Shown: one piece after another, positions 1 to 64,000 of the stretch
How positions within the stretch are numbered: the stretch's first letter is position 1
Layout of the letters: every line of letters begins with the position of its first letter
Assembly: GCF_035084215.1 (NCBI RefSeq)
Contig: NC_090358.1
Span: 6,882,001-6,946,000, forward strand
Reading direction: 5' to 3'
Length of the DNA stretch: 64,000 bases
Source of the DNA: Heptranchias perlo
Lineage: Eukaryota
Position numbers and translations under genes: made by a program
Notes under the pieces: model-generated
The model's input: only the letters and a program-made list of their open reading frames with translations
What the model was told of the DNA's origin: nothing
Databases searched by the model: none

Positions 1-619
1 TACGATGCCTACCTAGGGCCCTGGGTATATTTGACATTTTTTACTTGGAATTTAACTCCCTATTTTTATAGTTTGTGTTTTGATTTTTTTCCCCCAATTT
101 TTATTATACCACTTATGCATTCGCAAATAAATAATAATAATTCAAGTCCTTCAATCATATCCCTGGTCCTATTGCTCTGTACATTTAATACAATGCACAG
201 AATATGAAATTACTGTGATATTTTGCTGATTCGTGGCAAAGAAATAGTTTGTTGCTGTTATTACATTCCAGACATAAAATCAACCCATGATGTCATTTTA
301 GTGGTGAACACGTCTTGCATCACCCTTTTGGATTCAAGAAATGGGAGACAGTGAGTTCAGATTAGAGCAGAACACAACAGGAACCCAAAACCTGGTTGAT
401 TAAATATTAAGATTTTAAATGGAATGCAGGAGCAGGTGGGTCTTGATGTGCAGATACACAGGCTATTAAGGGTCACAGCACAAGTAAATGAGGTTATGTA
501 AATGGCAAATGAAATCTTTGGTTTTCTATTTTTAAAAATTTGTTCATGGGATGTGGGCGTCGCTGGTGAGACCAGCATTTATTGCCCATCCCTAATTGCC
601 CGTGAGAAGGTGGTGAGAA

Positions 620-1250
620 GGTATCTAAGGGTCATGGATTACAAGAACAATCAGGTAACGTTCAACTTGTACAAAGCCTTAGTTAGAGCGTAGTTGGAGT
701 ATTGCGTGCAGTTTTGGATATCTCATTACAGGAAGGATATAAAAGCAATGGAAAAGGTGCAGCATTGATTCCCTAGGATGTCACCAGGAATGAGAGGTTA
801 CAGTTACAAAGAGAGACTTGAGAAGATCGAGCTTTTTTCACTCGAGCTGAGAAGGTTAATGGTGGGGGGGGTCTAATAGACCTCCAAGATTATGAAGTGT
901 TGTGATTAGTTGAGTGGAGGTAGATTGTGTCCACGGGCTGGGAGATAATAATGAGTGGGCACTAATTTAAGATAATCGCAAAAAAAAATTATAGGGGAGA
1001 TTAGAAGAAAATCTCTTTGAACAAATGGTGGTCAGAAAGCAGAATTCTCTCCCACAAACCATCACTGAAGCAGAGTCAATAAATTCTTTTAAGAGGGAAT
1101 TGGGATAGTGGCTTAATAAAAAGTGGAATATTAAAGAGTATGGAGAGCGAGCAGGAAAGTGGGATTAGACTGGTTGGCTCATGTGGACAAAAATACCAGC
1201 ACAGACTCGATGGGCCAAATGGCCTGTTTCTGTGCTGGACCATTTCATGA
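620..1250 (+). mobile_element. CR1 LINE 3' fragment
   Basis: LYKALVR..LEYCVQFW-like coding remnants and a CR1 3' tail (GGGCCAAATGGCCTGTTTCTGTGCTG). Confidence 0.75.
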
Positions 1251-1716
1251 TTTGTAGTTGTTTCTCCCCCCACATGCCCAACTCCCTGTTTTCCCTTGTA
1301 AAATACAGGAAATCCTGTAGATAAGAGAATGTTTTAGGGGCAGGTGAAACAGCCCTGTTTTTTTTTACTGCGAAGATGTCTCAGATAACATGCTTAGGAG
1401 ATGTGGAGTGATATAAAAACAGAGCTTCTGGCAGAAACGTTCTCAGACAAGCGAGCAGGCTGCCTCAGTTACTCTGAAAGCAGAACAGATGTAAGGAAAA
1501 GGATTCCTTGTCCTCTGGCTACCAAACCACAGTGCTATTTTTAAAATTAATGTGGCGGTCTCTCCAAACAGCTGGACTGAAAGCTACTCACATGCTACAG
1601 ATAAGTAAGACATTACCCAATGCAATATCCCTTCCAGCTTTCCAACTGCACTCATTTTCTACTTTCCTTTCATGCTGTTCATTGTTCTGGGGAAATGTAC
1701 ATCAAAAAATAACCCC

Positions 1717-1717
<1 letters not shown>

Positions 1718-1748
<31 letters not shown>
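1718..1748. repeat. (CA)n microsatellite
   Basis: Direct reading. Confidence 0.95.
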
Positions 1749-1750
<2 letters not shown>

Positions 1751-1964
1751 GCGAGATCTGATAGTATTCTCCGCATCAGCCCAGGATATGCTGAGTGTAG
1801 AGCACATAATAATACGCTGTCTGTAATATCATCCGTCTGCAGCAAACATGTCAGAACAAGTTGTGAGTCAATCCTACTGCCAACATCGTGAGCCCTTCGA
1901 GAGCACACGGTTGTTGCAAACAGTTGTAGCCAGTAAATTTACAGGGATGGTACCATAACTGAGA

Positions 1965-2395
1965 GGTTATACCTATCAGGAAAGATTAAGCAAGCTGGGG
2001 AGAAGGCTGAGGAGTGACCTGATAGAGGTCTTTAAGATTATGAAAGGGTTTGATAGGGTAGACTTAGCGAAGGTCTTTCCACTTGTGGGGGAGTCCAAAA
2101 CAAGGGGCCATAAATATAAGATAGTCACTAATAAATCCAATAGGGAATTCAGGAGAAACTTCTTTACCCAGAGAGTGGTTAGAATGTGGAACTCGCTATC
2201 ACAAGGAGTAGTTGAGGTGAATAGCATAGATGCATTTAAGGGGAAGCTAGATAAGTACATGAGGGAGAAAGGAACAGAAGATTACACTGGTAGGGTTTGA
2301 TGAAGAGGGTGGGAGGAGGCTCGTGTGGAGCATAAACACTGGCATAGACCAGTTGGACAGAATGGCCTGTTTCTGTGCTGTGCATACTATGTAAA
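1965..2395 (+). mobile_element. CR1 LINE 3' fragment (intact reference for the R2 empty site)
   Basis: MKGFDRVD...TRGHKYKIV...FFTQRVVRMWNSL. Confidence 0.88.
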
Positions 2396-2494
2396 ATTAA
2401 GCTCTCATATGATAACAACACTTTAATATGGTTAAGGCCTGGGTTTAAATCGGGCCACAGTGATGAGATGGAGGTGTCTTCCCTGTAACGGAAG

Positions 2495-2865
2495 AACATA
2501 AGAAAAGAAATAGGAGCAGGAGTCGGCCATACGGCCCCTCGAGCCTGCTCCGCCATTCAAGCAGATCATGGCTGACCTTCGACCTCAACTCCACTTTCCC
2601 GCCCGATCCCTTGATTTCCCTAGAGTCCAAAAATCTATCCATCTCAGCCTTGAATATATTCAATGACTCAGCATCCACAGCCCTCTGGGGTGGAGAAATT
2701 CCAAAGATTCACAACCCTCTGCATGAGGAAATTCCTCCTCATCTCAGTCTTGAATGGCCGACCCCTGTATCCTGCGATTATGCCCCTTAGTTCCAGACTC
2801 TCTAGCCAGGGGAAACAATATCTCGGCATCTACCCTGTCAAGCCCCCTTATAATCTCATATGTTT
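2495..2865 (-). mobile_element. CR1 LINE 3' fragment
   Basis: ETYEIIRGLDRVDAEILFPLA; AESLNIFKAEMDRFLD. Confidence 0.85.
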
Positions 2866-3069
2866 CAACGTGGGTAAGGTCTAGCTTATAATAACCGTAC
2901 GGCCTTTCCTGCTGGGAATGCTCGTGTGTGGGTGCCAGGCAAGGACAGGATTGGGTTTGCAGGCGATGGTCTCCATGGCTGGATAGCCTACTGAAACTCA
3001 TTGACAAGGCTCATGAATGATGAACACGTGGGCAAGGTATTGATGGACAACCACTACCCATGGAACCAT

Positions 3070-3254
3070 GGGGGCAATTTTAACCGTAACCCATTGGGAA
3101 ACTGGCAGGATCGGGTGCAAAGCTGGTTTCACACCTCGCCTGATTTTACTCTCCATTGAAGTCAGTGGAGAATAATATTGGGCGGCGTGTAAAATCTGCG
3201 TTCCAACCGATCCCATGGGTTTCCCGCCCGGCGAGTTAGGTTAAAATCACCCCC
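3070..3254. mobile_element. Palindromic MITE-like element
   Basis: GGGGCAATTTTAACC...GGTTAAAATCACCCC termini; central CTCCATTGAAGTCAGTGGAG hairpin. Confidence 0.7.
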
Positions 3255-4194
3255 GATATCTCAGTGAGGGAGTCAAGATCTTTACGACAAAGGAGGCATG
3301 AAAATTAGCTTTTTTAAAAAAAAAAATTGCTCATTTGACCAAAAAGCCGCAAGACGGCTGGTGGAGGAAATGGAAGGAAAATCAGACTGGTGCAGCCAGG
3401 GCTGAGAGGGAGCTTCACTCTGCACCTGGCCCAGGAATGCTCGATACTGGGTGTCCACAATGCAAAAAGTTCCACTTGCCCAGGTCTAATGTCCCTCACC
3501 AAATGAGCACATAAAAATTCATACAAAAACAAATATTTTAAAGAAACGAAACCAGCTTAGTCATGACTTAATGATTATCAGAATCTACTTAAAAACAAAC
3601 CCATCTAATAAACAAGACATGTCTGTTGGTACATCACAGGAGCTGATACACTTGTGTGAAAGACTGTCGTAAATCTCACACCTATAGCATTTGTGGTATG
3701 GGGTTTTTCACACTCATGAAAACTCCTCATTATGAAGTGCCTCCTCCATAATACCCTACGGCCATTTTTTTTTTAAAAATGTCCCTTCTCCTCTCCTTAA
3801 AGTGCTGCTGCAAACGGTGTTTTCTTCTTGAGTGAGCCTAGAAAGTAAGCGCTGGGAGGTTATTCCACCATGGGAGGGGGTGAGTTACAACTGAGACGAA
3901 CGCTGTTCTCACCTGACATCCAGATGTGTGCACTTCCCAGTAGGAGTCGCTGGATATGACCAAGTGCAGGAAATGCAGCTGATTTTGCCCCTCGCTGGCG
4001 GAGAGGAGTTGAGGTCGATGGTAGCACTGCATATGGTCCAGGGCTGAAAACTGTTAATTCACAACATTCCGGGGTTTGAACCTGCTGGTCTGTCTGGTGT
4101 ACAATATCGTAGATGGATCACAGGCAAGCAAAGGATTGGATAAGAAGTAGAGGGGAAAAGCACTCACTAACTTGGATTTCATTTCGAGGATTTC

Positions 4195-4298
4195 ATTTTC
4201 ACATCGTTCACCTGACGAAGGAGGAAGCCTCCGAAAGCTTGTGAATTTAAAATAAAATTGCTGGACTATAACTTGGTGTTGTAAAATTGTTTACAATT
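4195..4298 (+). mobile_element. Penelope-like element terminal remnant with minimal hammerhead motif
   Basis: TTCAC-CTGACGA-A-GGAGG-AAG-CCTCC-GAAA-GC-TT-GTGAA followed by AATAAA. Confidence 0.7.
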
Positions 4299-5149
4299 GG
4301 AAACAATTCACTGTGGTTTTACCTTAATGCTCTCACTCTATCGCTCACCCTGATTTAGCATTTCATGCATTTTAATTCTGAATCTGGATTAAAATTTTAT
4401 TATCTGGATTATACTAAACCAAGCATTAAAAATGAAAAGATATTCAGATGTGTCATTAATATAATTATTGGCACTCTTTTGGATCAAATATTCTTTTTTT
4501 CTTGGCTTTGCAGAAAGAACCCTTTCATCTCATCTGGCCTGTTGATCCCACTGTACACAGTAAATATTTTACATCAGTTCCACTCGGTGATCACACTTCT
4601 AGCCCTGTACTGCCATCATGTGGAACTCTGGGGTTGGTTCCAATCACCAGCTGCAGATATTTCAATCCGTTTCACGCTTAGCATTTTTTTCTGATTTTCC
4701 TCTCCTCTCCTCTCCTGAAGACACTTGAGTGTTGCTGACCTCCCAACAAGAGGTCCCTCCTTTGTATGTGAGCGTTGGCAGATGTAGCAAAGCATCACAG
4801 CTAAGCCTGTGCTGTCCTCACCCAATGTCCATGCACTTTTCAGGAGGGACTAACTTAATAACAAGCAGGAGCAAGAACCCCATACAAGGGCACTGAACCC
4901 AACTGTAGCCCTCCTACTGCTGCATAGGCAGAGATTAACTAAATCAGCACATATTGGGGATCAAACCTACGAGTTCTGTATGGCCTCACATTGCACCAAG
5001 CAACACACTTTCCCCTCGACCACCAGGGGAGCCTCTTATGTGTTTTTATGATCTTTTGCGTTTTAGAATTTTACAATATGACTTCCCATTGGCATCCCAT
5101 CACCGTATGGGGGAATCGCAGGCACGGACCCGCGTCCCACAGACATGGT

Positions 5150-5790
5150 GGGTGATATAGTGGCCTTGGAAAAGGTCCAGAGGTGAGCTACGAGAACGAT
5201 TCCTCACTTAAAGAACCTCAGCTACTCAGGTAGGCTTAAGGATCTCGGTCTATTTACTTTAGAGCAGCGTGGACTTAGAGACGACCCGATGAAGGTCTTT
5301 AAAATAATGAAAGGGCTGGATTATTCCAGTTTAACAGGTTGGGGAGGACCAGGGGACACTAGTTTTAACTATGGAAGAGTAGGAATAGACTGGATGTTCG
5401 GAGGATCTTCTTTTCCTGGAGAATTGAGAGCCTCTGGAATACATTGCCGGCTGGTCTGGTGGGTGCTGACTCTCTGCATGCCTTCAAGAGGGAGCTGGAC
5501 CAGTTCCTGACTGGGGCAGAGATCGCATCATATATAAGTCAAAGTGTCTTCATTGATAAACTTAGTCCATGTGATCTCCTGGAATGGTTTTGATCACCTG
5601 AGGGGGTCGGAGGAGAATTTTACAGGGTATTTTTTCCCTTATTGGCCCTGGGATTTTTCTCTGGTTTCTTTTGGAGATTATATGGCTGTGGTGAGGGGGC
5701 GGGGGAGTGAGAGGAAGTGTTTAGTCATGGTGCTCCAGCCATCATGTGCGTGGGGCAGGCTTGATAGACCTTTTCCTGCCCATCCATTTT
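5150..5790 (+). mobile_element. CR1 LINE 3' fragment
   Basis: ALEKVQR-like and KVFKIMKGLD remnants. Confidence 0.7.
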
Positions 5791-7067
5791 GTATGTTTGT
5801 GCCTTTTTAATGGGTGGACTGCGAATAAATCTGGTGAGCAGTGAGGAGTCGGTATCTGTGTTTACATCAAGATTCCACCTCCATAACATTGCCCACCTCC
5901 ACCTTTACCTCAGCCCATCTACTACAGAACTCCTCATCCATAAAACAGATTATCTGGCCATTATCACACTGCTGTTTGTGGGAGCTTGCTGTGTGCAAAT
6001 TGGCTGCTGCCTTTCCTACATCACAACTGTGACTACAATTCATCGGCTGCAAAGTGCTTTGGAACATCCCGAGATCATGACAGGCACTATATAAACACAA
6101 ATTCTTTCTAAACACCAGTACGGATTGGTTGGACCGAACAGCCTGTTTCTGTGTTGTTACTTCTATGTAATTGTGCCTGGGAAAGCTAAGTGTACCCTAC
6201 TCCCAGTTCATCATGTTGGACCAGGAGAAGATCTCACTTCTTTGAGGCCTGTGTCTAATCAGCAGTTTTAAGGCATAAGGCTATAGTCCACATATGGTCT
6301 CTGATGGTTAACTAGATCAAACCCAGACATGTACGAACAGGCCAGCTTTGGTTTTTTGTGTAGAACAGATTTTCTGTGCAATTCCTGAGCTAGTTAAAAT
6401 TCCAGGGATTGAACTTCAGCTGTGTAATAATTGTAACTCGTTGGTTAATATTCTTAGAGTGATTTTGCATTTATATAGCACTTTCTTGCACCTCACAAAC
6501 ATTCCAAAGAGCTTCACATTACAATAAATTACTTTGAATGCACAGTAACTGTTGTTACGTAGGCAAACACTAACAGCCATTTTGTGCACAGCAAGATCGC
6601 ACAAACGATGGGACGAATGACAAGTTAATCTGTTTCCTGGTTAGCAACTTCAATAAAATAACAAACAGACGAATTACACCAGATCGTGATAAGCAACGCG
6701 ATAGAAATGTTGTACAGCAATATTTGGCCAACTGCAGCAGAGCCAGAAAATGCACGCACAAAGCAGCAATGCTTGTGCGGTCCAGCAGAGGGAGCCCCAG
6801 CACTGGTTAAACCAGGAAAGTTGCTCATTTGGTTGTCAGTTTCTTGTCCCAATTTCCCTGAATTTCTGAATTATTCCGAAACGGATTTTTTGGATTCTCA
6901 TCAGACGGCTGGCAAATCTGTCACTCCATGTGATTCCCATAGATCTGCGATTTTTATGGGTTTCACCAGCTTTGCTTTTGCGTACGTGTCCCTTTCAGCC
7001 ATGGTCAGCGTCTGGTGCAATATTTTTTTGAAATATTCCTTAAACCAGCAAAAGACTAAACCTTAGA

Positions 7068-8606
7068 CATACCATAACATCCCACCTGTAGTGCTGAAGA
7101 CTTGTGCTCCAGAACCAGCCGTGCCTCTAGCCAAGCTGTTCCAGTACAGCTACAACACTGGCATCTACCCGACAATGTGGAAAATTGCCCAGGTATGTCC
7201 TGTCCACAAAAAGCAGGACAAATCCAATCCGGCCAATTACCACCCCATCAGTCTACTCTCAATCATCACCAAGTGATGGAAGGTGTTGTCAACAGTGTTA
7301 TCAAGCGGCACTTACTCACCAATAACCTGCTCACCAATGCTCAGTTTGGGTTCCGCCAGGACCACTCAGCTCCAGACCTCATTACAGTCTTGGTCCAAAC
7401 ATGGACAAAGAGCTGAATTCCAGAGGTGAGGTGGGAGTGACTGCCCTTGACAACAAGGCAGCAGTTGACCGAGTGTGGCACCAAGGAGCCCTAGTAAAAT
7501 TGAAGTCAATGGGAATCAGGGGGAAATCTCTCCAGTGGCTGGAGTCATACCTAGCTCAAAGGAAGATGGTAGTGGTTGTTGGAGGCCAATCATCTCAGCC
7601 CCAGGACATTGCTGCAGGAGTTCCTCAGGGCAGTGTCCTAGGCCCAACCATCTTCAGTTGCTTCATCAATGACCTTCCCTCCATCATAAGGTCAGAAATG
7701 GGGATGTTCGCTGATGATTGCACAGTGTTCAGTTCCATTCGCAACCCCTCAGATAATGAAGCAGTCCGTGCCCGCATGCAGCAAGACCTGGACAACATCC
7801 AGGCTTGGGCTCATAAGTGGCAAGTAACATCCGTGCCAGACAAGTGCCAGGCAATGACCATCTTCAACGAGAGTCTGACCACCTCTCCTTGACATTCAAC
7901 GGCATTACCATCGCCGAATCCCCCACCATCAACATCCTGGGGGTCACCATTGACCAGAAACTTAACTGGACCAGCCACATAAATACGGTGGTTACAAGAG
8001 CAGGTCAGAGGCTGGGTATTCTGTGGCGAGTGACTCACCTCCTGACTCCCCAAAGCCTTTCCATCATCTGCAAGGCACAAGTCAAGAGTGTGATGGAATA
8101 CTCTCCACTTGCCTGGATGAGTGCAGCTCCAACAACACTCAAGAAGCTCGACACCATCCAGAACAAAGCAGCCCGCTTGATTGGCACCCCATCCACCACC
8201 CTAAACATTCACTCCCTTCACCACCGGTGCACTGTGGCTGCAGTGTGCACCATCCACAGGATGCACTGCAGCAACTCACCAAGGCTTCTTCGACAGCACC
8301 TCCCAAACCCACGACCTCTACCACCTAGAAGGACAAGGGCAGCAGGCACATGGGAACAACACCACCTGTACGTTCCCCTCCAAGTCACACACCATCCCGA
8401 CTTGGAAATATATCGCCGTTCCTTCATCGTCGCTGGGTCAAAATCCTGGAACTCCCTTCCTAACAGCACTGTGGGAGAACCTTCACCACACGGACTGCAG
8501 CGGTTCAAGAAGGCAGCTCACCACCACCTTCTCAAGGGCAATAGGGGATGGGCAATAAATGCCGGCCTCACCAGCGACGCCCACATCCCATGAACGAATA
8601 AAAATA
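7068..8606 (+). mobile_element. 5'-truncated CR1-group LINE (RT region + 3' end)
   Basis: NPANYHPISLLS, QFGFR, GVPQGSVLGP, FADD across frameshifted ORFs; 3' tail GGGCAATAAATGCCGGC...CCCACATCCCATGAACGAATAAAA, shared with fragments at 535-620, 26400-26515, 44860-45050, 47790-48170 and 56410-56575. Confidence 0.9.
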
Positions 8607-8726
8607 AGTGTGACTTACGCATATGCTCACAGAGCACGTTCCTATGTAATTACTCTAGTCAGCATTTTAAACAAAGCACCAACCTATTTAAAATAAATTA
8701 GTCAACACCCTCATTAAAATATTGGG

Positions 8727-9180
8727 TAACAACAACAGCTTGCATTTATATAGCACCTTGAATGTAGTAAAACGTCCCAAGGCGCTTCACAGGAGCGATT
8801 ATCAAACAAAATTTGACACCGAGCCACATAAGGAGATGTTAGGACAGGTGACCAAAAGCTTGGTCAAAGAACTAGGTTTTAAGGAGCGTCTTAAAGGAGG
8901 AGAGAGAGGTAGAGAGGCGGAGAGGTTTAGGGGGGGAATTCCAGAGCTTAGGGCCCAAGCAGATGAAGGCACGGCCGCCAATGGTGGGGCGATGGAAATC
9001 GGGAATGAGCAAGAGGCCAGAATTGGAGGAGCGCAGAGATCTTGGAGGGTTGTAGGGCTGGAGGAGGTCACAGAGATAGGGAGGGGCGAGGCCGTGGAAT
9101 GATTCGAACACAAGGATGAGAATTTTAAATTCGAGTCATTGCCGGACTGGGAGCCAACTTATGTCAGCGAACATAGGGCA
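8727..9180 (-). mobile_element. L2-type LINE 3' end
   Basis: HGLAPPYLCDLLQPYNPPRSLRSS...GGRAF...PKLWNS...SFKTLLKT, with a tail shared with the SINEs. Confidence 0.85.
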
Positions 9181-10023
9181 CTATCCTTTCATTCACTCGG
9201 GGGGAGACAATAACTGCTTTCAAGCTGGGCTATTTGCTGCCAATTTGAGCTTGTTGTGACTTTATGTCAAGTTCCCCTCAAGTGCCAGCCGCTCGCTGAA
9301 ACACCAGGCTGACTGTGACAGTAGGAGATGAACGACAGCGGTCTCAACCACTGTGAGATCGCTAATATAAAGTGGGGAGTGTACTCCACAGCCACCACCG
9401 CGCCCAGTACCCCACTGAACGTGCAAACCCTTTTTCAGTGCTCGAGAGTTAATAGTCACAGTTAAGATCAAAGCCCGCTGCACAGTTATTAGGATCGCAG
9501 TGCTAGTTTGCCTGGCACCTTCTGCCAAATCCAAATCCGGATAGGAGGCAGGATCTTGGCAGGGCTGCTGATATGATCTAGCTTGAGTTTGGAGACTTTC
9601 CTTATAGTTGATTAAAAAATAGTCCATTTAAAAACCTCATGATTAATGATGCCATATCACAAGACACAAGAGTGAATGGACAAACTGGACTTGTACTCAG
9701 TGCTGTAAAATTCCCCTGCCCCCCAATTTAATGGAGATATTAAGCTGTTTAAAAACAGATACAATTATCACCTCGGTTAAAACAGCAGAGGAAGGAATTG
9801 TTTAACCTCCAGGCCCTAATATCGCAGAGCACAGTTGCAACTTATCGGTGTCCTGTTGGAATCTTCTAGACCTGCAAAAACTGGACTGTCCAGCCCAGAA
9901 TGAGGTGGCTGCGTTCCTGAGGGGGAATCTTCCCACAACATGGCATCATCTGGTCATCCCAGAGAATATCTACATCCACAACATGTTCAAAGTGGCATTT
10001 ACAATCTGTAATCATTGCGCACA

Positions 10024-10475
10024 CTAAGAAAAAGACTTGCATTTATATGGCGCCTTTCATGGCCTCAGGACTTCTCAAAGCACTTTACAGCCAATGAAGT
10101 ACTTTTGAAGTGTGGTCACTGTTATAATGTAGGAAAGGCAGCAACCAATTTGCACACAGCAAGACCCCACATACAGCAATGTGATAATGACCAGATAAAC
10201 TACTTTAGTGATGTTGGTTGAGGGATAAATATTGGCCAGGATACCAGGTTTAGCAACTCTCCTTTGAAATAGTGCTACGTGTTTATAGCCACCTGAGAGG
10301 GCAGACAGGCCCTCAGTTTAATGTCTTATCTGAAAAACCACACCTCTGACAGTACAGCACTCCCTCAGTACTGCACTGGGAGTGTCAGCCTAGATTTTAG
10401 GCTTAAGTCTCAGGATTGAGCCCACAACCTTCTGACTTAAAGGCAAGAGTATTACCCACTGAGCCACGACTGACA
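10024..10475 (-). mobile_element. tRNA-derived Deu-domain SINE (SacSINE1-like), near full length
   Basis: A-box-like GTGGCTCAGTGG head, Deu-like core (AGACATTAAACTGAGG...CCTGGCCAATATT) and L2-like tail (GGCGCCATATAAATGCAAG). Confidence 0.75.
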
Positions 10476-11780
10476 GCTGCCACATTACAAACCCGTTCAC
10501 ATTTACGTTTAAACCAGAGTGGCGTGATTGTCACTCAGTGAGCAACACTTGACAGTCTCAGTCTGGCCTGTAATCTGGTCTGAAGGAGTCTTAAAGCAAA
10601 GAGCTCATGGTCCCAGAATCTTCCATTATGGGCTGCTGACAACACCTGCAGGGCAAAGGTGTTATCACAAATCACATGAAAAATCATTAAAATAACCAAT
10701 TTTGTGACTGGACAGGATTTTGACACCCATTCTCGCTGCTCGAAGTCCATTAGTAAGCGGGCTACTATTAATAAAATTCAACATTTGAATGTCGGGCGAG
10801 GACGGGATCAGCTTTGGCTTGTGTTGGGCAGCCTCCTGGTCCAGCCACTCACATACAGAACAGCCATTTAGTGAGACAAGCAATGGCAACTGCCGTCTGT
10901 TCCACTCCCTACCTAACAGCGCCTTCACCACATGCAGAAAAGCCGCGAGGTTAACCCTTAACAATCGAACTACGAGGAAGGACTAGAGTAAATGGGGCCC
11001 TTGGGCTTTGAAAGAAGGCGGCAAAGTCAAGACCTCACAGACACATAAAAGTTATTAAACTGCATTAAGAACCCAGAGCAGTACATCGAGGTAAAACCCA
11101 GGACAGCGGGGCAGGGGGTCACGGGTTGAAACTGGAGAAAAGGTGAATTTAGCAGTGAGCTCTTCACACAAAGTGCGATTAACACTGGGGCCAGTAAATT
11201 ACTCTTAGTGATGTCAGCTTTAACGTGTTTCAGGTTAGGTATGAATACTGTGGCCAGTCAACAATAGGTTCTTATCTTTCTGGCCAATTTGCCTTTCCTG
11301 GTCTGTATTTATTTGTGATTTTACCAGCCCAGCAATGAGAGACAGCACCTGGTGTGGAGGGGATAAAGGAATTCGAATTAAATCACCAACCTCCCCCCTC
11401 CCTCAGTCTGTGCGTCTGCCAGCTCACACAAACAGCAGCCGTCCAGAAGCTCCGACCAACAAATACACTGAACTCCCCCCGCCCACCACTGTGGGTTTAC
11501 AGGCTCATTCTGTGCTAATGGGACAATAATGAAATTCGCTTCAAACAGAAACTGTACCGGGCTGCACAGGACAGGATAATTAGGAAAGGGAAAAAGAGTT
11601 GTTTCTGCAAATTAAATGTTGTCAGCTCTCGGTTGCACAGGTGGCCCCTACTTGAATGAATCCAAAAATATTTGAATCTAACTTCTCAGGTCGTTTCACA
11701 CCATCAATTACTTTCTGAAGCGCAGCGACTGCTGTTATGCAAGAATGAACTTCCATTTATACACCCGCCTTATCACATCC

Positions 11781-12647
11781 TCAGGACCAATGAATTAATT
11801 TCAAAGTGCAGTGAAAACAACAGGCTGCTCTTTTGAGAAATACATAGATCATTCACTGTGATTCCCTCCACAGATGAATAGTCACATAAGGCTCCCAGCA
11901 AAAGGTAAAAAAGGAATTGTTTTTTGGTTTACATGTTACAAGCAGAATGTCTCCATATGATAAAAAGGCTATAGAGGCACTGGAGATGGTACAAAAAAAG
12001 ATTTACAAGGATGATACCAGAATTGCGAGATTATAGCTATCAGGAAAGATTGAACAGGCTGGGGCTCTTTTCTCTAGAAAAGAGAAGGCTGAGGGGTGAC
12101 CTGATTGAGGTCTTTAAGGTTATGAAAGATTAAGATTGGGATAGACGTAGAGAAAATGTTTCCACTTGTGGGGGAGACCAAAACTAGGGGTCATAAATAT
12201 AAGATAGTCACCAATAAATCCAACAGGGAAATCAGGAGAAACTTCTTTACCCAGAGAGTGGTTAGAATGTGGAGCCTGTTATTACATGGAGTAGTTGAGG
12301 CGGATAAGGAGAAGCTAGATAAATACATGAGGGAGAAAGGACTAGAAGGATATGCTGATAGGGTGAGATGAAGTAGGGTGGGAGGAGGCTCCGTGTGGAG
12401 CATAAATACCGGCATGGACCAGTCGGGCCGAATGGCCTGTTTCTGTGCTGTACATTCTATGTAATTCTCAGGACCAACGAATTACTTTCAAAATGTTGTA
12501 GAAACAACAGAATAAGGGGGAGGGGGGCTCCCCATATGAAAAATAAATAAATCATTCACTATGATTCCCTCCACAGTTCAATAGCCAAATAAGGCTCCCA
12601 GCAAGAGGTAAAAAGAGGAACTGTTGTTGGTTTACATGTTAGAAGCA
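11781..12647 (+). repeat. ~165-180 bp direct repeat (11781-11944 / 12468-12647) flanking a CR1 insertion
   Basis: Both copies run TCAGGACCAA...ATCATTCACT.TGATTCCCTCCACAG...TAAGGCTCCCAGCAA...GGTTTACATGTTA.AAGCA. Confidence 0.85.
11945..12467 (+). mobile_element. CR1 LINE 3' fragment
   Basis: MFPLVGETKTRGHKYKIVTNKSNREIRRNFFTQRVV; 3' tail ATTCTATGTAATTC. Confidence 0.88.
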
Positions 12648-12999
12648 AAACGTATAACAGCATTTAAAAGGGAAATGGATAAATAGTTGAAAAATAAAAA
12701 AATGAGAGAAAGGGCAAGGGAATAGGGCGAAGTGGGTGGCCCTATCAATGAGCTAGCACAGACCAGATGGGCCAAATCGCCTAGTCTGTGCAGCTAAGAT
12801 TCTATGAGCTTATTTTCCCATGTTGGATGTAAAACTGTAAGGCAAGAAAGGGGAGAGTGTATCTAGGAAAAAGCAGGAATACTAACTTGACTGCGCTGCT
12901 TAATTCAATCTGTGCCAGACAAATCCTGATAGTAATACTCAATTTAAAAAAAAAATAATCTCTTGCAAATTTCTCTCGCTCCCCTTAAATTCCTTCCCT

Positions 13000-13231
13000 T
13001 TTTGCCCAGTTCCGGGAAGGACCAGTCCTTGGTGCCACGTCAGGTTTAGACCGAATCCCAGACACCGCTGGAGGCGGGGCTGAAACAGACCTGTGAAAGT
13101 GACACGATTTAAAATTTATTTTTATTTTAGGGGCAGCTTTCCCTGTTTGCAGGACGGGACGGGACGGGACAGTGCAATTGGTCCAGCCCGCTGTTACATT
13201 ATCCCTGCTGTGTTGATACTTCTCTGTAACG
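13000..13231 (+). promoter_or_regulatory. Probable TMED-like gene promoter / 5' UTR
   Basis: GC box GAGGCGGGGC at 13071 and local CpGs immediately upstream of coding exon 1. Confidence 0.4.
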
Positions 13232-13375
13232 ATGATACTGTTGCTTTTCTCTCTGGTGCTGTTGCCTTCGACATTCGCCAATTTCACTGAATTAACATTC
13301 GAACTGCCGGATAAAGAGATTCAGTGTTTCTTCGAGGAGGTTGAGCAGGACGGCCAGTTCTCCCTGATTTTCCAG
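13232..13375 (+). CDS. TMED3/TMED7-like p24 (GOLD domain) cargo receptor, coding exon 1
   Basis: ATG at 13232; MILLLFSLVLLPSTFA signal peptide followed by NFTELTFELPDKEIQCFFEEV (p24-gamma LTFELPD..CF motif); 144 nt, ends CAG|GTAAG in phase 0. Confidence 0.9.
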
Positions 13376-14249
13376 GTAAGGTGCAAACTTTAAGGTCCCC
13401 CTTTATAAACTTAAATCGATGTATCGACTGGCTGATTGATGCAGCCCTATGGCACCGACCCCAAGGTGCAGGTGCTGGTTGGGCTGGACAGCAAGTTATT
13501 CTTTGATAACTTACTTTCTTTTTTTACTGCCTGGCTTTTTTTTTGGGGGGGGGGGGGGTGTTGCCCCGCAAGAGGGGCGCCGGTATAACTGCGGTCGAGC
13601 CGGGCTCAGTGGGGAGCGCTCTCACCTGCCAGACAGAAGATTCATGCCCCACTCCGGGGGTAATCTGCTTTCGGCATGAGATGTTCAGAGTGAGCTGTCC
13701 ACTGGTTCAGTTGTGTGTTTATGACCTCGAGGGACTGTTCATAAGAGAAAGAAGTTCTCCTGGTGCACAAGCCAACCATCCAGTAACTGACCATTCATCT
13801 CATCGCTGTTTATGGGATCTTGCTATGTTTGCCTACATAGCAACAGTCAATGGATTTCGTGGTAATTTATCGTAAGTGAAGTGTTTTGGGTTAAATACAG
13901 GCCTTTTTTAACTGGCAATTTGGATCAATTCTGCATTTTTCTCGGGGGAGGTTCCATTAGCGCCCCAGGGATGAATCACCTTCAAGAGAGGCGAGGGGAG
14001 GGGTGAAACATTGGATAAGAACTGACTGGACAGTGAACTTTGAACCTGACTGCCTGTACAGAGAGTCCTGGCACAGTAAGTATGCACAGGGATAGACCTC
14101 TGCTTTGACTATTGGAAGAGTGGTCCCAGTGGGTAATTGTCTTGTCTCTGAGCTAATGCACTATAGGATGGATCACATTGAATCAATATATTCTGATGCT
14201 GTGGATACTCTCCTTGTGTGATGCTCTTAATTCATCCCCTCAAATTTGT

Positions 14250-14340
14250 CCCCACACCCACACACCCACCCCCACATACACACACCCACCCACACACACA
14301 CATACATGCCCACACACCCACCCACACACACACACACACT
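14250..14340. repeat. Imperfect (CA)n/(CACC)n microsatellite
   Basis: Direct reading. Confidence 0.9.
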
Positions 14341-16068
14341 CTACTTCAAAGCTTGAAAGAACAACATCTGGACTTGTACTGCTGGGTGCTTTTCACTGCT
14401 CAAGGGTGCACAGTGTGAAAATTTCACACACACACACACACACCATCACACATTAGTGAGATCCTAGTGTAAGTCTGTACTGTCAGCGCGCATTGCTCCA
14501 AACAATGGTTCTGGCATCATACCAGCAGTATAGCTATGATTGTAGGTGCCAGTCAGTACCTGCTCCCTGGACATTCCACCCAATGCACCTGAAGCTTTTC
14601 AAGGAGTCAGTGTACGACCTCTAGTGGGAAGAGGAAGGACTGATTGCTCGGGGTGTAATGTACAATACCTCTACTACCTGCTGAGTTGGGCTGCCTCCGG
14701 TTCCCCTGCCGGCTGCATTACATGTTCATAAACGAGATTCATCCCAATTTCAGAACTAGGTCTTTGCATTAAAATTAAACCATCCCCTGCCCCCCCACTC
14801 CTGAAGGCACTGGCTCATGTTGGGATACGGTCCCACAGGTGCTGGCTGCCCTCCAAGAACTCATCAAATGGCCATTCTTCATGTGTTAGGCTATTCAACC
14901 ATGGGGGGCATCGCAGAAAAACTCGGCCCTGTACTCGCCTGATGTTCACAGACACACTCTTTGCAGATAGTGATCAGGAGCGAGAATACTAGCTGATTTG
15001 ATCCGCTCACTCGCCTAAAAGCAATGGTGCTGTTTGTAGTGTCTCACTGCCCACAATGGAACTGATGCACACAGACAGACTTTAAGGTCCGATCGGTTCA
15101 ATCCCTGGTCTGAGTTGAGTTGCAGCTGGGGTAACAGCTGGGGTTTTGCATTGGGCCCAAAGGTCTTGAGCCAAGGTGGGAAACAAATCAGCCGAGATAA
15201 CGTCAGTGGTGGGGAAACTCCTAGAGACCAAAACCTGGGACAAAATTAATTGTCACTTGGAAGAACAAGGGTTGGTAAATGAAGGCAAATCGTGTCTGAC
15301 AAACTTGATTGAGTTCTTTGATGAAATAACGGAGAGGGTTGGTGAATGTAGTGCAGTCGATGTTGTGCACATGGACTTTCAAAAGACAAGGGCCACATAA
15401 TAGACTTGTTAGCAAAATTGAAGCCCATTAAAGGGACAGTGGCAGCGTGGATACAAAATTGGCAAAGAGACTTTGACCCAACAATGTGCCTCATCCACAA
15501 CCTCTGAACAGACCATGAGCAAAGCTGAAGAGAGTAAGAAAGAAAAGATAAAGTGGTCAAGGTTGGTGACACTAGGCTGGCACAATTTACAGGTGAAAAA
15601 TGACCAGGGCCTCTTGAACCGTAACCTGAGATGAGTTTCTGGCTTCAGAAGGGAAGGGGAAAAGATTGGGGGAGGGAGAGGGGAAAAGCATGCCCTAAAA
15701 TCCTAACCCGTAACCTGTAGGAACATATGAACGGGAGTAGGCCATTCAGCCCCTCGAGGCTGCTCCGCTGATCTGTATCTTAACTCCATTTACCTGCCGT
15801 GGCTCCATATCCCTTAATACCCTTGCCTAACAAAAATCTATCGTCTCAGTTTTGAATCTTTCAATTGACCCCCCAGCCTCAACAGCTTTTTGCGGGGGAG
15901 AGTTCCAGATTTCCACTACCCTTTGTGTGAAAAGAAGTGCTTCCTGACCTCAGCCCCTGAACGGCCGAGCTTTAACGGCAAGGTTATGCACCTTTGTTCC
16001 GGACTCCCTTAGTGTGTGACTTGGTGCCAGATTGAGGTTCGATCCGTTGCACATTTTGATCTCAACAG

Positions 16069-16317
16069 GTGGTTGCAGGCGGTCACTACGATGTGGATTG
16101 TTTCATCGAAGATTCCAGAGGCCGAATGATCTACAGAAGGCACAAGATACGGCACGACACCTTCGTTGGGAAAGCAGAGTCCCCCGGCGTCTACAAGTTC
16201 TGCTTCGGCAACCAGTTCTCCACCTTCACTCACAAGAAGGTTTACTTCCAACTCCAGGTCGGCGAGGATGTCCCAATTGTCCCCAATGTTGATGACACGG
16301 TTTCTCCTCTCACGCAG
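16069..16317 (+). CDS. TMED3/TMED7-like p24, coding exon 2
   Basis: CAACAG| acceptor; VVAGGHYDVDC...GVYKFCFGNQFSTFTHKKVYFQLQVG (GOLD domain signature); 249 nt; CAG|GTTAGT donor. Confidence 0.93.
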
Positions 16318-16418
16318 GTTAGTTAGAATTGACAGGCCTGTGGAAATCTGGCTACTCGCCCCAACCAGGCCCGGCTTTGAAGCTGTGTTCTATGTATTGT
16401 TTTTAATGGAGAACCCTA

Positions 16419-17205
16419 GTGGAAGGCCCAAGATCCCATTGCACCCACACTACCGAGGCTGAAAAGAGTCAGAGGAGTGCTAGGGTGACACCAAGCTTAG
16501 CATTGTAGGAGGACTAAGGGAAGAGTTTGGCTAACTAATGGAATGTCCCTTGCATTGGCTGCATGAGAGTCCTGGAATCGGAGAATATTACAGCACAGGA
16601 GGCCATTTGGCCCGTTGTGCCTGTGCCGACTCTTTGAAAGAGCCATCCAATTATTCCTACTGCAAATTTTTCCTTTTCAAGTATTTGTCCAATTCCCTTT
16701 TGAAAGTAACAGTTGAATCTGCTTCCACCACCCTTTCGGGCAGTGCATTCCAGATCATAACAATTCGCTGCGTAAAGAAAACGTCTCCTCATCTCCCCTC
16801 TGGTCCTTTTGCGGGTAAGTCACAAGGGGCCTTTTAACTCCCGTCCGCTTGGCTGGTTTCTGCCAAGCTGTAAATTCTACCAGGTGCCAGACATGCAGGT
16901 AACAATTACAGCAAGCATCCTGAGTTCTACAAAATATCTTGCGCATAATGGAGAATAATAGTGCAGATATTTGAAGATCCATCGTAACTACTTGTGTAAG
17001 TGTAGGAAAATTCTCCATTGATCACCTGTGCTGTAAAATTCTCCGATTCTAGGACTCTCATCCAACCAATGCAAGGGACCTTCCATTAGTTAGCCAAACT
17101 CTTCCCTTAGTTCTCCTACAATGCTAAGCTTGGTGTCACCCTAGCACTCCTCTGACTCTTTTCAGCCTCGGTAGTGTGGGTGCAATGGGATCTTGGGCCT
17201 TCCAC
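16419..17205. repeat. 181-bp inverted repeat (16419-16599 / 17025-17205) in TMED intron 2
   Basis: About 6 mismatches in 181 bp by manual comparison; outer ~93 bp perfect. Confidence 0.95.
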
Positions 17206-17249
17206 GAAGCAGTTGGAACTCATCGTGATCCTTTTGCTTCCCTTTTCAG

Positions 17250-17486
17250 CTGGAATCTGCCTGCGTCTCCGTCCATCATGCAATGAAGACCGTGATCATC
17301 TTCCAGTCACAGCAACGTGTGCGGGCCCTGATCGATCGCCTGCATGCCGAAGACATCCGTACCCACGTTATCTACTGGGCAACGAGCGAGACCATCATCC
17401 TTTTTCTAGTTACCATTGGCCAGGTGATCCTCCTGAAGAGCTTCTTTACTGAAAAAAGGGCCAACGCAAGTACGCTCAAAACCTAA
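17250..17486 (+). CDS. TMED3/TMED7-like p24, coding exon 3 (coiled coil, TM, FF tail)
   Basis: Pyrimidine tract + TTTCAG| acceptor; LESACVSVHHAMKTV...YWATSETIILFLVTIGQVILLKSFFTEKR...stop; spliced product 209 aa. Confidence 0.92.
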   Translation: MESACVSVHHAMKTVIIFQSQQRVRALIDRLHAEDIRTHVIYWATSETIILFLVTIGQVILLKSFFTEKRANASTLKT

Positions 17487-20400
17487 CGCCTACATCCATT
17501 GGTTGCTGTAGCCTAGCCACTTGAATTCACCCGTGTGTGCCGTGTTACAGCAGTGTAGTTATTACGTGGCAATCAATGTGCAGTGATCGTGGGGGAAGTA
17601 TAGTCGGTGAAGCTGCCCCCAATTCCTACAAGTTGCAAGGGGAGAGATGCCTGCAGCTATGTCTCCCAGTCACCACTTCTTAACGATGGATGAAGCCTTT
17701 CACATCCTCAGGACTTCACAAAGCAACCTTACAGCCAATAAAAGAAAGAACTTGCATTTATATATTGCCTTTCATAACCTCAGGACGTCCCAATCAATTA
17801 ACTTGTTGAAGTGTTGTCACTGTTGTTATGTAGACAAACACGGCAACCAATTTGCGCACAGCAAGGTTCCACAAAACGGCAAATGAGATGAATGACCAGG
17901 TAATGTGTGTTTAGTGGTTAAGGGAGGAATCATGGCTCACACAGTGCTGCCCAGGGAACCGCAGACCAGGACACACAATACATTAAAACTACCACGTAGA
18001 GACAACTCTGATGGTTCCACCCTTTAGTCCTTCTTCACATATTGAAATTCTTGGCCTATCTCCTCTGATCTCAAGTGGAACTCCCAATCACTAAAGCTGC
18101 CAAACTATTTCCCCTCAATAGTTCTTGTCTGTCTATTAAATCCAAGTACGTCCCACCAACCTCTATCTCTCCCTTATCTGTTACCTCTCGCACTCCTGGA
18201 TAGGAAACAAGGAAAAGCTTATCCTCTGATAGGCAATTCCATCTCTCACTTCTAGATTCCACCAACCTCTATCTCTCCATTGCATCTTCATTTGTCTCTC
18301 TTGATTTAATGAAAATAATTGGCATCAGGTTACCTCTGCAATCTTCCTTTCTTGTTCCTTCTAGGCTTCAATACACTGTTGTACACTGTTCCGCCTCACT
18401 TTATCCTCATCATGTTGAAATGAAGACGCTTCACACTTTCTCCTACTCACAAGGACCTCAGAACTGTGGCACTCCCAGCCTCACTGAGTCCAGCCTTTTC
18501 CCCTCCGATCAATAGGATTGTAAACTCCAACCTCGGCATCATCTAATTCCGAGTTCCTGTTTTACCTTATCTTCTGTCCTATTCTTTTCAAGTTCGGAGG
18601 TGTCCTGTACTTTGGGCCCTGGGCTTAAGAATGGATGCCAATCGACCCAACAAATCCCAACCCACTCATTTTCCAAAGGGAGGGGACCCCCCCCCCCTCC
18701 CATTTTGTGCAGAACCCCCTGGTGTGATGTTATGAAACTCTGCTCTGGTGACACGATTGAAACTGGGAGCTCGGCAAACACATCCTCCATTTTGTGATGT
18801 TACATTGTTGGGGAGCGGCAAGTTCCACAGAAAATATTTCTGCTCCCAGCTTACTTCTATAGCCAGCAATTTTGAACATGAAGTCATTTTAAAAGTGGGT
18901 GACTGGTCGAGATGGGCAAGTCTACAGGTATCTCCCTCGATAGCAGCTGGGACGATGTACTTCCCCTTTCAAAGAATACTGGAGGCTTGGGTTCCACTAA
19001 ATGGGATCTGCTGCCAATGAATTTGTTTTCCTCTTAGCAACTGAAAAATTAATTTCCCTGGTACTACAGGTGTGGATTGTGTTGATCATAGCACTGCCGT
19101 TAAGTTGCCTTACCTGACTAGCCACTAAAAGAAACAAAAAAAATTTGCATTTCTAGAGCACCTTTCACAACCTCAGGATGCTTCAAAGCACGTCACAGCC
19201 AATGAAATACTTTTTGAAGTGTGGTCACTGTTGTAATGTAGGAAATTCAACACCAATTTGCGCACAGCAAGGTCCCACAAACAGCAATGTGATAATAACC
19301 AGATAATCTGTTTTTAGGTGTTGGTTGAGGGATAAATATTGGTCTTCTTTGAATAGTGTTATAGAGGGTAGGCGAGGCCTCAGTTTTAACGTCTCATCTG
19401 AAAGACGGCACCTCCGGCAGTGCAGCACTCCCTCAGTACTGTATCCCTCTGTAATGCAGAGCAGGAGGGCCTCAGGTTGGTTCTCCGGTCCATTAGTGGA
19501 CCTTAGATGAGATGGCACTCGGGCCTCAGCACCGATGGGCTAAGAAAGGGGGGGAGAAACCAACCAAGGTTCCTGCTCCTAATTGTAATCCATTGACTCC
19601 CTCTCCACCACCTCCCCACCTCCACCCCCGGCCCTTTCCTGGAAAGCTTGCGTTTGAACGTACATTGGATGGGGAAAGAAACGGAATCTTACCACAGCAT
19701 GAGTCAGCGCCTTCTGGTGAGGGAGAAAATTGGAGGAAGTGAGAAGAATCATCAAATGTCACACTCCAAGTCACCACCAGCTGATGTGGTTGGAGGCGGC
19801 TATTGGCTTCAGTCCTCCCAGCTCACCTCTGACTGGGGGGGAGGCTCACAAACCACTGGCCAACAAACACTCTTGACCACAGCAATTTGGCCAGTGAAGC
19901 CGCAATGTCATTGTTGAGTGCGTTCTGCACGCAGGGCGACCGAGTAATAGTTAATGAGCCGCAACGATTAGATGCAGCTATGGTGCAGAAATCAGACATC
20001 TTCCATTTGAAAGTTTTTTTTAAATTAAATTCAGGCAGGCTGACATGTTCTCTTGGGTAATGGTACTTAAACAGGAGACAACACATGGAACTTGCAGTCA
20101 CTAACAGCACGGCTCTTATAGAAATGAGCACATTTGTGTTTTCGCGCTGAGTATCGAGGAGTTGGGCTCAGTTCAGCTGGGCAAGGTGGCGGAGGGGTCA
20201 ATGAGTGGTCTCTCAGGGCACTGAGGCAAGACAGCGGGGTCTCCCCTATGAAAGGGACCCGCACGGTTATCAATCTAACCGACTCTCTCTGTTTAGTTGA
20301 AGCAGAGAGTCTCCAGCCAGTCGTCTTTAAGTATTACAGCACATGTTTTAAATACTATCTGTGGTGTGATAGTTACAGATAACAGAAGAGTATGGGGAAG

Positions 20401-23400
20401 AATTAATTCTAACAGACTGCAGGTGGCTGAGAACCAGGAACTAGCCGGTGCTGCTTGCCAGCTGGCTGCTGTGAGGTGTGGCAAGGCAGTCCAATTGCGT
20501 ATGCCCGCAGATTTTTCTTCGGCCACCTCCTTCCTGGGTAGTGTGGGTGAGTGCCCACTGCCCCAGCAGGCACAGCTAGGATCAGGAGCTTGGCCATGGC
20601 GAGTGCATCAATTGCAAACTTAATCTCTGAACTGTGAAGGGGTGTTTCAAGATAATGGTTGCACAGAGATGCCAGCAGGCTACAACACTATGGACACCAC
20701 AGAGACTCTATGCTTATAAGTGCCGACCCTCAAACTAAATAAAAGCTAAACCAGCAGCACCCCCAGCATCAATGGCTTAGAGGGTAAATGCACTGCCCAT
20801 TGTTTCCCCAGACCAGGAATGGTCCTTCCCAGGTTCAACCCCACCCAAGTCTATGCTGAGATAGCAGCTGTGGACCTACATTACACCCCCCCAGTGCCTC
20901 TGTGCTAGTGGGGGGGGGATATCCTGCAACCCCCTGCTGGAAAGTATCCGAGCCTGTGGCCGTCAGGCGAGGATGGGAATCAGGCTCAGCTGGTCAAATT
21001 CTTTGCCGACATCAACTGATTGAGGTCCTGAAGGCCGGGGGCAGGCGATGGCGTCCCATGAAACTGTACCCTGGCAGGAGTCAGCGCCTTCAGGAGAGGA
21101 TGGTGAGGGGGGAAATCAGGGGCAGAATTCTTCTGTATCGAGGGGACCTGCAATCTTTTTCTACAGCGGGTAAAGTATAAATTTATTCGAGGGCTGTGCA
21201 GGTTAAATGGAGTGTGTTGTGTTATTACAACTGGGAATTTGATTCTGTCAATCGCTACCACTTTAATTGTTCCTATTTACGTTGACCCACCACACTGAAT
21301 AAAAGTTAGATTGATTCATTCATTAATTCTGGTTCAAGTTTATTTTTCACCTTTATACAAAATGGGGAACGCTCCAAGGATTTTTTGTGGGGGTTGAGTC
21401 ACAGAGCAACCTAGTGAATGCAGGGGAAACAGGCAGCACTTCACTGTGTGTAAATGAACCGAAAGCATAACACACCTGGGCTCTCTGATGGTTCGGCTGG
21501 TAAGTGGTTCAAGGGGGGGGGGGGGGGGAGGAGGCTCGTGTGGAGCCTAATTGCCGGCATAGACCAGTTGGGCCGAATGGCCTGTTTCTATGCTCCAGAC
21601 TCTTATGTAATTCTGTGTGGAACTCAGCCAGGTGCACCAAGATGGGCCAGGCCTTGATCCCCAGTCTATGCTGTTAGCTGGGCTCACCCTGGGACGCGAG
21701 CATATTCTGACTCGATTGCGAAGTGCCCTCCCCCAGTCAAGAATCTTGAGAACGTCGCCACCTTAAAGAAAGAACTAGCATTTATACAGAGCCTTACCAA
21801 AGCATCTTTACAACCAATTTTTTTTTTTGTCGTGCAGTCAATATTGTTATGTAGACGAACACAGAAGACATTTTGTACACAGCAAGATCCCACAAGCAGC
21901 AATTAAGATTAATGATGTGGATTAATGGAGAAATCTGGGCTCTCCTACATGAATAAGGGTCACGTGGACAATCAATACTGGAGAAATCCTTCAAAAAGAA
22001 AAAGAATGATTGCATTTATATAGCGCCTTTCATATCCCTGAGATGTCCCAAAGTGCTTTACAGCCAATTAAGTACTTTTGAAGTGCAGTCACTATTACTT
22101 TGTGGGCAAATGCAGAAGCCAATTTGCACACAGCAAGGTCCCCACGAACAGATAACCGGCCAGCTAATCTATCTTGGTTGAAGGGTGAATACAGGTGCCA
22201 GGGTACTGACACTATGCAAGTTTTGCTTAATTCGAGGCTGCAGTCACAGTACTGATTAGAACAGCTACGTACTGTGGCGTCTGGGTGGACCAGTCCTGAG
22301 ATGCTCCATCCAGAATCTTTTTTAAAAAAGAAAAAAAGGGCGAGAAATGGAAACCCATCTCTCCCAGTGCCCAAACTCTCCCATTACAGCATCCAATTCC
22401 AGTTTAAGCCTCCCCAACAGTTTTGGATTATCGCCAAACACATCTCCATCTTTTTAATTAAGGAAGTTTTTTTTCTGATGTCTGTTTTAAATTCATTTTT
22501 CACTAATTTCAAATTGACGTTGTCTGATCTTACTTTACCTTGAAGTGATATTCTCGTCTGTGCCATTTAATATGGCCCAGGGCTCTGCTCTTGGATGCCC
22601 TTCTCTACTGATGAGGCATAGTTTAAAGGGTTTAATTTTATGAGTCTGCACTGCCAAGGCAATGGTCCCCACCAGCAGTCCAGACTAGTAAAATTACCCT
22701 TTGAAGGTTAGTTGTTTGAAGTGTCAAGGTAGGTAGGTGCAGTACTTGTTCTCTCCAGCAGATAGAGCGTTGTATTCATTCAACAACAAATTACCAGACT
22801 GGATACTCCCTCTGGTGAGACAGGTAGAGTTTGCAACATTTAGTTATTAAAATAGGCATTCATTTTGGTCCAAATGGTAAATCCAATGTCCAATTGAACC
22901 AGGCATGGTTTCAGCCCAGAGAGAATCTAGTGTGGGAGCGCTCAAAATGTTACACTGCGTCAAATGGAAGGGGTTGAGACAATTTAAATGGGGTTAACCT
23001 GGCTTGGGAGTGCTTGATGCAGACAGTAGGTACCTGGAATGGTTAAATGTGTCATTTGCCAACACTGACACCCCCTCATTGAGAAGAGCACAAAAGTTCA
23101 AACACAAAAAAAGTCTTTTAAAAAGATCTAACAAGAAGCCAGGGGACTTATCGAAGGGGCTGCACAACGCGAAGCTCTTGCAATCTGTTCAGACACAGGC
23201 CCATTAAAGCTTCCTCGATGCCTCAGTGAGTAGATGCACTGCCGGGTGCGGTACGACGTTGCACAGAGCAGAGGATCACAGGTGTTCCCCCCCCCCCCCC
23301 CCGCCGGTCTGTATTTAGTTAGCTGACCAGGACAGTGACAGGGTCACTGCAATTGCCCCAGTAGCCTGAGCTGAAGACGGGTAGGATGGGGGGGAAATAA

Positions 23401-23721
23401 GCCAGCAGGGACCCCGCTCCTGATCACCATCCAGTGGATCCTGGTAGAAGGTGCAGGAGTATAGAGGTGAGGCGAGGAATAGGATCGAGAGCTGTGACGC
23501 CCTCCACTGTCAGCATGCTCACAGTCTAGGCTCACACATGACGAATGGCCAATTGGTTCGAGGAACTGCAATTCAGGAAAGGAGGAGAGAATTGGGAGTG
23601 AGGGTGGGCGTGGATCAAATGATGCTGTGCAGTTTTGTGATCCGGGGTTAACAGCAGATATCATTCCTTGTTCATGTGACATACGAAAATCAGAGCTCCC
23701 GTTCCTAATCTGTTTTATTCA

Positions 23722-23868
23722 CTAATATCTGTCTCGATTCTCAAATCTGTTCACTATCTCCACTTTGTATCCCTCAGAGAGACGACGTTCCCATGTTCTG
23801 TCCACAAGTTTAAAAAGTTCCATCGCTGCGTTGGCATCTTCAACAGATGAGTGTCCTCTGTGGCTGTC
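23722..23868 (-). CDS. ISG20: ISG20 coding exon 3
   Basis: TTTAACAG| acceptor; DSHRGHSSVEDANAAMELFKLV (ExoIII HxxxxD)...RDRY*; not in the ORF track, translated by hand; total 192 aa. Confidence 0.87.
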   Translation of the reverse strand, partial: DSHRGHSSVEDANAAMELFKLVDRTWERRLSEGYKVEIVNRFENRDRY

Positions 23869-25196
23869 CTGTTAAAGAAAAGAGTGAACCAGTCAGGGGA
23901 GGCCACAGGGTGGAAAACATCACACTGGGGGCCCTCGGCTGAGATTGTGGATCAGGCACGATGTTGGGGCAGTGCAGAGGGAGCTTTACTCTGCACCTGG
24001 CCTGTGTTGTACCAACCTGACAATGACTGATGGGGCAATGTAAGAACATAGGAACAGGAGTAGGTCATTTAGTCCCTCGAGCCTGTTCTGCCATTCAATG
24101 AGATCATGGCTTATCTGTGACCTACATACCCACCTTAGCCCCATATCCCTTAATACTTCTGGTTAACAAAAATCTATCAATTTCAGATTTAAAATTAACA
24201 ATTGAGCTAGCATCAACTGCCATTGAGGGAGCTTTACTCTGTATCTAACCTATGCTATACCTGACCTGAAAGTGCTTGGTGCTGATACTGGGTATCCAAA
24301 ATGAGATGTTTCATTCTCGAGGGCTAACCTCCTTCACCTTGACTGGCAATAAACTCTCAGCAGAAAGTTCAAACAGAAGAAAACACAGAATGAAAAGCTG
24401 CTTTTGCCCATCAAGCTGATTTGATCGGTGGACAATGGTAAAAGTTTCCACCAAAAAGGTTAACTTTTGCTCTCAGAAGCTGACTGACTGGTTGTGCATT
24501 TCCACCATATTTTCTGTTTCTATTTCAAATATCAAGTATTTGGTTTCCTTTTTAGCCTTTCTACAGTCTACCATACCAAAGACTCCATACCACCCACTCA
24601 ATCTCCAGAGAGAATACCCTGCATAAATATACTGAGTGATCAGACACCCCTAACTCGCATATAGCCCGATCAAGCTGCAAGACAGATATAGGCAGACACA
24701 CAGAGGGAGCAAGAAAGAGAGCAAGCGAAAAAGAGAGGGAGAAAGAGCGAACGAGAGAGAAAACAAGAATATCATGCTGGTGGTAGAATGTAAAAGTATA
24801 GAAATTTACTCTCTTTAGAACAAGGCTCAGAGCTTTCCCTGAGGAACGGAAAAAGAACAAATTGACCCCCTTTTTATTATTGAGGAACCCAGGGCAAAGG
24901 CCCAGGCTCCCTTGGACAGGACACCATCAAGGTTAGATAAGAGTAAGAAGTAAATCGAAAGTTAGTGATTTGTTGACACCAAGTTTGGGTAGGAGAACGT
25001 GGCAGGTCACAGTTTTACGATTCTAGGAATGAGTGAGTTAGGGCAGAGGCAGTGTAATGCCTCTTGAATTAAAGACTGCGAGGATGTAGTGAGAAGGAAG
25101 GGCGTGGAGGGGAGAGCATTTGGAGGTTAACAGAGGAAAGTTTGGAGGAAAAGTTCATCAGTGTGTTTGAGCGCCCAATACACACATTCTGTTTAC

Positions 25197-25397
25197 CTGT
25201 ATCCTTTTCCCCAGCAGGTTGTTGCAAAGGATTTTTAACGAGGCCCGTCTGTCGGTTTTCAGATTCGCCTTCGTGATCAATAACCTGCACGATGAGGTGT
25301 CCCGTATTTCGTACTTTGAGATGTCAGCTTTCAGGACCCGAAAGTCCGATCTAGGATCATGGCCCACAATAGTTTTCCCTTCTATAATTTTCAAAAT
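25197..25397 (-). CDS. ISG20: ISG20 coding exon 2
   Basis: TTCCATTCAG| acceptor; ILKIIEGKTIVGHDPRSDF (ExoII)...SLKILCNNLLGKRIQ; 201 nt; CAG|GTAAAC donor. Confidence 0.87.
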
Positions 25398-25734
25398 CTG
25401 AATGGAATTGGCAAATGTTTCATTAGAAGAAAGAACTTGCATTTCTACAGCGCCTTTCACGTCCTCAAGACGTCCCAAAGCGCTTCACAACAAATGAAGT
25501 ACTTTTGAAGTGTCATCACTTGTTGTTATGTAGACAGATGTGGTAGCCAACTTGCGCACAGCAAGATCCCACAGTTGGAAAAGACTGATTTAATGCTTTT
25601 GCTGGTGCTGGATGAGGGATGAATGTTGGCCAGGGCACCGGGAGATTCCCAGATCTGATGAAGGATCATCGACCTGAAACATTAACTCTGTTTCTCTCTC
25701 CATGGATGCTGCCAGACCTACTAAGTGTCATACA

Positions 25735-26105
25735 GGAACTGGAGGAGGCCATTCAGCCCCTCGAGCCTGTTGCACCACTGAATTAGATCATGGCTGATCT
25801 GTATCTTAACTCCATTTACCCACCGTTGCTCCATATCCCTCAATATTCTTACCTAACAAAAATCTATCAATCTCAGTTTTGAAATTTTCAATTGACCCCC
25901 AGCCTCAACAGCTTTTTGGGGGAAGAGAGTTCCAGATTTCCACTCCCCTTTGTGTGATGTGCTTCCTGACATCAGCCCTGAACGGCCTAGCTCTAATTAT
26001 AAGGTTATGCCCCCTTTTTCTGGACTCCCCCCACCAGAGGAAATAGTTTCACTCTATCAACCCTACCAATTCCTTTAATTATCTTAAACACCTCAATTAG
26101 ATCAT
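25735..26105 (-). mobile_element. CR1 3' fragment nested in a Penelope-like remnant (25650-26135)
   Basis: The PLE-like CTGATGAAGG..GAAAC..CTCTCTCC..GATGCTGCC is interrupted and resumes at TTTCCAGCATTTCCTGTTTTTATT. Confidence 0.65.
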
Positions 26106-27793
26106 TTAGTTTTCCAGCATTTCCTGTTTTTATTATAGGAGATTCCCTGTTCCTCTTTAAACATTGCCAAGAAATATTTTACATACACCTGAACAGGCAG
26201 ATGGGGGGTGGGGCGTGGTTTAACATCTCAAACTGGTATTAATAAAAGTGACTGTGAAGCTGTCGGCTTGTCATAAAAATCCAACTGGTTCACTAAGTCC
26301 TTCAGGGAAGGAAACCTGCCGTCCTTACCCGGTCTGGGTACGTGATTCCCGTCCCACACCGATGTGGTTGACTCTTAACTGCCCTCTGAGGTGGCCTAGC
26401 AAGCCACTCAAACCGCTACCGGCAGTTCAAGGCGGCAGCCCAAACACACCTGCTCAGGGCAACTGGGGATGGGCAATAAATGCTTTGCCAGCGATGCCCA
26501 CATCCCAAGAATGAATGGACAGCACCTCCAACAATGCAACACCCTTTCAGTACTGTACTGGATTGTCAGCCTAGATTATGTGCTCAAATCCTGTAGTGGG
26601 GCTTGAACCCACAACCTTCTGACTCAGAGGTGAGAGTGCTACCAACTGAGCCAAGCTGACAGTTAAAGCCGCATGGAAGGAGCTTCCCCCGATGTGCTGA
26701 ACGGGTAAACTACATTGCCCGATCTGGAGTGGGAATCGAACCTAGGACCTTTCCTGGTGTCTGTAAGTCTCAGTACCACACAACACGGTGCATATCGCCA
26801 CCAAACCAGAAGGGAGCAGTGGTCTTTCTTTACATCTCCAGCTGCATCTTCAGGTTTGTTCAATCTTATTCTTGTACGACACACATTTTAGTAAAAAAAA
26901 CACACATTGAAATTGCTCCAACCTTGAATTTTCCACTTAGTTTGCAAACTCTATGTGGAAACCAAGCATCATCGCCTCATCTAATTCATTCTTTCTATGC
27001 ATCTCAAACAGTGTGGAACTCTTCATCGCCTTTCTTTCTATAATCTACAGGCTTTCAAAACCCAAACTTGGTGTCTCCCAACTAATTCTTTCTAATTTAT
27101 TTAATCTCCGACTCTATTTAGCCTTGGTGACGTTCCGCAATCTGGGCCTCGACCTCTCACCTCTGTTTCCAAACGTTAAAAAAAAGACTAAATCCCATTC
27201 TTGACATTGGCCCATCTCACCCCATTGGCCATCCACCCAGCCCAAGCCGAGTCAGTAAGTGTTGGCAGGCAACTCAACCGTGGGAGGAGGGGGCTATCGT
27301 GGCTGAGCCCAACCCTGACCTCCGCGCACAGAGACACCTGCTGTCCAGCGGGGGTCACTGATTAGCAACCCAGAGTGTAAATCATGATGATTATTTCCCT
27401 TCTCGAAGTGAGGCTATTCAACCCCTCTTGGGGGTGGCAGCTGAATTTAGTGACTGTCCTTTGTGTAAAATTAATGAGAGGAGAATTGTGAGCAGCCCAA
27501 ATTTTCAATAGGCTCTTACTCCCCGCCAAGAACTTAATTAAAATTAATAGTTAAAGAACTTTAACATCCCAAAGCGCTTTACAGTACTTTTGAAGTGTAG
27601 TCACCGTTGTAATGTGGGGAAAGTAATCCTAAACTGAACCCCAATCCCTCTCCTCTTGCTGTCTTATATTCCCGTTACTTATTTCCCTTTCCCAGTCTCA
27701 TCGCCCTTTGTTTGCCCACATTAAACAACATCTGCCTCGTCAGCCCAGTCACCTGACCTATCCTTCTCCCTCTGTATTTGGTTTCCATTATTT

Positions 27794-27856
27794 GGAAGTC
27801 TCCTCCCCTCAGTTTCATTTCAGCAAACTTACAACTTTGTTTCAGTTTCCGTTTCC
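27794..27856 (-). promoter_or_regulatory. Intronic ISRE/IRF cluster with NF-kB-like site in ISG20
   Basis: Minus strand: GGAAACGGAAACTGAAAC (27839-27856), GAAATGAAACT (27811-27821), GGAGACTTCC (27794-27803). Confidence 0.55.
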
Positions 27857-27859
27857 AAA

Positions 27860-28300
27860 TCATAGAATCGTTGAATGATACAACATAGGAGGCCAATCGG
27901 CCCATCCTGCCTGTGCTGGCTCTTTTAAAAGAGCTATCCAATTAGTCCCACTCCCCTGCTTCTCCCCCCACCCCCCACCATAGCTCTGCAAATTTTTCCC
28001 CTTCAATCTCCTTTTGTAAGTTATTATTGAATCTGCTTCCACCACCCTTTCAGGCAGTGCGGTCCAGATCATAACAACTCGCTGCGTAAATATTTTTTTT
28101 TCCTCATGTCACCTCTAGTTCTTTTGCCAATTACCTTAAATCTGTATCCTCTGGTTACCGACCCTTCTGCCACTGGAAACAGTTTCTCCTTATGTACTCG
28201 ATCGAAATCCTTCATGATTTTAGAACACGTCAATTAAATCTCCCCTTAAACTTCTCCGCTTGAAGGAGAACAACCCCAGCTTCTCTAGTCTCTCCACGTA
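27860..28300 (-). mobile_element. CR1 LINE 3' fragment in ISG20 intron
   Basis: IWTALPERVVEADSI remnants and CR1 tail. Confidence 0.8.
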
Positions 28301-28569
28301 AATGAACTCTTTCAATTACCTTCATCTTCGAAACCCAAACATAGCGTCACCTACCTGTGATTTACCTCACCTTCTCTCCTACAGTGTTAATGGACCCTGC
28401 ACGATTAAGCCTTCACTCGGTCTCAATAAAGTGAGTCCTAGTCACTCATTTTTTAAAAAAAAAGTTATTTCCCTTTAAGAAAGGGAGCCGTAAGCAGTAG
28501 GAAAGGTGGTGCTACATAATAACATCGTAACAAGTACACTGTTTGAATTCGTTAAAAAGTGAAGCTTAC

Positions 28570-28800
28570 CTCCTCCCTGGCGATGCGATAAGACAAAGCA
28601 GTATCCATATCTGATGGACGAATCCCGCTCACAGCTGTCCTAAAATTTGTTATCCTCCCATCTGGTTTAATAAATTTGTCATAGATCACTCTCCCATTGT
28701 AGTCCACAATGCTGCACCGTGCCAGGCCGCTCTCAAGACCACCGGGGCCAAGTCCCACCATCTCGCAATCAATGGCAACGTACTTCGAAGGATCCCACAT
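28570..28800 (-). CDS. ISG20: ISG20 interferon-stimulated 3'-5' exonuclease, coding exon 1
   Basis: [32 protein letters not shown] (ExoI DxE); no N-terminal extension (in-frame TGA two codons upstream), as in ISG20; GAG|GTAAGC donor; 231 nt. Confidence 0.85.
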
Positions 28801-28854
28801 CTTTCAGTTCTTAAGACAACAAGTTTCCCCCACTGCGGTGTCTGTGACCAAATC

Positions 28855-28890
28855 AAAGTGAAACAGCAACTTTCCTTTCCTTTTTATACA
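28855..28890 (-). promoter_or_regulatory. IRF-like sites and TATA-like box just upstream of the ISG20 ATG
   Basis: AAAGTGAAAC (+, 28855), GGAAAGGAAAGT (-, 28869-28880), TATAAAA (-, 28882-28888). Confidence 0.45.
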
Positions 28891-29289
28891 CTTCTCTTTC
28901 CCTTTGCCCAGCTAGTTCAGTTTGAGGGCGTTACCTTTGTGCAAAGTACTTCCCTGCAGGCAAAAAAAAAACAAAAAAGCAATTTCAACAGAGTAGCTAT
29001 CAGCCTTGTGTTGCCATTTCCTGCTCTGTGCCAGGTCAAAGTTACGGCGAATCAGCTTCAGAGCCTACGTACACCCACACCTATCTAGTGCCCATGGTTA
29101 CACTGTTGTCTTGTTTGCTTATTGTTTTGTTTGTTTGCCATGGTTCCATCATGCGCAGAAAATTCTACCACAAAAATGTTTTTATGTTTTTTTTTTGGTG
29201 CATAATTGCAGAGGCCAAGAGATGCGACTCTTCTCGTCAAACCTCTCCCTGAAAGGCCGGCACCCAAAACAAGCTCACAATAACCCACC

Positions 29290-29450
29290 TTGATCACCTT
29301 CTTCTTGCTCGTTACGTCACTAGTTAGCATCCCTTTCTCCCCCCCCCTCACACCGCGTTTTCGCCCTGTGACGAGCAGACCAGTGACACACGTACGTGTG
29401 CGCACGGAGGCACACATCACACACGCTCGCACACTCTTAAGGTCATACAG
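29290..29450 (-). promoter_or_regulatory. Possible upstream ISG20 promoter / non-coding exon
   Basis: Local CpG cluster, ATF/CRE-like TGACGTAA, candidate donor AAG|GTGATC near 29296, and a strong acceptor TTTTTTTGCCTGCAG near 28954. Confidence 0.4.
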
Positions 29451-30499
29451 CGAGTGCCAGAAGCGCTGAAAAGAGGAAGATAAGTTTGGGCGTAGTCTTC
29501 CTCAGTACGTTGAAGTTCTGAAGAAGGACCCCCGCCCAAAAAGGAAAGCCTATCTTTCCAGTTCCAAGAACCAGCCGAGCCTGATGCATACATGCAGCAT
29601 TTTCTGTTTTTATTTCAGCCTGTGGTTTTTCTTTTTTTTTTACCTCAAAAACATTTCGAACCCATTCTCTTCCTATTACGTTTACAGACGGTTTGTTTTT
29701 TAATGATTAAGTACGTCCGATATCCGGCTCCCTTGACACCTCATTGGATAACTGCACCACATGGTACTACTACTGAGTCACAGAGGCCAGAGGGCTAAAG
29801 TCGCTTTGTGTGTTATTGCAAGTGCAGTGATTAACACCAACTCATGTCAAAATCCCCCTGGGCACAATTTTTACCAGCTGATTCACACACAGGAATTTAA
29901 CACAATGTGGTAACCAGTGCACTAAAAATAGTGGAGTAAAGAATTTCAGTCGCCAGGATGTTCTAACTCTGGTCTGTGCCGAGCTCTGATGGGAGAGTCT
30001 AGAACAAGGGGGCATGACCTTGAAATTAGAGCCATGCCGTTCAGGGGTGATGTCAGGAAGCACTTCTTTACACAAATTGGAGCAGACGCCTGGAACTCTA
30101 ACACCCCAACAAGCTGTTGAGGCTGGGGGTCCATTGAAAATTTCAAAACTTGAGATTGATAGATTTTTGTACGGTAAGGGGATTAAGGGTTCTGGAACCA
30201 AGGCGGGTAGATGGGAGATAAGATACAGATCAGCCATCATCTAATTGAATGGCGGAACAGGCTCGAGGGGCTGAATGGCCTACTGCAGTTCCTATGTTCC
30301 TTCCTAGCTCATGTCACCTGGGGCAATGGTGGGGACATCGCAATTGGGCTTAATGTCCCCAGTCTATTGTTTGGGGGAGAGGACAGGGAGGACAAATCAG
30401 CCAAGCTTCCTGTCCTATCTCCGTCTCCCGCCACCTCTCTGCTGCCGGCACAGGCATGATGGGCCGAATGGCCTCCTTCTGCGCCGAAAGATTCTATGA

Positions 30500-31830
30500 C
30501 TCTGTCGGAGGCTTCATCCTCCTCAAATGGGCTCTTCTCCGCACCCAACTGAGCCGTGCTCTCAATCCGTTCCACTCTTACCCATCGCACCGTAGGCTTC
30601 AAATGGTTCCTTTCTCCTCCCGTGCCACTGCAGTCTCCTTTGGTGTACCCTCGGGGAACCATCCTTGCGCCCCCCCCCCCTTTCATTATTTACATGTTAC
30701 CCCTTGGCCACGTCAATGGAAACATGGGGCCAGCTTTCACACATATGCTGGTGACACCAAGCTCTACCCCACCACCTCCTCCATCGACCCCTCAACTGTT
30801 GCCTCTGTCTCTAACTCCCTTTCTGTCCCAAGACCTGGATGAGCCAAAAAAAACTTCCTCCAACTTAACTGAAGCAATCCTCTTCGGCTCCCAGAAAGAC
30901 CTACACTCCTCTGGCATCAAGTTTACCTCTCTTCCCAGCTACCACCACAGGTTCGGCCTGGAGTTTAGAGTTTTGATTTCCTTACCTAAGGAAGGATATA
31001 CTTGCCTTAGAGGCGGTGCAATGAAGGTTCACTAGATTGATTCCTGGGATGAGAGGGTTGTCCTATGAGAAGAGATTGAGTAGAATGGACCTATACTCTC
31101 TGGAGTTTAGAAGGATGAGAGGTGATCTCATTGAAACATATAAGATTCTGAGAGGGCTTGACAGGGTAGATGCTGAGAGGCTGTTTCCCCTGGCTGGAGA
31201 GTCTAGAACTAGGAGGCATAGTCTCAGGATAAGGTGTCGGCCATTTAGGACTAAGATGAGGAAAAATGTCTTCACTCAGAGGGTTGTGAATCTTTGGAAT
31301 TCTCTACCCCAGAGGGCTACCCCTGGATGCTCAGTCCTTGAGTATATTCAAGACTGTGATCGATAGATTTTTGGACTCTAAGGGAATCAAGGGATATGGG
31401 GATCGGGCGGGAAAGTGAAGTTGAGGTTGAAGATCAGCCATGATCTTACCAAATGGCACAGCAGGCTCGAGGGGCCATGTGGCCTATTCCTGCTCCTATT
31501 TCTTATGTTCTTAAGCGGAAACTTGCCATTTTGCACAGCCATGCGCTCAGATTCCTCCCTCCCGTCTGTTCGGTGAATAAAACCATCTGCAACATCACCT
31601 GTCCCGGCTCCTATGTCTTGGCCTTCATCATCAAGTCTCTCATCCACAATTTTATCGGCTTGTGACTGGGCTTTCCTTGCTACCTTCTACCGTTCGTAAA
31701 CCACGAGTCAACCAAAATGCTGCCGCCTGTCCCAGGACCCCTGTCCTTGCCGAGCTTTCTGGGTCCTAGAGAAAATGGATGGTAAGATTCTCGGCCTCGC
31801 CTTCAAATCCCTCCACTCCCTTGCCCCTCG
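30500..31830 (+). mobile_element. Decayed L2-type RT fragment interrupted by a CR1 3' end (~30955-31510)
   Basis: GVPSG...FHTYAGDTKLY RT remnants; nested CR1 ORF MRGLSYEKRLSRMDLYSLEFRRMRGDLIETYKI. Confidence 0.7.
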
Positions 31831-34459
31831 GTACCTCTGATCTTGAGTTGACCTCACATTCTGCCCAAGAGCAATTAGCATCTAATTGATCTCAGAAAAG
31901 GCATAGCCAACGAGATCTTGTGGCTTTAAAGGGGCACATCAGAATACACTAAACTGGACCGTAGCAGCAGGTTAATAGGTGAAATGGTTCAATGTTCTTT
32001 ATAAAAGAGTACATCCCCCAATTTATCCCGAGCAATGCCACCGAAGATTCATTATTAAAAATAAACAAAAGAGTGACATAATCTGAACCCATCAATTAAA
32101 TTCCAGCCTTTAAATGGCTCGCAGACACTTATTCTACATATAAATCATCCGGACCCCTTGGTTCAGTTCCAGTCTTGGGTTACGATTCAGGGCTTCTCCA
32201 AAGGATTTTTCCTCATTCCCAACATACAAAACAATTCCCATAGGCAAGCCCACGCTTCCTATGAACTGAAGCTCAACATCTTGGGCGCATCATCAGGGAT
32301 AGCAAGTCCTGGGCGAAGAGATCCACTTATTGTCTCCGGATAACAAGTGGGATTTCCACTACACACTGCCCATCGCTTCACTGGATGATTATCAGCCAGG
32401 CCAGACACTTTCGTAGTAAATCAAAACCACTAAACAGATTTATTCACCGATAATCATTTACAGTAGCAAGTGATAACAGCACATTGGTAGTCAGTCCAAA
32501 TGCCACGGCAGCTTTGTACCAGTTCATGAAAGGGTTACAGACAAACCAATCAATTAAGTTCCCTTGAATGGCTTTCCTTCAGGTCTTTCAAACAAACGAC
32601 AAGCAGTTCCCAGAAGTAACTGCCTGATACTTAGATTAGAATCGTACACAGAATTACGTGGTTTACTGTGTTTTTGCCTCCTTGACTGTTGCAGTTTGAT
32701 CAAAACCATAACTAACTGCCCAATCCTTCTGCCCTTTGAAGTACAGTCGCCGCTTTGAGAACTGTGAGACTGAGGAGCTTTACTTGGACAAGAAACAGCC
32801 AGCTCTATAATACATACACAAAGCATGCAAATGACGACATTAAGTTACCCCAATCAGATCGTCATTTTATAGTTAAAAACTTTTAATCCGATAATTTGAA
32901 TAAATAACTTTGAATTAAGATAAAAACTGCGTGGAGAAAAAAAATACAATTTATTTTTCCACTCTTTTTTTTCTATGTATGACCATCCAAACCCCTGAAT
33001 TAAATCCCAGCCTCTAATTCACTCCTGGATATATAAACTCTCTGAAGCCGAGTAGATTACAACACGTAGCTCACCCCTGGGTATCTGAGATTCCCTATTC
33101 TGCAGCTATTCACTTTTGTATGGCATACCTTTCTATAATGCTTATTACGATTTGCTTATGATCCTGTGGAAGTGGGCCAGTCTTGAGTACCGGGGGTGCA
33201 TGGACAGGGATTTAGAGCTGGAACAAATTAAGGAGATGGGGAGGGGTGGTGGGATTGACAATCTTCTCTGGAGTGTAGGACGTCAGTGGAGCTTTGAGAG
33301 CACTGGGGTAAAGGGGATGCAGGTTGTGTAGGGGGGAGGCGGGCACATTGTGGATGACTTGCCGTTTATGAATGGTAGAATCAGGTAGCCCAGCCAGAGG
33401 TGAAAAAACATGGATTAAAGTTTTGGTGGCTGAGGAGAGGTAGAGATGGTGACAGAGATCATCTCAGGGGGAGGAGGAGGCAAGAGAAGGAAGCTAAATT
33501 GTGGAGCCAAAAGCTGAGAATCTTCATCTATGGGCTCAGCAAATACAAACCAGGTACAACTTATCTTCCTTTACTATCTGTACAAGTTGTCCTCAAGAGA
33601 TTAAATGGATAAGGTCAGTGACTCAGTTGATTGGACCAGCAGCAGCTGTTGATGGGTTTCCAACTGCAATGTGCCATGTTTAACATTTCATCTGCAAATA
33701 CTCTCTGCTACCTGCTGAGTGAGCTGTGCAATGCAATGTGGCGAGGCTGCCACATAACTTGCTGTGCCAGTCACCAGCGAATGTGATCTGAAATCCTCCA
33801 GCATGAAAGTTCCAACATTTGAGCTCTTATTTAAGATTGAATTACCAACCATTTCCCCACAAACAATCCAGTAGCTTCCGTGGTCATTTTCCCAGTGCCA
33901 TCCAACAAACTACCCAATTTAGTAAATTCCAACTTCACAATTTGCCACGCTGGGATTTGAACAGTCGGCCTCTGGGTTGCTGGTCCTCCACCATAACCAC
34001 TAGGCTACCCTCTCGACTTACCCTTACCACCAAAAACCCAGGGGGTGGGGATGGCTGGGTGTTTCAATCAGTTAAAGATTGAGGAGCGATCCAATCGAGG
34101 TGTTTAAAATGATAAAAGGATTCCATGGGGTAGATAAAGAGAAACTATTTCCTCTGGTGGGGGAATCCAGAACAAGGTTGACGCATAATCTTAATAAATT
34201 AGAGCCAGGTCATTCAGGAGTGAAATCGGGAAGTGCTTTTAAAAAGGGTGGTAGCAATCTGGAATTCTCTCCCCCGCCCCCACCCCCACCTCCACCCGAA
34301 AGGCTAAGGTTGCTGGGTCAATTGAAGCTTTCAAGACTGAGATCGATGGATTTTTGTCGGGAGAGGATATCAAGGGATATGGGGTTGAGGTGCAGATCAG
34401 CCATGATCTAACTGAGTTGCGGAGCGGGCTCGAGGGGCCGAATGGCCTATATTCATAAA

Positions 34460-34620
34460 CTGGATTTTCACCTCTGGGACCCAGGATCAAGTCCAACCCA
34501 AAATCACTCGCCTCAAAAGTCTCCTTTTCACTGGCTGTGAATGTCCATTGTGAAATGAATTTGGAGCCGCCTTAATCCAGTTACTAATTGGCAAGGGCAT
34601 TCAGCATAAAACATTTCACA
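34460..34620 (+). mobile_element. LF-SINE-like fragment
   Basis: TTTTCACCTCTGGG...TGGCTGT...TGTGAAATGAATTTGG...AATCCAGTTACTAATTGG resembles the LF-SINE body as I recall it. Confidence 0.5.
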
Positions 34621-34674
34621 ATGGATACTTACAGCCATTGGCGAGAGAAGACTCTAATGTCATTGAGAGGTGAT

Positions 34675-34770
34675 GGACCTGATAGAGGTCTTTAAGATTA
34701 TGAAAGGGTTTGATAGGGTAGACGTAGAGAAGATGTTTCCACTTGCGGGGGAGACCAGAACTAGAGGCCA
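34675..34770 (+). mobile_element. CR1 LINE fragment, left part of the host element split by R2
   Basis: Nearly identical to the CR1 copy at 2017-2110 up to ...GGCCA. Confidence 0.88.
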
Positions 34771-37700
34771 CGGCAGGAGTAACTATGACTCTGATTCTGA
34801 CTACGAGAGTGGTTGCAGCAGTCCAGTTACATTGTGGGTAACTCTCTAGAAATCTCAGTTACCTCGTGGTCCCCTCGTGGACAACAATACGACTTTCGTG
34901 TTGGCTAAACTGACAGTTCAAAGAATTCTAACGCGATCTGCGGAGATCAAGTAGCCTATAGGAGAGGGGAAAATTATTTTAGAAAAACCTTTAGATAACC
35001 CCTCGGGGCATCTCATTCCGGTTGGGATACGGACCAGGCGAAAAACCCAGTGTGTTGCCAGTAGCACCCGGCGCCAAATGTACACGCTGCGACAAAGCTG
35101 GACCTGGATAGCGGTCACGAGCTCATATACACATACTTATGAGGAGGAATTTATTCAAATTATACCAATAGGAGTACCCAATCAAATTCCATCTCAGACG
35201 GTCAATTGATTTTGTGGTGGAGAAACAACTGGGTGACAACTCTTCCAGAGTACGAGGGAGAGCAACCCCTCAGAAATAATTCCTGTGGGGCATCGCAATT
35301 GATTCGTACAAAGATGTTTTATAATTCAGGTCTCAAAATTGCATCAAAGAAGTGGAATACTGAGGAAGGTGAGATAAACACTGTCGACTCCAATTTACCA
35401 AGTACAAGCACTCACTGCGCAGCAATAAGAATTGATCCCATTAATGTGCCCAATCAATTGAAGGAAGCTACCATTCATTAGCCTAATGATAGTCTATTAT
35501 GTGTATAATGTTACGAATACCTGGATTCATATACTATATTCAAAACACCAGGTTACAAAAATAACCACTACATGTACTAAATATAGTAGGAAAAGTGACT
35601 TCCATTCGATTGCCTGCCATTGCACTAAATGCGAAGGGCAGTGCCATGCTGCCTCTGTCGGCCAATTCAGTTGCACAGTGTCCTTTAAGATTTTCAGGAA
35701 AAATTGGTTGCGGCCAGCATGAGCGACATTTACACCCAGAACTTAGGAATAAGAAGAGTTGAGGATAGCATTCCTAAGAAAAAGACCAGTAAAAGATCGG
35801 TATGGTCCGAGGATGAAATAAGGAAGCTTGTTGAATTCGGGGCCAAATTTACAGGTCCCCGGAACATAAATAAAAGGATTAGTGAACAACTGAAGTCAAA
35901 AACAAATAAACGGATCTCCGATAAAAGGAGATTTCTTACTGCCAATGCAGAGCAGGTGAGGGAGGCAACAGTAAGTACATCAAGCGCAATAATAGAATTG
36001 AACGAATCGCTCGTGCGAAGAAAATCGAGAACTCACAACGCATTGTAGCGCTACTAACAATATCCAAACAGAAGATATTTTAAAGGGTAACACTCTCCAA
36101 CGTGACATCAATAATTTACTCTTGGATGCCGAACAATTATTAAAGTGTCGGCCTGATCCTGAGGCAGAAGCCCAGGTAATCAGACTTATTGAGGTTATTA
36201 CTAAAACAATTTTGGACAATAATAATAAACCATCTGGAAATAAAAAGACTAAGGGTTTTGTAAACAAGAATCAGAAGTACAAGCCCATTGTTAAAAAGAA
36301 ACTCCAGATCAACAAAATGATACGCTAGGAAACAAGCTGCTTTTATGAGAACGTAAACTCTATTTAAAAGCGATAGAAGAAAACTTGCTCGTCAGATAAT
36401 GGGCGGACCTGCGGGAATTAAATGCCCGTTAGGTAAAGCTGAACTTGATTCATGCTTTACAAATAAACTGTCAACTGTTAACAAGGCAGACATCAGTAAG
36501 TTCGTAAGCTGCATTCAGGCGGCTAATAACATCAATCTCACGAGAGCCAGTGAGAACAAAAAGAAATCTGCTCTCGAAAGCATGGTAGTTGGGAGTGCAC
36601 CAGGTCCTGAACGGAACTACGGTCGATGACCTTAAAGACTCGAAGGAGGGGACTCCACTTTATTACCAAGGCTCTTCTCACTTTGGCTTAAAACACCTAC
36701 TATCACGAAACTAATAAAAATGAGTAGAACGGCTCCGATACCAAAAAGTGAAGATACCGAACTTCTCAAGGACATAGGTAATTGGAGGCCAATTACAATT
36801 GGCCCAATGCTGCTTAGGCTTTTCAATAAAATCACTGCCAAAAATTTAGCTGACACCATTACCTTGAACCCTAGACAGAAAGGGTTCACTGCAACCAGAA
36901 TATTGCAAAACATTATAAAAGGAAGTACAACAGAAAACAGCTAGTCGTTGTTTTCGTAGACCTAGTTAAGGCCTTCGACTCTGTGGGACACAAGTTAATA
37001 TCAAAAGCATTAACACGGCTGGGACTAAGCAAGAACTTTATAAAATTGATAGAAAATCTTTACGTAAAGACAACAGTGATCAAAGGGGCGGGATTCAAAA
37101 CCAATCCAGTTAAAATTAGTAGGGGTGTCAAGCAAGGCGACCCCCTTATCTCCTCTTCTGTTTAATATCACTTTGGACCCCCTATTGTGCTCGTTGGAGA
37201 GGGCTGGCTGTGGCATTTGGATGAAGATTAGTGATGGGCATATCAAATGCACGTTGCTGGTCTTCGCTGATGATATCGCAATAATCAGTGACTCCCATTC
37301 AGGAATGGAGCTAAATTTAAAGATCCTCGAATCATTCTGCAAAAAAAAAAACCGCCTTCTGATCATTATCAGAAAAAACGCAGGATTTCATCTGTCCACA
37401 AAGAAAAAAAATCATTCGTATATAACTATGGCAAGAACCGGCAGTTGAATGGGAAAGATCTGGCATTTGTCGATCCCGGAAGTTTTGAGAAATATCTCAG
37501 CGCCAGAATAGATCCACGGGTTGGAATACCCGAGGATAGTCGGGCAGGAAAATTAGAAAACTGGATCCAAAATTTAAAGGAAACCGAACTCAAACCAAGT
37601 CGGAAATGTGAGATCCTCAAAAGCTTTATTATCGCCAGATTTTATTTTCATTTAACTTTAAAAGGAAGCCTCTCAAAATACATTGATGAATCTGGACAAT

Positions 37701-39187
37701 GTAGTTAAAAGGTCGGCAAAAGAAATACTACATTTACCCAATCACATCACTGATGGTTTGTTATATACTAAAAGCAGAATTGTGGGTCTTAGCTTACCCA
37801 AGTTCGAATTTCAGATTCCTTCTGCAATCGTGAGAAAGCTCGATGCCTTCAAGAAGTCAACTAATTCGATTTTAAGAGTGTCTTTTTTGTTCTATGGACA
37901 GGACAATCTCGGAAATATCGAAAGATTGAGGAACCTTAATGTGCTTAAAGAAGTATCCAATTATTCTGAACCATTAAGGAAAATGACCCTAGTAACATCG
38001 CAATTGGATCAGAAGTTAGTGACACTGAAGAACAAGTTGGGAATTTGATTCCCCGCCCCCCCACCCCCCCCGAGCTGTGGAAGGAGAAAAATAAAACATC
38101 TATGCCCATTGGAGGAACTTTAAATGTTATAAATGGTCCAATTTACAATATCAGGGTTCTGGCATAATGACATAATCGCGAATAATTGGGTCAGGCGCAA
38201 TATCGGTATGAAACAATCTCAATTTATTAATGCTCTTTTAATTAGATCTAACCAATACCCCACCAGATACACCTTATCCCTTGGAAGACCCACGGCAATG
38301 AGAACATGCAGGAAGTGTGACTTGGCTAATGAAACAATGGTCGATGTCCCTCAGTTAAGAACGCAAGGATAAAAAGACACAACATAATCCTTGAGCAACT
38401 GAAGAACAACTGTCTGTGGTTAGGCATCGTATCTAGAACCCAGAATAAAGTCAGCCGATGGCAATCTGTGGAAACCAGATATAATCTTTCGTAAAGGGAA
38501 TGGTTTTATAATGGTCGATGTAACCGTTAGATTCCAAGACAGCAATAAATCACTCGAGGTGGCTTGGACTGAGAAACAGGATAAATACAGAATGTTGGCA
38601 TTTGCTATTAAAGGCCTTACTGGCCGAGAGACTATAAAAGTTTTTGGCTTTGTAATGGGTGCCTGGGGAAAATGGTTCAAAAAAAATAACTGATGAAATT
38701 CCTCAAAATTGACCACTATAAAACTTGTGTGTGTAGAATTTCAAGGCTCACAGTGCAGCTTACACCGGACATTTTGCATATTTTTATGAACTTAATATAT
38801 TGTTTTTATATATTTTTTTAAAAATAGATTTAACATGTTTTATAATTTTTGTATGTTATATTTTAAGCAGTCCAATTTTTATTTATATGATTTTAATTAT
38901 TTTATTATGCTATATTTTAATGTTGCGATTTTAATTATTTTATCTATTTGATATTTTATTAAACGGAATACAAAATTCCAGTTTATCTCCCTTGAGTAAT
39001 CCAATGCTTGGTGTTATTCTGTGACACCTCCTTTTATATCACAACGGCCTGTCTTCCCTCTCCCTATACACCAGCTGCTCCCCCTTGTCTGAGATATTTC
39101 GCCGGAATTGACATAGTGGACAAGCCACTTAAACACTTGAAATATACACTCATTTAATGGATTTTGATTCCAAGAGTGTACTTAAAG
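34771..39187 (+). mobile_element. R2 non-LTR retrotransposon (R2-A-like), both ends present, inactivated
   Basis: Fragments in order: three decayed Zn fingers (35500-35740, including HSIACHCTKC and GCGQHERHLHP), Myb (KRSVWSEDEI...KTNKRISDKRR), RT (SAPGP, NWRPITIG, LNPRQKGF, DLVKAFDSV, GVKQGDPL, FADD), CCHC-like CRKC..NET, and restriction-like endonuclease (KPDII..MVDVTVRF..EKQDKY); many stops and frameshifts; 28S-like 5' leader. Confidence 0.93.
34772..34913 (+). ncRNA. Degenerate HDV-like R2 ribozyme with 28S-derived leader
   Basis: P2 TCAGTT (34855) pairs with AACTGA (34908); P3 ACC-TCGT-GGT; P4 hairpin CAACA..ACGA-CTT-TCGT..TGTTG; J4/2 GCTAA; L3 and P1 are decayed. Confidence 0.65.
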
Positions 39188-39415
39188 TAGTCACTAACTA
39201 ATCCAATGGGGAATTCTGGAGAAACTTCTTTACCCAGAGAGTGGTTAGAATGTGGAACTCGCTCTCACAAGTAGTTGAGGCGAATGGCTTCAAACACACG
39301 AGGGGAAAAGGGATAGGGTTAGATGAAGTAGGGAGGGAGGAGGCTGGTGTGGAAAATTAACATGGGCTGGACCGAATGGCCTGTTTCTGTACTGTACATT
39401 CTGTGTAACTCTATG
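39188..39415 (+). mobile_element. CR1 LINE 3' end, right part of the host element split by R2
   Basis: Resumes at TAGTCACTAA...GAAACTTCTTTACCCAGAGAGTGG, collinear with the copy at 2122-2395. Confidence 0.88.
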
Positions 39416-42400
39416 ACAGTGGCTGGATTTGATGCTATATCCTAGAGGTGAAAACCCAGTGTCTAACTCGTCCCCACCAGCCAGTTTCCCCCAGCCGCTC
39501 AATTTTTGATGGTAAATTGGCGATCACACTGAGGCTCCACAAAGTGGCAGACATGGAAATGAAGAAAATGTCACACTGGGCACCGCAGAAGGGGGCACTA
39601 TACTGAAGCACATTGTTGGGCAGAGTGATATGTACCCGAGCTAGGAGCACTTGGTGCTGACAAGTCAGGGCCGGAAATGGAAAGTGATCCATTTTCCAGC
39701 ATTGCTATGCTTCACCTCCTACGAGCAAAGTGAGACGACACAAATCCCGAAACTGGGATCATCGATGAAGACAAGTTGTTCAGATGCACCCCTGAAGACA
39801 GAAGGGGCATAGGTGAATTGGGACTGATGTTTGTGGGGTCTAATAACCTTGTCCTGTTTCGAAAAATTTTGATTCTTAACTTTTAGAACTAACATCAAAC
39901 CTTGCACCAGAGGTGGCTGGTTTGATTTGCCATGAAAGCAACAAGCAACTGGAAATCCTGCTCCATGTCCATCCACTCCCGAGACAACCTGGTCAAAACC
40001 CAGTGCCATCCAGCCTGACTGCAACTCAAACCTGGGTCTCTAAGCCCAATCCCAACACCAAGCAGTTTGCGGTTACCTGCTCAACTTACTCAAATTCACC
40101 AACCCATTGGAGCGCCCAACAATTCTGGACGATGGCCGCAGATCCCCTTAAGTCTCCGCTCCCCGGAACACCCAATCGGTCCCAAGCTAAACAGCCTCAA
40201 ATCAGTGCCCATCGCCACGATCTCTCAGCAGAAAACACAAAGGTCCCTGAGCCAGAAACAGGACAAACCAATATTCAGACTCTGTATTCAGGTCTCTGTT
40301 TGCCTGCACAACAGTCACTGCACATCAAAAACAAAACATGGGACTGTGGGTTGGGATGGTAAGAAAGAACGTGTGTTTATTTAGCACCTTTCACAACCTC
40401 AGGACATTCCAAAACGCTTTACAGCCAATGAAGTACTTTTGACGTGTGGTCACTGTTGTAATTTAGGAAACGTGGCAGCCAATTTGCGCACAGCAAGGTC
40501 CCACAAGCAGCAATGTTAACAATGACCAGATAATCTGTTTTTAGGAGTTGACTGAAGGATAAATATTGGCCAGGCCACCGGGGAGAACCCCCCAGCTCTT
40601 CTTCGAATAGTGACGGGGGATCTTTAGGCCTTCAGGCCTTATCCAAATAGCAGTCTCTGAGCGAGCAGCACTTTCTCGGTGCAGAGTGTCACAATAGAAG
40701 GGCAAGCATAAGAAAAAAAAATGGACACCGAGCAAGGTACAAGAGGGATGCCTGTTCCTGTGGGACCAAACCCTAGCAAGAGTCTGTGCTTTCAGGAAAA
40801 GAGAGGGGAGAAAATTGGGGCGGGGAAAAGAGTTAACCTTTAGCTAGTTAGAAACCAGGTGTGCTGAGGGTCAGTCTGTCCTGGATTGAGACTGGCCAAA
40901 CTCAACGAGCTATTTAAACAGTGAGAGATCAGGTCTTCATGCAGCTAGGGCACAGCTGCATTTCTTTCTCTCTCCTCTCCCCCCCCCACCCCGCCCTCCA
41001 CAAGTGAAAGGCTAGAGTCCCCCACCCATAATACTGCATCCTAACACCCCAGCAAGCTCCCACTGAGTGAACTATGTTTCATACCACTCATCGAGGATTT
41101 CAGACCGAAAAAAAGCATTTTTGTGGTAAAATCACAAGTGCATTTGCAATGCAATTATTTCCCCTTTAGTGTTGACTTTTCAGTTTGCAGCCCTTTGGTG
41201 CAATGCAGATACAAGTTAGACAAAGTGAGGCTAGAACATGGAATGCATTACATTATAATAGTCTATTGAAGACAAGTCAGTTGGAGAGAGAGAATTAGAT
41301 AAACACTTGAGGGAAAATATTACAGGGCAACAGGAAAGAGCAGGGAACTGGGATTAGAGAATTCCAATGGGGGAGCTAACAATGGGCTAAGCAGCCTCTT
41401 GTGGGCTGAAATTTCTATTAATCTATAAAATGGCTTTAAATTAAAGAGTCAAAAAAACAGAATCCAGGCAAAGCATTTTCTCCTCTCCACACCCACCCCA
41501 ACTCAGAATGAACAGAAACCAGTTCCTAAACTATTCTTATATTTTTAAATTAAGCTAACCTTTACTGAAGTGAAATGAATCTGTACACTTACTACTTTCT
41601 CCATCATGCTTTGTTACTCCTAGTTTATGCTGGTTAGAGGCAGCCCTGAAGCAGACATTTTGTATAGAACTCATGCGACATCATTAATGGGGAATAATAC
41701 CCACAAACCACTGCCCCATTGATGAGGTCACAGGGGGAGGAAAAGAGAGATTTAACCTGCAGTTCCAACACGGCCTGTTAGAGAGTAACCGCCTTGTGCA
41801 GTTCCGTTCAGTTATGGGGGTCACAGAGACCAGGGAGGTCATAAGCCCCACCCGCACTGCTGCAATTGACCTCAGCACCTCTGAGCTAGACGGAAAACAA
41901 ACCAGCCAGGGTTCCTGCTCCTGAACTCTCTCCAATCAGCCCCCTCAGAATGCGTATCGTGTTGACGCTCTCAAGACTCACGTGAGAAAGGGGCAACTGA
42001 TCGAGGAACCAGAGGGCGGTTGGAATCAGTGGAACAGCATCACAGCGAGAGTCGGCAGGTTCAGTTATTGGAGAAATTTAGAAATTAAACATTAAAAAAA
42101 AAAGAAAATGAGGAGTGGCAGTCCACCGATCTCTCAACTTCATATCATTGCTCCAGCAAACATTATATATATAAACACTCCTTTTATCCCGGGAAAACGA
42201 GCATGGTTTCAACTGTTGGCTATAGAAGAATCATCTGCAATCTTAAATGCCAAGGAGTGTGGTGTCAGGGGATAGACCAGTATCAGCACCAAGGTCAGGT
42301 GCAGCACAGACTGGATACAGACTGCCTACAGCTCCCTCTACTGTGCCCCGACAATTTGCTTCAGTCCCTACCTCAAAGCAGCTTCTCCCGATTGCACCAG

Positions 42401-42916
42401 TGAGACATTTTCCCACAACAGCCATCCTGCAATCTCTCTCTCTCGCACACAGTTTCGTACTTTAGGCCCTTGCCCACCGAGAACCGGATTGGGACTGCCC
42501 CTAAACTATTGCACACAGCAGAGGGACAGTCCAGGGCTGCATTTGCACCCAGGTGCCCGGGGACAATAGGACCCAGTCCACCGCCCGCATGCCTTAAAAC
42601 GTGTTCAGGCTCCACCCGGTGGTTCAGTGGAGAAATACACCACCTGGTGCTGCACAGACCAGGAGAGTCCCGTATTCGATCCCAGGTCCGTGCGGAGTGA
42701 GCTGATCTCGGGCCGTGCCCGTACGCCACTTCCGCCCGCTTCCTAACCGGCCGATTCCATCGGCGAAAGCCAGAGGGATTAACCGTCCATTTTGTTGGTT
42801 CAGGAAAGGCACAGGGGATACCCGAGAACAACGGAAACGGGGAGAAACCAGTTCATTTGCAGCAATCTTGTTCATCTCTGCTGATGATTCCCGATGCTAA
42901 AGAATACTTTCTCCGA

Positions 42917-43120
42917 TCATTTACTGTCCTCTTGCAAATCAGCAGGCCAGTACCGGTCATCCATGTAGTGATTGACGTCAGAGTTTGTTTCAGAAGCCGT
43001 GTGTTCCTGTTCCGCCGACAACTGACTGCACAGTTTTTGTTCCCACGGGATCTCCACCAGTCGGTACAACTCCATCGAGGTGCAGGCATCCTCAACAGAA
43101 CAGTGCCCATCTCTGCCAAC
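42917..43120 (-). CDS. AEN: AEN coding exon 3
   Basis: VGRDGHCSVEDACTSMELYRLVE (ExoIII) and the AEN-type C-terminal YMDDRYWP motif; total 390 aa. Confidence 0.93.
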   Translation of the reverse strand, partial: VGRDGHCSVEDACTSMELYRLVEIPWEQKLCSQLSAEQEHTASETNSDVNHYMDDRYWPADLQEDSK

Positions 43121-43932
43121 CTGCCACAAGAGCGAATGATAGCAAATCAGGGGGGAAAGGTTTCCCTGACACCCACCTCCCCCTCCACATTTTCTCTCCT
43201 GAAGGCTGATTGCCGGTTCCAGCTTCCAGCCGGACACCCCCCCACTTCCAGTACCTTGTCCAAGTGCCCATTTTGCAAAGGCAAGGCTGGACAGTGAGTG
43301 GAGGCAGGCAATGCAACCGTGAGGGGCATCGTAGCGGAGGCCTTATCCCGTTCTCACTAGACACCCACACCCGTGCCGATGCCAGCAAAAGTCACTATCA
43401 GGAGCAGGAATCCTTTCCCCAACCCTAACCGATGCCAACTGTACCATCCCAACTGCTGCCTTGCCCAGGACCAACTAACCCGGCACAGACTGGGATTGGA
43501 CCTGGCACCCAGTGGTCTGTGTAACTCGGTGCCAAACGGCTGGGTTTATCTCTGGTGGTGCTGCTGGCTGCGCGAGACCTGTACGTTAGGGGCCGCTGGT
43601 TCTCATACAAGTGGCTCGAGACTGTCTCATCTTCAATCCACCTGCATCTCTGCTGCAGATGGTGTCGTAACTGCCGTATTCTGAAATTGCAAAGTTACAA
43701 CAGAGGGTGCAACACAGATAACATTGGTTCCTTATTGCCAAACAAACATCCTGCAGGATCACGATGCAGAACTGGATTTAATTATTGGCGTTGGCTGTTT
43801 GACACCAGGTCGCTGTTGAAAACAGCCGACCTACATGAGGAAAGCCTCGTGACTGAACATATCCCCTGAACAGCAGGGCAGTGATGCATGGATACATTAT
43901 ATAGAACAGTTTCGGGTGGTGCTGTTAGGTGA

Positions 43933-44330
43933 GTCAGCAATGGCCCTATCCGTAGCACTGAGCCAGAAGGTTGTGGGTTTAAGCCCCACTCCAGGACCTG
44001 AGCACGTAATCGAGGCTGACATTTCAGTGCAGTATCGAAGGGGTGCTGTATGTCGGAGGTGCTGGGTTTTATTTTTGGACAAGAAGTTAAACTGAGGCCC
44101 CGTCTGCCTGTTGAGGTGGACAGACCATTCAAAGCCCAGGGAGTTCTCCCACAGACTCGGCCAACATTTATCCCTCAACCAAAAAAAATAATCCACGGGC
44201 CACTTCTTTGTGGGAATTGGCTACTGCATTTACCTACATAACAGTGACTGTACATTAACAGTAACCCACTGGCTGTGAAGTGGGCATCGCAAGATTAAAA
44301 GCACGATATAAATGCAATTTATTTCTTTAT
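43933..44330 (+). mobile_element. Deu-domain SINE copy in AEN intron
   Basis: Collinear with the 10024-10475 copy. Confidence 0.7.
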
Positions 44331-44556
44331 TCTTGTAAATCTCAGCTGCAGGGCAAACTCCACGGCACGTGGACACTGCAGTTTTCTAATCGATGGACTT
44401 TCCTAGCTGGCTAGGGGAAGCACCAAGTAGGAAATGGAACCACATCGCCAGCCTGGGCGGGTCAAATACTCCAGCAGGGGAAAAGCTCTCACTCCCAACA
44501 GACAGCAGCTTAACTTAATTCCCGGAGCAAAAGAATCAGTCGGTTCTTGTACTCAC

Positions 44557-44757
44557 CTGGATGTTTTTGTGCAGAAGCTGCTTCGCCAGATTCTTCAGGG
44601 ACACGGACTCTCTTTCTGGAAACCCAGCCTTCCTCTTCAACATTGGAATTCTACTCGTGTCCCTCGTCAGAGATTTCGGGTGAAAATACTTCAGTGCTTT
44701 AAAGTCGTTGTGCAGTGCGTGACCCACCACAATTTTACCCTTCAGGATCTTCAATAT
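44557..44757 (-). CDS. AEN: AEN coding exon 2
   Basis: TTCCATTCAG| acceptor; [27 protein letters not shown]...LLHKNIQ; 201 nt; CAG|GTGAGT donor. Confidence 0.93.
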
Positions 44758-46434
44758 CTGAATGGAAACACAAGTTAGAAATGTAACTGTTGCAATAAAT
44801 TATGAATCTATCTGTCTGATTTAGTTTCCCCATCCCAAGTCAGTGTTGCACAGAGGGAGTTCCTTCATCGTCGCTGGGTCAAAATCTTGGAATACCCGAC
44901 ATAACAGCACTGTGGGAGCCCTTTCACCACACAGACTGCAGCGGTTCAAGAAGGCAGCTCACCACCACCTTCTCAAGGGCAACGAGGAATGGGCAATAAA
45001 TGCCGGCCTCGCCAGCGACGCCCACATCCAGAGAATGAATTTTTTAAAAAGTTATTTCTGTGCGGATGTGTCTGTATGGTCTTTTTTCCTGGCTGATAGT
45101 CACATCCTGCAACAAGATAGGTTATATTTCATTGACAGCACTGCCGACCACTGGGTTTTGTTTATTCCAATAAAAACATGGCGACAGCCCCCCCGCAGAC
45201 TCACCCTCCCTCCCTCCCTCCCTCGCAACCCCACCTCTATCCTGACCTTCAGACCCGGACGAATCCCTCCACGCACAGGCCCAGCCCCAATCAGGTCCAC
45301 ACCTGTCGCTGGAGTCGTGCTTACCTGCCTGACTGCTCCACTCCCCGAGAGACGTCACAAGACGACATTAATAAATGCTTAAAACAACAAACTTCTCCTA
45401 TTAACCTGCGTACGGTGTCAGAGTGTCTTATCGACACCGATATCACGATTTAAATTGTGAGCTTATTTTAGTTTCATTGGACTTGATGTTTAATTATATT
45501 AGTGGTGCCTCCTCAGTTTGAGGGGACGCTTGTACAGTTGCCTGTTAATGAGACTGGGGCAATCCAGCGGCACCTCTGTTGGTTCATTTAAAATAGGCAA
45601 CTGAAGCTCCTCCTTCTCTACAAACTCCACATTTAAATATCAAGGTGAATGACATCATCAGACAAGGTTCAACCTCAAAAGGACGATGTTTGTTTGTTAT
45701 AGTTGGATTTTTATAGTTATCAATTGAATTAGGAATTCAATGGGGAAATGTGTGCTCACCCTCCAGGGATCTGGGTTCCAAAAACTAGCAGATCCCTCCA
45801 GATATTCTCTCCATCCCAATTGTTCTTGACTCAATTTTATCGACACTATATTTTTGCTCGGAACGTTCCACTTTTGTTCCTCCCAAGCCTGAAGTACTCA
45901 ATCATACACACACTCTTCCTCCTCACTGGGTTAAGATCACCATCGCACCAGCTCCTAATATAACTCACACTTTGCAGGGACTTCAAATCTGAAAAACTCC
46001 TCAGTTTCCCCAACATTTTAAAACCCGAACTTGGTGTCAGCTAATCACTGCTTCTCCATTCGCTACATCATCTCTTCTACTCCTTGTCAACCTTGGTGCT
46101 CTGGGCTTTAGTCCTTCAAGTGGATTTTCAGTTTCAAAAAGACTGCGGCTGTAAACGCAGATAATTGATGTTGCACTGTTCATGTTATTTATGTAAAAAA
46201 TATCCCAGCAGCATTGTTGGCCCATCCTGCTTTTCCAAATACTGACTGACTTATGTTTGGCTCCTTTATCCCAAAAGCAGAACTGTAGATTCACAAACAC
46301 GGATCGGAATATTACAGGCATAAACTCCTGTGGCATTGCTCGTGGAGAATTGCCGTGTCGCTGTTTTATAACAATAGGTGTCGTACACAAAGCGTGACAG
46401 AGAAGCATTGCAGGAAGTAAACACGACACTTAAA

Positions 46435-46810
46435 AGAAAGACTTGAATTTATATAGCGCCTTTCACGACCTCAGGATGTCCAAAGCGCTTTACAGCCAAA
46501 TAGGTACCGCAAACAGCAATGTGATAATGACCGGATAATATGTTTTAGTGATGTTGGTTGAGGGATAAATATTGGCCTGGACACCGGGGAGAACTCCCCC
46601 GCTCTTCTTTTAAATAGTGCTACGGGATCTTTTACATCCATCTGAGAGTGCAGACGGAGCCTCAGTTTAACATCTCAGCTGAAAGACGGCATCTTCGGCA
46701 GTGCAGCACTCTCTCAGTATTGCACTGGGAGTGTCAGCCTAGATTTTGTGCTCAAGTCTCTGGACCCATGACCTTCTGACTCAAGGAGGTAAGAGTGATG
46801 CCAACTGCAC
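46435..46810 (-). mobile_element. Deu-domain SINE copy in AEN intron
   Basis: Collinear with the 10024-10475 copy; further partial copies at ~19140-19440, 40365-40690, 48405-48730 and 58700-59045. Confidence 0.75.
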
Positions 46811-46884
46811 TCTTACCTCTGAGTGCGTGCAGTACACAAGACTTAACACAGTCTATGGATCATTACATACTCCCGTTCACTCAC

Positions 46885-47652
46885 CTCCCTCTGTGCAACA
46901 CTGAACACGATGGCACTCGCCATGTGCTGCTTTCGGATGCCGCTCCACCGTGTCCGGTAGTCGGCGATGGGAAGCCCCGGCTTCACGTACTTGTCGTAGA
47001 CGACGTCGCCCTGATAGTTGACGATGCTGCACCTGGCCACTTCGCCGAGGCGCCCGCCGGGGCCTGTGCCCACCATCTCGCAGTCGATCGCCACGCACTT
47101 GGCGGCCTTGCGACAGAAGCTTGGCGGGCTCACTGGGCGGGGGGTCACCGCAGCCGCGGCCAGCGAGAGTTCACCGGGGTTCGCGAGAGCCAGTGCGTCT
47201 GCCATTTGTGCCGGGGGGTCCCTCTTGCTGGCGGACTTTGGAAATATGGTAGGGTGGCCGTTTTCCACTTTAGGCTGGGGGACACCAGACAAGGTGGAGT
47301 GATTCCCATCTACATCAGAACGGCACGGCCGCTCGGCTTTTCTAGACTGAACCGTGCAGTTTGGTTTCTTGGAGCGTGGGCGCCGAGGTCGGTCGGCCAG
47401 CCCTTCCTTCCCTTTGAACCGTCTCTTCTTCAGGATCCCTTCTCTCTCCAGAAACGCCTTCCGCTCCCGGAAGCGTTCGTGCCTCCGGCTCGGCTTCTTC
47501 TTGCGCTTCCCGGACCGGCTGTCGGAGCAGCCGGGGCCCGGCGTCGAGCCAGGCGTGCAGCCGAGGAACTGGGCCGAGCTGGAGAACCCGTGGAACCGCC
47601 GCCTGGCGGCCGGGGAAGCAAGGTCCACTCTCGCGTCGGCCACACTCGGCAT
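46885..47652 (-). CDS. AEN: Apoptosis-enhancing nuclease, coding exon 1
   Basis: Basic NLS/NoLS-like N-terminus ([28 protein letters not shown]) then [26 protein letters not shown]; acceptor at 47691-47692, in-frame TAA just upstream of the ATG; GAG|GTGAGT donor. Confidence 0.92.
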
Positions 47653-47789
47653 CTTTTAATCACAGCTGGAGTGCGGGGGCCTCTCGGAACCTGGAAAACA
47701 GAAGAAACTTTTAATCCCAGGGGAGAGTCGCAGCAATAATCTAACATGGTGCACCACAGAATGCTGACGCACGGTGCTGCACCTTTTTT

Positions 47790-48170
47790 TTAAAAATTCG
47801 TTCATGGGATGTGGGCGTCGCTGGCAAGGCTGGCATTTATTGCCCATCCCTAAATGCCCTTGAGAAGGTGGTGGTGAGGCGCCTTCTTGAACCGCTGCAG
47901 TCCGTGTGGTGAAGGTTCTCCCACAGTGCTGTTAGGAAGGGAGTTCCAGGATTTTGACCCAGCGACGATGGAGGAACGGCGATATATTTCCAAGTCGGGA
48001 TGGTGTGTGACTTGGAGGGGAACGCGCAGGTGGTGCTGATCCCATGTGCCTGCTGCCCTTGTCCTTCTAGGTGGTAGAGGTCGCGGGTTTGGGAGGTGCT
48101 GTCGAAGAAGCCTTGGCGAGTTGCTGCAGTGCATCCTGTGGATGGTTCACACTGCAGCCACAGTGCGCCA
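47790..48170 (-). mobile_element. 3' fragment of the same CR1-group LINE, in AEN intron 1
   Basis: MHCSNSPRLLRQHLPNPRPLPPRR..., near-identical to 8230-8600. Confidence 0.85.
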
Positions 48171-48821
48171 GTAGTTCATCACCCAGCGAGACCCTGATTT
48201 GAAACGTGCCACCCGTGGGAGGTGCTGATATAGAAAGAAAAAAGGCCCGATCGTTTGATCTACAATTGGGACCCTCAATGCCTCAGAGCTCTTGGGTTTG
48301 GGAAGGAAACGTCCGGTGCACATTAGCGATGCTAAACACTAGTAAATGGAATATTTCCCAGGAGCAGGCTCAACTATGCGTCTGCCCGGGGTTCAATAAG
48401 AATGTCAGCCTTGGCTCAGTCGGTAGCACTCTCACCCGAGTCAGAAAGTGGCGTGTTCAAGCCCCGCTTCAGGATTTGAGCTCCTAACCGCGGCTGGCAG
48501 GCCAGTGCAGTGGAGAGGGAGTGCTGCATTGTCAGGAGGTGCCGAGATGTTGCGTTAAACCAAGGCTCGGGTAGATGAGAAGATCCTGCGGCACTATTTG
48601 AAGAGCAGAGAAATGCCCTGGCCAACACGGCCAAAACCAAAAAAAAGAGATCATTAACGTCATCGGTGTTTGTGGGGTTTTGTCTGCAAAACAAGTGACA
48701 GCAATTCAAAAGTAATCTATGGTCTGCGCGCACTTTTGGATGTTTGCATTTATATAGCGCCTTTCACAACCTCACAAAGCGCTTTACAGCCAATGAATTA
48801 CTTTAAGCAGTGTTCAAGCCC

Positions 48822-49369
48822 CAGGTGAGGGGTCCGGGGAGTGGGACAGGTGAGGGGGCCGGGGAGTGGGACAGGTGAGGGGGCCGGGGAGTGGGACAGG
48901 TGAGGGGGCCGGGGAGTGGGACAGGTGAGGGGGCCGGGGAGTGGGACAGGTGAGGGGGCCGGGGAGTGGGACAGGTGAGGGGGCCGGGGAGTGGGACAGG
49001 TGAGGGGGCCGGGGAGTGGGACAGGTGAGGGGGCCGGGGAGTGGGACAGGTGAGGGGGCCGGGGAGTGGGACAGGTGAGGGGGCCGGGGAGTGGGACAGG
49101 TGAGGGGGCCGGGGAGTGGGACAGGTGAGGGGGCCGGGGGAGTGGGGCAGGTGAGGGGGCCCGGGGAGTGGGACAGGTGAGGGGGCCGGGGGAGTGGGGC
49201 AGGTGAGGGGGCCGGGGAGTGGGACAGGTGAGGGGGCCGGGGGAGTGGGGCAGGTGAGGGGGCCGGGGGAGTGGGGCAGGTGAGGGGGCCGGGGGAGTGG
49301 GGCAGGTGAGGGGGCCGGGGGAGTGGGGCAGGTGAGGGGGCCGGGGAGTGGGACAGGTGAGGGGGCCGG
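48822..49369 (+). repeat. G-rich ~25-bp minisatellite (GGGACAGGTGAGGGGGCCGGGGAGT) x ~22
   Basis: Direct reading; interrupts a minus-strand SINE (48745-48812 / 49370-49545). Confidence 0.95.
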
Positions 49370-49671
49370 AACATTCTCTGCTCTTCTTCCTGAGGGGGGC
49401 AGACGGGGTTTAACGTCTCATCTGAAAGTCGGCTCCTCCGGCAGTGCAGCGCTCCCCCAGAACTGCTCAAGGCTCGGGAGTGGGGCCCGAACCCACGACC
49501 CTCTGACTCAGAGGCGAGCGCGGGACTCGCTGAGCCACGGCGGACACCTAACGGAGGCTCGGGGCCTCAGCCTGTGGAATCTCCTCTTCCCCCCAGGAGA
49601 GAGAGGCCCCCGGGCCGGCCCGCTCACTGAGGCAGTGTCGCGAACTCTATTCCTGGGTTAGGATGATCCAG

Positions 49672-50395
49672 GCCCCCGGCCCCCCGCACTCCCCCGGCCC
49701 CCCGCACTCCCCCGGCCCCCCGCACTCCCCCGGCCCCCTCACCTGCCCCGATCCCCGGACCCCGGGCCCTCACCTGCCCCGATCCCCGGGCCCTCACCTG
49801 CCCCGATCCCCGGACCCCGGGCCCTCACCTGCCCCGATCCCCGGACCCCGGGCCCTCACCTGCCCCGATCCCCGGACCCCGGGCCCTCACCTGCCCCATT
49901 CCCCTGACCCCGGGCCCTCACCTGCCCCGATCCCCGGACCCCGGGCCCTCACCTGCCCCGATCCCCGGACCCCCTCACCTGCCCCATTCCCCGGGCCCCC
50001 TCACCTGCCCCACTCCCCGGGCCCCCTCACCTGCCCCACTCCCCGGGCCCCCTCACCTGCCCCATTCCCCGGGCCCCCTCACCTGCCCCATTCCCCGGGC
50101 CCCCTCACCTGCCCCATTCCCCTGACCCCGGGCCCCCTCACCTGCCCCACTCCCCGGGCCCCCTCACCTGCCCCATTCCCCGGGCCCCCTCACCTGCCCC
50201 ATTCCCCGGGCCCCGGGCCCCCTCACCTGCCCCATTCCCCTGACCCCGGGCCCTCACCTGCCCCGATCCCCGGGCCCCGGGCCCTCACCTGCCCCGATCC
50301 CCGGGCCCTCACCTGCCCCGATCCCCGGTCTCCGGGCCCTCACCTGCCCCGATCCCCGGACCCCGGGCCCTCACCTGCCCCGATCCCCGGTCTCC
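49672..50395 (-). repeat. 24-33 bp minisatellite (GGGGCAGGTGAGGG... on minus strand) x ~23, inverted relative to 48822-49369
   Basis: 23 TCACCTG cores counted between 49739 and 50377. Confidence 0.95.
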
Positions 50396-50670
50396 GGCCT
50401 CTCCGCTGCCGCCCGGCGCCACGTGTATCTCGGGCTCCACCTTCTCCTGCTGATTGGTCCATTCGCTTGCACCGTCCCGCCTCTCTCTCACTCTCATTGG
50501 CTGTACGGCAGCCACTGACAGACCAATCTAGCGTCTTATTGGCGGCAGTTTCTTTTAACGTCATAAAGGATGGCTGCGTCACAAGTGGGGGCGTTTAAAA
50601 AAGCGACAAGAGGCAACCGGAGCAGGGCGGATACTCGCGGGCCAACGACAGCGCCACCCAGCGGCCGGAG
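50375..50670 (-). promoter_or_regulatory. Probable AEN CpG promoter and non-coding first exon
   Basis: CpG-rich; CACGTG at 50420; four CCAAT/ATTGG boxes in 50452-50543; GC boxes; CTCF-like CAGCGCCACCCAGCGGCC at 50649-50666; first donor CAG|GTGAGG at 50375/50374. Confidence 0.65.
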
Positions 50671-52949
50671 GACAAAACAAGGGACTGGGCAGAGCTCCAT
50701 AATACTTTAGGGTAGAGCTGACAGCTTGAGCTAATACACAGGGGGTCAGATATTTGATTTATGAGATAACCTGACGATGAACTATCTTTATCTCTAAATA
50801 AGGAGTCAGGAAAGGGAAACCTTATTGCTCAAATCTGCTCAGGAACATAGCAACAGGAGAAGGCCATTCGGCCCCTCGAACCTCTTCCACCTTTCAATTA
50901 GACCATGGCTGATGTGTGTCATCATCCTAAAACTTGACCAGTTTACGTCGTTTCTGAATCCAGGACGTTTCTGTAAATTATAAACATTTGCAAGAGGCTG
51001 TGGATGCTCAGTCATTGAGTATATTCAAGACTGAGATCGATGGATATTTGAACACTAAAGAAATCGAGGGACATGGGGAAAGGGCGGGAAAGTGAAGTTG
51101 AGATAGAAGATCAGCCATGATCTTTTTGAATGGCGGAGCAGGCTCAAGGGGCTGTATTGCCTACTCCTGCTCCGATTTTTTAATGTTATGTTCTTATTAG
51201 GGGTCATGGCACCAACCCCTGAGAAATTCCACTCCTTACTTGACCACACACTAACACCGAGTCACAATGAGTCTAAAGCACAGAAATAGGCCATTCGGCC
51301 CAACCGGTCCAGGCTGGCGTTTATGCTCCACACAAGCCTGCTCCCTCCCTACTTCATCTAACCCTATCAGCATAGCCTTCTATTCCTTTCTCCCTCATAT
51401 GCTTATCTAGCTTCCCCTTAAATGCATCTATGTTATTTGCCTCAACAACTCCTTGTGGTAAGGAGTTCCATATTCTTACTACTCTTTGGGTAAAGAAGTT
51501 TCTCCTGAATTCCCTATTGGACTAACATTTCACTTTTAATAACCACCCCTTGCTTCCTTTCAGCTACTTTCTTATCCATTCCCAAATTTTATTTTGAATT
51601 CCCTGTGCTTCGAGTTTATGAAGCAGCCTTTGTCAAAGAATTTCTAGAAGTCCAAATACATCATGTGATAAGGTTTACCACAGGCCATTTGATGTTTCAC
51701 CTCCTCAAAAAAGGAGGTGAAGTTGAAACAGGAATACCAGCGAATATATCCCACAGGGAATCCTGCAAATCCGTATTCTTTCTGTCTGGACACCAATCTA
51801 CATGTATCGAAGTGCAAACTTTGAGTGCCACTTGGATACTGCTGTGTAGAATTTTAACATGAACTAAATGAGGGGCAGCGGCATACTTTATCAGACGCAT
51901 GTTAGGAATTGGTGCTCTCAACACAGAATTCCGTGTGATGGAAGTACGTGTCAGGAATTCAGGTGCGGAGGTCAACGAGCCGTGCACAATTCCCCCAACA
52001 TTAATTTTAATGACAGAAAATCATGCAGGGTGCAGACCCCTATGACTGAATTTGTGATTTGCACTCCCGTCGGCATGAAATTCTACACCAGGAAAGAAAA
52101 AAGAAAGACTTGCATTTATATGGGCGACATGGACATGTTGGGCCGAAGGGCCTGTTTCCATGTTGTAACTTCTATGATTCTATGATTCTATATATCGCCT
52201 TTCACGACCTAAGGATGTCCCAAAGCCAATGAAGTACTTTTTGAATTGTAGTCACTATTGTAATGTAGAAAAACCAGGAGGACTAATTGATAACATCTAC
52301 CCCAATATTGAAAGTACACAGGAGTAGGCCATTCAGCCCCTGAAGCAACTCATAGTTGATCTATACCTTAAACCCATTTACCTGGCTTTGACCCATATCC
52401 CTTGATACCCTTACCCAACAAAAATCTCCAAATGTTTTTCATTTCCTTTAAGTAGCATTTACACTCACTGCGATCTTCTCCCAGCCGTATGCGTACACCG
52501 CCCCTTAAAGGGGGCACTGCCTCCATTGGAAAGCATTTGGTGTGACCTTCCAAGGCTGTTCGGCAGCATGAGACTGAACAATGCAAATGTGGGGAAACAC
52601 CATCGGTTCAAGCAAGTATTGTTTGCACGTGATTAAAATGATGCATTGCTATTCTGGACTGTTTGACATCCCTTGTCCCCTCTCAAAACCCACTTGAATC
52701 TTTTTTTTAAACCAGATCTTTCAGGGCAGTAGGACAATACAGTTATTGGACAATAGGTGTCACCATTGTAACTTGGAGATTGTTGCTGTTGTGGATGATC
52801 CAATCTTTTCATGCCCAAGTCTTTCCATTCACACACACACACACAAGTACTCAACATCCCTCATTACCCCATACAGTTCCCACATTACAATTCCTGTCAC
52901 CTGCCTGGCCGCGCTTTGTAAGTGAATTGTTGCTCTGGAACACATTTTT

Positions 52950-53510
52950 TAACAGCAACAACTTACATTTATATTGCTCCTTTAATGAAGTAAAACATCC
53001 CAAGGCATTTCACACGAGCGATTATCAAACAAAATTTTACACCGAGCCACATAAGGAGACATTAGGACAGGTGACTATAAGCTTGGTCATAGAGGTAGGT
53101 TTTAATGAGCATCTTAAAGGAGGAGAGAGAGAGAGGTAGAGAGACGGAGAAGTTTAGGGAGGGAATTCCAGAGCTTAGGGCCTAGGCAGCTGAAGGCACG
53201 GCCGCCAATGATGGAGCGATTAAAATTGGGGATGCGCAAGGGGCCAGAATTAGAGGAACGCAGAGATCTCGGAGGGTTGCAGGGCTGAAGGAGGTTACAG
53301 AGATAGGGAGGGGCGAGGCTTTGGAGGGATTTGAAAATGAGGATGAGATTTTTTTTAAATCGAGGCTTTACCGGACTGGGAGCCAATGTAGGTCAGCGAG
53401 CACAAGGGTGATAGGGTGAACGGGATTTGGTGAGAGTTAGGATACGGGCAGCAGAGTTTTGGATGAGCTCAAGTTTGCAGAGGGTGCAAGATGGGAGGCC
53501 GGCCAGGAGA
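52950..53510 (-). mobile_element. L2-type LINE 3' end
   Basis: ILIFKSLQSLAPPYLCNLLQP...GGRAFSCLGPKLWNSLP; same family as 8727-9180. Confidence 0.85.
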
Positions 53511-55267
53511 GCATAAATGGACAGATTACAACAAGCTGATGTAATAAGTTCTCCAGTCCAAAGGGTCAGTTAAAATTAATTGTTAAAGAGTTTATATTAG
53601 CCATACAGACCACAAAGGTCTCAAGTTTGATATCCAGTCTGCGAAGAGTGAGTTGAACTCATTTGAGACAGCAATAGAGGCATCGTAATTAGTCTCAGCG
53701 TCCATGGGCTAGAGAGCAAAGGAAAAGATCAGCCCGAGTTCCCATCGTCACTGTTTGACTTGACAGAGTTTTATGAGTCACCCCCAATAGTGTCGCCTGT
53801 AAATGCACTGCCCATTGTGTAACTGAGTGATACAGACCAGATACTAGTGACGATCCTTGGTTTATACCGTTAGCTGAGTTCAGCTGGGGCAGGAGAGGAG
53901 GCAAATCAGAAAAAAAATGGCAGGAAATGCACAGTAGCTGAAGAATTATCTGAGAGATGGAGATAGGTTAATATTTCAGGTGTGAGACGTCACCTTTGCA
54001 TTTTCTGCTCGACTGTTGCCATCAGTTTCTCCCCCGTTCTCTTCCCTGAAGATGCCAACTCTCACTGGGCATGGATTACATGGGCATGGAAACCTTCATA
54101 CAACTCAGCCAAGTGGCCATTCTTCACGGGTGAACCGAGACAGGGATCAGCGGCAGGCTATTCAACCTTGGTTGGCGTCACAGCTGATCCCGATCCTAGG
54201 AACATTAGGAACTGGAGTAGGCCATTCAGCCCCTCGGGCCTGCTCCGCCATTCGATTAGATCATGGCTGATCTGCACCTCAACTCCGTTGTCCGCCTTTG
54301 CTCCGTATCCCTTGATACCCTCACCGAGCAGAAACGAAAACACTGTATTATCCTGTTCTCATTTTGCATCCACACACACGCGCCCATTCCAGAAGTATTG
54401 GGGTCAGGGGCTGGAAAGCCCGGCTGACTTTCCACTCCCTATCCCGAGGGCACTGGGGCTGACATGCTGGCCGAGACCAGTTAACTCCGCGCGGATCAGG
54501 GAATGGAACCTGGGACCTTTCTGGCCTGCCCTGCTAGATTACTCGTTGCCTTCATTGACCAAGCGTGTTTATTTTCTCAGACTTCCAGCATAGGAGGTGT
54601 CCCTTTCATCTGTGCAGATAAAAGTATATCCCGGAGCACACCCTACCCTGATTGTGAGACTCACTTATCTCTCTAATCATTGCTGTAATAATTTGCCTGG
54701 ACCTTGACTTTTTAATTTAATGTTTTGTGCTGTGCGATATTCGTGAAAGCACGCAACTCCTTTTAACACCTATAATGGTTTCCCCCACTTTGTGAGTAAT
54801 AGGGTGGGGTGCCCTTTGAGCTGAAATCTCACCATGGGTCTAATTGTAGCCTGCTTTCAACTCTGTTGAAATATCATCCACTTACTGCTGTTTGCTATAC
54901 AAAATAAATATAAATTAAATTGCAGTGACTCACAAATATTTAAAAGTACAGTTCTGTGCAGTAGGAGCTGGCACCCTGGGGTTCAGTGGGTTAATATACA
55001 CCCTGTGTAGCACTGACTGACATACACTAGGAAAGCGAAGGAACTTGCACAGTCTTCCATCTTTTATGTATGAAAATTAAAAGATTGAAGTCATCCATCC
55101 ATCCTTTATGCACATTAGACGCAGCATGTTTAAAAAGATGCTAGCCTGGAAGCTTTTTAATTTTTAATATAACTCATTCTGACGTTGTAAAAATGCATTC
55201 AAAGATCCATAAAATTCAGAGAGGAAAAACTAAAAAATATTGCTTAAAAAGCAAGATATAAAACATA

Positions 55268-55440
55268 CCGGCTGTCTGCCTCTCTTCTGTGTCATTCTCC
55301 GCACCCGGGTGGCCCTGGAGAAAGAGCACGCCGCGGTATCTGCTGGCACGCTTGAGGCTTTCTGCGACCGGTGGGCACCGTAGGGACTGGTGAGCATAAT
55401 AGGCACGGACAATAAAATTATTATTTAATTGATTTTTTTT
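55268..55440 (+). mobile_element. L1/Tx1-clade LINE 3' end fragment
   Basis: Reads RTRVALEKEHAAVSAGTLEAFCDRWAP then AATAAA, typical of Tx1-like ORF2 termini. Confidence 0.55.
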
Positions 55441-57299
55441 AATTGATCTGTCAAGGTGACATGGGTGGCCCCAGAGTCATCAAAGAAAAGGGGTACATGT
55501 ATATCTAACTGCCCCCCACCCCACCTTTTTAAGGGGTTTAAGCTAAAAAAAAACCCCACCAGAAATACGACTTTGGGCCCTGCCGCCCTTAAAATTCAGG
55601 CATAAATTTACGCGTGTACAGAACGGGCATAAATGCAGGAAACTCGCGTTCTCTGGTCTTTTGTATGGGGGCGGGGCTATGTTAATGAGCGGTGGGGGGG
55701 GTTTCGGCGGAGGGTTCACTGAATCGGCGCAAAAGATTGTGGAAATTTGGACATAGCGCACGTCACTAACGCCCGAATTTCCTCGATCAATTTGAACCGA
55801 AAATCAGCTTTGCAGCATAGTTACACCGTTGTTTCGGCACAAGTGTCCGGGACATTCCGGACACAAGAGCTCAAATTCTGGGGCGGGGCTTGAACGCTGC
55901 ACCCTCTGACCCAGAGGCAGGAACACAAGCACAGGACGGATTACTCACATGCTTGTCTCCACTTTTGTTTCTGAAGCCTTTAATTCCCATTAGGGCCCTG
56001 CTGTTTTAATTACTCTATTTTAGTTCTGAAGTAAAATCACCACCATTCAGTTTTGAGCAGGTTATCCAGACATTTCTAAAACATGAAAGCAGGAATGGAT
56101 GGGGTTTAATTTCCTTTTGTAGTTAAGTTGTTCACATAAAATTCTTTTGTGCTTTATTTAACACAGCCGTTAAAATCTTAGTGGATTATTGACTAAGTTA
56201 AAATAACACACAAAGGAATGTTATTCAAATATATTAACTAGTGCACCACCAGCTAGAGTAAACGGCACAAAAGTATCGTTTTTAATGGACGTCTTGTATC
56301 TAAACTTCTGTGCCTCATGATTTGTAACCATTAATTATTCTTCCCCAATTAGTTGGTTGATAAATGCACTGACCCACACAGCCGGGATTGGCCCAGATTT
56401 GATTTTTTAAATTATTTTTCTTGGGATGTGGGCGTCGCTGGCGAGGCTGGCATTTATTGCCCATCCCTAATTGCCCTTGAGAGGGTGGTGGCGAGCCGCC
56501 TTCTTGAACCACTGCAGTCCGTGTGGTGAAGGTTCTCCCACAAAATGCTGTTAGGTGGGGAGTCCCAGGATTTTGAGCGAATCTGTGATGAGCTAGCTGA
56601 TCTCAACTGAGACAACAACCATGGCTCAAGTTGGCCTCAGCACCCCTAGGCTAGGGAGAAAGGATTAGAAAGTTGGTCAAAGTTCCTGCTCCTGATCCTT
56701 GCTGGAATTTGCACGTGTGTAGACAGTGAGCAAGGACATGATCGGACGCAAGGGCATGGAAGGCTGTCACTACCCACGGAATCGTAACCCCAGAATGTCA
56801 ACATCTTTAGGAGGGGAGATGAGAAAATGGGAGAAGGGAAAAATAGTAACTGGAAAAGGATTGCAACTAACTTTCAGCAGCAGCAAAGCAAACATCAGAA
56901 TTCAAGCCATGATCCTGCTCTCCTGTGTTTAAAATAAGAAAAGGATTTGGTGGGGTAGATACAGAGAAGCTATGCTCTCTGAAGGGGGAATCCAGGGAAT
57001 AAGGCAGCACAATCTTAAAATCAGAGCTAGGTCATTCAGGAGAAAAATCAGAAGGCACTTTTTCACACAAAGGGTAGTGGAAATCTGGAACACCCTTTCC
57101 CCCAAAAGGCCGTGGACGCTGGGTCAATTGGAGCTTTCAAGACTGAGATGAACCGATTGCTTTTATTAGGGAAGGGTAGCAAGGGATATGGATGACCGGC
57201 CAGTAAATGGAGGCGAGGCACACGGTCTCATTGAATGGTGAAGCAGGCTGGAGGGGCCGAACGACCTCCTTCTGTTCCCAACCCAAACCAACCCAACCC

Positions 57300-57640
57300 A
57301 ACCCAATGAGCCTTCGACTTGGCAATTGAGTGTGATTTCTCAATGCCGCCAAACGCCCCGCCCTCCCCAGCCCTCATTGGACGATGCACCAAACAGTCAA
57401 TCATTTCCCCAGCTGCGGAGATTGGCCAGCCTTGCAATTAATCAGCATAATCGGCCCCTCCCCTGCTCGCTCCCTTTGTTGACAGGTGAGACCCCGCCCT
57501 CATGGCAGTTTCTGGGCCCCCCCCCTCCCTCCCTCCCAACTGTATCCAGTGTGAGTTACAAAGATACATTCGATGGGAATCCTGCACTAATTCTCGATAC
57601 CTGGGGACATGACCGTCCTACCCAGCCGTGAGTAGCCGCT
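57300..57640. promoter_or_regulatory. Promoter-like CpG/GC-box/CCAAT patch of an unidentified transcript
   Basis: CCCCGCCC x2, ATTGG x2, donor-like ACAG|GTGAGA at ~57485; no coding exon recognised. Confidence 0.3.
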
Positions 57641-60600
57641 TAGAAACAAAAAAACAAAAGAACATTTAAAACTTATTATTTCCAACAAACAAAAAATCAA
57701 GTTGATCCCAAAAAGGGATTTTTCGGGGCTCGTTGGGATGGATCCAACCCCTTGCTGAAACATAACATCGCTGGGCTCTCTGCAGAGCGACCGGGGGCTT
57801 CAGCAAAGTTCCTAATGCAATGATTTCAAAGGCTTTTTAGTTAAATCTGTCGACTCGATCGCGGACGGAGAGAGGCATGTTGTCCGAATCCATCTATGGG
57901 TTGAATTCGGTGTGGGTTCTTTTTTTTTTGTTTGTTTATTTATGAATGATTCGACGATTGACGCCTTAGGTTTTGCTGCCCTTGCGATCCCCTGTTTGAT
58001 AATGCACCTTATCTCTGTGTTTGTGTTTAAATTCAATTTATTTATCTGTTCACTGGGGAAAAGTATTCTCACTGCAGTTTAAGAACTAGGCCTGTGGTGA
58101 CCAAAGAGACAGATACGGTTTATTTTTTGCAATGAAAAGGGTCGTACTTCTGTAAAGCTCTCTCGTACAATTCACGTTTTCGGTATGCTTTACCTCTCAA
58201 AATGCTGATTGAGCGTGATTTTTAACCGTTTATTTTTGTCTGGGTCAGTATGAACGAGGGGGGGAGAGCGGCATTCTGTAGCGGGATCGAAGCAATATTG
58301 TTCCCCACACGATTTGCATCCCTCCTCGTGCAGCAACTGGCCTCAGTGTCCCTGAGGTGGAAAGGGGCTGGGGGTACGGAAAATCACCCTGCTCCTGATC
58401 GCTGTCCAGTGAACCTTGCTGGAACGTAATTGTGTGGGATTGTCAGATGAGAACCGGGTTGATCTCGGCTGTGGCTTCATTAAAAATATTAACAAAGCAT
58501 TTCTGGAACTCTTGAAAATGGTTTCATCTCAGACGCCCTATCCCCTGAAAATTCTACAAATGTGCCTTGTGTCGAAAATTGACTTTCTGTAAGTTAATTT
58601 ATTCATTATCTTTCAATAAAGATCAGTGAGCTACAGGGGACAAGTTAATTTTCTGTATTTTTTTTTAAAAAAGCATCCTAATACTGGCCAGCTTGGGTCT
58701 GAATGTAGTGGGTTCAGACTTCAGGACTCGAGCACATAATCTAGCCTGGCACTCCAGTGAATTATTGAGGGTGTGCTGCACTGTTGGGAGGTGATTGTTA
58801 AAATGATAGATGCCTATTCAGGTGGCTATTGAAGATTCCACACCACTGTTTGAAGAATGATGGTCTTTCCTGGTGTCCTGGCTAACATTTCTCCCTCAAA
58901 CAAACCACTAGAAACCGATTAACCAGTCATTCATTTATTGCCATTGGTGGGATCTTGCTGTGTGCAAAATAGTTGCTGCCTTTGTCTATATGAAGCCCTT
59001 TTGAGATGTTTCTAAGAGACATGATAAGATGCTGTAGGAATGCAAGGATATCTTGCAATCTCGCTACCTTTTTATTCTTATCAGGAACTATAATTCTCAG
59101 CTGTGGTGCTGATATCTGAAAAATGAAATGTTCTTGCTGTCTGCCGATGATATTGGTGGGTAGGGGAAGATGCCTAAGCTGGTCTGACTGGGATATGCTG
59201 CATTTCTAGATTGCAGTTGGATTGTGAACCATTGCTGGTCAGAGTTCAGAGTCATGACTGAGATCACATCTAGAAGACACATGTGTTGTTTTTTCCTCTT
59301 TTACAATTCTTTGTGTGTGCGCGTGTGTGTGTCGGGGCGGAGGGGGGGGGGGAGTTTCTGCCCTCCTCTCATAGCTGCAATCTTGTTGGGGCACAGCTCC
59401 ACAGGCACTGACTGCCCTCTGGTACCTCACCCAAGTCGCCATTCTTCATGTGTGATCCAGGACAGTGAATGTGGGCAGGCTATCTGACCACGTAGGCATC
59501 ATAGCCAAGTCCAATCCTGGCATCACCCAACGTCTGCACACACGCAATTTCCAGCAGAGTCCCTGCATAGGGATTGGGAGTGGGAATCCTGGCTGACTTT
59601 TTTTTCTCTTTCTCTAACCGAGGGTCACCAAAGCTAATTGTAGCATCTTTATTGTTAGTGAGATAGGTTGACTTGGCACAGCCCAGGATTATACGTGGAA
59701 CCTCCTGATTGTATGGCTCAGCATTGTGCCAGATGGTGCATTTAGACACAAAACCAATCGGGAGTGTTTAGTTTATACTTCCAGTTACATCTTGTAAACC
59801 AAGGGATTCAGTCTAAGACACATTTCAAGTACAAAGCATTCCACTGACTAGGTTCAAAGCTGCACTTTGTTCTTGAAGGTAATCATGGACAAGAAGCTAA
59901 GCTTGTTACAGTCAAATTGTGTTGTGTTTGAAATGCAGCAAAGGGACCTCATCACCATATTATGCTATTGATTGGATTCAAATGAAGTTTGCAAATTCAA
60001 CCTAATCTTACTGTAGATACTGTTTTCACTCTAGAAGGATGACCCTGGTTAACAAAAGATGTTCCCAACTTCACCCTTCGACCACTGGAAAGTCCAGGGA
60101 CATTTTGATCTCCCTGAGCTGGCTGGTTTTGTTAGTTTTCAGCTCATTCACTGCTACACTGAAATAAATACTAACCTAAGTGGAAGAGATGGGTGTTGAG
60201 AACATTTTGAGGGAGTGCAGAGGCAAATGCTCTTTGGATCAGGGTAATGCTTAACAACACCACCACCAATAAGTAACAAGCAACCAATTCCAACCTTTAA
60301 TATGGCAAAAAGTCCCCAGTAGGGAGGATTTGGAAACTGACCAGGAGTTGAGGGGAAGTGACCAATGGTGAAATCGAAGAGGTAGGGTGAGAGGCGAGAA
60401 GGAGAAGGAGTTTGAGTGCAGGGACATGATGGCTGAAAGCTGTATCACCAGTGGTGGAGCTTAGGAACATGAGTCGGCCATTCAGCCCCTCGAGCCTGTT
60501 CTGCCATTCAATTAGATCATGGTTGATCTCTATCTGTCATGGTTCCATAACCCTTACCTAACAAAAATCTATTAATCTCAGTTTTGAAATTTTTAATTGA

Positions 60601-61573
60601 ACCCTAGCCTCAACAAATGCTTATTTTGGGGGGGGAGGGGAGAAGAGGAGCAGGGTTCTAGAATTCCACTACCCTTTGTGTGAAGAAGTGCTTCCTGGCA
60701 TTACCTGAATGGCCTAGCTCTAATTGTAAGGTTGTGCTTATGTTTGGACTTACCCACCAGAGGATAGTTTCTCTCTATCTATCCTATCAACACGTTTTTA
60801 GTTATCTTAAACACCTCAATTAGCAGACCCACAGTTGGACAGAAGTTGCAGAGAGGAGGAACAAAGTTTGTTTAGGTTACAAATGCTACCCATCTCTTGG
60901 GTGTGTTGGTCTCTGAGTGCACTTCCATTTATATTGGAGGGGGTAGTAAGGACAGCCTGTATACAAATGTGAGACTGATCATCCACCAACCTCTCTGCAT
61001 TCATGGTCCTCTCACCGTATGGAGGGACAGAAGGTGACACCTTGTGTTCTTATGGAGTTGGGGCCCCCCGGGAAATTTTCCACAGTAGCGAGGGTGACTG
61101 CAGATGTTGTTGATAGCTCAGGAGTGCTACAGTTTCAAACCAGCCTGTTTGCTTCGGCTCAGCAGGAAAACCCCTGCCACAGACATCTGCTTAATGTGGG
61201 CACTTTATATTAAAAAAAGAGAGCTCTGTGACTGAAATCAAAGACAAGCCACCTGCTGCAAATTGGTAAAACTATCCTGGGAGATAGGAGAAGCAGAGTG
61301 TATCATTACCTGTCCGTTGGCCAAGTCCATTGGACCTATGTTACTCAACTTAACCATTAAAGTGCGGGTCACAGTATAACAATCACGCACAGCTCCTGTT
61401 TTCATTCAGTTTTCTCTCCTCCTCCTGAAGTATTGACTTTTAATGAGGGGGTGGTGGGTGGGCTGCATAGTTGAAGACTCCTGACAGGCGGAGGTTGCCA
61501 GCGGAGAAAGTTCGAGCAGGTTACAAATGCCACCCATCCCTCAGAGTGTTGGTGCCTGAAACAAGCTGTTAAT

Positions 61574-61988
61574 CCAGTGGAATCAGCTGCACTAACAGAA
61601 TCAACCTCCCGATGATGGGTAAACCATAGCTCTCTCCAGTCAATCAGGACCATTAATATCTTATGTCAAAATTAACTCTTAACCCACCTGAATAAATGGG
61701 AACTCTGATCCCCAGTCAGTGTGGAGTTAGTTGCCAGAAGCTGTGTTGCAGAGATTAGAGATAAGTATATATGAAGGACGCTAATCAGCACATCTTGTTC
61801 ATCCTTCCATGGTATGATTCCACCAATACAGCTTGAGAACTAACTCAACACTGACTGGGGATCAGAGCCCCTATTTGTTCAGCAAGGTGAGAGTTAATAT
61901 TGAAGTATGATACATTGATTTGACTTGTAAAAGCTACGGTTTTTCTGTTATGGGGAGGTTAATTCTGTCAGTGCTGTTGATTTACTGA
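61574..61988. repeat. Old imperfect palindrome (MITE/foldback-like)
   Basis: CTCTGATCCCCAGTCAGTGT pairs with ACACTGACTGGGGATCAGAG; ACAGAATCAACCTCCC pairs with GGGAGGTTAATTCTGT. Confidence 0.8.
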
Positions 61989-63569
61989 AGTCAGATTTGG
62001 AACAAATGCTGACGTACTCACTGAATAGAGTGTAAGTGGTGATCGCATGGTTAACCTGTACTTGTGTGCGCCCTTATATAGAACAAACCATCGGTGTGTT
62101 TTGAGCTGAATAAAATTAACAGTAAAATCACAACTTGCAGTTATATGGGAGTCTTTAGGGGCAAAACATCTCAAGGATGTCAAGCCGTGGTGGGAGATTT
62201 AGGAGGTGACCAAAAGCTTAGCCAAAAAGATGGGTTTTAAAACTTTTAAAAGCAGGGAGTGAAGGAGAGGCAGAGGGGTTTAGAGAGAGTTAGTGTGGCT
62301 GTAGCTGCTGAAGGCTCTATCACCAGTGGTGAGGTGAAGGGAGAGGATGTACAGAAAACCAGGGCCGGAGATGCAAAGAGTGCAGGGAAGAGATGTAAGG
62401 CTCCAGAAATAGCGGAGCATGGCCAGGCAAAGATTTGAAGTTGAGAACTAGGTGTTTTATTTCAATGCCTTGTGGGATAAGGAGCAAGATAGGAGTGGTG
62501 GGTGAGCAGGACTTTATGCAGGATATTCCACTCTTAATTTCTGTTTTGTGAATTTTCACCTTTTTCTGAAGACTATGCTGGGATATGACTTGGACACTCT
62601 CTGGTTCCAGGCCTAAAGGGCCATTCTTCATCTGCAAGCCTTGAAAGTAAGTGTCGGCCGGCTGTTCGTCCATGGGGAGCACATTACGGTTGAGCTTGAT
62701 GCAGTCCTTGGCCGAAACCTATTTCAGGAAATGGTCACTAGATACCAATCAGGAGTGGGAATCCTGGATGATTCACTCCACCCCACCCACCCTCCTTAAT
62801 ACGGACTCAATTGTCCCATCTGAAGAACTGTCCCGGCTGAGATCAGTTAATCCAGCATAGACCAGGGATTCAACGTGGCATCTTCTGCTCTGTTTGTTTG
62901 GTTCTGGTTTAAGGCAGCAAGTAGCTGAGCCACTGGTGGGGGGGGGGGGGGGGGGCGGGGAGTTTGGAGTACATTATGGGACATTCCCCTGCAGCATGCA
63001 TCTCGCATTACTTGGCTATCAAGGCCACGTTGGAATGGGTACAGAAGGTGCATTTACTCTGCAGTACCTTGGTAATGTTGCCGAGACAAGAGCTTGCAAA
63101 CACAAAGAAGCTTTGTCCCAGTTCTTGATAAAGTAGGTTATTTCCAATGAGAGCTGGAGCAGGCCAGGATATTCCACTAATGCTAAGTGCAGCTATAGCC
63201 CCAGGCCAGCTCTTTCACTGGCTGACATCCAGGGCTGGTGCAGTGCTTTGGGACCCTGACCTTGAATGTGTTTACTGCTAGATCAATTTTTTCAAAAAAA
63301 AAGTACCTTCCTACTCGCGGGCCCATCAGTGAATAATGTCGGAATCGATGTGTAATGAACTGAAACAAGCTGGAGATGATCTTTCAGCGGCCTGTGTGTC
63401 CAGTGCTTATTTACCAAATAGGAGAGTTGACAAAACAGACATTCAATTATCGTTGTAATATTTTGGAGTGGCTGATTCCAAGGACCTCTGTTTTTTGAGT
63501 TGAGTTCTTGTTTCTGATTTGAAGAAAGTCTTAACAAAAAATTGGGGCATTTTTTTGCTAGAACAATGC

Positions 63570-63945
63570 AGATTACGGGGCGATATGCTAGAAGTGTTTA
63601 AAATTATAGAAGGATGGGACATGGTACTGATGAGGCAGACTTTCTAGTTGTTGAGGGGTCTAGAATGAGGAGCCGTAGATACAAGATTAAATGTAAAGAG
63701 ATTTAAAACAAAGAGCATGCAAAACCTCTTTACACAAGAGTTCTGATGTTGTGGAATCCACATTCAGGGTTAGTGATTGAAGCAGAAATGATGTCAACAT
63801 TCAAGATTAGATTGGATAGGTGGATGAAGGATAGGGGATAAAGGGATTAGGAACAGGGTGGATAAATATGATTAGGACTATTTGCTCAGGTGGAGGCTAA
63901 ATGCTGACATGGACTGGTTGGGCCGAATGGCCTGTTTCCATGTAT
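63570..63945 (+). mobile_element. CR1 LINE 3' fragment
   Basis: LRGDMLEVFKII-like remnant and GGGCCGAATGGCCTGTTTCC tail. Confidence 0.75.
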
Positions 63946-64000
63946 TTCATTAAACCTTCTGGCAAAACTGAAAGCCTTCATGTGATAGAAAGTTAGGATT

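Follow-up and report, generated by a model that had tools for sequence, protein, structure and literature searches.

Recurrent, base-precise insertion of R2 retrotransposons at one position of a CR1-like LINE in the genome of Heptranchias perlo

R2 retrotransposons insert in ribosomal RNA genes and are the model of strict rDNA specificity as well as the basis of PRINT-type gene insertion, and turnover of the rDNA normally erases their old copies. The locus described here raises the question of whether an R2 copy lying inside another retrotransposon is a stray event or one of many at a target that R2 uses repeatedly. It is located in a 64,000-nt window (the whole stretch of DNA that was analyzed, within which all positions are given) on contig NC_090358.1 (C37) of the 3.25 Gb assembly (G000), where a 4.4 kb insert at 34771-39187 interrupts a CR1-like LINE (Table 1). 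As a preliminary description had proposed, the CR1 left flank stops at GGCCA (34770) and the right flank restarts at TAGTCAC (39188), with 11 nt of target missing and no target duplication. The two empty CR1 copies that it had pointed out in the same window (sites 2109 and 12192) also read as it stated, and both are of the A-24/T-36 variant, which is seldom used by R2 (bases are numbered relative to the insertion point). We take the host LINE to be of CR1 type from its reading frame (...RPHLEY..FWSP...RRLRGDLIE...TRGH...RRNFF..RVV..WNSLP), and its left half is 92–97% identical to six empty C-type copies. CR1-group elements have been reported to make up 22–34% of elasmobranch genomes (PMC13343379).

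The insert is an old, broken lineage-A R2. Remnants of the full domain order given in the preliminary description (three ZnF, Myb, RT, CCHC, RLE) are present in the window copy, with every domain disrupted by stops and frameshifts: a Tyr replaces the second Cys of ZnF2, the His of the CCHC motif is deleted, and RT was the sole domain detected with Pfam. Individual segments of the ORF share 29–61% identity with an active rDNA copy (P0001), again with numerous stops and frameshifts. Consistent with the earlier assignment, the RT and protein place the element with R2, and the window copy nests as a deep branch within the R2 tree of this genome. The tag at the 5′ end corresponds to 28S positions -30 to -8 (22/23 identical); both this tag (34770-34792) and the damaged ribozyme core behind it (~34855-34914) had been overlooked in the preliminary description.

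Table 1 Features of the R2 insertion and of the empty CR1 sites in the window.
Feature	Position	Strand	Remarks
Host CR1-like LINE, left half	34676..34770	+	Encodes the ORF2 C-terminus (...ETRTRGH); variant C-36/G-24/T-20; retained as far as -11 relative to the cut
28S rRNA tag	34770..34792	+	Base 34770 common to CR1; predicted P1 5′ strand of ribozyme
Degenerate HDV-like ribozyme core	34855..34914	+	P2, P3, P4 and J4/2 GCTAA recognizable; L3 and P1′ damaged
Broken R2 ORF	34961..38791	+	ZnF3 35494, ZnF2 35573, ZnF1 35666-35729, Myb 35800, RT 36783-37274 (FADD), CCHC 38307, RLE 38469 (KPD)
R2 3′ UTR	38792..39187	+	Final 78 nt 81% identical to active rDNA R2
CR1-like LINE, right half	39188..39416	+	Restarts exactly at +1 (TAGTCAC)
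Empty CR1 site	2080..2138 (site 2109)	+	T-36/A-24 variant (disfavored)
Empty CR1 site	12163..12221 (site 12192)	+	T-36/A-24 variant (disfavored)

Related R2 copies were found throughout the assembly, with at least 41 matches to the 3′ end of the window element (the best 40 of 58 candidates scored). Twelve near-identical copies on unplaced contigs are inserted in 28S directly before TAGCCAAATG, and 11 of these hold an open 1326-codon frame. The protein of one such 28S copy (P0001, 1326 codons) matched R2Tg with E = 1.9e-215, R2Bm with 7.7e-86, and LINE-1 with 1e-31, and the named proteins closest to it come from sharks, turtles, and birds; judged from these sequence matches, P0001 is a lineage-A R2 closest to R2Tg. 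Sharks have previously been reported to carry R2 (PMC13188248). A second R2 family in 28S is 50% identical to the first and includes L080, whose 1302-codon frame is open. An intact single ORF with three ZnF, Myb, RT, CCHC, and RLE was found in P0001 and in L032, a full-length copy on C33 that resides in CR1, is 97% identical to P0001, and retains an open 1326-codon ORF with all motifs. Like the bird and turtle R2 of lineage A (R2Tg, PDB 9dou/9nl3; 9nl2), the present family combines this domain order with the 28S site AAGG^TAGC (caret, insertion point), a tag reaching to -28, and a precise 3′ end; 18 array junctions and 4 dispersed junctions are at the 28S site, the window copy itself being in CR1. 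An assignment to non-sequence-specific R2 (R2NS) was considered and rejected, as neither loss of 28S specificity nor random flanks were found.

We then evaluated where dispersed R2 copies end. A flank-blind search with the endonuclease region yielded at least 152 matches (the best 150 of 194 candidates scored), and all dispersed loci among the matches listed were fetched save two (C41 and C18:58.4 Mb), with rDNA-array matches fetched by example only. When classified by eye, the 64 dispersed loci of this set included 31 at the CR1 base, 4 at decayed 28S-like sites, 11 at other sites, and 18 without a recognizable 3′ end: 31 of 46 were thus at a base for which the chance expectation is ~1e-4 to 5e-4 among 46 random insertions. 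When every fetched locus was considered and each genomic place counted once, the 111 dispersed 3′ ends comprised at least 77 at the CR1 base, 4 at 28S-like sites, and 30 at other sites, and rDNA arrays contributed 24 additional R2-family 3′ ends. These counts are lower bounds, and the 'other' class holds ~4 later-damaged CR1 sites (L009, L049, L068, L227), 3 internal tandem ends, and ~2 doubtful matches. The suggestion that CR1 could be a genome-wide secondary target is therefore borne out, and the recurrence of TAGTCAC CR1 junctions among the flanks of non-rDNA copies rules out a one-off event with random flanks. Overall, R2 has a recurrent, base-precise secondary target within another retrotransposon in this natural genome. 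Its occupants range in amino-acid identity to P0001 from 97% down to 40% and include two R2 lineages with living tips in 28S, the intact full-length L032, and short non-coding SIDE-like elements. The empty CR1 site has 12,795 exact 18-mer occurrences genome-wide (582 for the empty 28S site), and occupancy is low, with 12 known insertions among 1008 exact C-type sites and none in the first 30 listed. Contigs of two other organisms contained the CR1 site in its empty form and were covered in patches by R2-like sequence, with no listed piece spanning an R2-CR1 junction, and junction-pattern and protein scans of metagenome contigs returned nothing. In the literature searched, which leaves aside repeat databases and subscription work like the STITCHR survey, no description was found of a LINE being targeted by R2.

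The CR1 site resembles the 28S target well beyond the insertion point. In register, the two share G-35, G-34, A-30, C-26, G-24, A-22, T-20, A-19, A-12, and T-5 to G-2, and they agree at 5 of the 6 bases that follow the insertion point, so that the likeness noted earlier for TAAGA^TAGTCA is in fact wider, extending to G-24, A-22, T-20, and A-19. The CR1 family is variable at -24 and -36, and we compared the frequencies of these variants genome-wide with those at occupied sites, of which 62 of the 64 tried had a left flank that could be read. G-24 was found at 60 of 62 occupied sites, compared to 2684 of 5969 sites genome-wide (45%; A form 3285; p = 9e-19), and CG or CA at -36/-35 was found at 49 of 56 (TG at 7), compared to 1008 of 2684 (TG 1676; p = 1e-14), with background patterns that are exact 29-mers imperfectly matched to each other. 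T-20 was retained at 59 of 62 occupied sites. A preference for the 28S-like +4 base (TAGCCAC) was also considered and rejected, occupied CR1 sites being no richer in it (4/77) than the genome (445/13,240). The T-36 type is concentrated near chromosome ends; CR1 variants mark subfamilies, and age or chromatin may contribute to the bias. R2Tg has been reported to read -25/-24 and -21/-20, and its off-targets to retain T-20 and 4–5 nt of 3′ homology (PMC12222951), with T-6, T-5, A-3, and T+1 reported as the requirement of R2Bm (PMC10499050). Three of these four R2Bm-required bases are held by the CR1 site, T-6 of the R2Bm RASIN motif being the missing one, and the present R2 protein differs from R2Tg in the residues of the RT6a loop by which R2Tg reads -25 to -23. 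By analogy with R2Tg, the reading that we strongly prefer is that R2 selects among CR1 variants, with G-24 and T-20 as the bases that the related protein reads, and it is likely that the CR1 site is used repeatedly because it mimics the DNA read by the R2 protein.

The 5′ ends carry a further link to rDNA. Full-length dispersed copies begin with a 28S tag; of the 42 tagged junctions, 23 have a tag that starts at -28, a position reported as the commonest R2 ribozyme cleavage site (PMC3774820). HDV-like core pairings involving the tag were predicted in 28 of 35 copies examined, covering both lineages and both SIDE families, with Rfam returning a sub-threshold HDV match only, and the non-pairing part of the tag stays 28S-like in all lineages. 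On sequence grounds, the tag is the mark of an RNA from an rDNA co-transcript. At CR1, 53 of 62 5′ junctions have lost 0–17 nt, frequently with a few bases gained, and two display duplications of 6 and 12 nt; the precise 3′ junction, variable 5′ junction, and usual absence of a duplication are the pattern of R2 insertion. The Eickbush model reportedly expects variable 5′ junctions where homology is absent. Accordingly, junctions in rDNA, where the tag can anneal, are uniform, and those in CR1, where it has nothing to anneal to, are variable, so that this system tests that model of 5′ junction formation.

Many of the CR1 insertions are 0.9–1.45 kb non-coding elements made of an R2 ribozyme head and an R2 3′ tail. 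Copies of one family are 67–84% alike, gave no match in a tblastn search with P0001, and have tails whose best match is the 3′ 300 nt of the window R2. A second family (1.4 kb) has 42 exact motif matches, of which 30 were examined along with 10 loci from a DNA search, and most of these end at the CR1 base. None of the 42 motif matches and none of the 40 scored DNA matches (the best 40 of 87) were on rDNA contigs. Both families display the features that characterize SIDEs, with multiple related copies that lack an ORF and pair a ribozyme head with the 3′ tail of R2, and we named them SIDE-like since no rDNA residence was found. Drosophila R2 SIDEs, as reported (PMC3414825), similarly join a ribozyme head and an R2 3′ tail around an unrelated non-coding middle; unlike those, as far as they are described in that source, the present elements are from a vertebrate, 0.9–1.45 kb long, found only outside rDNA in the assembly, and mostly in CR1. 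This adds vertebrate SIDE-like elements to those known.

Taken together, we consider it likely that the CR1 base is a long-lived secondary target, i.e., a sink fed by R2 masters that would reside in 28S rDNA. R2 RNA would be co-transcribed with 28S and released by its own ribozyme at -28, and the R2 protein would bind CR1 via the bases common to 28S (G-24, A-22, T-20, A-19; T-5, A-4, A-3, G-2, T+1) and nick its bottom strand at +1. The 28S tail of the RNA (UAGCCA) could then pair at 5 of 6 positions with TAGTCA and prime reverse transcription, and the tag, unable to anneal to CR1, would be joined by end-joining or microhomology with the loss of 0–17 nt. With >12,000 CR1 sites compared to ~600 in rDNA, and no rDNA turnover, mostly dead fossils of successive masters would accumulate, and the SIDE-like short derivatives would use the R2 machinery in trans. 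In DNA trees, two ladders are seen that each lead up to an rDNA family of the present genome; copies in CR1 and in 28S fragments branch off along the way in both, and the oldest R2 clade includes no CR1 copies. Differences common to several copies are rich in synonymous changes (e.g., 152 S:65 N for L076), while private differences are mostly near neutral (27:69; L073 20:60, L074 3:23) and private stops occur in 13 of 13 middle-aged copies, so that the copies in CR1 resemble dead side branches of selected masters, with synonymous-rich private counts as exceptions in L036 (76:56), L069 (16:12), and L032 (10:12).

Alternatively, CR1-resident R2 and SIDEs could themselves be sources, transcribed by read-through and self-cleaving via their 28S tag, in a target switch half way from rDNA to CR1. 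L032, with its full length, open ORF, motifs, and intact ribozyme core, would be a candidate source, as it differs by 0.56% from L046, a second CR1 resident with which it forms a very young pair, and no rDNA copy comes as near (the assembled rDNA master is 2.9% away). The SIDE families, whose copies differ by up to ~20–30%, were likewise not found in the assembled rDNA. However, L046 lacks the variant found downstream of L032, and the absent masters can be explained by rDNA turnover and an incomplete rDNA assembly. The non-pairing part of the tag has also remained 28S-like in all lineages, R2 has been reported to have no promoter of its own (PMC2718515), and non-CR1 off-target sites frequently read TAGC(C) (L033, L037, L085, L112, L122, L206, L212), never TAGTC, which fits a 28S-derived RNA tail. 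We thus regard CR1 sources as unlikely; if they exist, CR1 would be a refuge from rDNA turnover able to re-seed rDNA. The step toward a target switch raised in the preliminary description is likewise disfavored, as both lineages are still in 28S and the scattered CR1 copies carry the tag of the 28S co-transcript. The use of one single base could instead suggest a passive spread, in which one or a few original insertions of R2 into CR1 were multiplied as composites, either through retrotransposition of CR1 or through segmental duplication, as in the true later duplication seen for L237/L238. This is extremely improbable as a general explanation: 5′ junctions vary from copy to copy (from a loss of 17 nt to a duplication of 12 nt), the inserts fall into two lineages of R2 and two families of SIDEs, five sister pairs have downstream flanks in common in the CR1 part alone, and a single clade of CR1 copies was rejected (p-AU 2.5e-6; 41 cleaner rows, with the mis-extracted long branches L035 and L050 of an earlier tree ignored), which largely refutes it. 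A TAGGC common to L074 and L076 was considered as a sign of duplication and rejected, their flanks being alike only in CR1. Finally, R2 cDNA could have been patched into breaks or recombined at a fragile CR1 spot independently of the endonuclease, with nothing but the short resemblance of the R2 3′ end (TATCTAAAA) and the 28S tail to CR1 as a guide, and in many lineage-A copies the alignment of this 3′ end does extend into upstream CR1 sequence by 8 nt. Yet lineage-B ends (GTATTTTAA/TAC) use the same CR1 base, and the selection of G-24 and C-36, distant from the junction, fits a read-out by protein, which makes such a capture very improbable.

R2 copies outside rDNA were already known, and the recurrent use of a single CR1 position in a natural genome represents a new variant of this behavior. 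The off-targets reported for R2Tg were made in cells, at 1530 loci (PMC12222951), in contrast to the one natural repeat position that here accounts for 77 of 111 dispersed ends. For R2Bm and Drosophila R2, too, near-cognate sites beyond the rDNA hold copies, which the reports cited (PMC10499050, PMC2718515) judged to be non-sources; these copies are described there as rare and 1–2% divergent, whereas the present ones are recurrent and range from 97% to 40% in amino-acid identity. Non-canonical flanks have also been reported for R2 with changed or lost specificity (PMC5035012; sponge R2-like, PMC13188248), unlike which, as described in these sources, 28S use persists here and a second precise site is added. 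Surveys that define R2 by 28S flanks, such as PMC13188248, would miss CR1-resident R2. CR1 preserves a graded series of two R2 lineages, so that birth, loss, and rates are readable in one genome. The CR1-resident fossils are a natural map of R2 off-target insertion, i.e., a germ-line data set of used and unused variants of one site across thousands of copies, and this data set points to G-24 and C-36 as determinants.

The open reading frame of L032, the full-length R2 at the CR1 site, differed from the rDNA copy at 46 amino acids, including two in the Myb domain (K341R and S343R) and none in the catalytic motifs. Along G000:C1, the T-36/G-24 variant of CR1 was clustered near chromosome ends, and the C-36 variant was evenly spread. 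Short non-coding SIDE-like derivatives were also hosted by other CR1-like families, in which L211 and L239 were inserted at a different position, corresponding to the host region coding ..LE.RR.RGDL.

A tandem-R2 cluster was located at the rDNA edge (G000:C12:63.96-64.30 Mb; L038-L041, L070, L072, L079, and L082), with a period of 7.8 kb and a repeat unit composed of a lineage-A R2, 7-10 nt of 28S-like sequence, and then another insert. This cluster retains older lineage-A copies. In the rDNA copy L064, the 5' junction consists of upstream 28S in inverted copy and is of the snap-back type. At L007/L067, L088, and L107, R2 or SIDE ends were found in tandem, with another 5' part directly following, as expected from template jumping.

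In Scyliorhinus torazame, R2 proteins P0003 and P0006 were encoded on contigs of 255 kb and 487 kb, a hint of non-rDNA R2 copies in another shark. Within the window, the open frame ending in ...VAIDCEMVG resembles a DEDDh exonuclease exon.

Additional features in the window and assembly
Feature	Location	Strand	Description
L237/L238	C7:41.47-41.49 Mb		single SIDE-in-CR1 insertion, inverted duplication, copies ~8 kb apart
L064	C1523:31600-37400		rDNA R2, 5'-truncated
Open frame	window 46846-47655	(-)	ends ...VAIDCEMVG
Tandem repeat	window 48800-50600		GC-rich
RT pieces	window 7326-8590	(+)	another LINE

Follow-up and report, generated by a model that had tools for sequence, protein, structure and literature searches.

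A dead full-length R2 element with a degraded HDV-like ribozyme at a recurrent LINE insertion site in Heptranchias perlo

The window, a stretch of 64,000 nucleotides of genomic DNA, contains a dead full-length R2 element that starts at position -28 of 28S, has a precise 3' junction and lies in a LINE that lost 11 nt of target. The same base of this LINE has received R2 copies of different lineages and ages, and the HDV-like fold of which the window copy keeps remnants is found intact in sister copies. With the recurrent LINE target, R2 shows a new form of behaviour; the observation itself is well supported, and the mechanism is one that we infer. In the best explanation, to which we give a probability of about 0.8, the RNA of the window copy was likely released by its ribozyme from a 28S co-transcript at -28 and likely inserted by an R2 protein at a near-cognate LINE site.

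Structure of the window copy

Both flanks of the element are LINE sequence, that is, the copy lies outside 28S (Table 1). The upstream flank stops 11-13 nt before the nick site of three empty-site copies (L117, L118 and L120), and the downstream flank begins exactly at the nick position used by other dispersed copies. Eleven target bases were lost at the 5' side, with no target duplication, and a single nucleotide, 34771, matches neither the LINE flank nor the leader. We take the host to be a CR1-type LINE on the basis of the C-terminal peptide of ORF2, seen in short 3' fragments only. The window has two empty sites of this LINE, one of them exact, at 2109-2138 and 12192-12221; its segment 48001-50000 is GC-rich (0.65 vs about 0.45 elsewhere).

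In a tblastn comparison, the intact R2 protein from rDNA is covered by the window over 1293 of its 1326 amino acids at 41%. RVT_1 matches fall within the open reading frame, whose aligned row has 22 stops and many frameshifts. By its domains the copy is an R2 non-LTR retrotransposon, though its reading frame is broken.

Table 1. Features of the window copy, with two U6 chimeras found elsewhere in the genome
Feature	Position	Strand	Evidence or remark
Host CR1-type LINE fragment, 5' part	34676..34770	+	92-93% identity to empty-site copies L117, L118, L120
R2 element, full length but dead, 4416 nt	34772..39187	+	sense relative to host LINE
28S-derived leader, -28 to -8	34772..34792	+	20/21 match; 34772-34777 is the P1 5' strand
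J1/2 hairpin, 8 bp	34836..34864	+	MFE fold; homologous to covarying sister hairpin, 3 pairs changed on both sides
L3 remnant, P3 3' strand, mismatched P1 3' strand, lost P1.1	34862..34879	+	alignment A1, 3' of deletion
P4 stem-loop	34882..34903	+	sister alignment, covariation, MFE fold
J4/2 GCTAA and P2 3' strand	34904..34914	+	alignment; predicted catalytic C at 34905
R2 ORF, broken; RT, endonuclease; N-terminal zinc fingers and Myb by homology	34961..38791	+	tblastn, RVT_1 hits
R2 3'-terminal stem and A-rich end, conserved	39147..39187	+	motif shared with rDNA-resident copies
Host LINE resumption	39188..39285	+	81-89% identity to empty sites, from their nick base
U6-R2 chimera	L066:399-499	+	U6 stops 0-1 nt before the -28 base
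U6-R2 chimera	L168:1886-1987	-	U6 stops 0-1 nt before the -28 base

An earlier note, made from the window alone, had matched bases 34770-34792 to 28S, stated that the window holds no rDNA and identified GGCAGGA at 34772 as the -28 position. All three statements hold. Against the 28S of the same genome (taken from L049), 22 of the 23 bases match, and the reversed control is found 0 times genome-wide; a gathering-threshold Rfam scan of the window gave 0 rDNA matches. The ribozyme also remained unmatched in the Rfam scan of the window. The alignment of the LINE flank reaches as far as 34770, which places the start of the element at 34772 (28S -28), and on this alignment the matching bases 34770-34771 are probably not 28S-derived. 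The sole leader mismatch is a CG to CA change, which is consistent with CpG decay and is shared with three other copies (L027, L044 and L045).

The earlier note had further seen P2, P3, P4 and J4/2 of an HDV-like fold downstream of the leader. P4 and J4/2 stand, being homologous to those of the sisters: GCTAA occupies 34904-34908, and the column of the catalytic C (a predicted role) is at least 90% conserved in the sister alignment. The named P2 and P3 are probably not the homologous helices. Aligned with 19 sister copies, the window copy shows a gap of 15 columns that spans the P2 and P3 5' strands together with part of L3, and about 15 nt holding these two strands appear to have been deleted from it. 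Homologues of the sister copies' P2, P3 and P1 3' strands are present in it. The bases that had been proposed as the 5' strands of P2 and P3 fold as the 3' arm of the J1/2 hairpin, in which 34836-34843 pair with 34857-34864. An alternative 6-bp P2 can be drawn by eye and looks like chance.

P1 of the window copy, read from the sequence, has 4 of 6 pairs, and the nested double pseudoknot of P1, P1.1, P2 and P3 is incomplete. The best descriptor fit, in a register that is not the homologous one, forms 13 of 16 pairs; because 19 of 100 shuffles reach at least 13, we identify the fossil by homology and not as a complete HDV fold. In pseudoknot-free folding the window copy is unremarkable (z = -0.31), compared with z = -3.36 for an intact copy. 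Its leader and ribozyme together represent a known kind in degraded form.

Intact sister ribozymes and the -28 start

Fitting the HDV-like descriptor to sister copies gave 16 of 16 pairs (P1, P1.1, P2 and P3) in L073 and L146, which reside in rDNA, and in L071, which lies at the LINE site; none of 100 shuffled L073 sequences reaches 16. P1 forms with the 28S leader at 6 of 6 pairs in intact copies, and -28 is the only register within 28S -40 to 0 that reaches 6 of 6. An HDV core is present at nearly all leader loci scanned (50 distinct copies with it, 5 leader hits without). In a 20-copy alignment, 84.5% of the HDV-pair cells are formed vs 29-51% in slid controls, the structure being taken from L073, which favours that copy. 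Double-sided changes occur in P2, P4 and the J1/2 hairpin. P1 has none, because its 5' strand is fixed by 28S, and its pairing with 28S -28 to -23 is kept in 91.7% of cells across the 20 copies. A single register of P2 fits only 58.8% of cells across families.

Searching the genome (3.25 Gb) with the exact leader gave 623 hits, and the control gave 0. The first 28 chromosomal leader loci were inspected: 28S lies upstream at 5, and the other 23 are dispersed. Among the latter, the 28S match ends exactly at -28 in 22 copies; that of the window copy runs 2 bases further. An automated tally of the 5' extent of 77 copies anchored at their 3' ends made a call in 45 and none in 32. Its mode is -28 (18 of 45), with 25 shorter and 2 longer calls, and on inspection at least 4 of the short calls are mis-anchored (L083, L154, L168 and L183). 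The apparent 28S matches past -28 in L071 (to -33) and in the window copy (to -30) were rejected, as their bases equal or nearly equal the LINE.

In two independent cases, L066 and L168, a whole U6 snRNA stands fused to a short R2 copy at its -28 start, the outcome expected of a template jump off the RNA's 5' end. Template jumps involving snRNAs were reported for Drosophila R2 (PMC3414825), and in the account of PMC3774820 -28 is the commonest position of R2 ribozyme cleavage. Reverse transcription to the very end of the RNA, as the earlier note had it, is thus supported: the 22 of 23 copies, the two U6 jumps and the P1 register agree in placing the RNA 5' end at 28S -28. From the sequences and the descriptor model, a ribozyme cut at -28 is predicted; the pile-up of 5' ends at this position and the U6 jumps lend the predicted cut site support in vivo.

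Four copies of the second rDNA lineage (L191, L242, L248 and L249) have no stops in their aligned rows and are missing the whole ribozyme, through a 5' deletion directly after the 28S leader; perhaps they have spread by rDNA recombination. SIDE-like elements with complete ribozyme cores also occupy the 28S site (L131, and L146, L147 and L151, of 1152 and 808 nt).

The recurrent LINE site and the R2 lineages that use it

A flank-free pattern of the R2 3' end, built from element-internal sequence, gave 107 hits (control 0), 100 of which were listed. Among the latter, 21 are in rDNA contigs or the C12 rDNA cluster, where only some were inspected, another 2 belong to dispersed 28S pieces, and the remaining 77 are dispersed. 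L113 and L161 were rejected as having no R2 similarity, which leaves 75 dispersed R2 or SIDE-like 3' ends listed, and 64 of these abut the same nucleotide of one CR1-type LINE. The 64 comprise 61 found by automatic classing and three assigned by eye (L201, L169 and the window copy); with L116 and L152, which share junctions, counted once, there are 63 of 74 events. The other 11 of the 75 are at other sites, several of them starting with TAG. An independent search anchored on the reverse transcriptase (18 hits) added L232, L234, L235, L237 and L238, all with the same LINE junction.

Within the LINE the site falls in the 3' part of the coding sequence, and the insertions are in sense orientation. 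Their 5' junctions vary from copy to copy, so the LINE-site copies were not amplified as one chimeric LINE. They range in age from L071 and L165, only 0.5% apart, to the window copy with its 22 stops. Many are SIDE-like elements of 0.9-1.4 kb, and one family of about 1.4 kb has 13 leader-bearing dispersed copies with a mean identity of 90.8%. The short sisters have the ribozyme 5' end, the R2 3' end, no full ORF and independent insertions, as is diagnostic of R2 SIDEs.

Several loci of the census are unusual. L116 and L152 (G000:C7:41.477-41.484 Mb) share their junctions, lie about 6.3 kb from each other in opposite orientation and represent an inverted duplication or an assembly artefact. The flanks of L159, L055 and L160 resemble, by eye, other positions of the same kind of LINE, and L159 and L055 have one upstream flank in common. 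In L025 (G000:C2:140227135) the LINE resumes after the leader and about 35 nt, nearly the whole element being absent. R2 is nested in R2 at L075, L245, L246, L240, L054 and L183, and several of these 3' junctions start like the 28S site. Dispersed chromosomal pieces of 28S adjoin R2 or SIDE copies at L187/L130 (G000:C37:30.447 Mb), L233, L054 and L051; L187 is 5'-truncated and is followed by at least 1.46 kb of 28S, with no 28S upstream.

The genome also keeps an R2 family at the canonical 28S site, with 35 3' junctions and two lineages with intact ORFs. A tree of 29 rows, with 9 further rows left out (the near-identical rDNA copies L243 and L246-L249, the copies L063, L079 and L186 with low cover, and the unlabelled L166), has LINE-site copies within each of the two starred clades to which the intact rDNA lineages belong, as well as on deep branches. 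The window copy belongs to no starred set; in protein, the rows nearest to it are about 56% identical, and its lineage has no rDNA copy left. The rDNA-resident parent claimed for it earlier is likely. Such a parent does not follow from the leader alone, because a dispersed copy (L071) keeps both the leader and the whole ribozyme. As the parent is extinct, the rDNA origin of the window copy is not directly visible.

L071 (G000:C33:3703582-3708160) is a full-length R2 at the LINE site with an uninterrupted ORF of 1326 aa and a complete ribozyme fit. It is 97% identical in nucleotides to the rDNA copy, with a pN/pS of 0.19. L165, L162, L157, L112 and L187 are nearer to it than to today's rDNA copy; L071 and L165 have 5 and 6 private changes, and L165 may be a daughter or a sister of L071. 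Four contig sets from one sample, presumed to be RNA, cover the rDNA-type R2, about 97% identical to L071. Among the contig pieces listed from these presumed-RNA sets none bridges a LINE-R2 junction; such contigs cannot show 5' ends.

The LINE site resembles 28S around the nick, where 9 of 11 bases match from -5 to +6. Further matches are found at -19, -20, -22 and -24, which makes 4 of 7 bases at -25 to -19, and the T/C-rich stretch of 28S at -12 to -6 is replaced by A/T. Because of the latter two features the LINE site may be recognised differently. Off-targets of R2Tg in human cells, as described in PMC12222951, keep the T at -20, bases -19 to -25 and 4-5 downstream bases. We consider it likely that the LINE repeat mimics the usual R2 target.

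The site is also abundant. The genome has 7071 empty exact LINE sites, and the motif shared by 28S and the LINE occurs 15,248 times vs 383 for its reversed control, at least 10,723 of these occurrences continuing as the LINE; as an argument from mass action this count is partly circular, because the shared motif was picked after both sites were known. R2 occupies about 64 of more than 10,000 LINE sites after long accumulation, and its 35 3' junctions at 28S fall in about 600 sites. Since 28S is far preferred per site, we read the LINE as a secondary near-cognate site that dominates by abundance. Extant locations also reflect loss, as R2 copies are lost faster from rDNA (PMC13580325). CR1-group elements were reported to make up 22-34% of elasmobranch genomes (PMC13343379).

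Origin of the LINE-site copies and comparison with known R2 systems

RNAs born in rDNA and landing on an abundant near-cognate site are the best reading of the LINE-site copies. The HDV-like ribozyme would free the R2 RNA from the 28S co-transcript at -28, and the R2 protein would then carry out target-primed reverse transcription (TPRT) at the near-cognate LINE site, as suggested by the 9 of 11 bases shared with 28S around the nick and by the shared T at -20. Priming may be aided by the 3' end of the RNA. The 5' side would be closed by end-joining, because the leader would find no homologous DNA to anneal to, and variable 5' junctions would follow. The LINE site would dominate by mass action, being more than 10 times more numerous than the 28S sites. 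After its insertion the window copy would have decayed, ribozyme included.

Another reading, which we consider unlikely, is that R2 cycles between two homes: with the 28-nt leader that LINE-site copies bring along, a read-through transcript of them would be trimmed to unit-length RNA, and some dispersed masters, the parent of the window copy perhaps among them, would be independent of rDNA. Full-length copies would keep a self-sufficient ribozyme, because cleavage at -28 would leave the 28S half of P1 in them, and L071 combines its intact 1326-aa ORF with a predicted ribozyme of 16 of 16 pairs outside rDNA. The group of five copies nearer to L071 than to the rDNA copy, and the 3' end of the 1.4-kb SIDE family, absent from all of the rDNA junctions inspected (30 of the 35), point the same way. 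However, the low pN/pS of L071 and the few private changes of L071 and L165 fit a recent insertion from a lost rDNA variant, and L187, a copy of the L071 type, has 28S downstream. SIDEs are present in rDNA too (L131 and L146). The host fragments upstream of R2 at L071 and in the window are short, about 95-135 bp, and bring no LINE promoter; a LINE promoter driving L071 was itself rejected, the fragment there being only about 135 bp. Finally, four LINE junctions (L156, L174, L175 and L192) have the 28S-type +4 base, vs 97 per 7071 empty sites, a weak hint that this base reflects RNA tails derived from rDNA. It is doubtful that the LINE mimic is a second R2 home in which intact copies like L071 form a reservoir that re-seeds rDNA after loss.

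We find it improbable that R2 proteins have become adapted to a second target, the LINE site, beyond mere tolerance. Such adaptation would account for 85% of dispersed 3' ends falling at one base in lineages up to about 45-50% divergent in protein, with only a modest upstream match between LINE and 28S. Occupancy per site is, however, far lower at the LINE than at 28S, further near-cognate sites are also used, and use of the LINE site by every sampled lineage suggests a shared ancestral tolerance. An origin at the DNA level (recombination, gene conversion or the multiplication of a single LINE with R2 in it) or a misassembly has a negligible chance of being right and is largely refuted by the junctions. 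The stop of 28S at -28, the base-precise 3' junctions, the varied 5' junctions, the 5' truncations and the U6 jumps are marks of reverse transcription, and the copies span many divergent lineages on chromosome-scale contigs; a DNA-level event is suggested at the local duplicate pair L116/L152.

The recurrent LINE site documents, naturally and over a long time, the landing place of a vertebrate A-lineage R2 when 28S is missed. Proteins of this lineage belong to the class with which genes are inserted into rDNA in human cells. From the site it can be read which bases of the target are dispensable and which are kept, and nicking and TPRT assays gain in it a second substrate that is ready for use. 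The reservoir model can be put directly to the test with the intact copy, which has its own predicted ribozyme outside rDNA; if that model were true, a LINE-site reservoir would be one answer to the question of how R2 survives the turnover of rDNA. According to a 2026 review (PMC13580325), the known deviations of R2 have either given up specificity or shifted to other places in rDNA, and a framework that accounts for the durability of R2 is lacking.

The ribozyme is of the kind described by Eickbush, Burke and Eickbush in 2013 (PMC3774820). As in the R2 HDV-like ribozymes presented there that cleave at -28, the 5' strand of P1 comes from 28S -28, and a 6-bp P1, P1.1, P3, a variable P4 and the J4/2 catalytic C are held in common. 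Unlike those, the window copy is broken and lies outside rDNA, and the cut site is read here from dispersed insertions and U6 jumps. In its protein the intact sister L071 resembles the vertebrate A-lineage R2Tg (PDB 9dou/9nl3; E = 3e-214 vs 5e-84 for Bombyx-type chains), and the rDNA copy shows, like A-lineage R2, three N-terminal zinc-finger motifs, Myb, RT and endonuclease motifs. The chondrichthyan R2s of Hassan et al. 2026 (PMC13188248) were selected for 28S flanks, unlike the dispersed copies here, and the portions consulted describe no recurrent site outside rDNA; the LINE-site motifs, sought in supplement 7 of that article, returned only an unrelated moth row.

A recurrent LINE site for R2 was not reported in the portions of the literature consulted. 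What these articles (PMC11331408, PMC13580325, PMC13188248, PMC5035012, PMC2718515 and PMC13343379) describe are R2s without specificity, shifts of position inside rDNA and non-28S copies that are scattered. Non-28S copies of R1 and R2 are treated in PMC2718515, in which Drosophila non-28S R1 copies carry 7-28 nt of upstream 28S. The R2 SIDEs of Drosophila (Eickbush and Eickbush 2012, PMC3414825) are likewise short, consist of ribozyme and 3' UTR and have an snRNA at the 5' end, U12 as described there and U6 here. Unlike them, the elements of this genome form several families of 0.8-1.4 kb, most sampled copies of which are outside rDNA at the LINE site. R2NS, R8 and R9, as presented by Kojima et al. 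2016 (PMC5035012), are R2-type insertions away from the canonical site, as are the copies here. In contrast to these three, specificity in the present genome is neither lost nor shifted within rDNA: the same lineages hold 28S and one base of a LINE.

Follow-up and report, generated by a model that had tools for sequence, protein, structure and literature searches.

The AEN-like gene and its two repeat arrays

The DNA analysed here (the window) is a stretch of 64,000 nucleotides from Heptranchias perlo (assembly GCF_035084215.1, contig NC_090358.1, positions 6,882,001 to 6,946,000), and positions given without a further label refer to it. On the minus strand it carries a gene of the apoptosis-enhancing nuclease (AEN) type. 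The putative promoter of this gene stops just ahead of a tandem array of splice donors (array 1), and a second array (array 2), which is the reverse complement of the first, begins ~300 nt (~310 bp) beyond array 1 on the AEN pre-mRNA. The features are listed in the order of transcription.

50400-50600, minus strand: putative promoter, TATA-less and in a CpG island, with TGACG sites and an E-box at 50425 (motif search)
50375-50420, minus strand: putative non-coding exon 1 of ~43-46 nt with its terminal CAG at donor 1 (length from the contig of run X8, placement presumed)
49728-50397, minus strand: array 1, GGGGCAG/GTGAGG in 23 copies (slash, splice site) with a period of 24-33 bp, the RNA strand G-rich, in two sub-families, with an ATG in units from the fifth on (Tandem Repeats Finder, TRF, and core counts)
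49673-49738, minus strand: mini-array of 18-bp units, 3.7 copies, an outgrowth of array 1 at its final unit
49545-49672, minus strand: single-copy spacer (one match genome-wide, itself)
49370-49545, minus strand: 5' part of a SINE, diverged (alignment)
48822-49369, plus strand: array 2, 22 units of 25-26 bp, antisense to array 1 on the pre-mRNA
48810-48821, minus strand: 12-nt junction piece, identical to 48453-48464, possibly a second templated snippet (weak, the word being SINE-like)
48744-48809, minus strand: 3' part of the same SINE copy (alignment)
46885-47690, minus strand: AEN exon 2, with the acceptor at 47690 and the ATG at 47652 (809 nt without a difference in contigs of runs X5 and X8)
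44557-44757, minus strand: AEN exon 3 (GT-AG, open frame)
42917-43120, minus strand: coding portion of AEN exon 4 (four-exon model)

The four-exon model encodes 390 aa and contains three introns, all GT-AG. Exon 2 codes for 256 aa, including the start of an RNase_T domain (PF00929, E 7.7e-07), and matches at 100% identity a Heptranchias perlo protein of 390 aa that carries the label apoptosis-enhancing nuclease-like; the top hits are named AEN-like. Judged by its domain and nearest relatives, the host gene is AEN-like and belongs to the AEN/ISG20L2 DEDD exonuclease class. The promoter region has CCAAT boxes at 50542, 50500 and 50457 and an inverted copy at 50527, with a CpG o/e of 0.92 and a GC content of 0.59 over 50400-50700. 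A search for p53 sites returned no strict element in 44000-56000 and no exact half-site in 46000-53000. Elsewhere in the window, 37025-38048 holds broken open frames that by eye resemble a non-LTR retrotransposon reverse transcriptase.

The preliminary description of this DNA had reported ~23 donors followed by a ~22-unit antisense array, and the counts agree: 23 CAGGTGAG cores run from 50377 to 49745 on the minus strand with a period of 24-33 bp (array 1), and 22 run from 48822 to 49354 on the plus strand with a period of 25-26 bp (array 2). Each core of array 1 is preceded by GGGG, and CAG/GTGAGG is present in 23/23 units. TRF delimits array 1 at 49728-50397 with 86% matches and gives 21.6 copies with 97% matches for array 2. 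Without gaps, the inverted arms extend over at most 217 nt at 77%, or over 114 nt at 93%. Array 1 lacks the main unit of array 2 (25 bp, with GGGA), and array 2 lacks the 31-bp unit of array 1. The likeness of the two arrays is nonetheless not due to chance, judging from exact matches of 27 and 36 nt between them and from the confinement of their common unit to one locus (7/7 genome matches fall at AEN, none elsewhere). A dispersed repeat family was rejected on the same confinement, though the GGGGCAGGTGAGGG core of the unit recurs elsewhere. The potential for G-quadruplexes noted earlier is borne out by 21 motifs, and the long ORFs spanning the arrays are repeat-derived. The unit may resemble the classical G/C-rich minisatellite core of humans.

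Donor choice at the 47690 acceptor

Four runs (X5, X8, X9 and X16) were compared with 46800-48880, two of which (X5 and X8) are presumed to be RNA and come from one sample. The X5 and X8 contigs matched exon 2 without difference over 46885-47693 and then departed from the genome sequence, as expected for an upstream exon that ends in CAG preceded by a base other than C (letters deduced). Since the exon would end in CAG and no CAG/GT occurs outside array 1 between 50773 and the 47690 acceptor, the donor in use very likely lies within array 1. Contig 17 of X8 continues for 40 letters past 47693 along one path and so includes 43 nt of the upstream exon; this extension fits donor 1 (5' end at 50417) and would also fit donor 2 (start near 50386). 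The X5 contig reaches 6 nt into the upstream exon, and branch points are expected at 7 or 16 nt. Across the final 59 bases of array 2 the depth was 0-1.4 in X5, X8 and X16 and 6.9 in X9, which is uninformative.

From a start at 50420, donors 1-5 would give leaders of 84-201 nt that contain no ATG, and across all donors the leaders would range from 84 to 716 nt. With donors 6-23 the leader would gain 1-8 upstream ATGs, of which the four listed per donor have G at both -3 and +4, and several of these ATGs start frames that overlap the AEN start, so that a wrong choice of donor would likely cost protein.

Minisatellites with their first unit across an exon-intron boundary are described in the available text of PMC1557585 for F7, 6-16, CBS, LMNB2 and PDGF. 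In F7 IVS7 (37 bp, 5-9 copies) only the first donor is used; a masking structure was sought there and none was found, and position decides. As cited in the same text, the first three donors are used in 6-16 (25 pseudo-sites) and in CBS IVS13 (15-20), and only the first in LMNB2 and PDGF. At AEN the units fall within 10-100 bp and each carries a 5' splice site (23/23). The earlier proposal that the repeat is an amplified exon 1/intron 1 junction is supported, and array 1 reads as a junction-reiterating minisatellite of the F7/CBS/6-16 type with a likely inverted daughter array. It shares with the five genes of PMC1557585 a reiterated exon/intron junction, near-identical 5' splice sites and a similar copy number; it differs from them in following a likely first, non-coding exon, in its G-run-rich units and in the upstream ATGs added by later donors. 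The AEN intron further carries an antisense array, and the available text of PMC1557585 describes none for its five genes. For human genes, PMC10078293 compiles the ways in which repeats affect splicing; its available main text contains neither 'complementary' nor 'secondary structure'. Donor arrays as such are not undescribed, being known from five human genes (PMC1557585); among the literature titles and abstract openings surveyed, none describes an array of donors paired with an antisense one.

Donor choice could instead produce a ladder of 5' UTR lengths, in which several donors would be used, upstream ORFs would lower AEN translation from donor 6 onward and a foldback between the arrays would set the proportions. 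Such a ladder would exploit the stepwise lengthening of the leaders from 84 to 716 nt, and in 6-16 and CBS two donors beyond the first are used, according to the available text of PMC1557585. The X8 contig, however, follows one path for 43 nt, beyond the 16-nt point at which donors 1 and 2 would branch; the X5 contig stops at 6 nt, at neither branch point (7 or 16). Contigs drop rare forms, so that further donors may still see minor use. We regard the ladder as quite improbable.

Origin of the antisense array

Array 2 stands in place of ~125 bp of a SINE, presumably of HE1 type, the 5' and 3' parts of which flank it in order when aligned to other SINE copies in the window. According to the preliminary description, array 2 interrupts the SINE and so is younger than it; the younger age was upheld, and replacement of part of the element takes the place of a mere interruption. 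Array 2 is also likely the younger of the two arrays, being the more uniform (97% vs 86%). At one junction CCGG is shared and CTCCCCGG occurs in two other SINE copies, a weak signal, since a short microhomology carries little weight in GC-rich DNA; the 12-mer of the other junction recurs 357 bp further on. A 27-nt exact match to the terminal unit of array 1 (49749 onward), the one nearest to array 2, occurs at three places in array 2, and the 36-nt exact match links array 2 (49137) with a unit in the middle of array 1 (50044).

An exact inverted template close by, together with a deletion and (weak) microhomology at the junction, characterises a templated inverted insertion, and we consider array 2 a likely by-product of DNA repair that began as such an insertion and later expanded. 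A single terminal unit of array 1 would have been copied in inverted orientation into the neighbouring SINE by microhomology-mediated template switching, with deletion, and the insert would then have expanded independently into the 22-unit array. Short templated inverted duplications have been described in yeast (PMC11724301). In the available text of that study they resemble the AEN event in the short (~5-34 bp) inverted copy of a nearby sequence and in the junction microhomology; at AEN the template lies ~375 bp away, a deletion accompanies the insertion and the inserted copy likely expanded to 22 units.

A coupling of the two arms at the DNA level would make a different use of the same matches. 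In that case a single-stranded DNA hairpin would form, quasi-palindrome template switching or gene conversion would partly homogenise the arms and match their lengths, and RNA would play no role. The 36-nt match is off the foldback register by at most one or two units and the arms are of similar length, but the match rests on one variant base, the 25-bp GGGA unit of array 2 and the 31-bp unit of array 1 are not shared, and similar copy numbers are found in ~1/10 of arrays (21-24 copies in 7/70 complete arrays of period 18-40). We judge such coupling improbable. That the inversion is an assembly artefact, or that the arrays are the arms of a Foldback-type transposon, appears extremely improbable. 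GC-rich tandem arrays are hard to assemble, yet an artefactual mirror would be exact, whereas the longest exact match is 36 nt, the units differ systematically and both SINE parts stand in order around array 2. Foldback (FB) transposons have arms built of tandem repeats, and the AEN pair shares with them inverted tandem-repeat arms around a short spacer. It differs in having no target-site duplication (the longest word shared by the outer ends is 4 nt), no other copies (unit and spacer are single-locus) and a SINE straddling one arm, the right, and a Foldback transposon was rejected on these grounds.

Inverted units were also sought in other arrays of the same genome. The control sample comprised 100 stretches (994 kb), 40 beside the window and 60 elsewhere mostly picked for donor-like arrays, and is non-random; it yielded 129 array rows, among which 21 are truncated where a stretch ends and a number belong to one satellite. 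Inverted copies of at least one unit were found in 4/129 rows, representing three events: one inverted unit adjoining an array (L161:7159-7186), two inside an array (L156:6793-6832) and ~3.5 adjoining an array (L153:6880-7240). Single inverted 14-mers in L141, L142 and L148 were set aside as chance. The three events likely represent early stages of an AEN-type event. Seeding by inverted copies recurs in this genome and does not depend on splice sites. The grown form is rare: 0/129 control rows have a fully expanded antisense partner some way off. Beside the window, 12 rows were counted in 400 kb, a density that corresponds to tens of thousands of arrays genome-wide, so that rarity in the sample does not by itself imply selection. 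Two minisatellites of 87% GC (36- and 30-bp units; L063:246-2575 and L063:9361 to L064:320) lie 50-60 kb from the window and are without inverted partners.

Predicted foldback and donor arrays with and without a partner

The RNA fold was predicted for 50430-48780 (~1.6 kb) at equilibrium, a calculation that ignores proteins, timing and, for the two-array fold, G-quadruplexes. The predicted minimum energy was -1387.7 kcal/mol with array 2 and -485.2 kcal/mol for array 1 and spacer (-698.8 kcal/mol when G-quadruplexes were allowed), in line with the earlier suggestion that the arrays can form a GC-rich foldback. In the lowest-energy fold 21/23 donors are paired to array 2, namely donors 2-23 bar one, and donor 1 is not; in the ensemble, donors 2-18 and 21-23 pair with array 2 at 0.93-1.0 and donor 1 at 0.0, and donor 20 is predicted to be looped out. 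Array 2 nevertheless lowers the probability that donor 1 is unpaired from 0.87 to 0.24, the site being 76% paired with the SINE flank as its partner, and the penalty for pairing donor 1 with the last antisense unit is only +6.3 kcal/mol against a total of -1388 kcal/mol. Opening a site would cost 6.9 kcal/mol at donor 1, 7.5 at donor 5 and 12-29 at four other tested donors. As predicted, the foldback is very stable and does not single out donor 1. The proposal that it hides the redundant donors is best served by the predicted pairing of donors 2-23 (bar one) to array 2, but donor 1 is not cleanly freed and would open about as readily as donor 5. Array 2 starts 1.0 kb past donor 1 and ends 1.1 kb ahead of the acceptor, so that the modelled duplex could form before splicing, yet after U1 access; U1 may bind donor 1 before array 2 is transcribed.

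Pairs of inverted Alu elements form intronic inverted-repeat RNA duplexes. The predicted AEN foldback would likewise be a long, imperfect, intronic dsRNA that might undergo editing and affect access to splice sites; unlike in Alu pairs, one arm consists of splice donors, and arms made of tandem arrays can pair in several registers. A stable duplex over splice sites, as in a splice-regulating duplex, is found at AEN by prediction only.

Several other donor arrays in the genome are relevant to whether a mask is needed. The GGGGCAGGTGAGGG core forms arrays at seven places, AEN and six others (L108, L128, L129 and L130, which were examined, and two on small contigs). L128:4628-5334 (G000:C9, ~70,432,200-70,432,900) has 13 CAG/GTGAG donors directly after a candidate first coding exon, which we assume to be ACBD6-like; its open frame gives a partial ACBP match below the curated cut-off. 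At L130:6889 to L131:1629 (G000:C22, ~156,900-161,500) a CpG-rich stretch and an ATG precede 4.6 kb of G-rich array that holds 145 CAGGTGAG cores. At L111:4801-6381 (G000:C6, ~728,600-730,200) the end of a candidate exon, presumably ANKRD50-like, is repeated 43 times, with a frame change near 4911-4917. L129 has a GGGGCAGGTGAGGG array without an evident exon, and many other donor-like arrays have no upstream exon. Around L128, L130/L131 and L111 (10-20 kb examined) CTCACCTG is absent, and the predicted openness of pseudo-donors versus the first donor of these candidate exons is 0.65 vs 0.75, 0.58 vs 0.70 and 0.30 vs 0.34, respectively. A different arrangement is present at L108:4683-5449 (G000:C7, ~5,124,300-5,125,050), where a 23-copy, 32-bp array begins ~23 nt past an exon end of a CYP27A1-like gene. 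The units combine a donor with its own anti-donor in a hairpin (CTCACCTG-GGG-CAGGTGAG), with 13 TCACCTG, 7 TAACCTG and 3 TCATCTG for 20 CAGGTGA, and the predicted unpaired probability is 0.16 for the pseudo-donors and 0.38 for the donor at the exon end. Pfam returned no match for the L108 and L111 exons, and PDB none for L108.

Array 2 could be a functional mask under selection, in which the modelled foldback would hide the pseudo-donors from U1, keep donor 1 available and bar the upstream ATGs. The 22 antisense units for 22 pseudo-donors, the near-complete predicted pairing of donors 2-18 and 21-23 to array 2, the upstream ATGs that donors 6-23 would add, the position of array 2 ahead of the acceptor, which would permit a duplex before splicing, and the built-in anti-donor of L108 all point in this direction. 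Against it, donor 1 is kept off array 2 by only a few kcal/mol and is largely paired with flanking SINE sequence, opening is predicted to be about as easy at donors 5 and 20, and array 2 emerges 1.0 kb past donor 1, when U1 may already have bound. That masking is needed also finds no support in F7, where no masking structure was found (available text of PMC1557585), or in the three other shark donor arrays, which are predicted to be open and are without a partner. We therefore consider a selected mask unlikely. Distinctly unlikely is a broader version, a self-made antisense mask, in which, once a donor has been amplified, selection would recruit an inverted unit and match its copy number so that every pseudo-donor is paired and only the first left free, at AEN as a separate array (22 for 22) and at L108 within the units.

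We favour the reading that the array pair is a tolerated by-product and that donor 1 is chosen by position (probability about 0.65). It draws on F7, which uses its first donor unmasked, and on L128, L130/L131 and L111, which are without an antisense partner; array 2 would probably not be needed for correct splicing. Donor 1 would be chosen as the most upstream, cap-proximal site, as in F7, and the array pair would be tolerated as nearly neutral. The cap-binding complex is reported to favour U1 at the cap-proximal site (Lewis 1996, cited in PMC7462061). The absence of a grown partner from all 129 control rows, the match of 22 antisense units to 22 pseudo-donors, the predicted lowest-energy fold that takes up donors 2-23 (bar one) and leaves out donor 1, the upstream ATGs and the anti-donor at L108 speak against a by-product.

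If the pair is neutral, the locus offers a clean view of a minisatellite seeding an inverted daughter array; shark genes would then tolerate tens of repeated donors, and the first-donor rule of F7 would extend to cartilaginous fish. If a mask proved true, it would be a new form of compensation for repeat expansion at splice sites, and under an antisense mask the balance of copy numbers would tune the choice of donor and the upstream ORFs. By prediction one genome holds both masked (AEN, L108) and unmasked (L128, L130, L111) arrays, a natural test of whether a 5' splice site is chosen among identical donors by position or by RNA structure.

Donor-like arrays are common in this genome. Overlapping triplet matches of CAGGTGAG number 11,615 genome-wide, against 9,214 for the backwards control, and further donor-like arrays compared with their backwards controls gave 266 vs 184, 70 vs 6, 104 vs 14, 249 vs 7 and 44 vs 397. 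These counts are of overlapping matches, most of which come from a few large arrays, and the 249 stem mostly from one dispersed 33-bp family; enrichment over the controls is mixed, and we claim none. The dispersed 33-bp element accounts for most of the 100 listed among those 249 matches; on many contigs (e.g. L162-L167) an open frame in this element runs into a 33-bp tandem repeat with a perfect CAG/GTAAGT. At L109:4800-5590 (G000:C10, ~85,758,700-85,759,500) a CCAAT/CpG promoter is followed by a G-rich AG/GTGAGC array that ends at a run of N.
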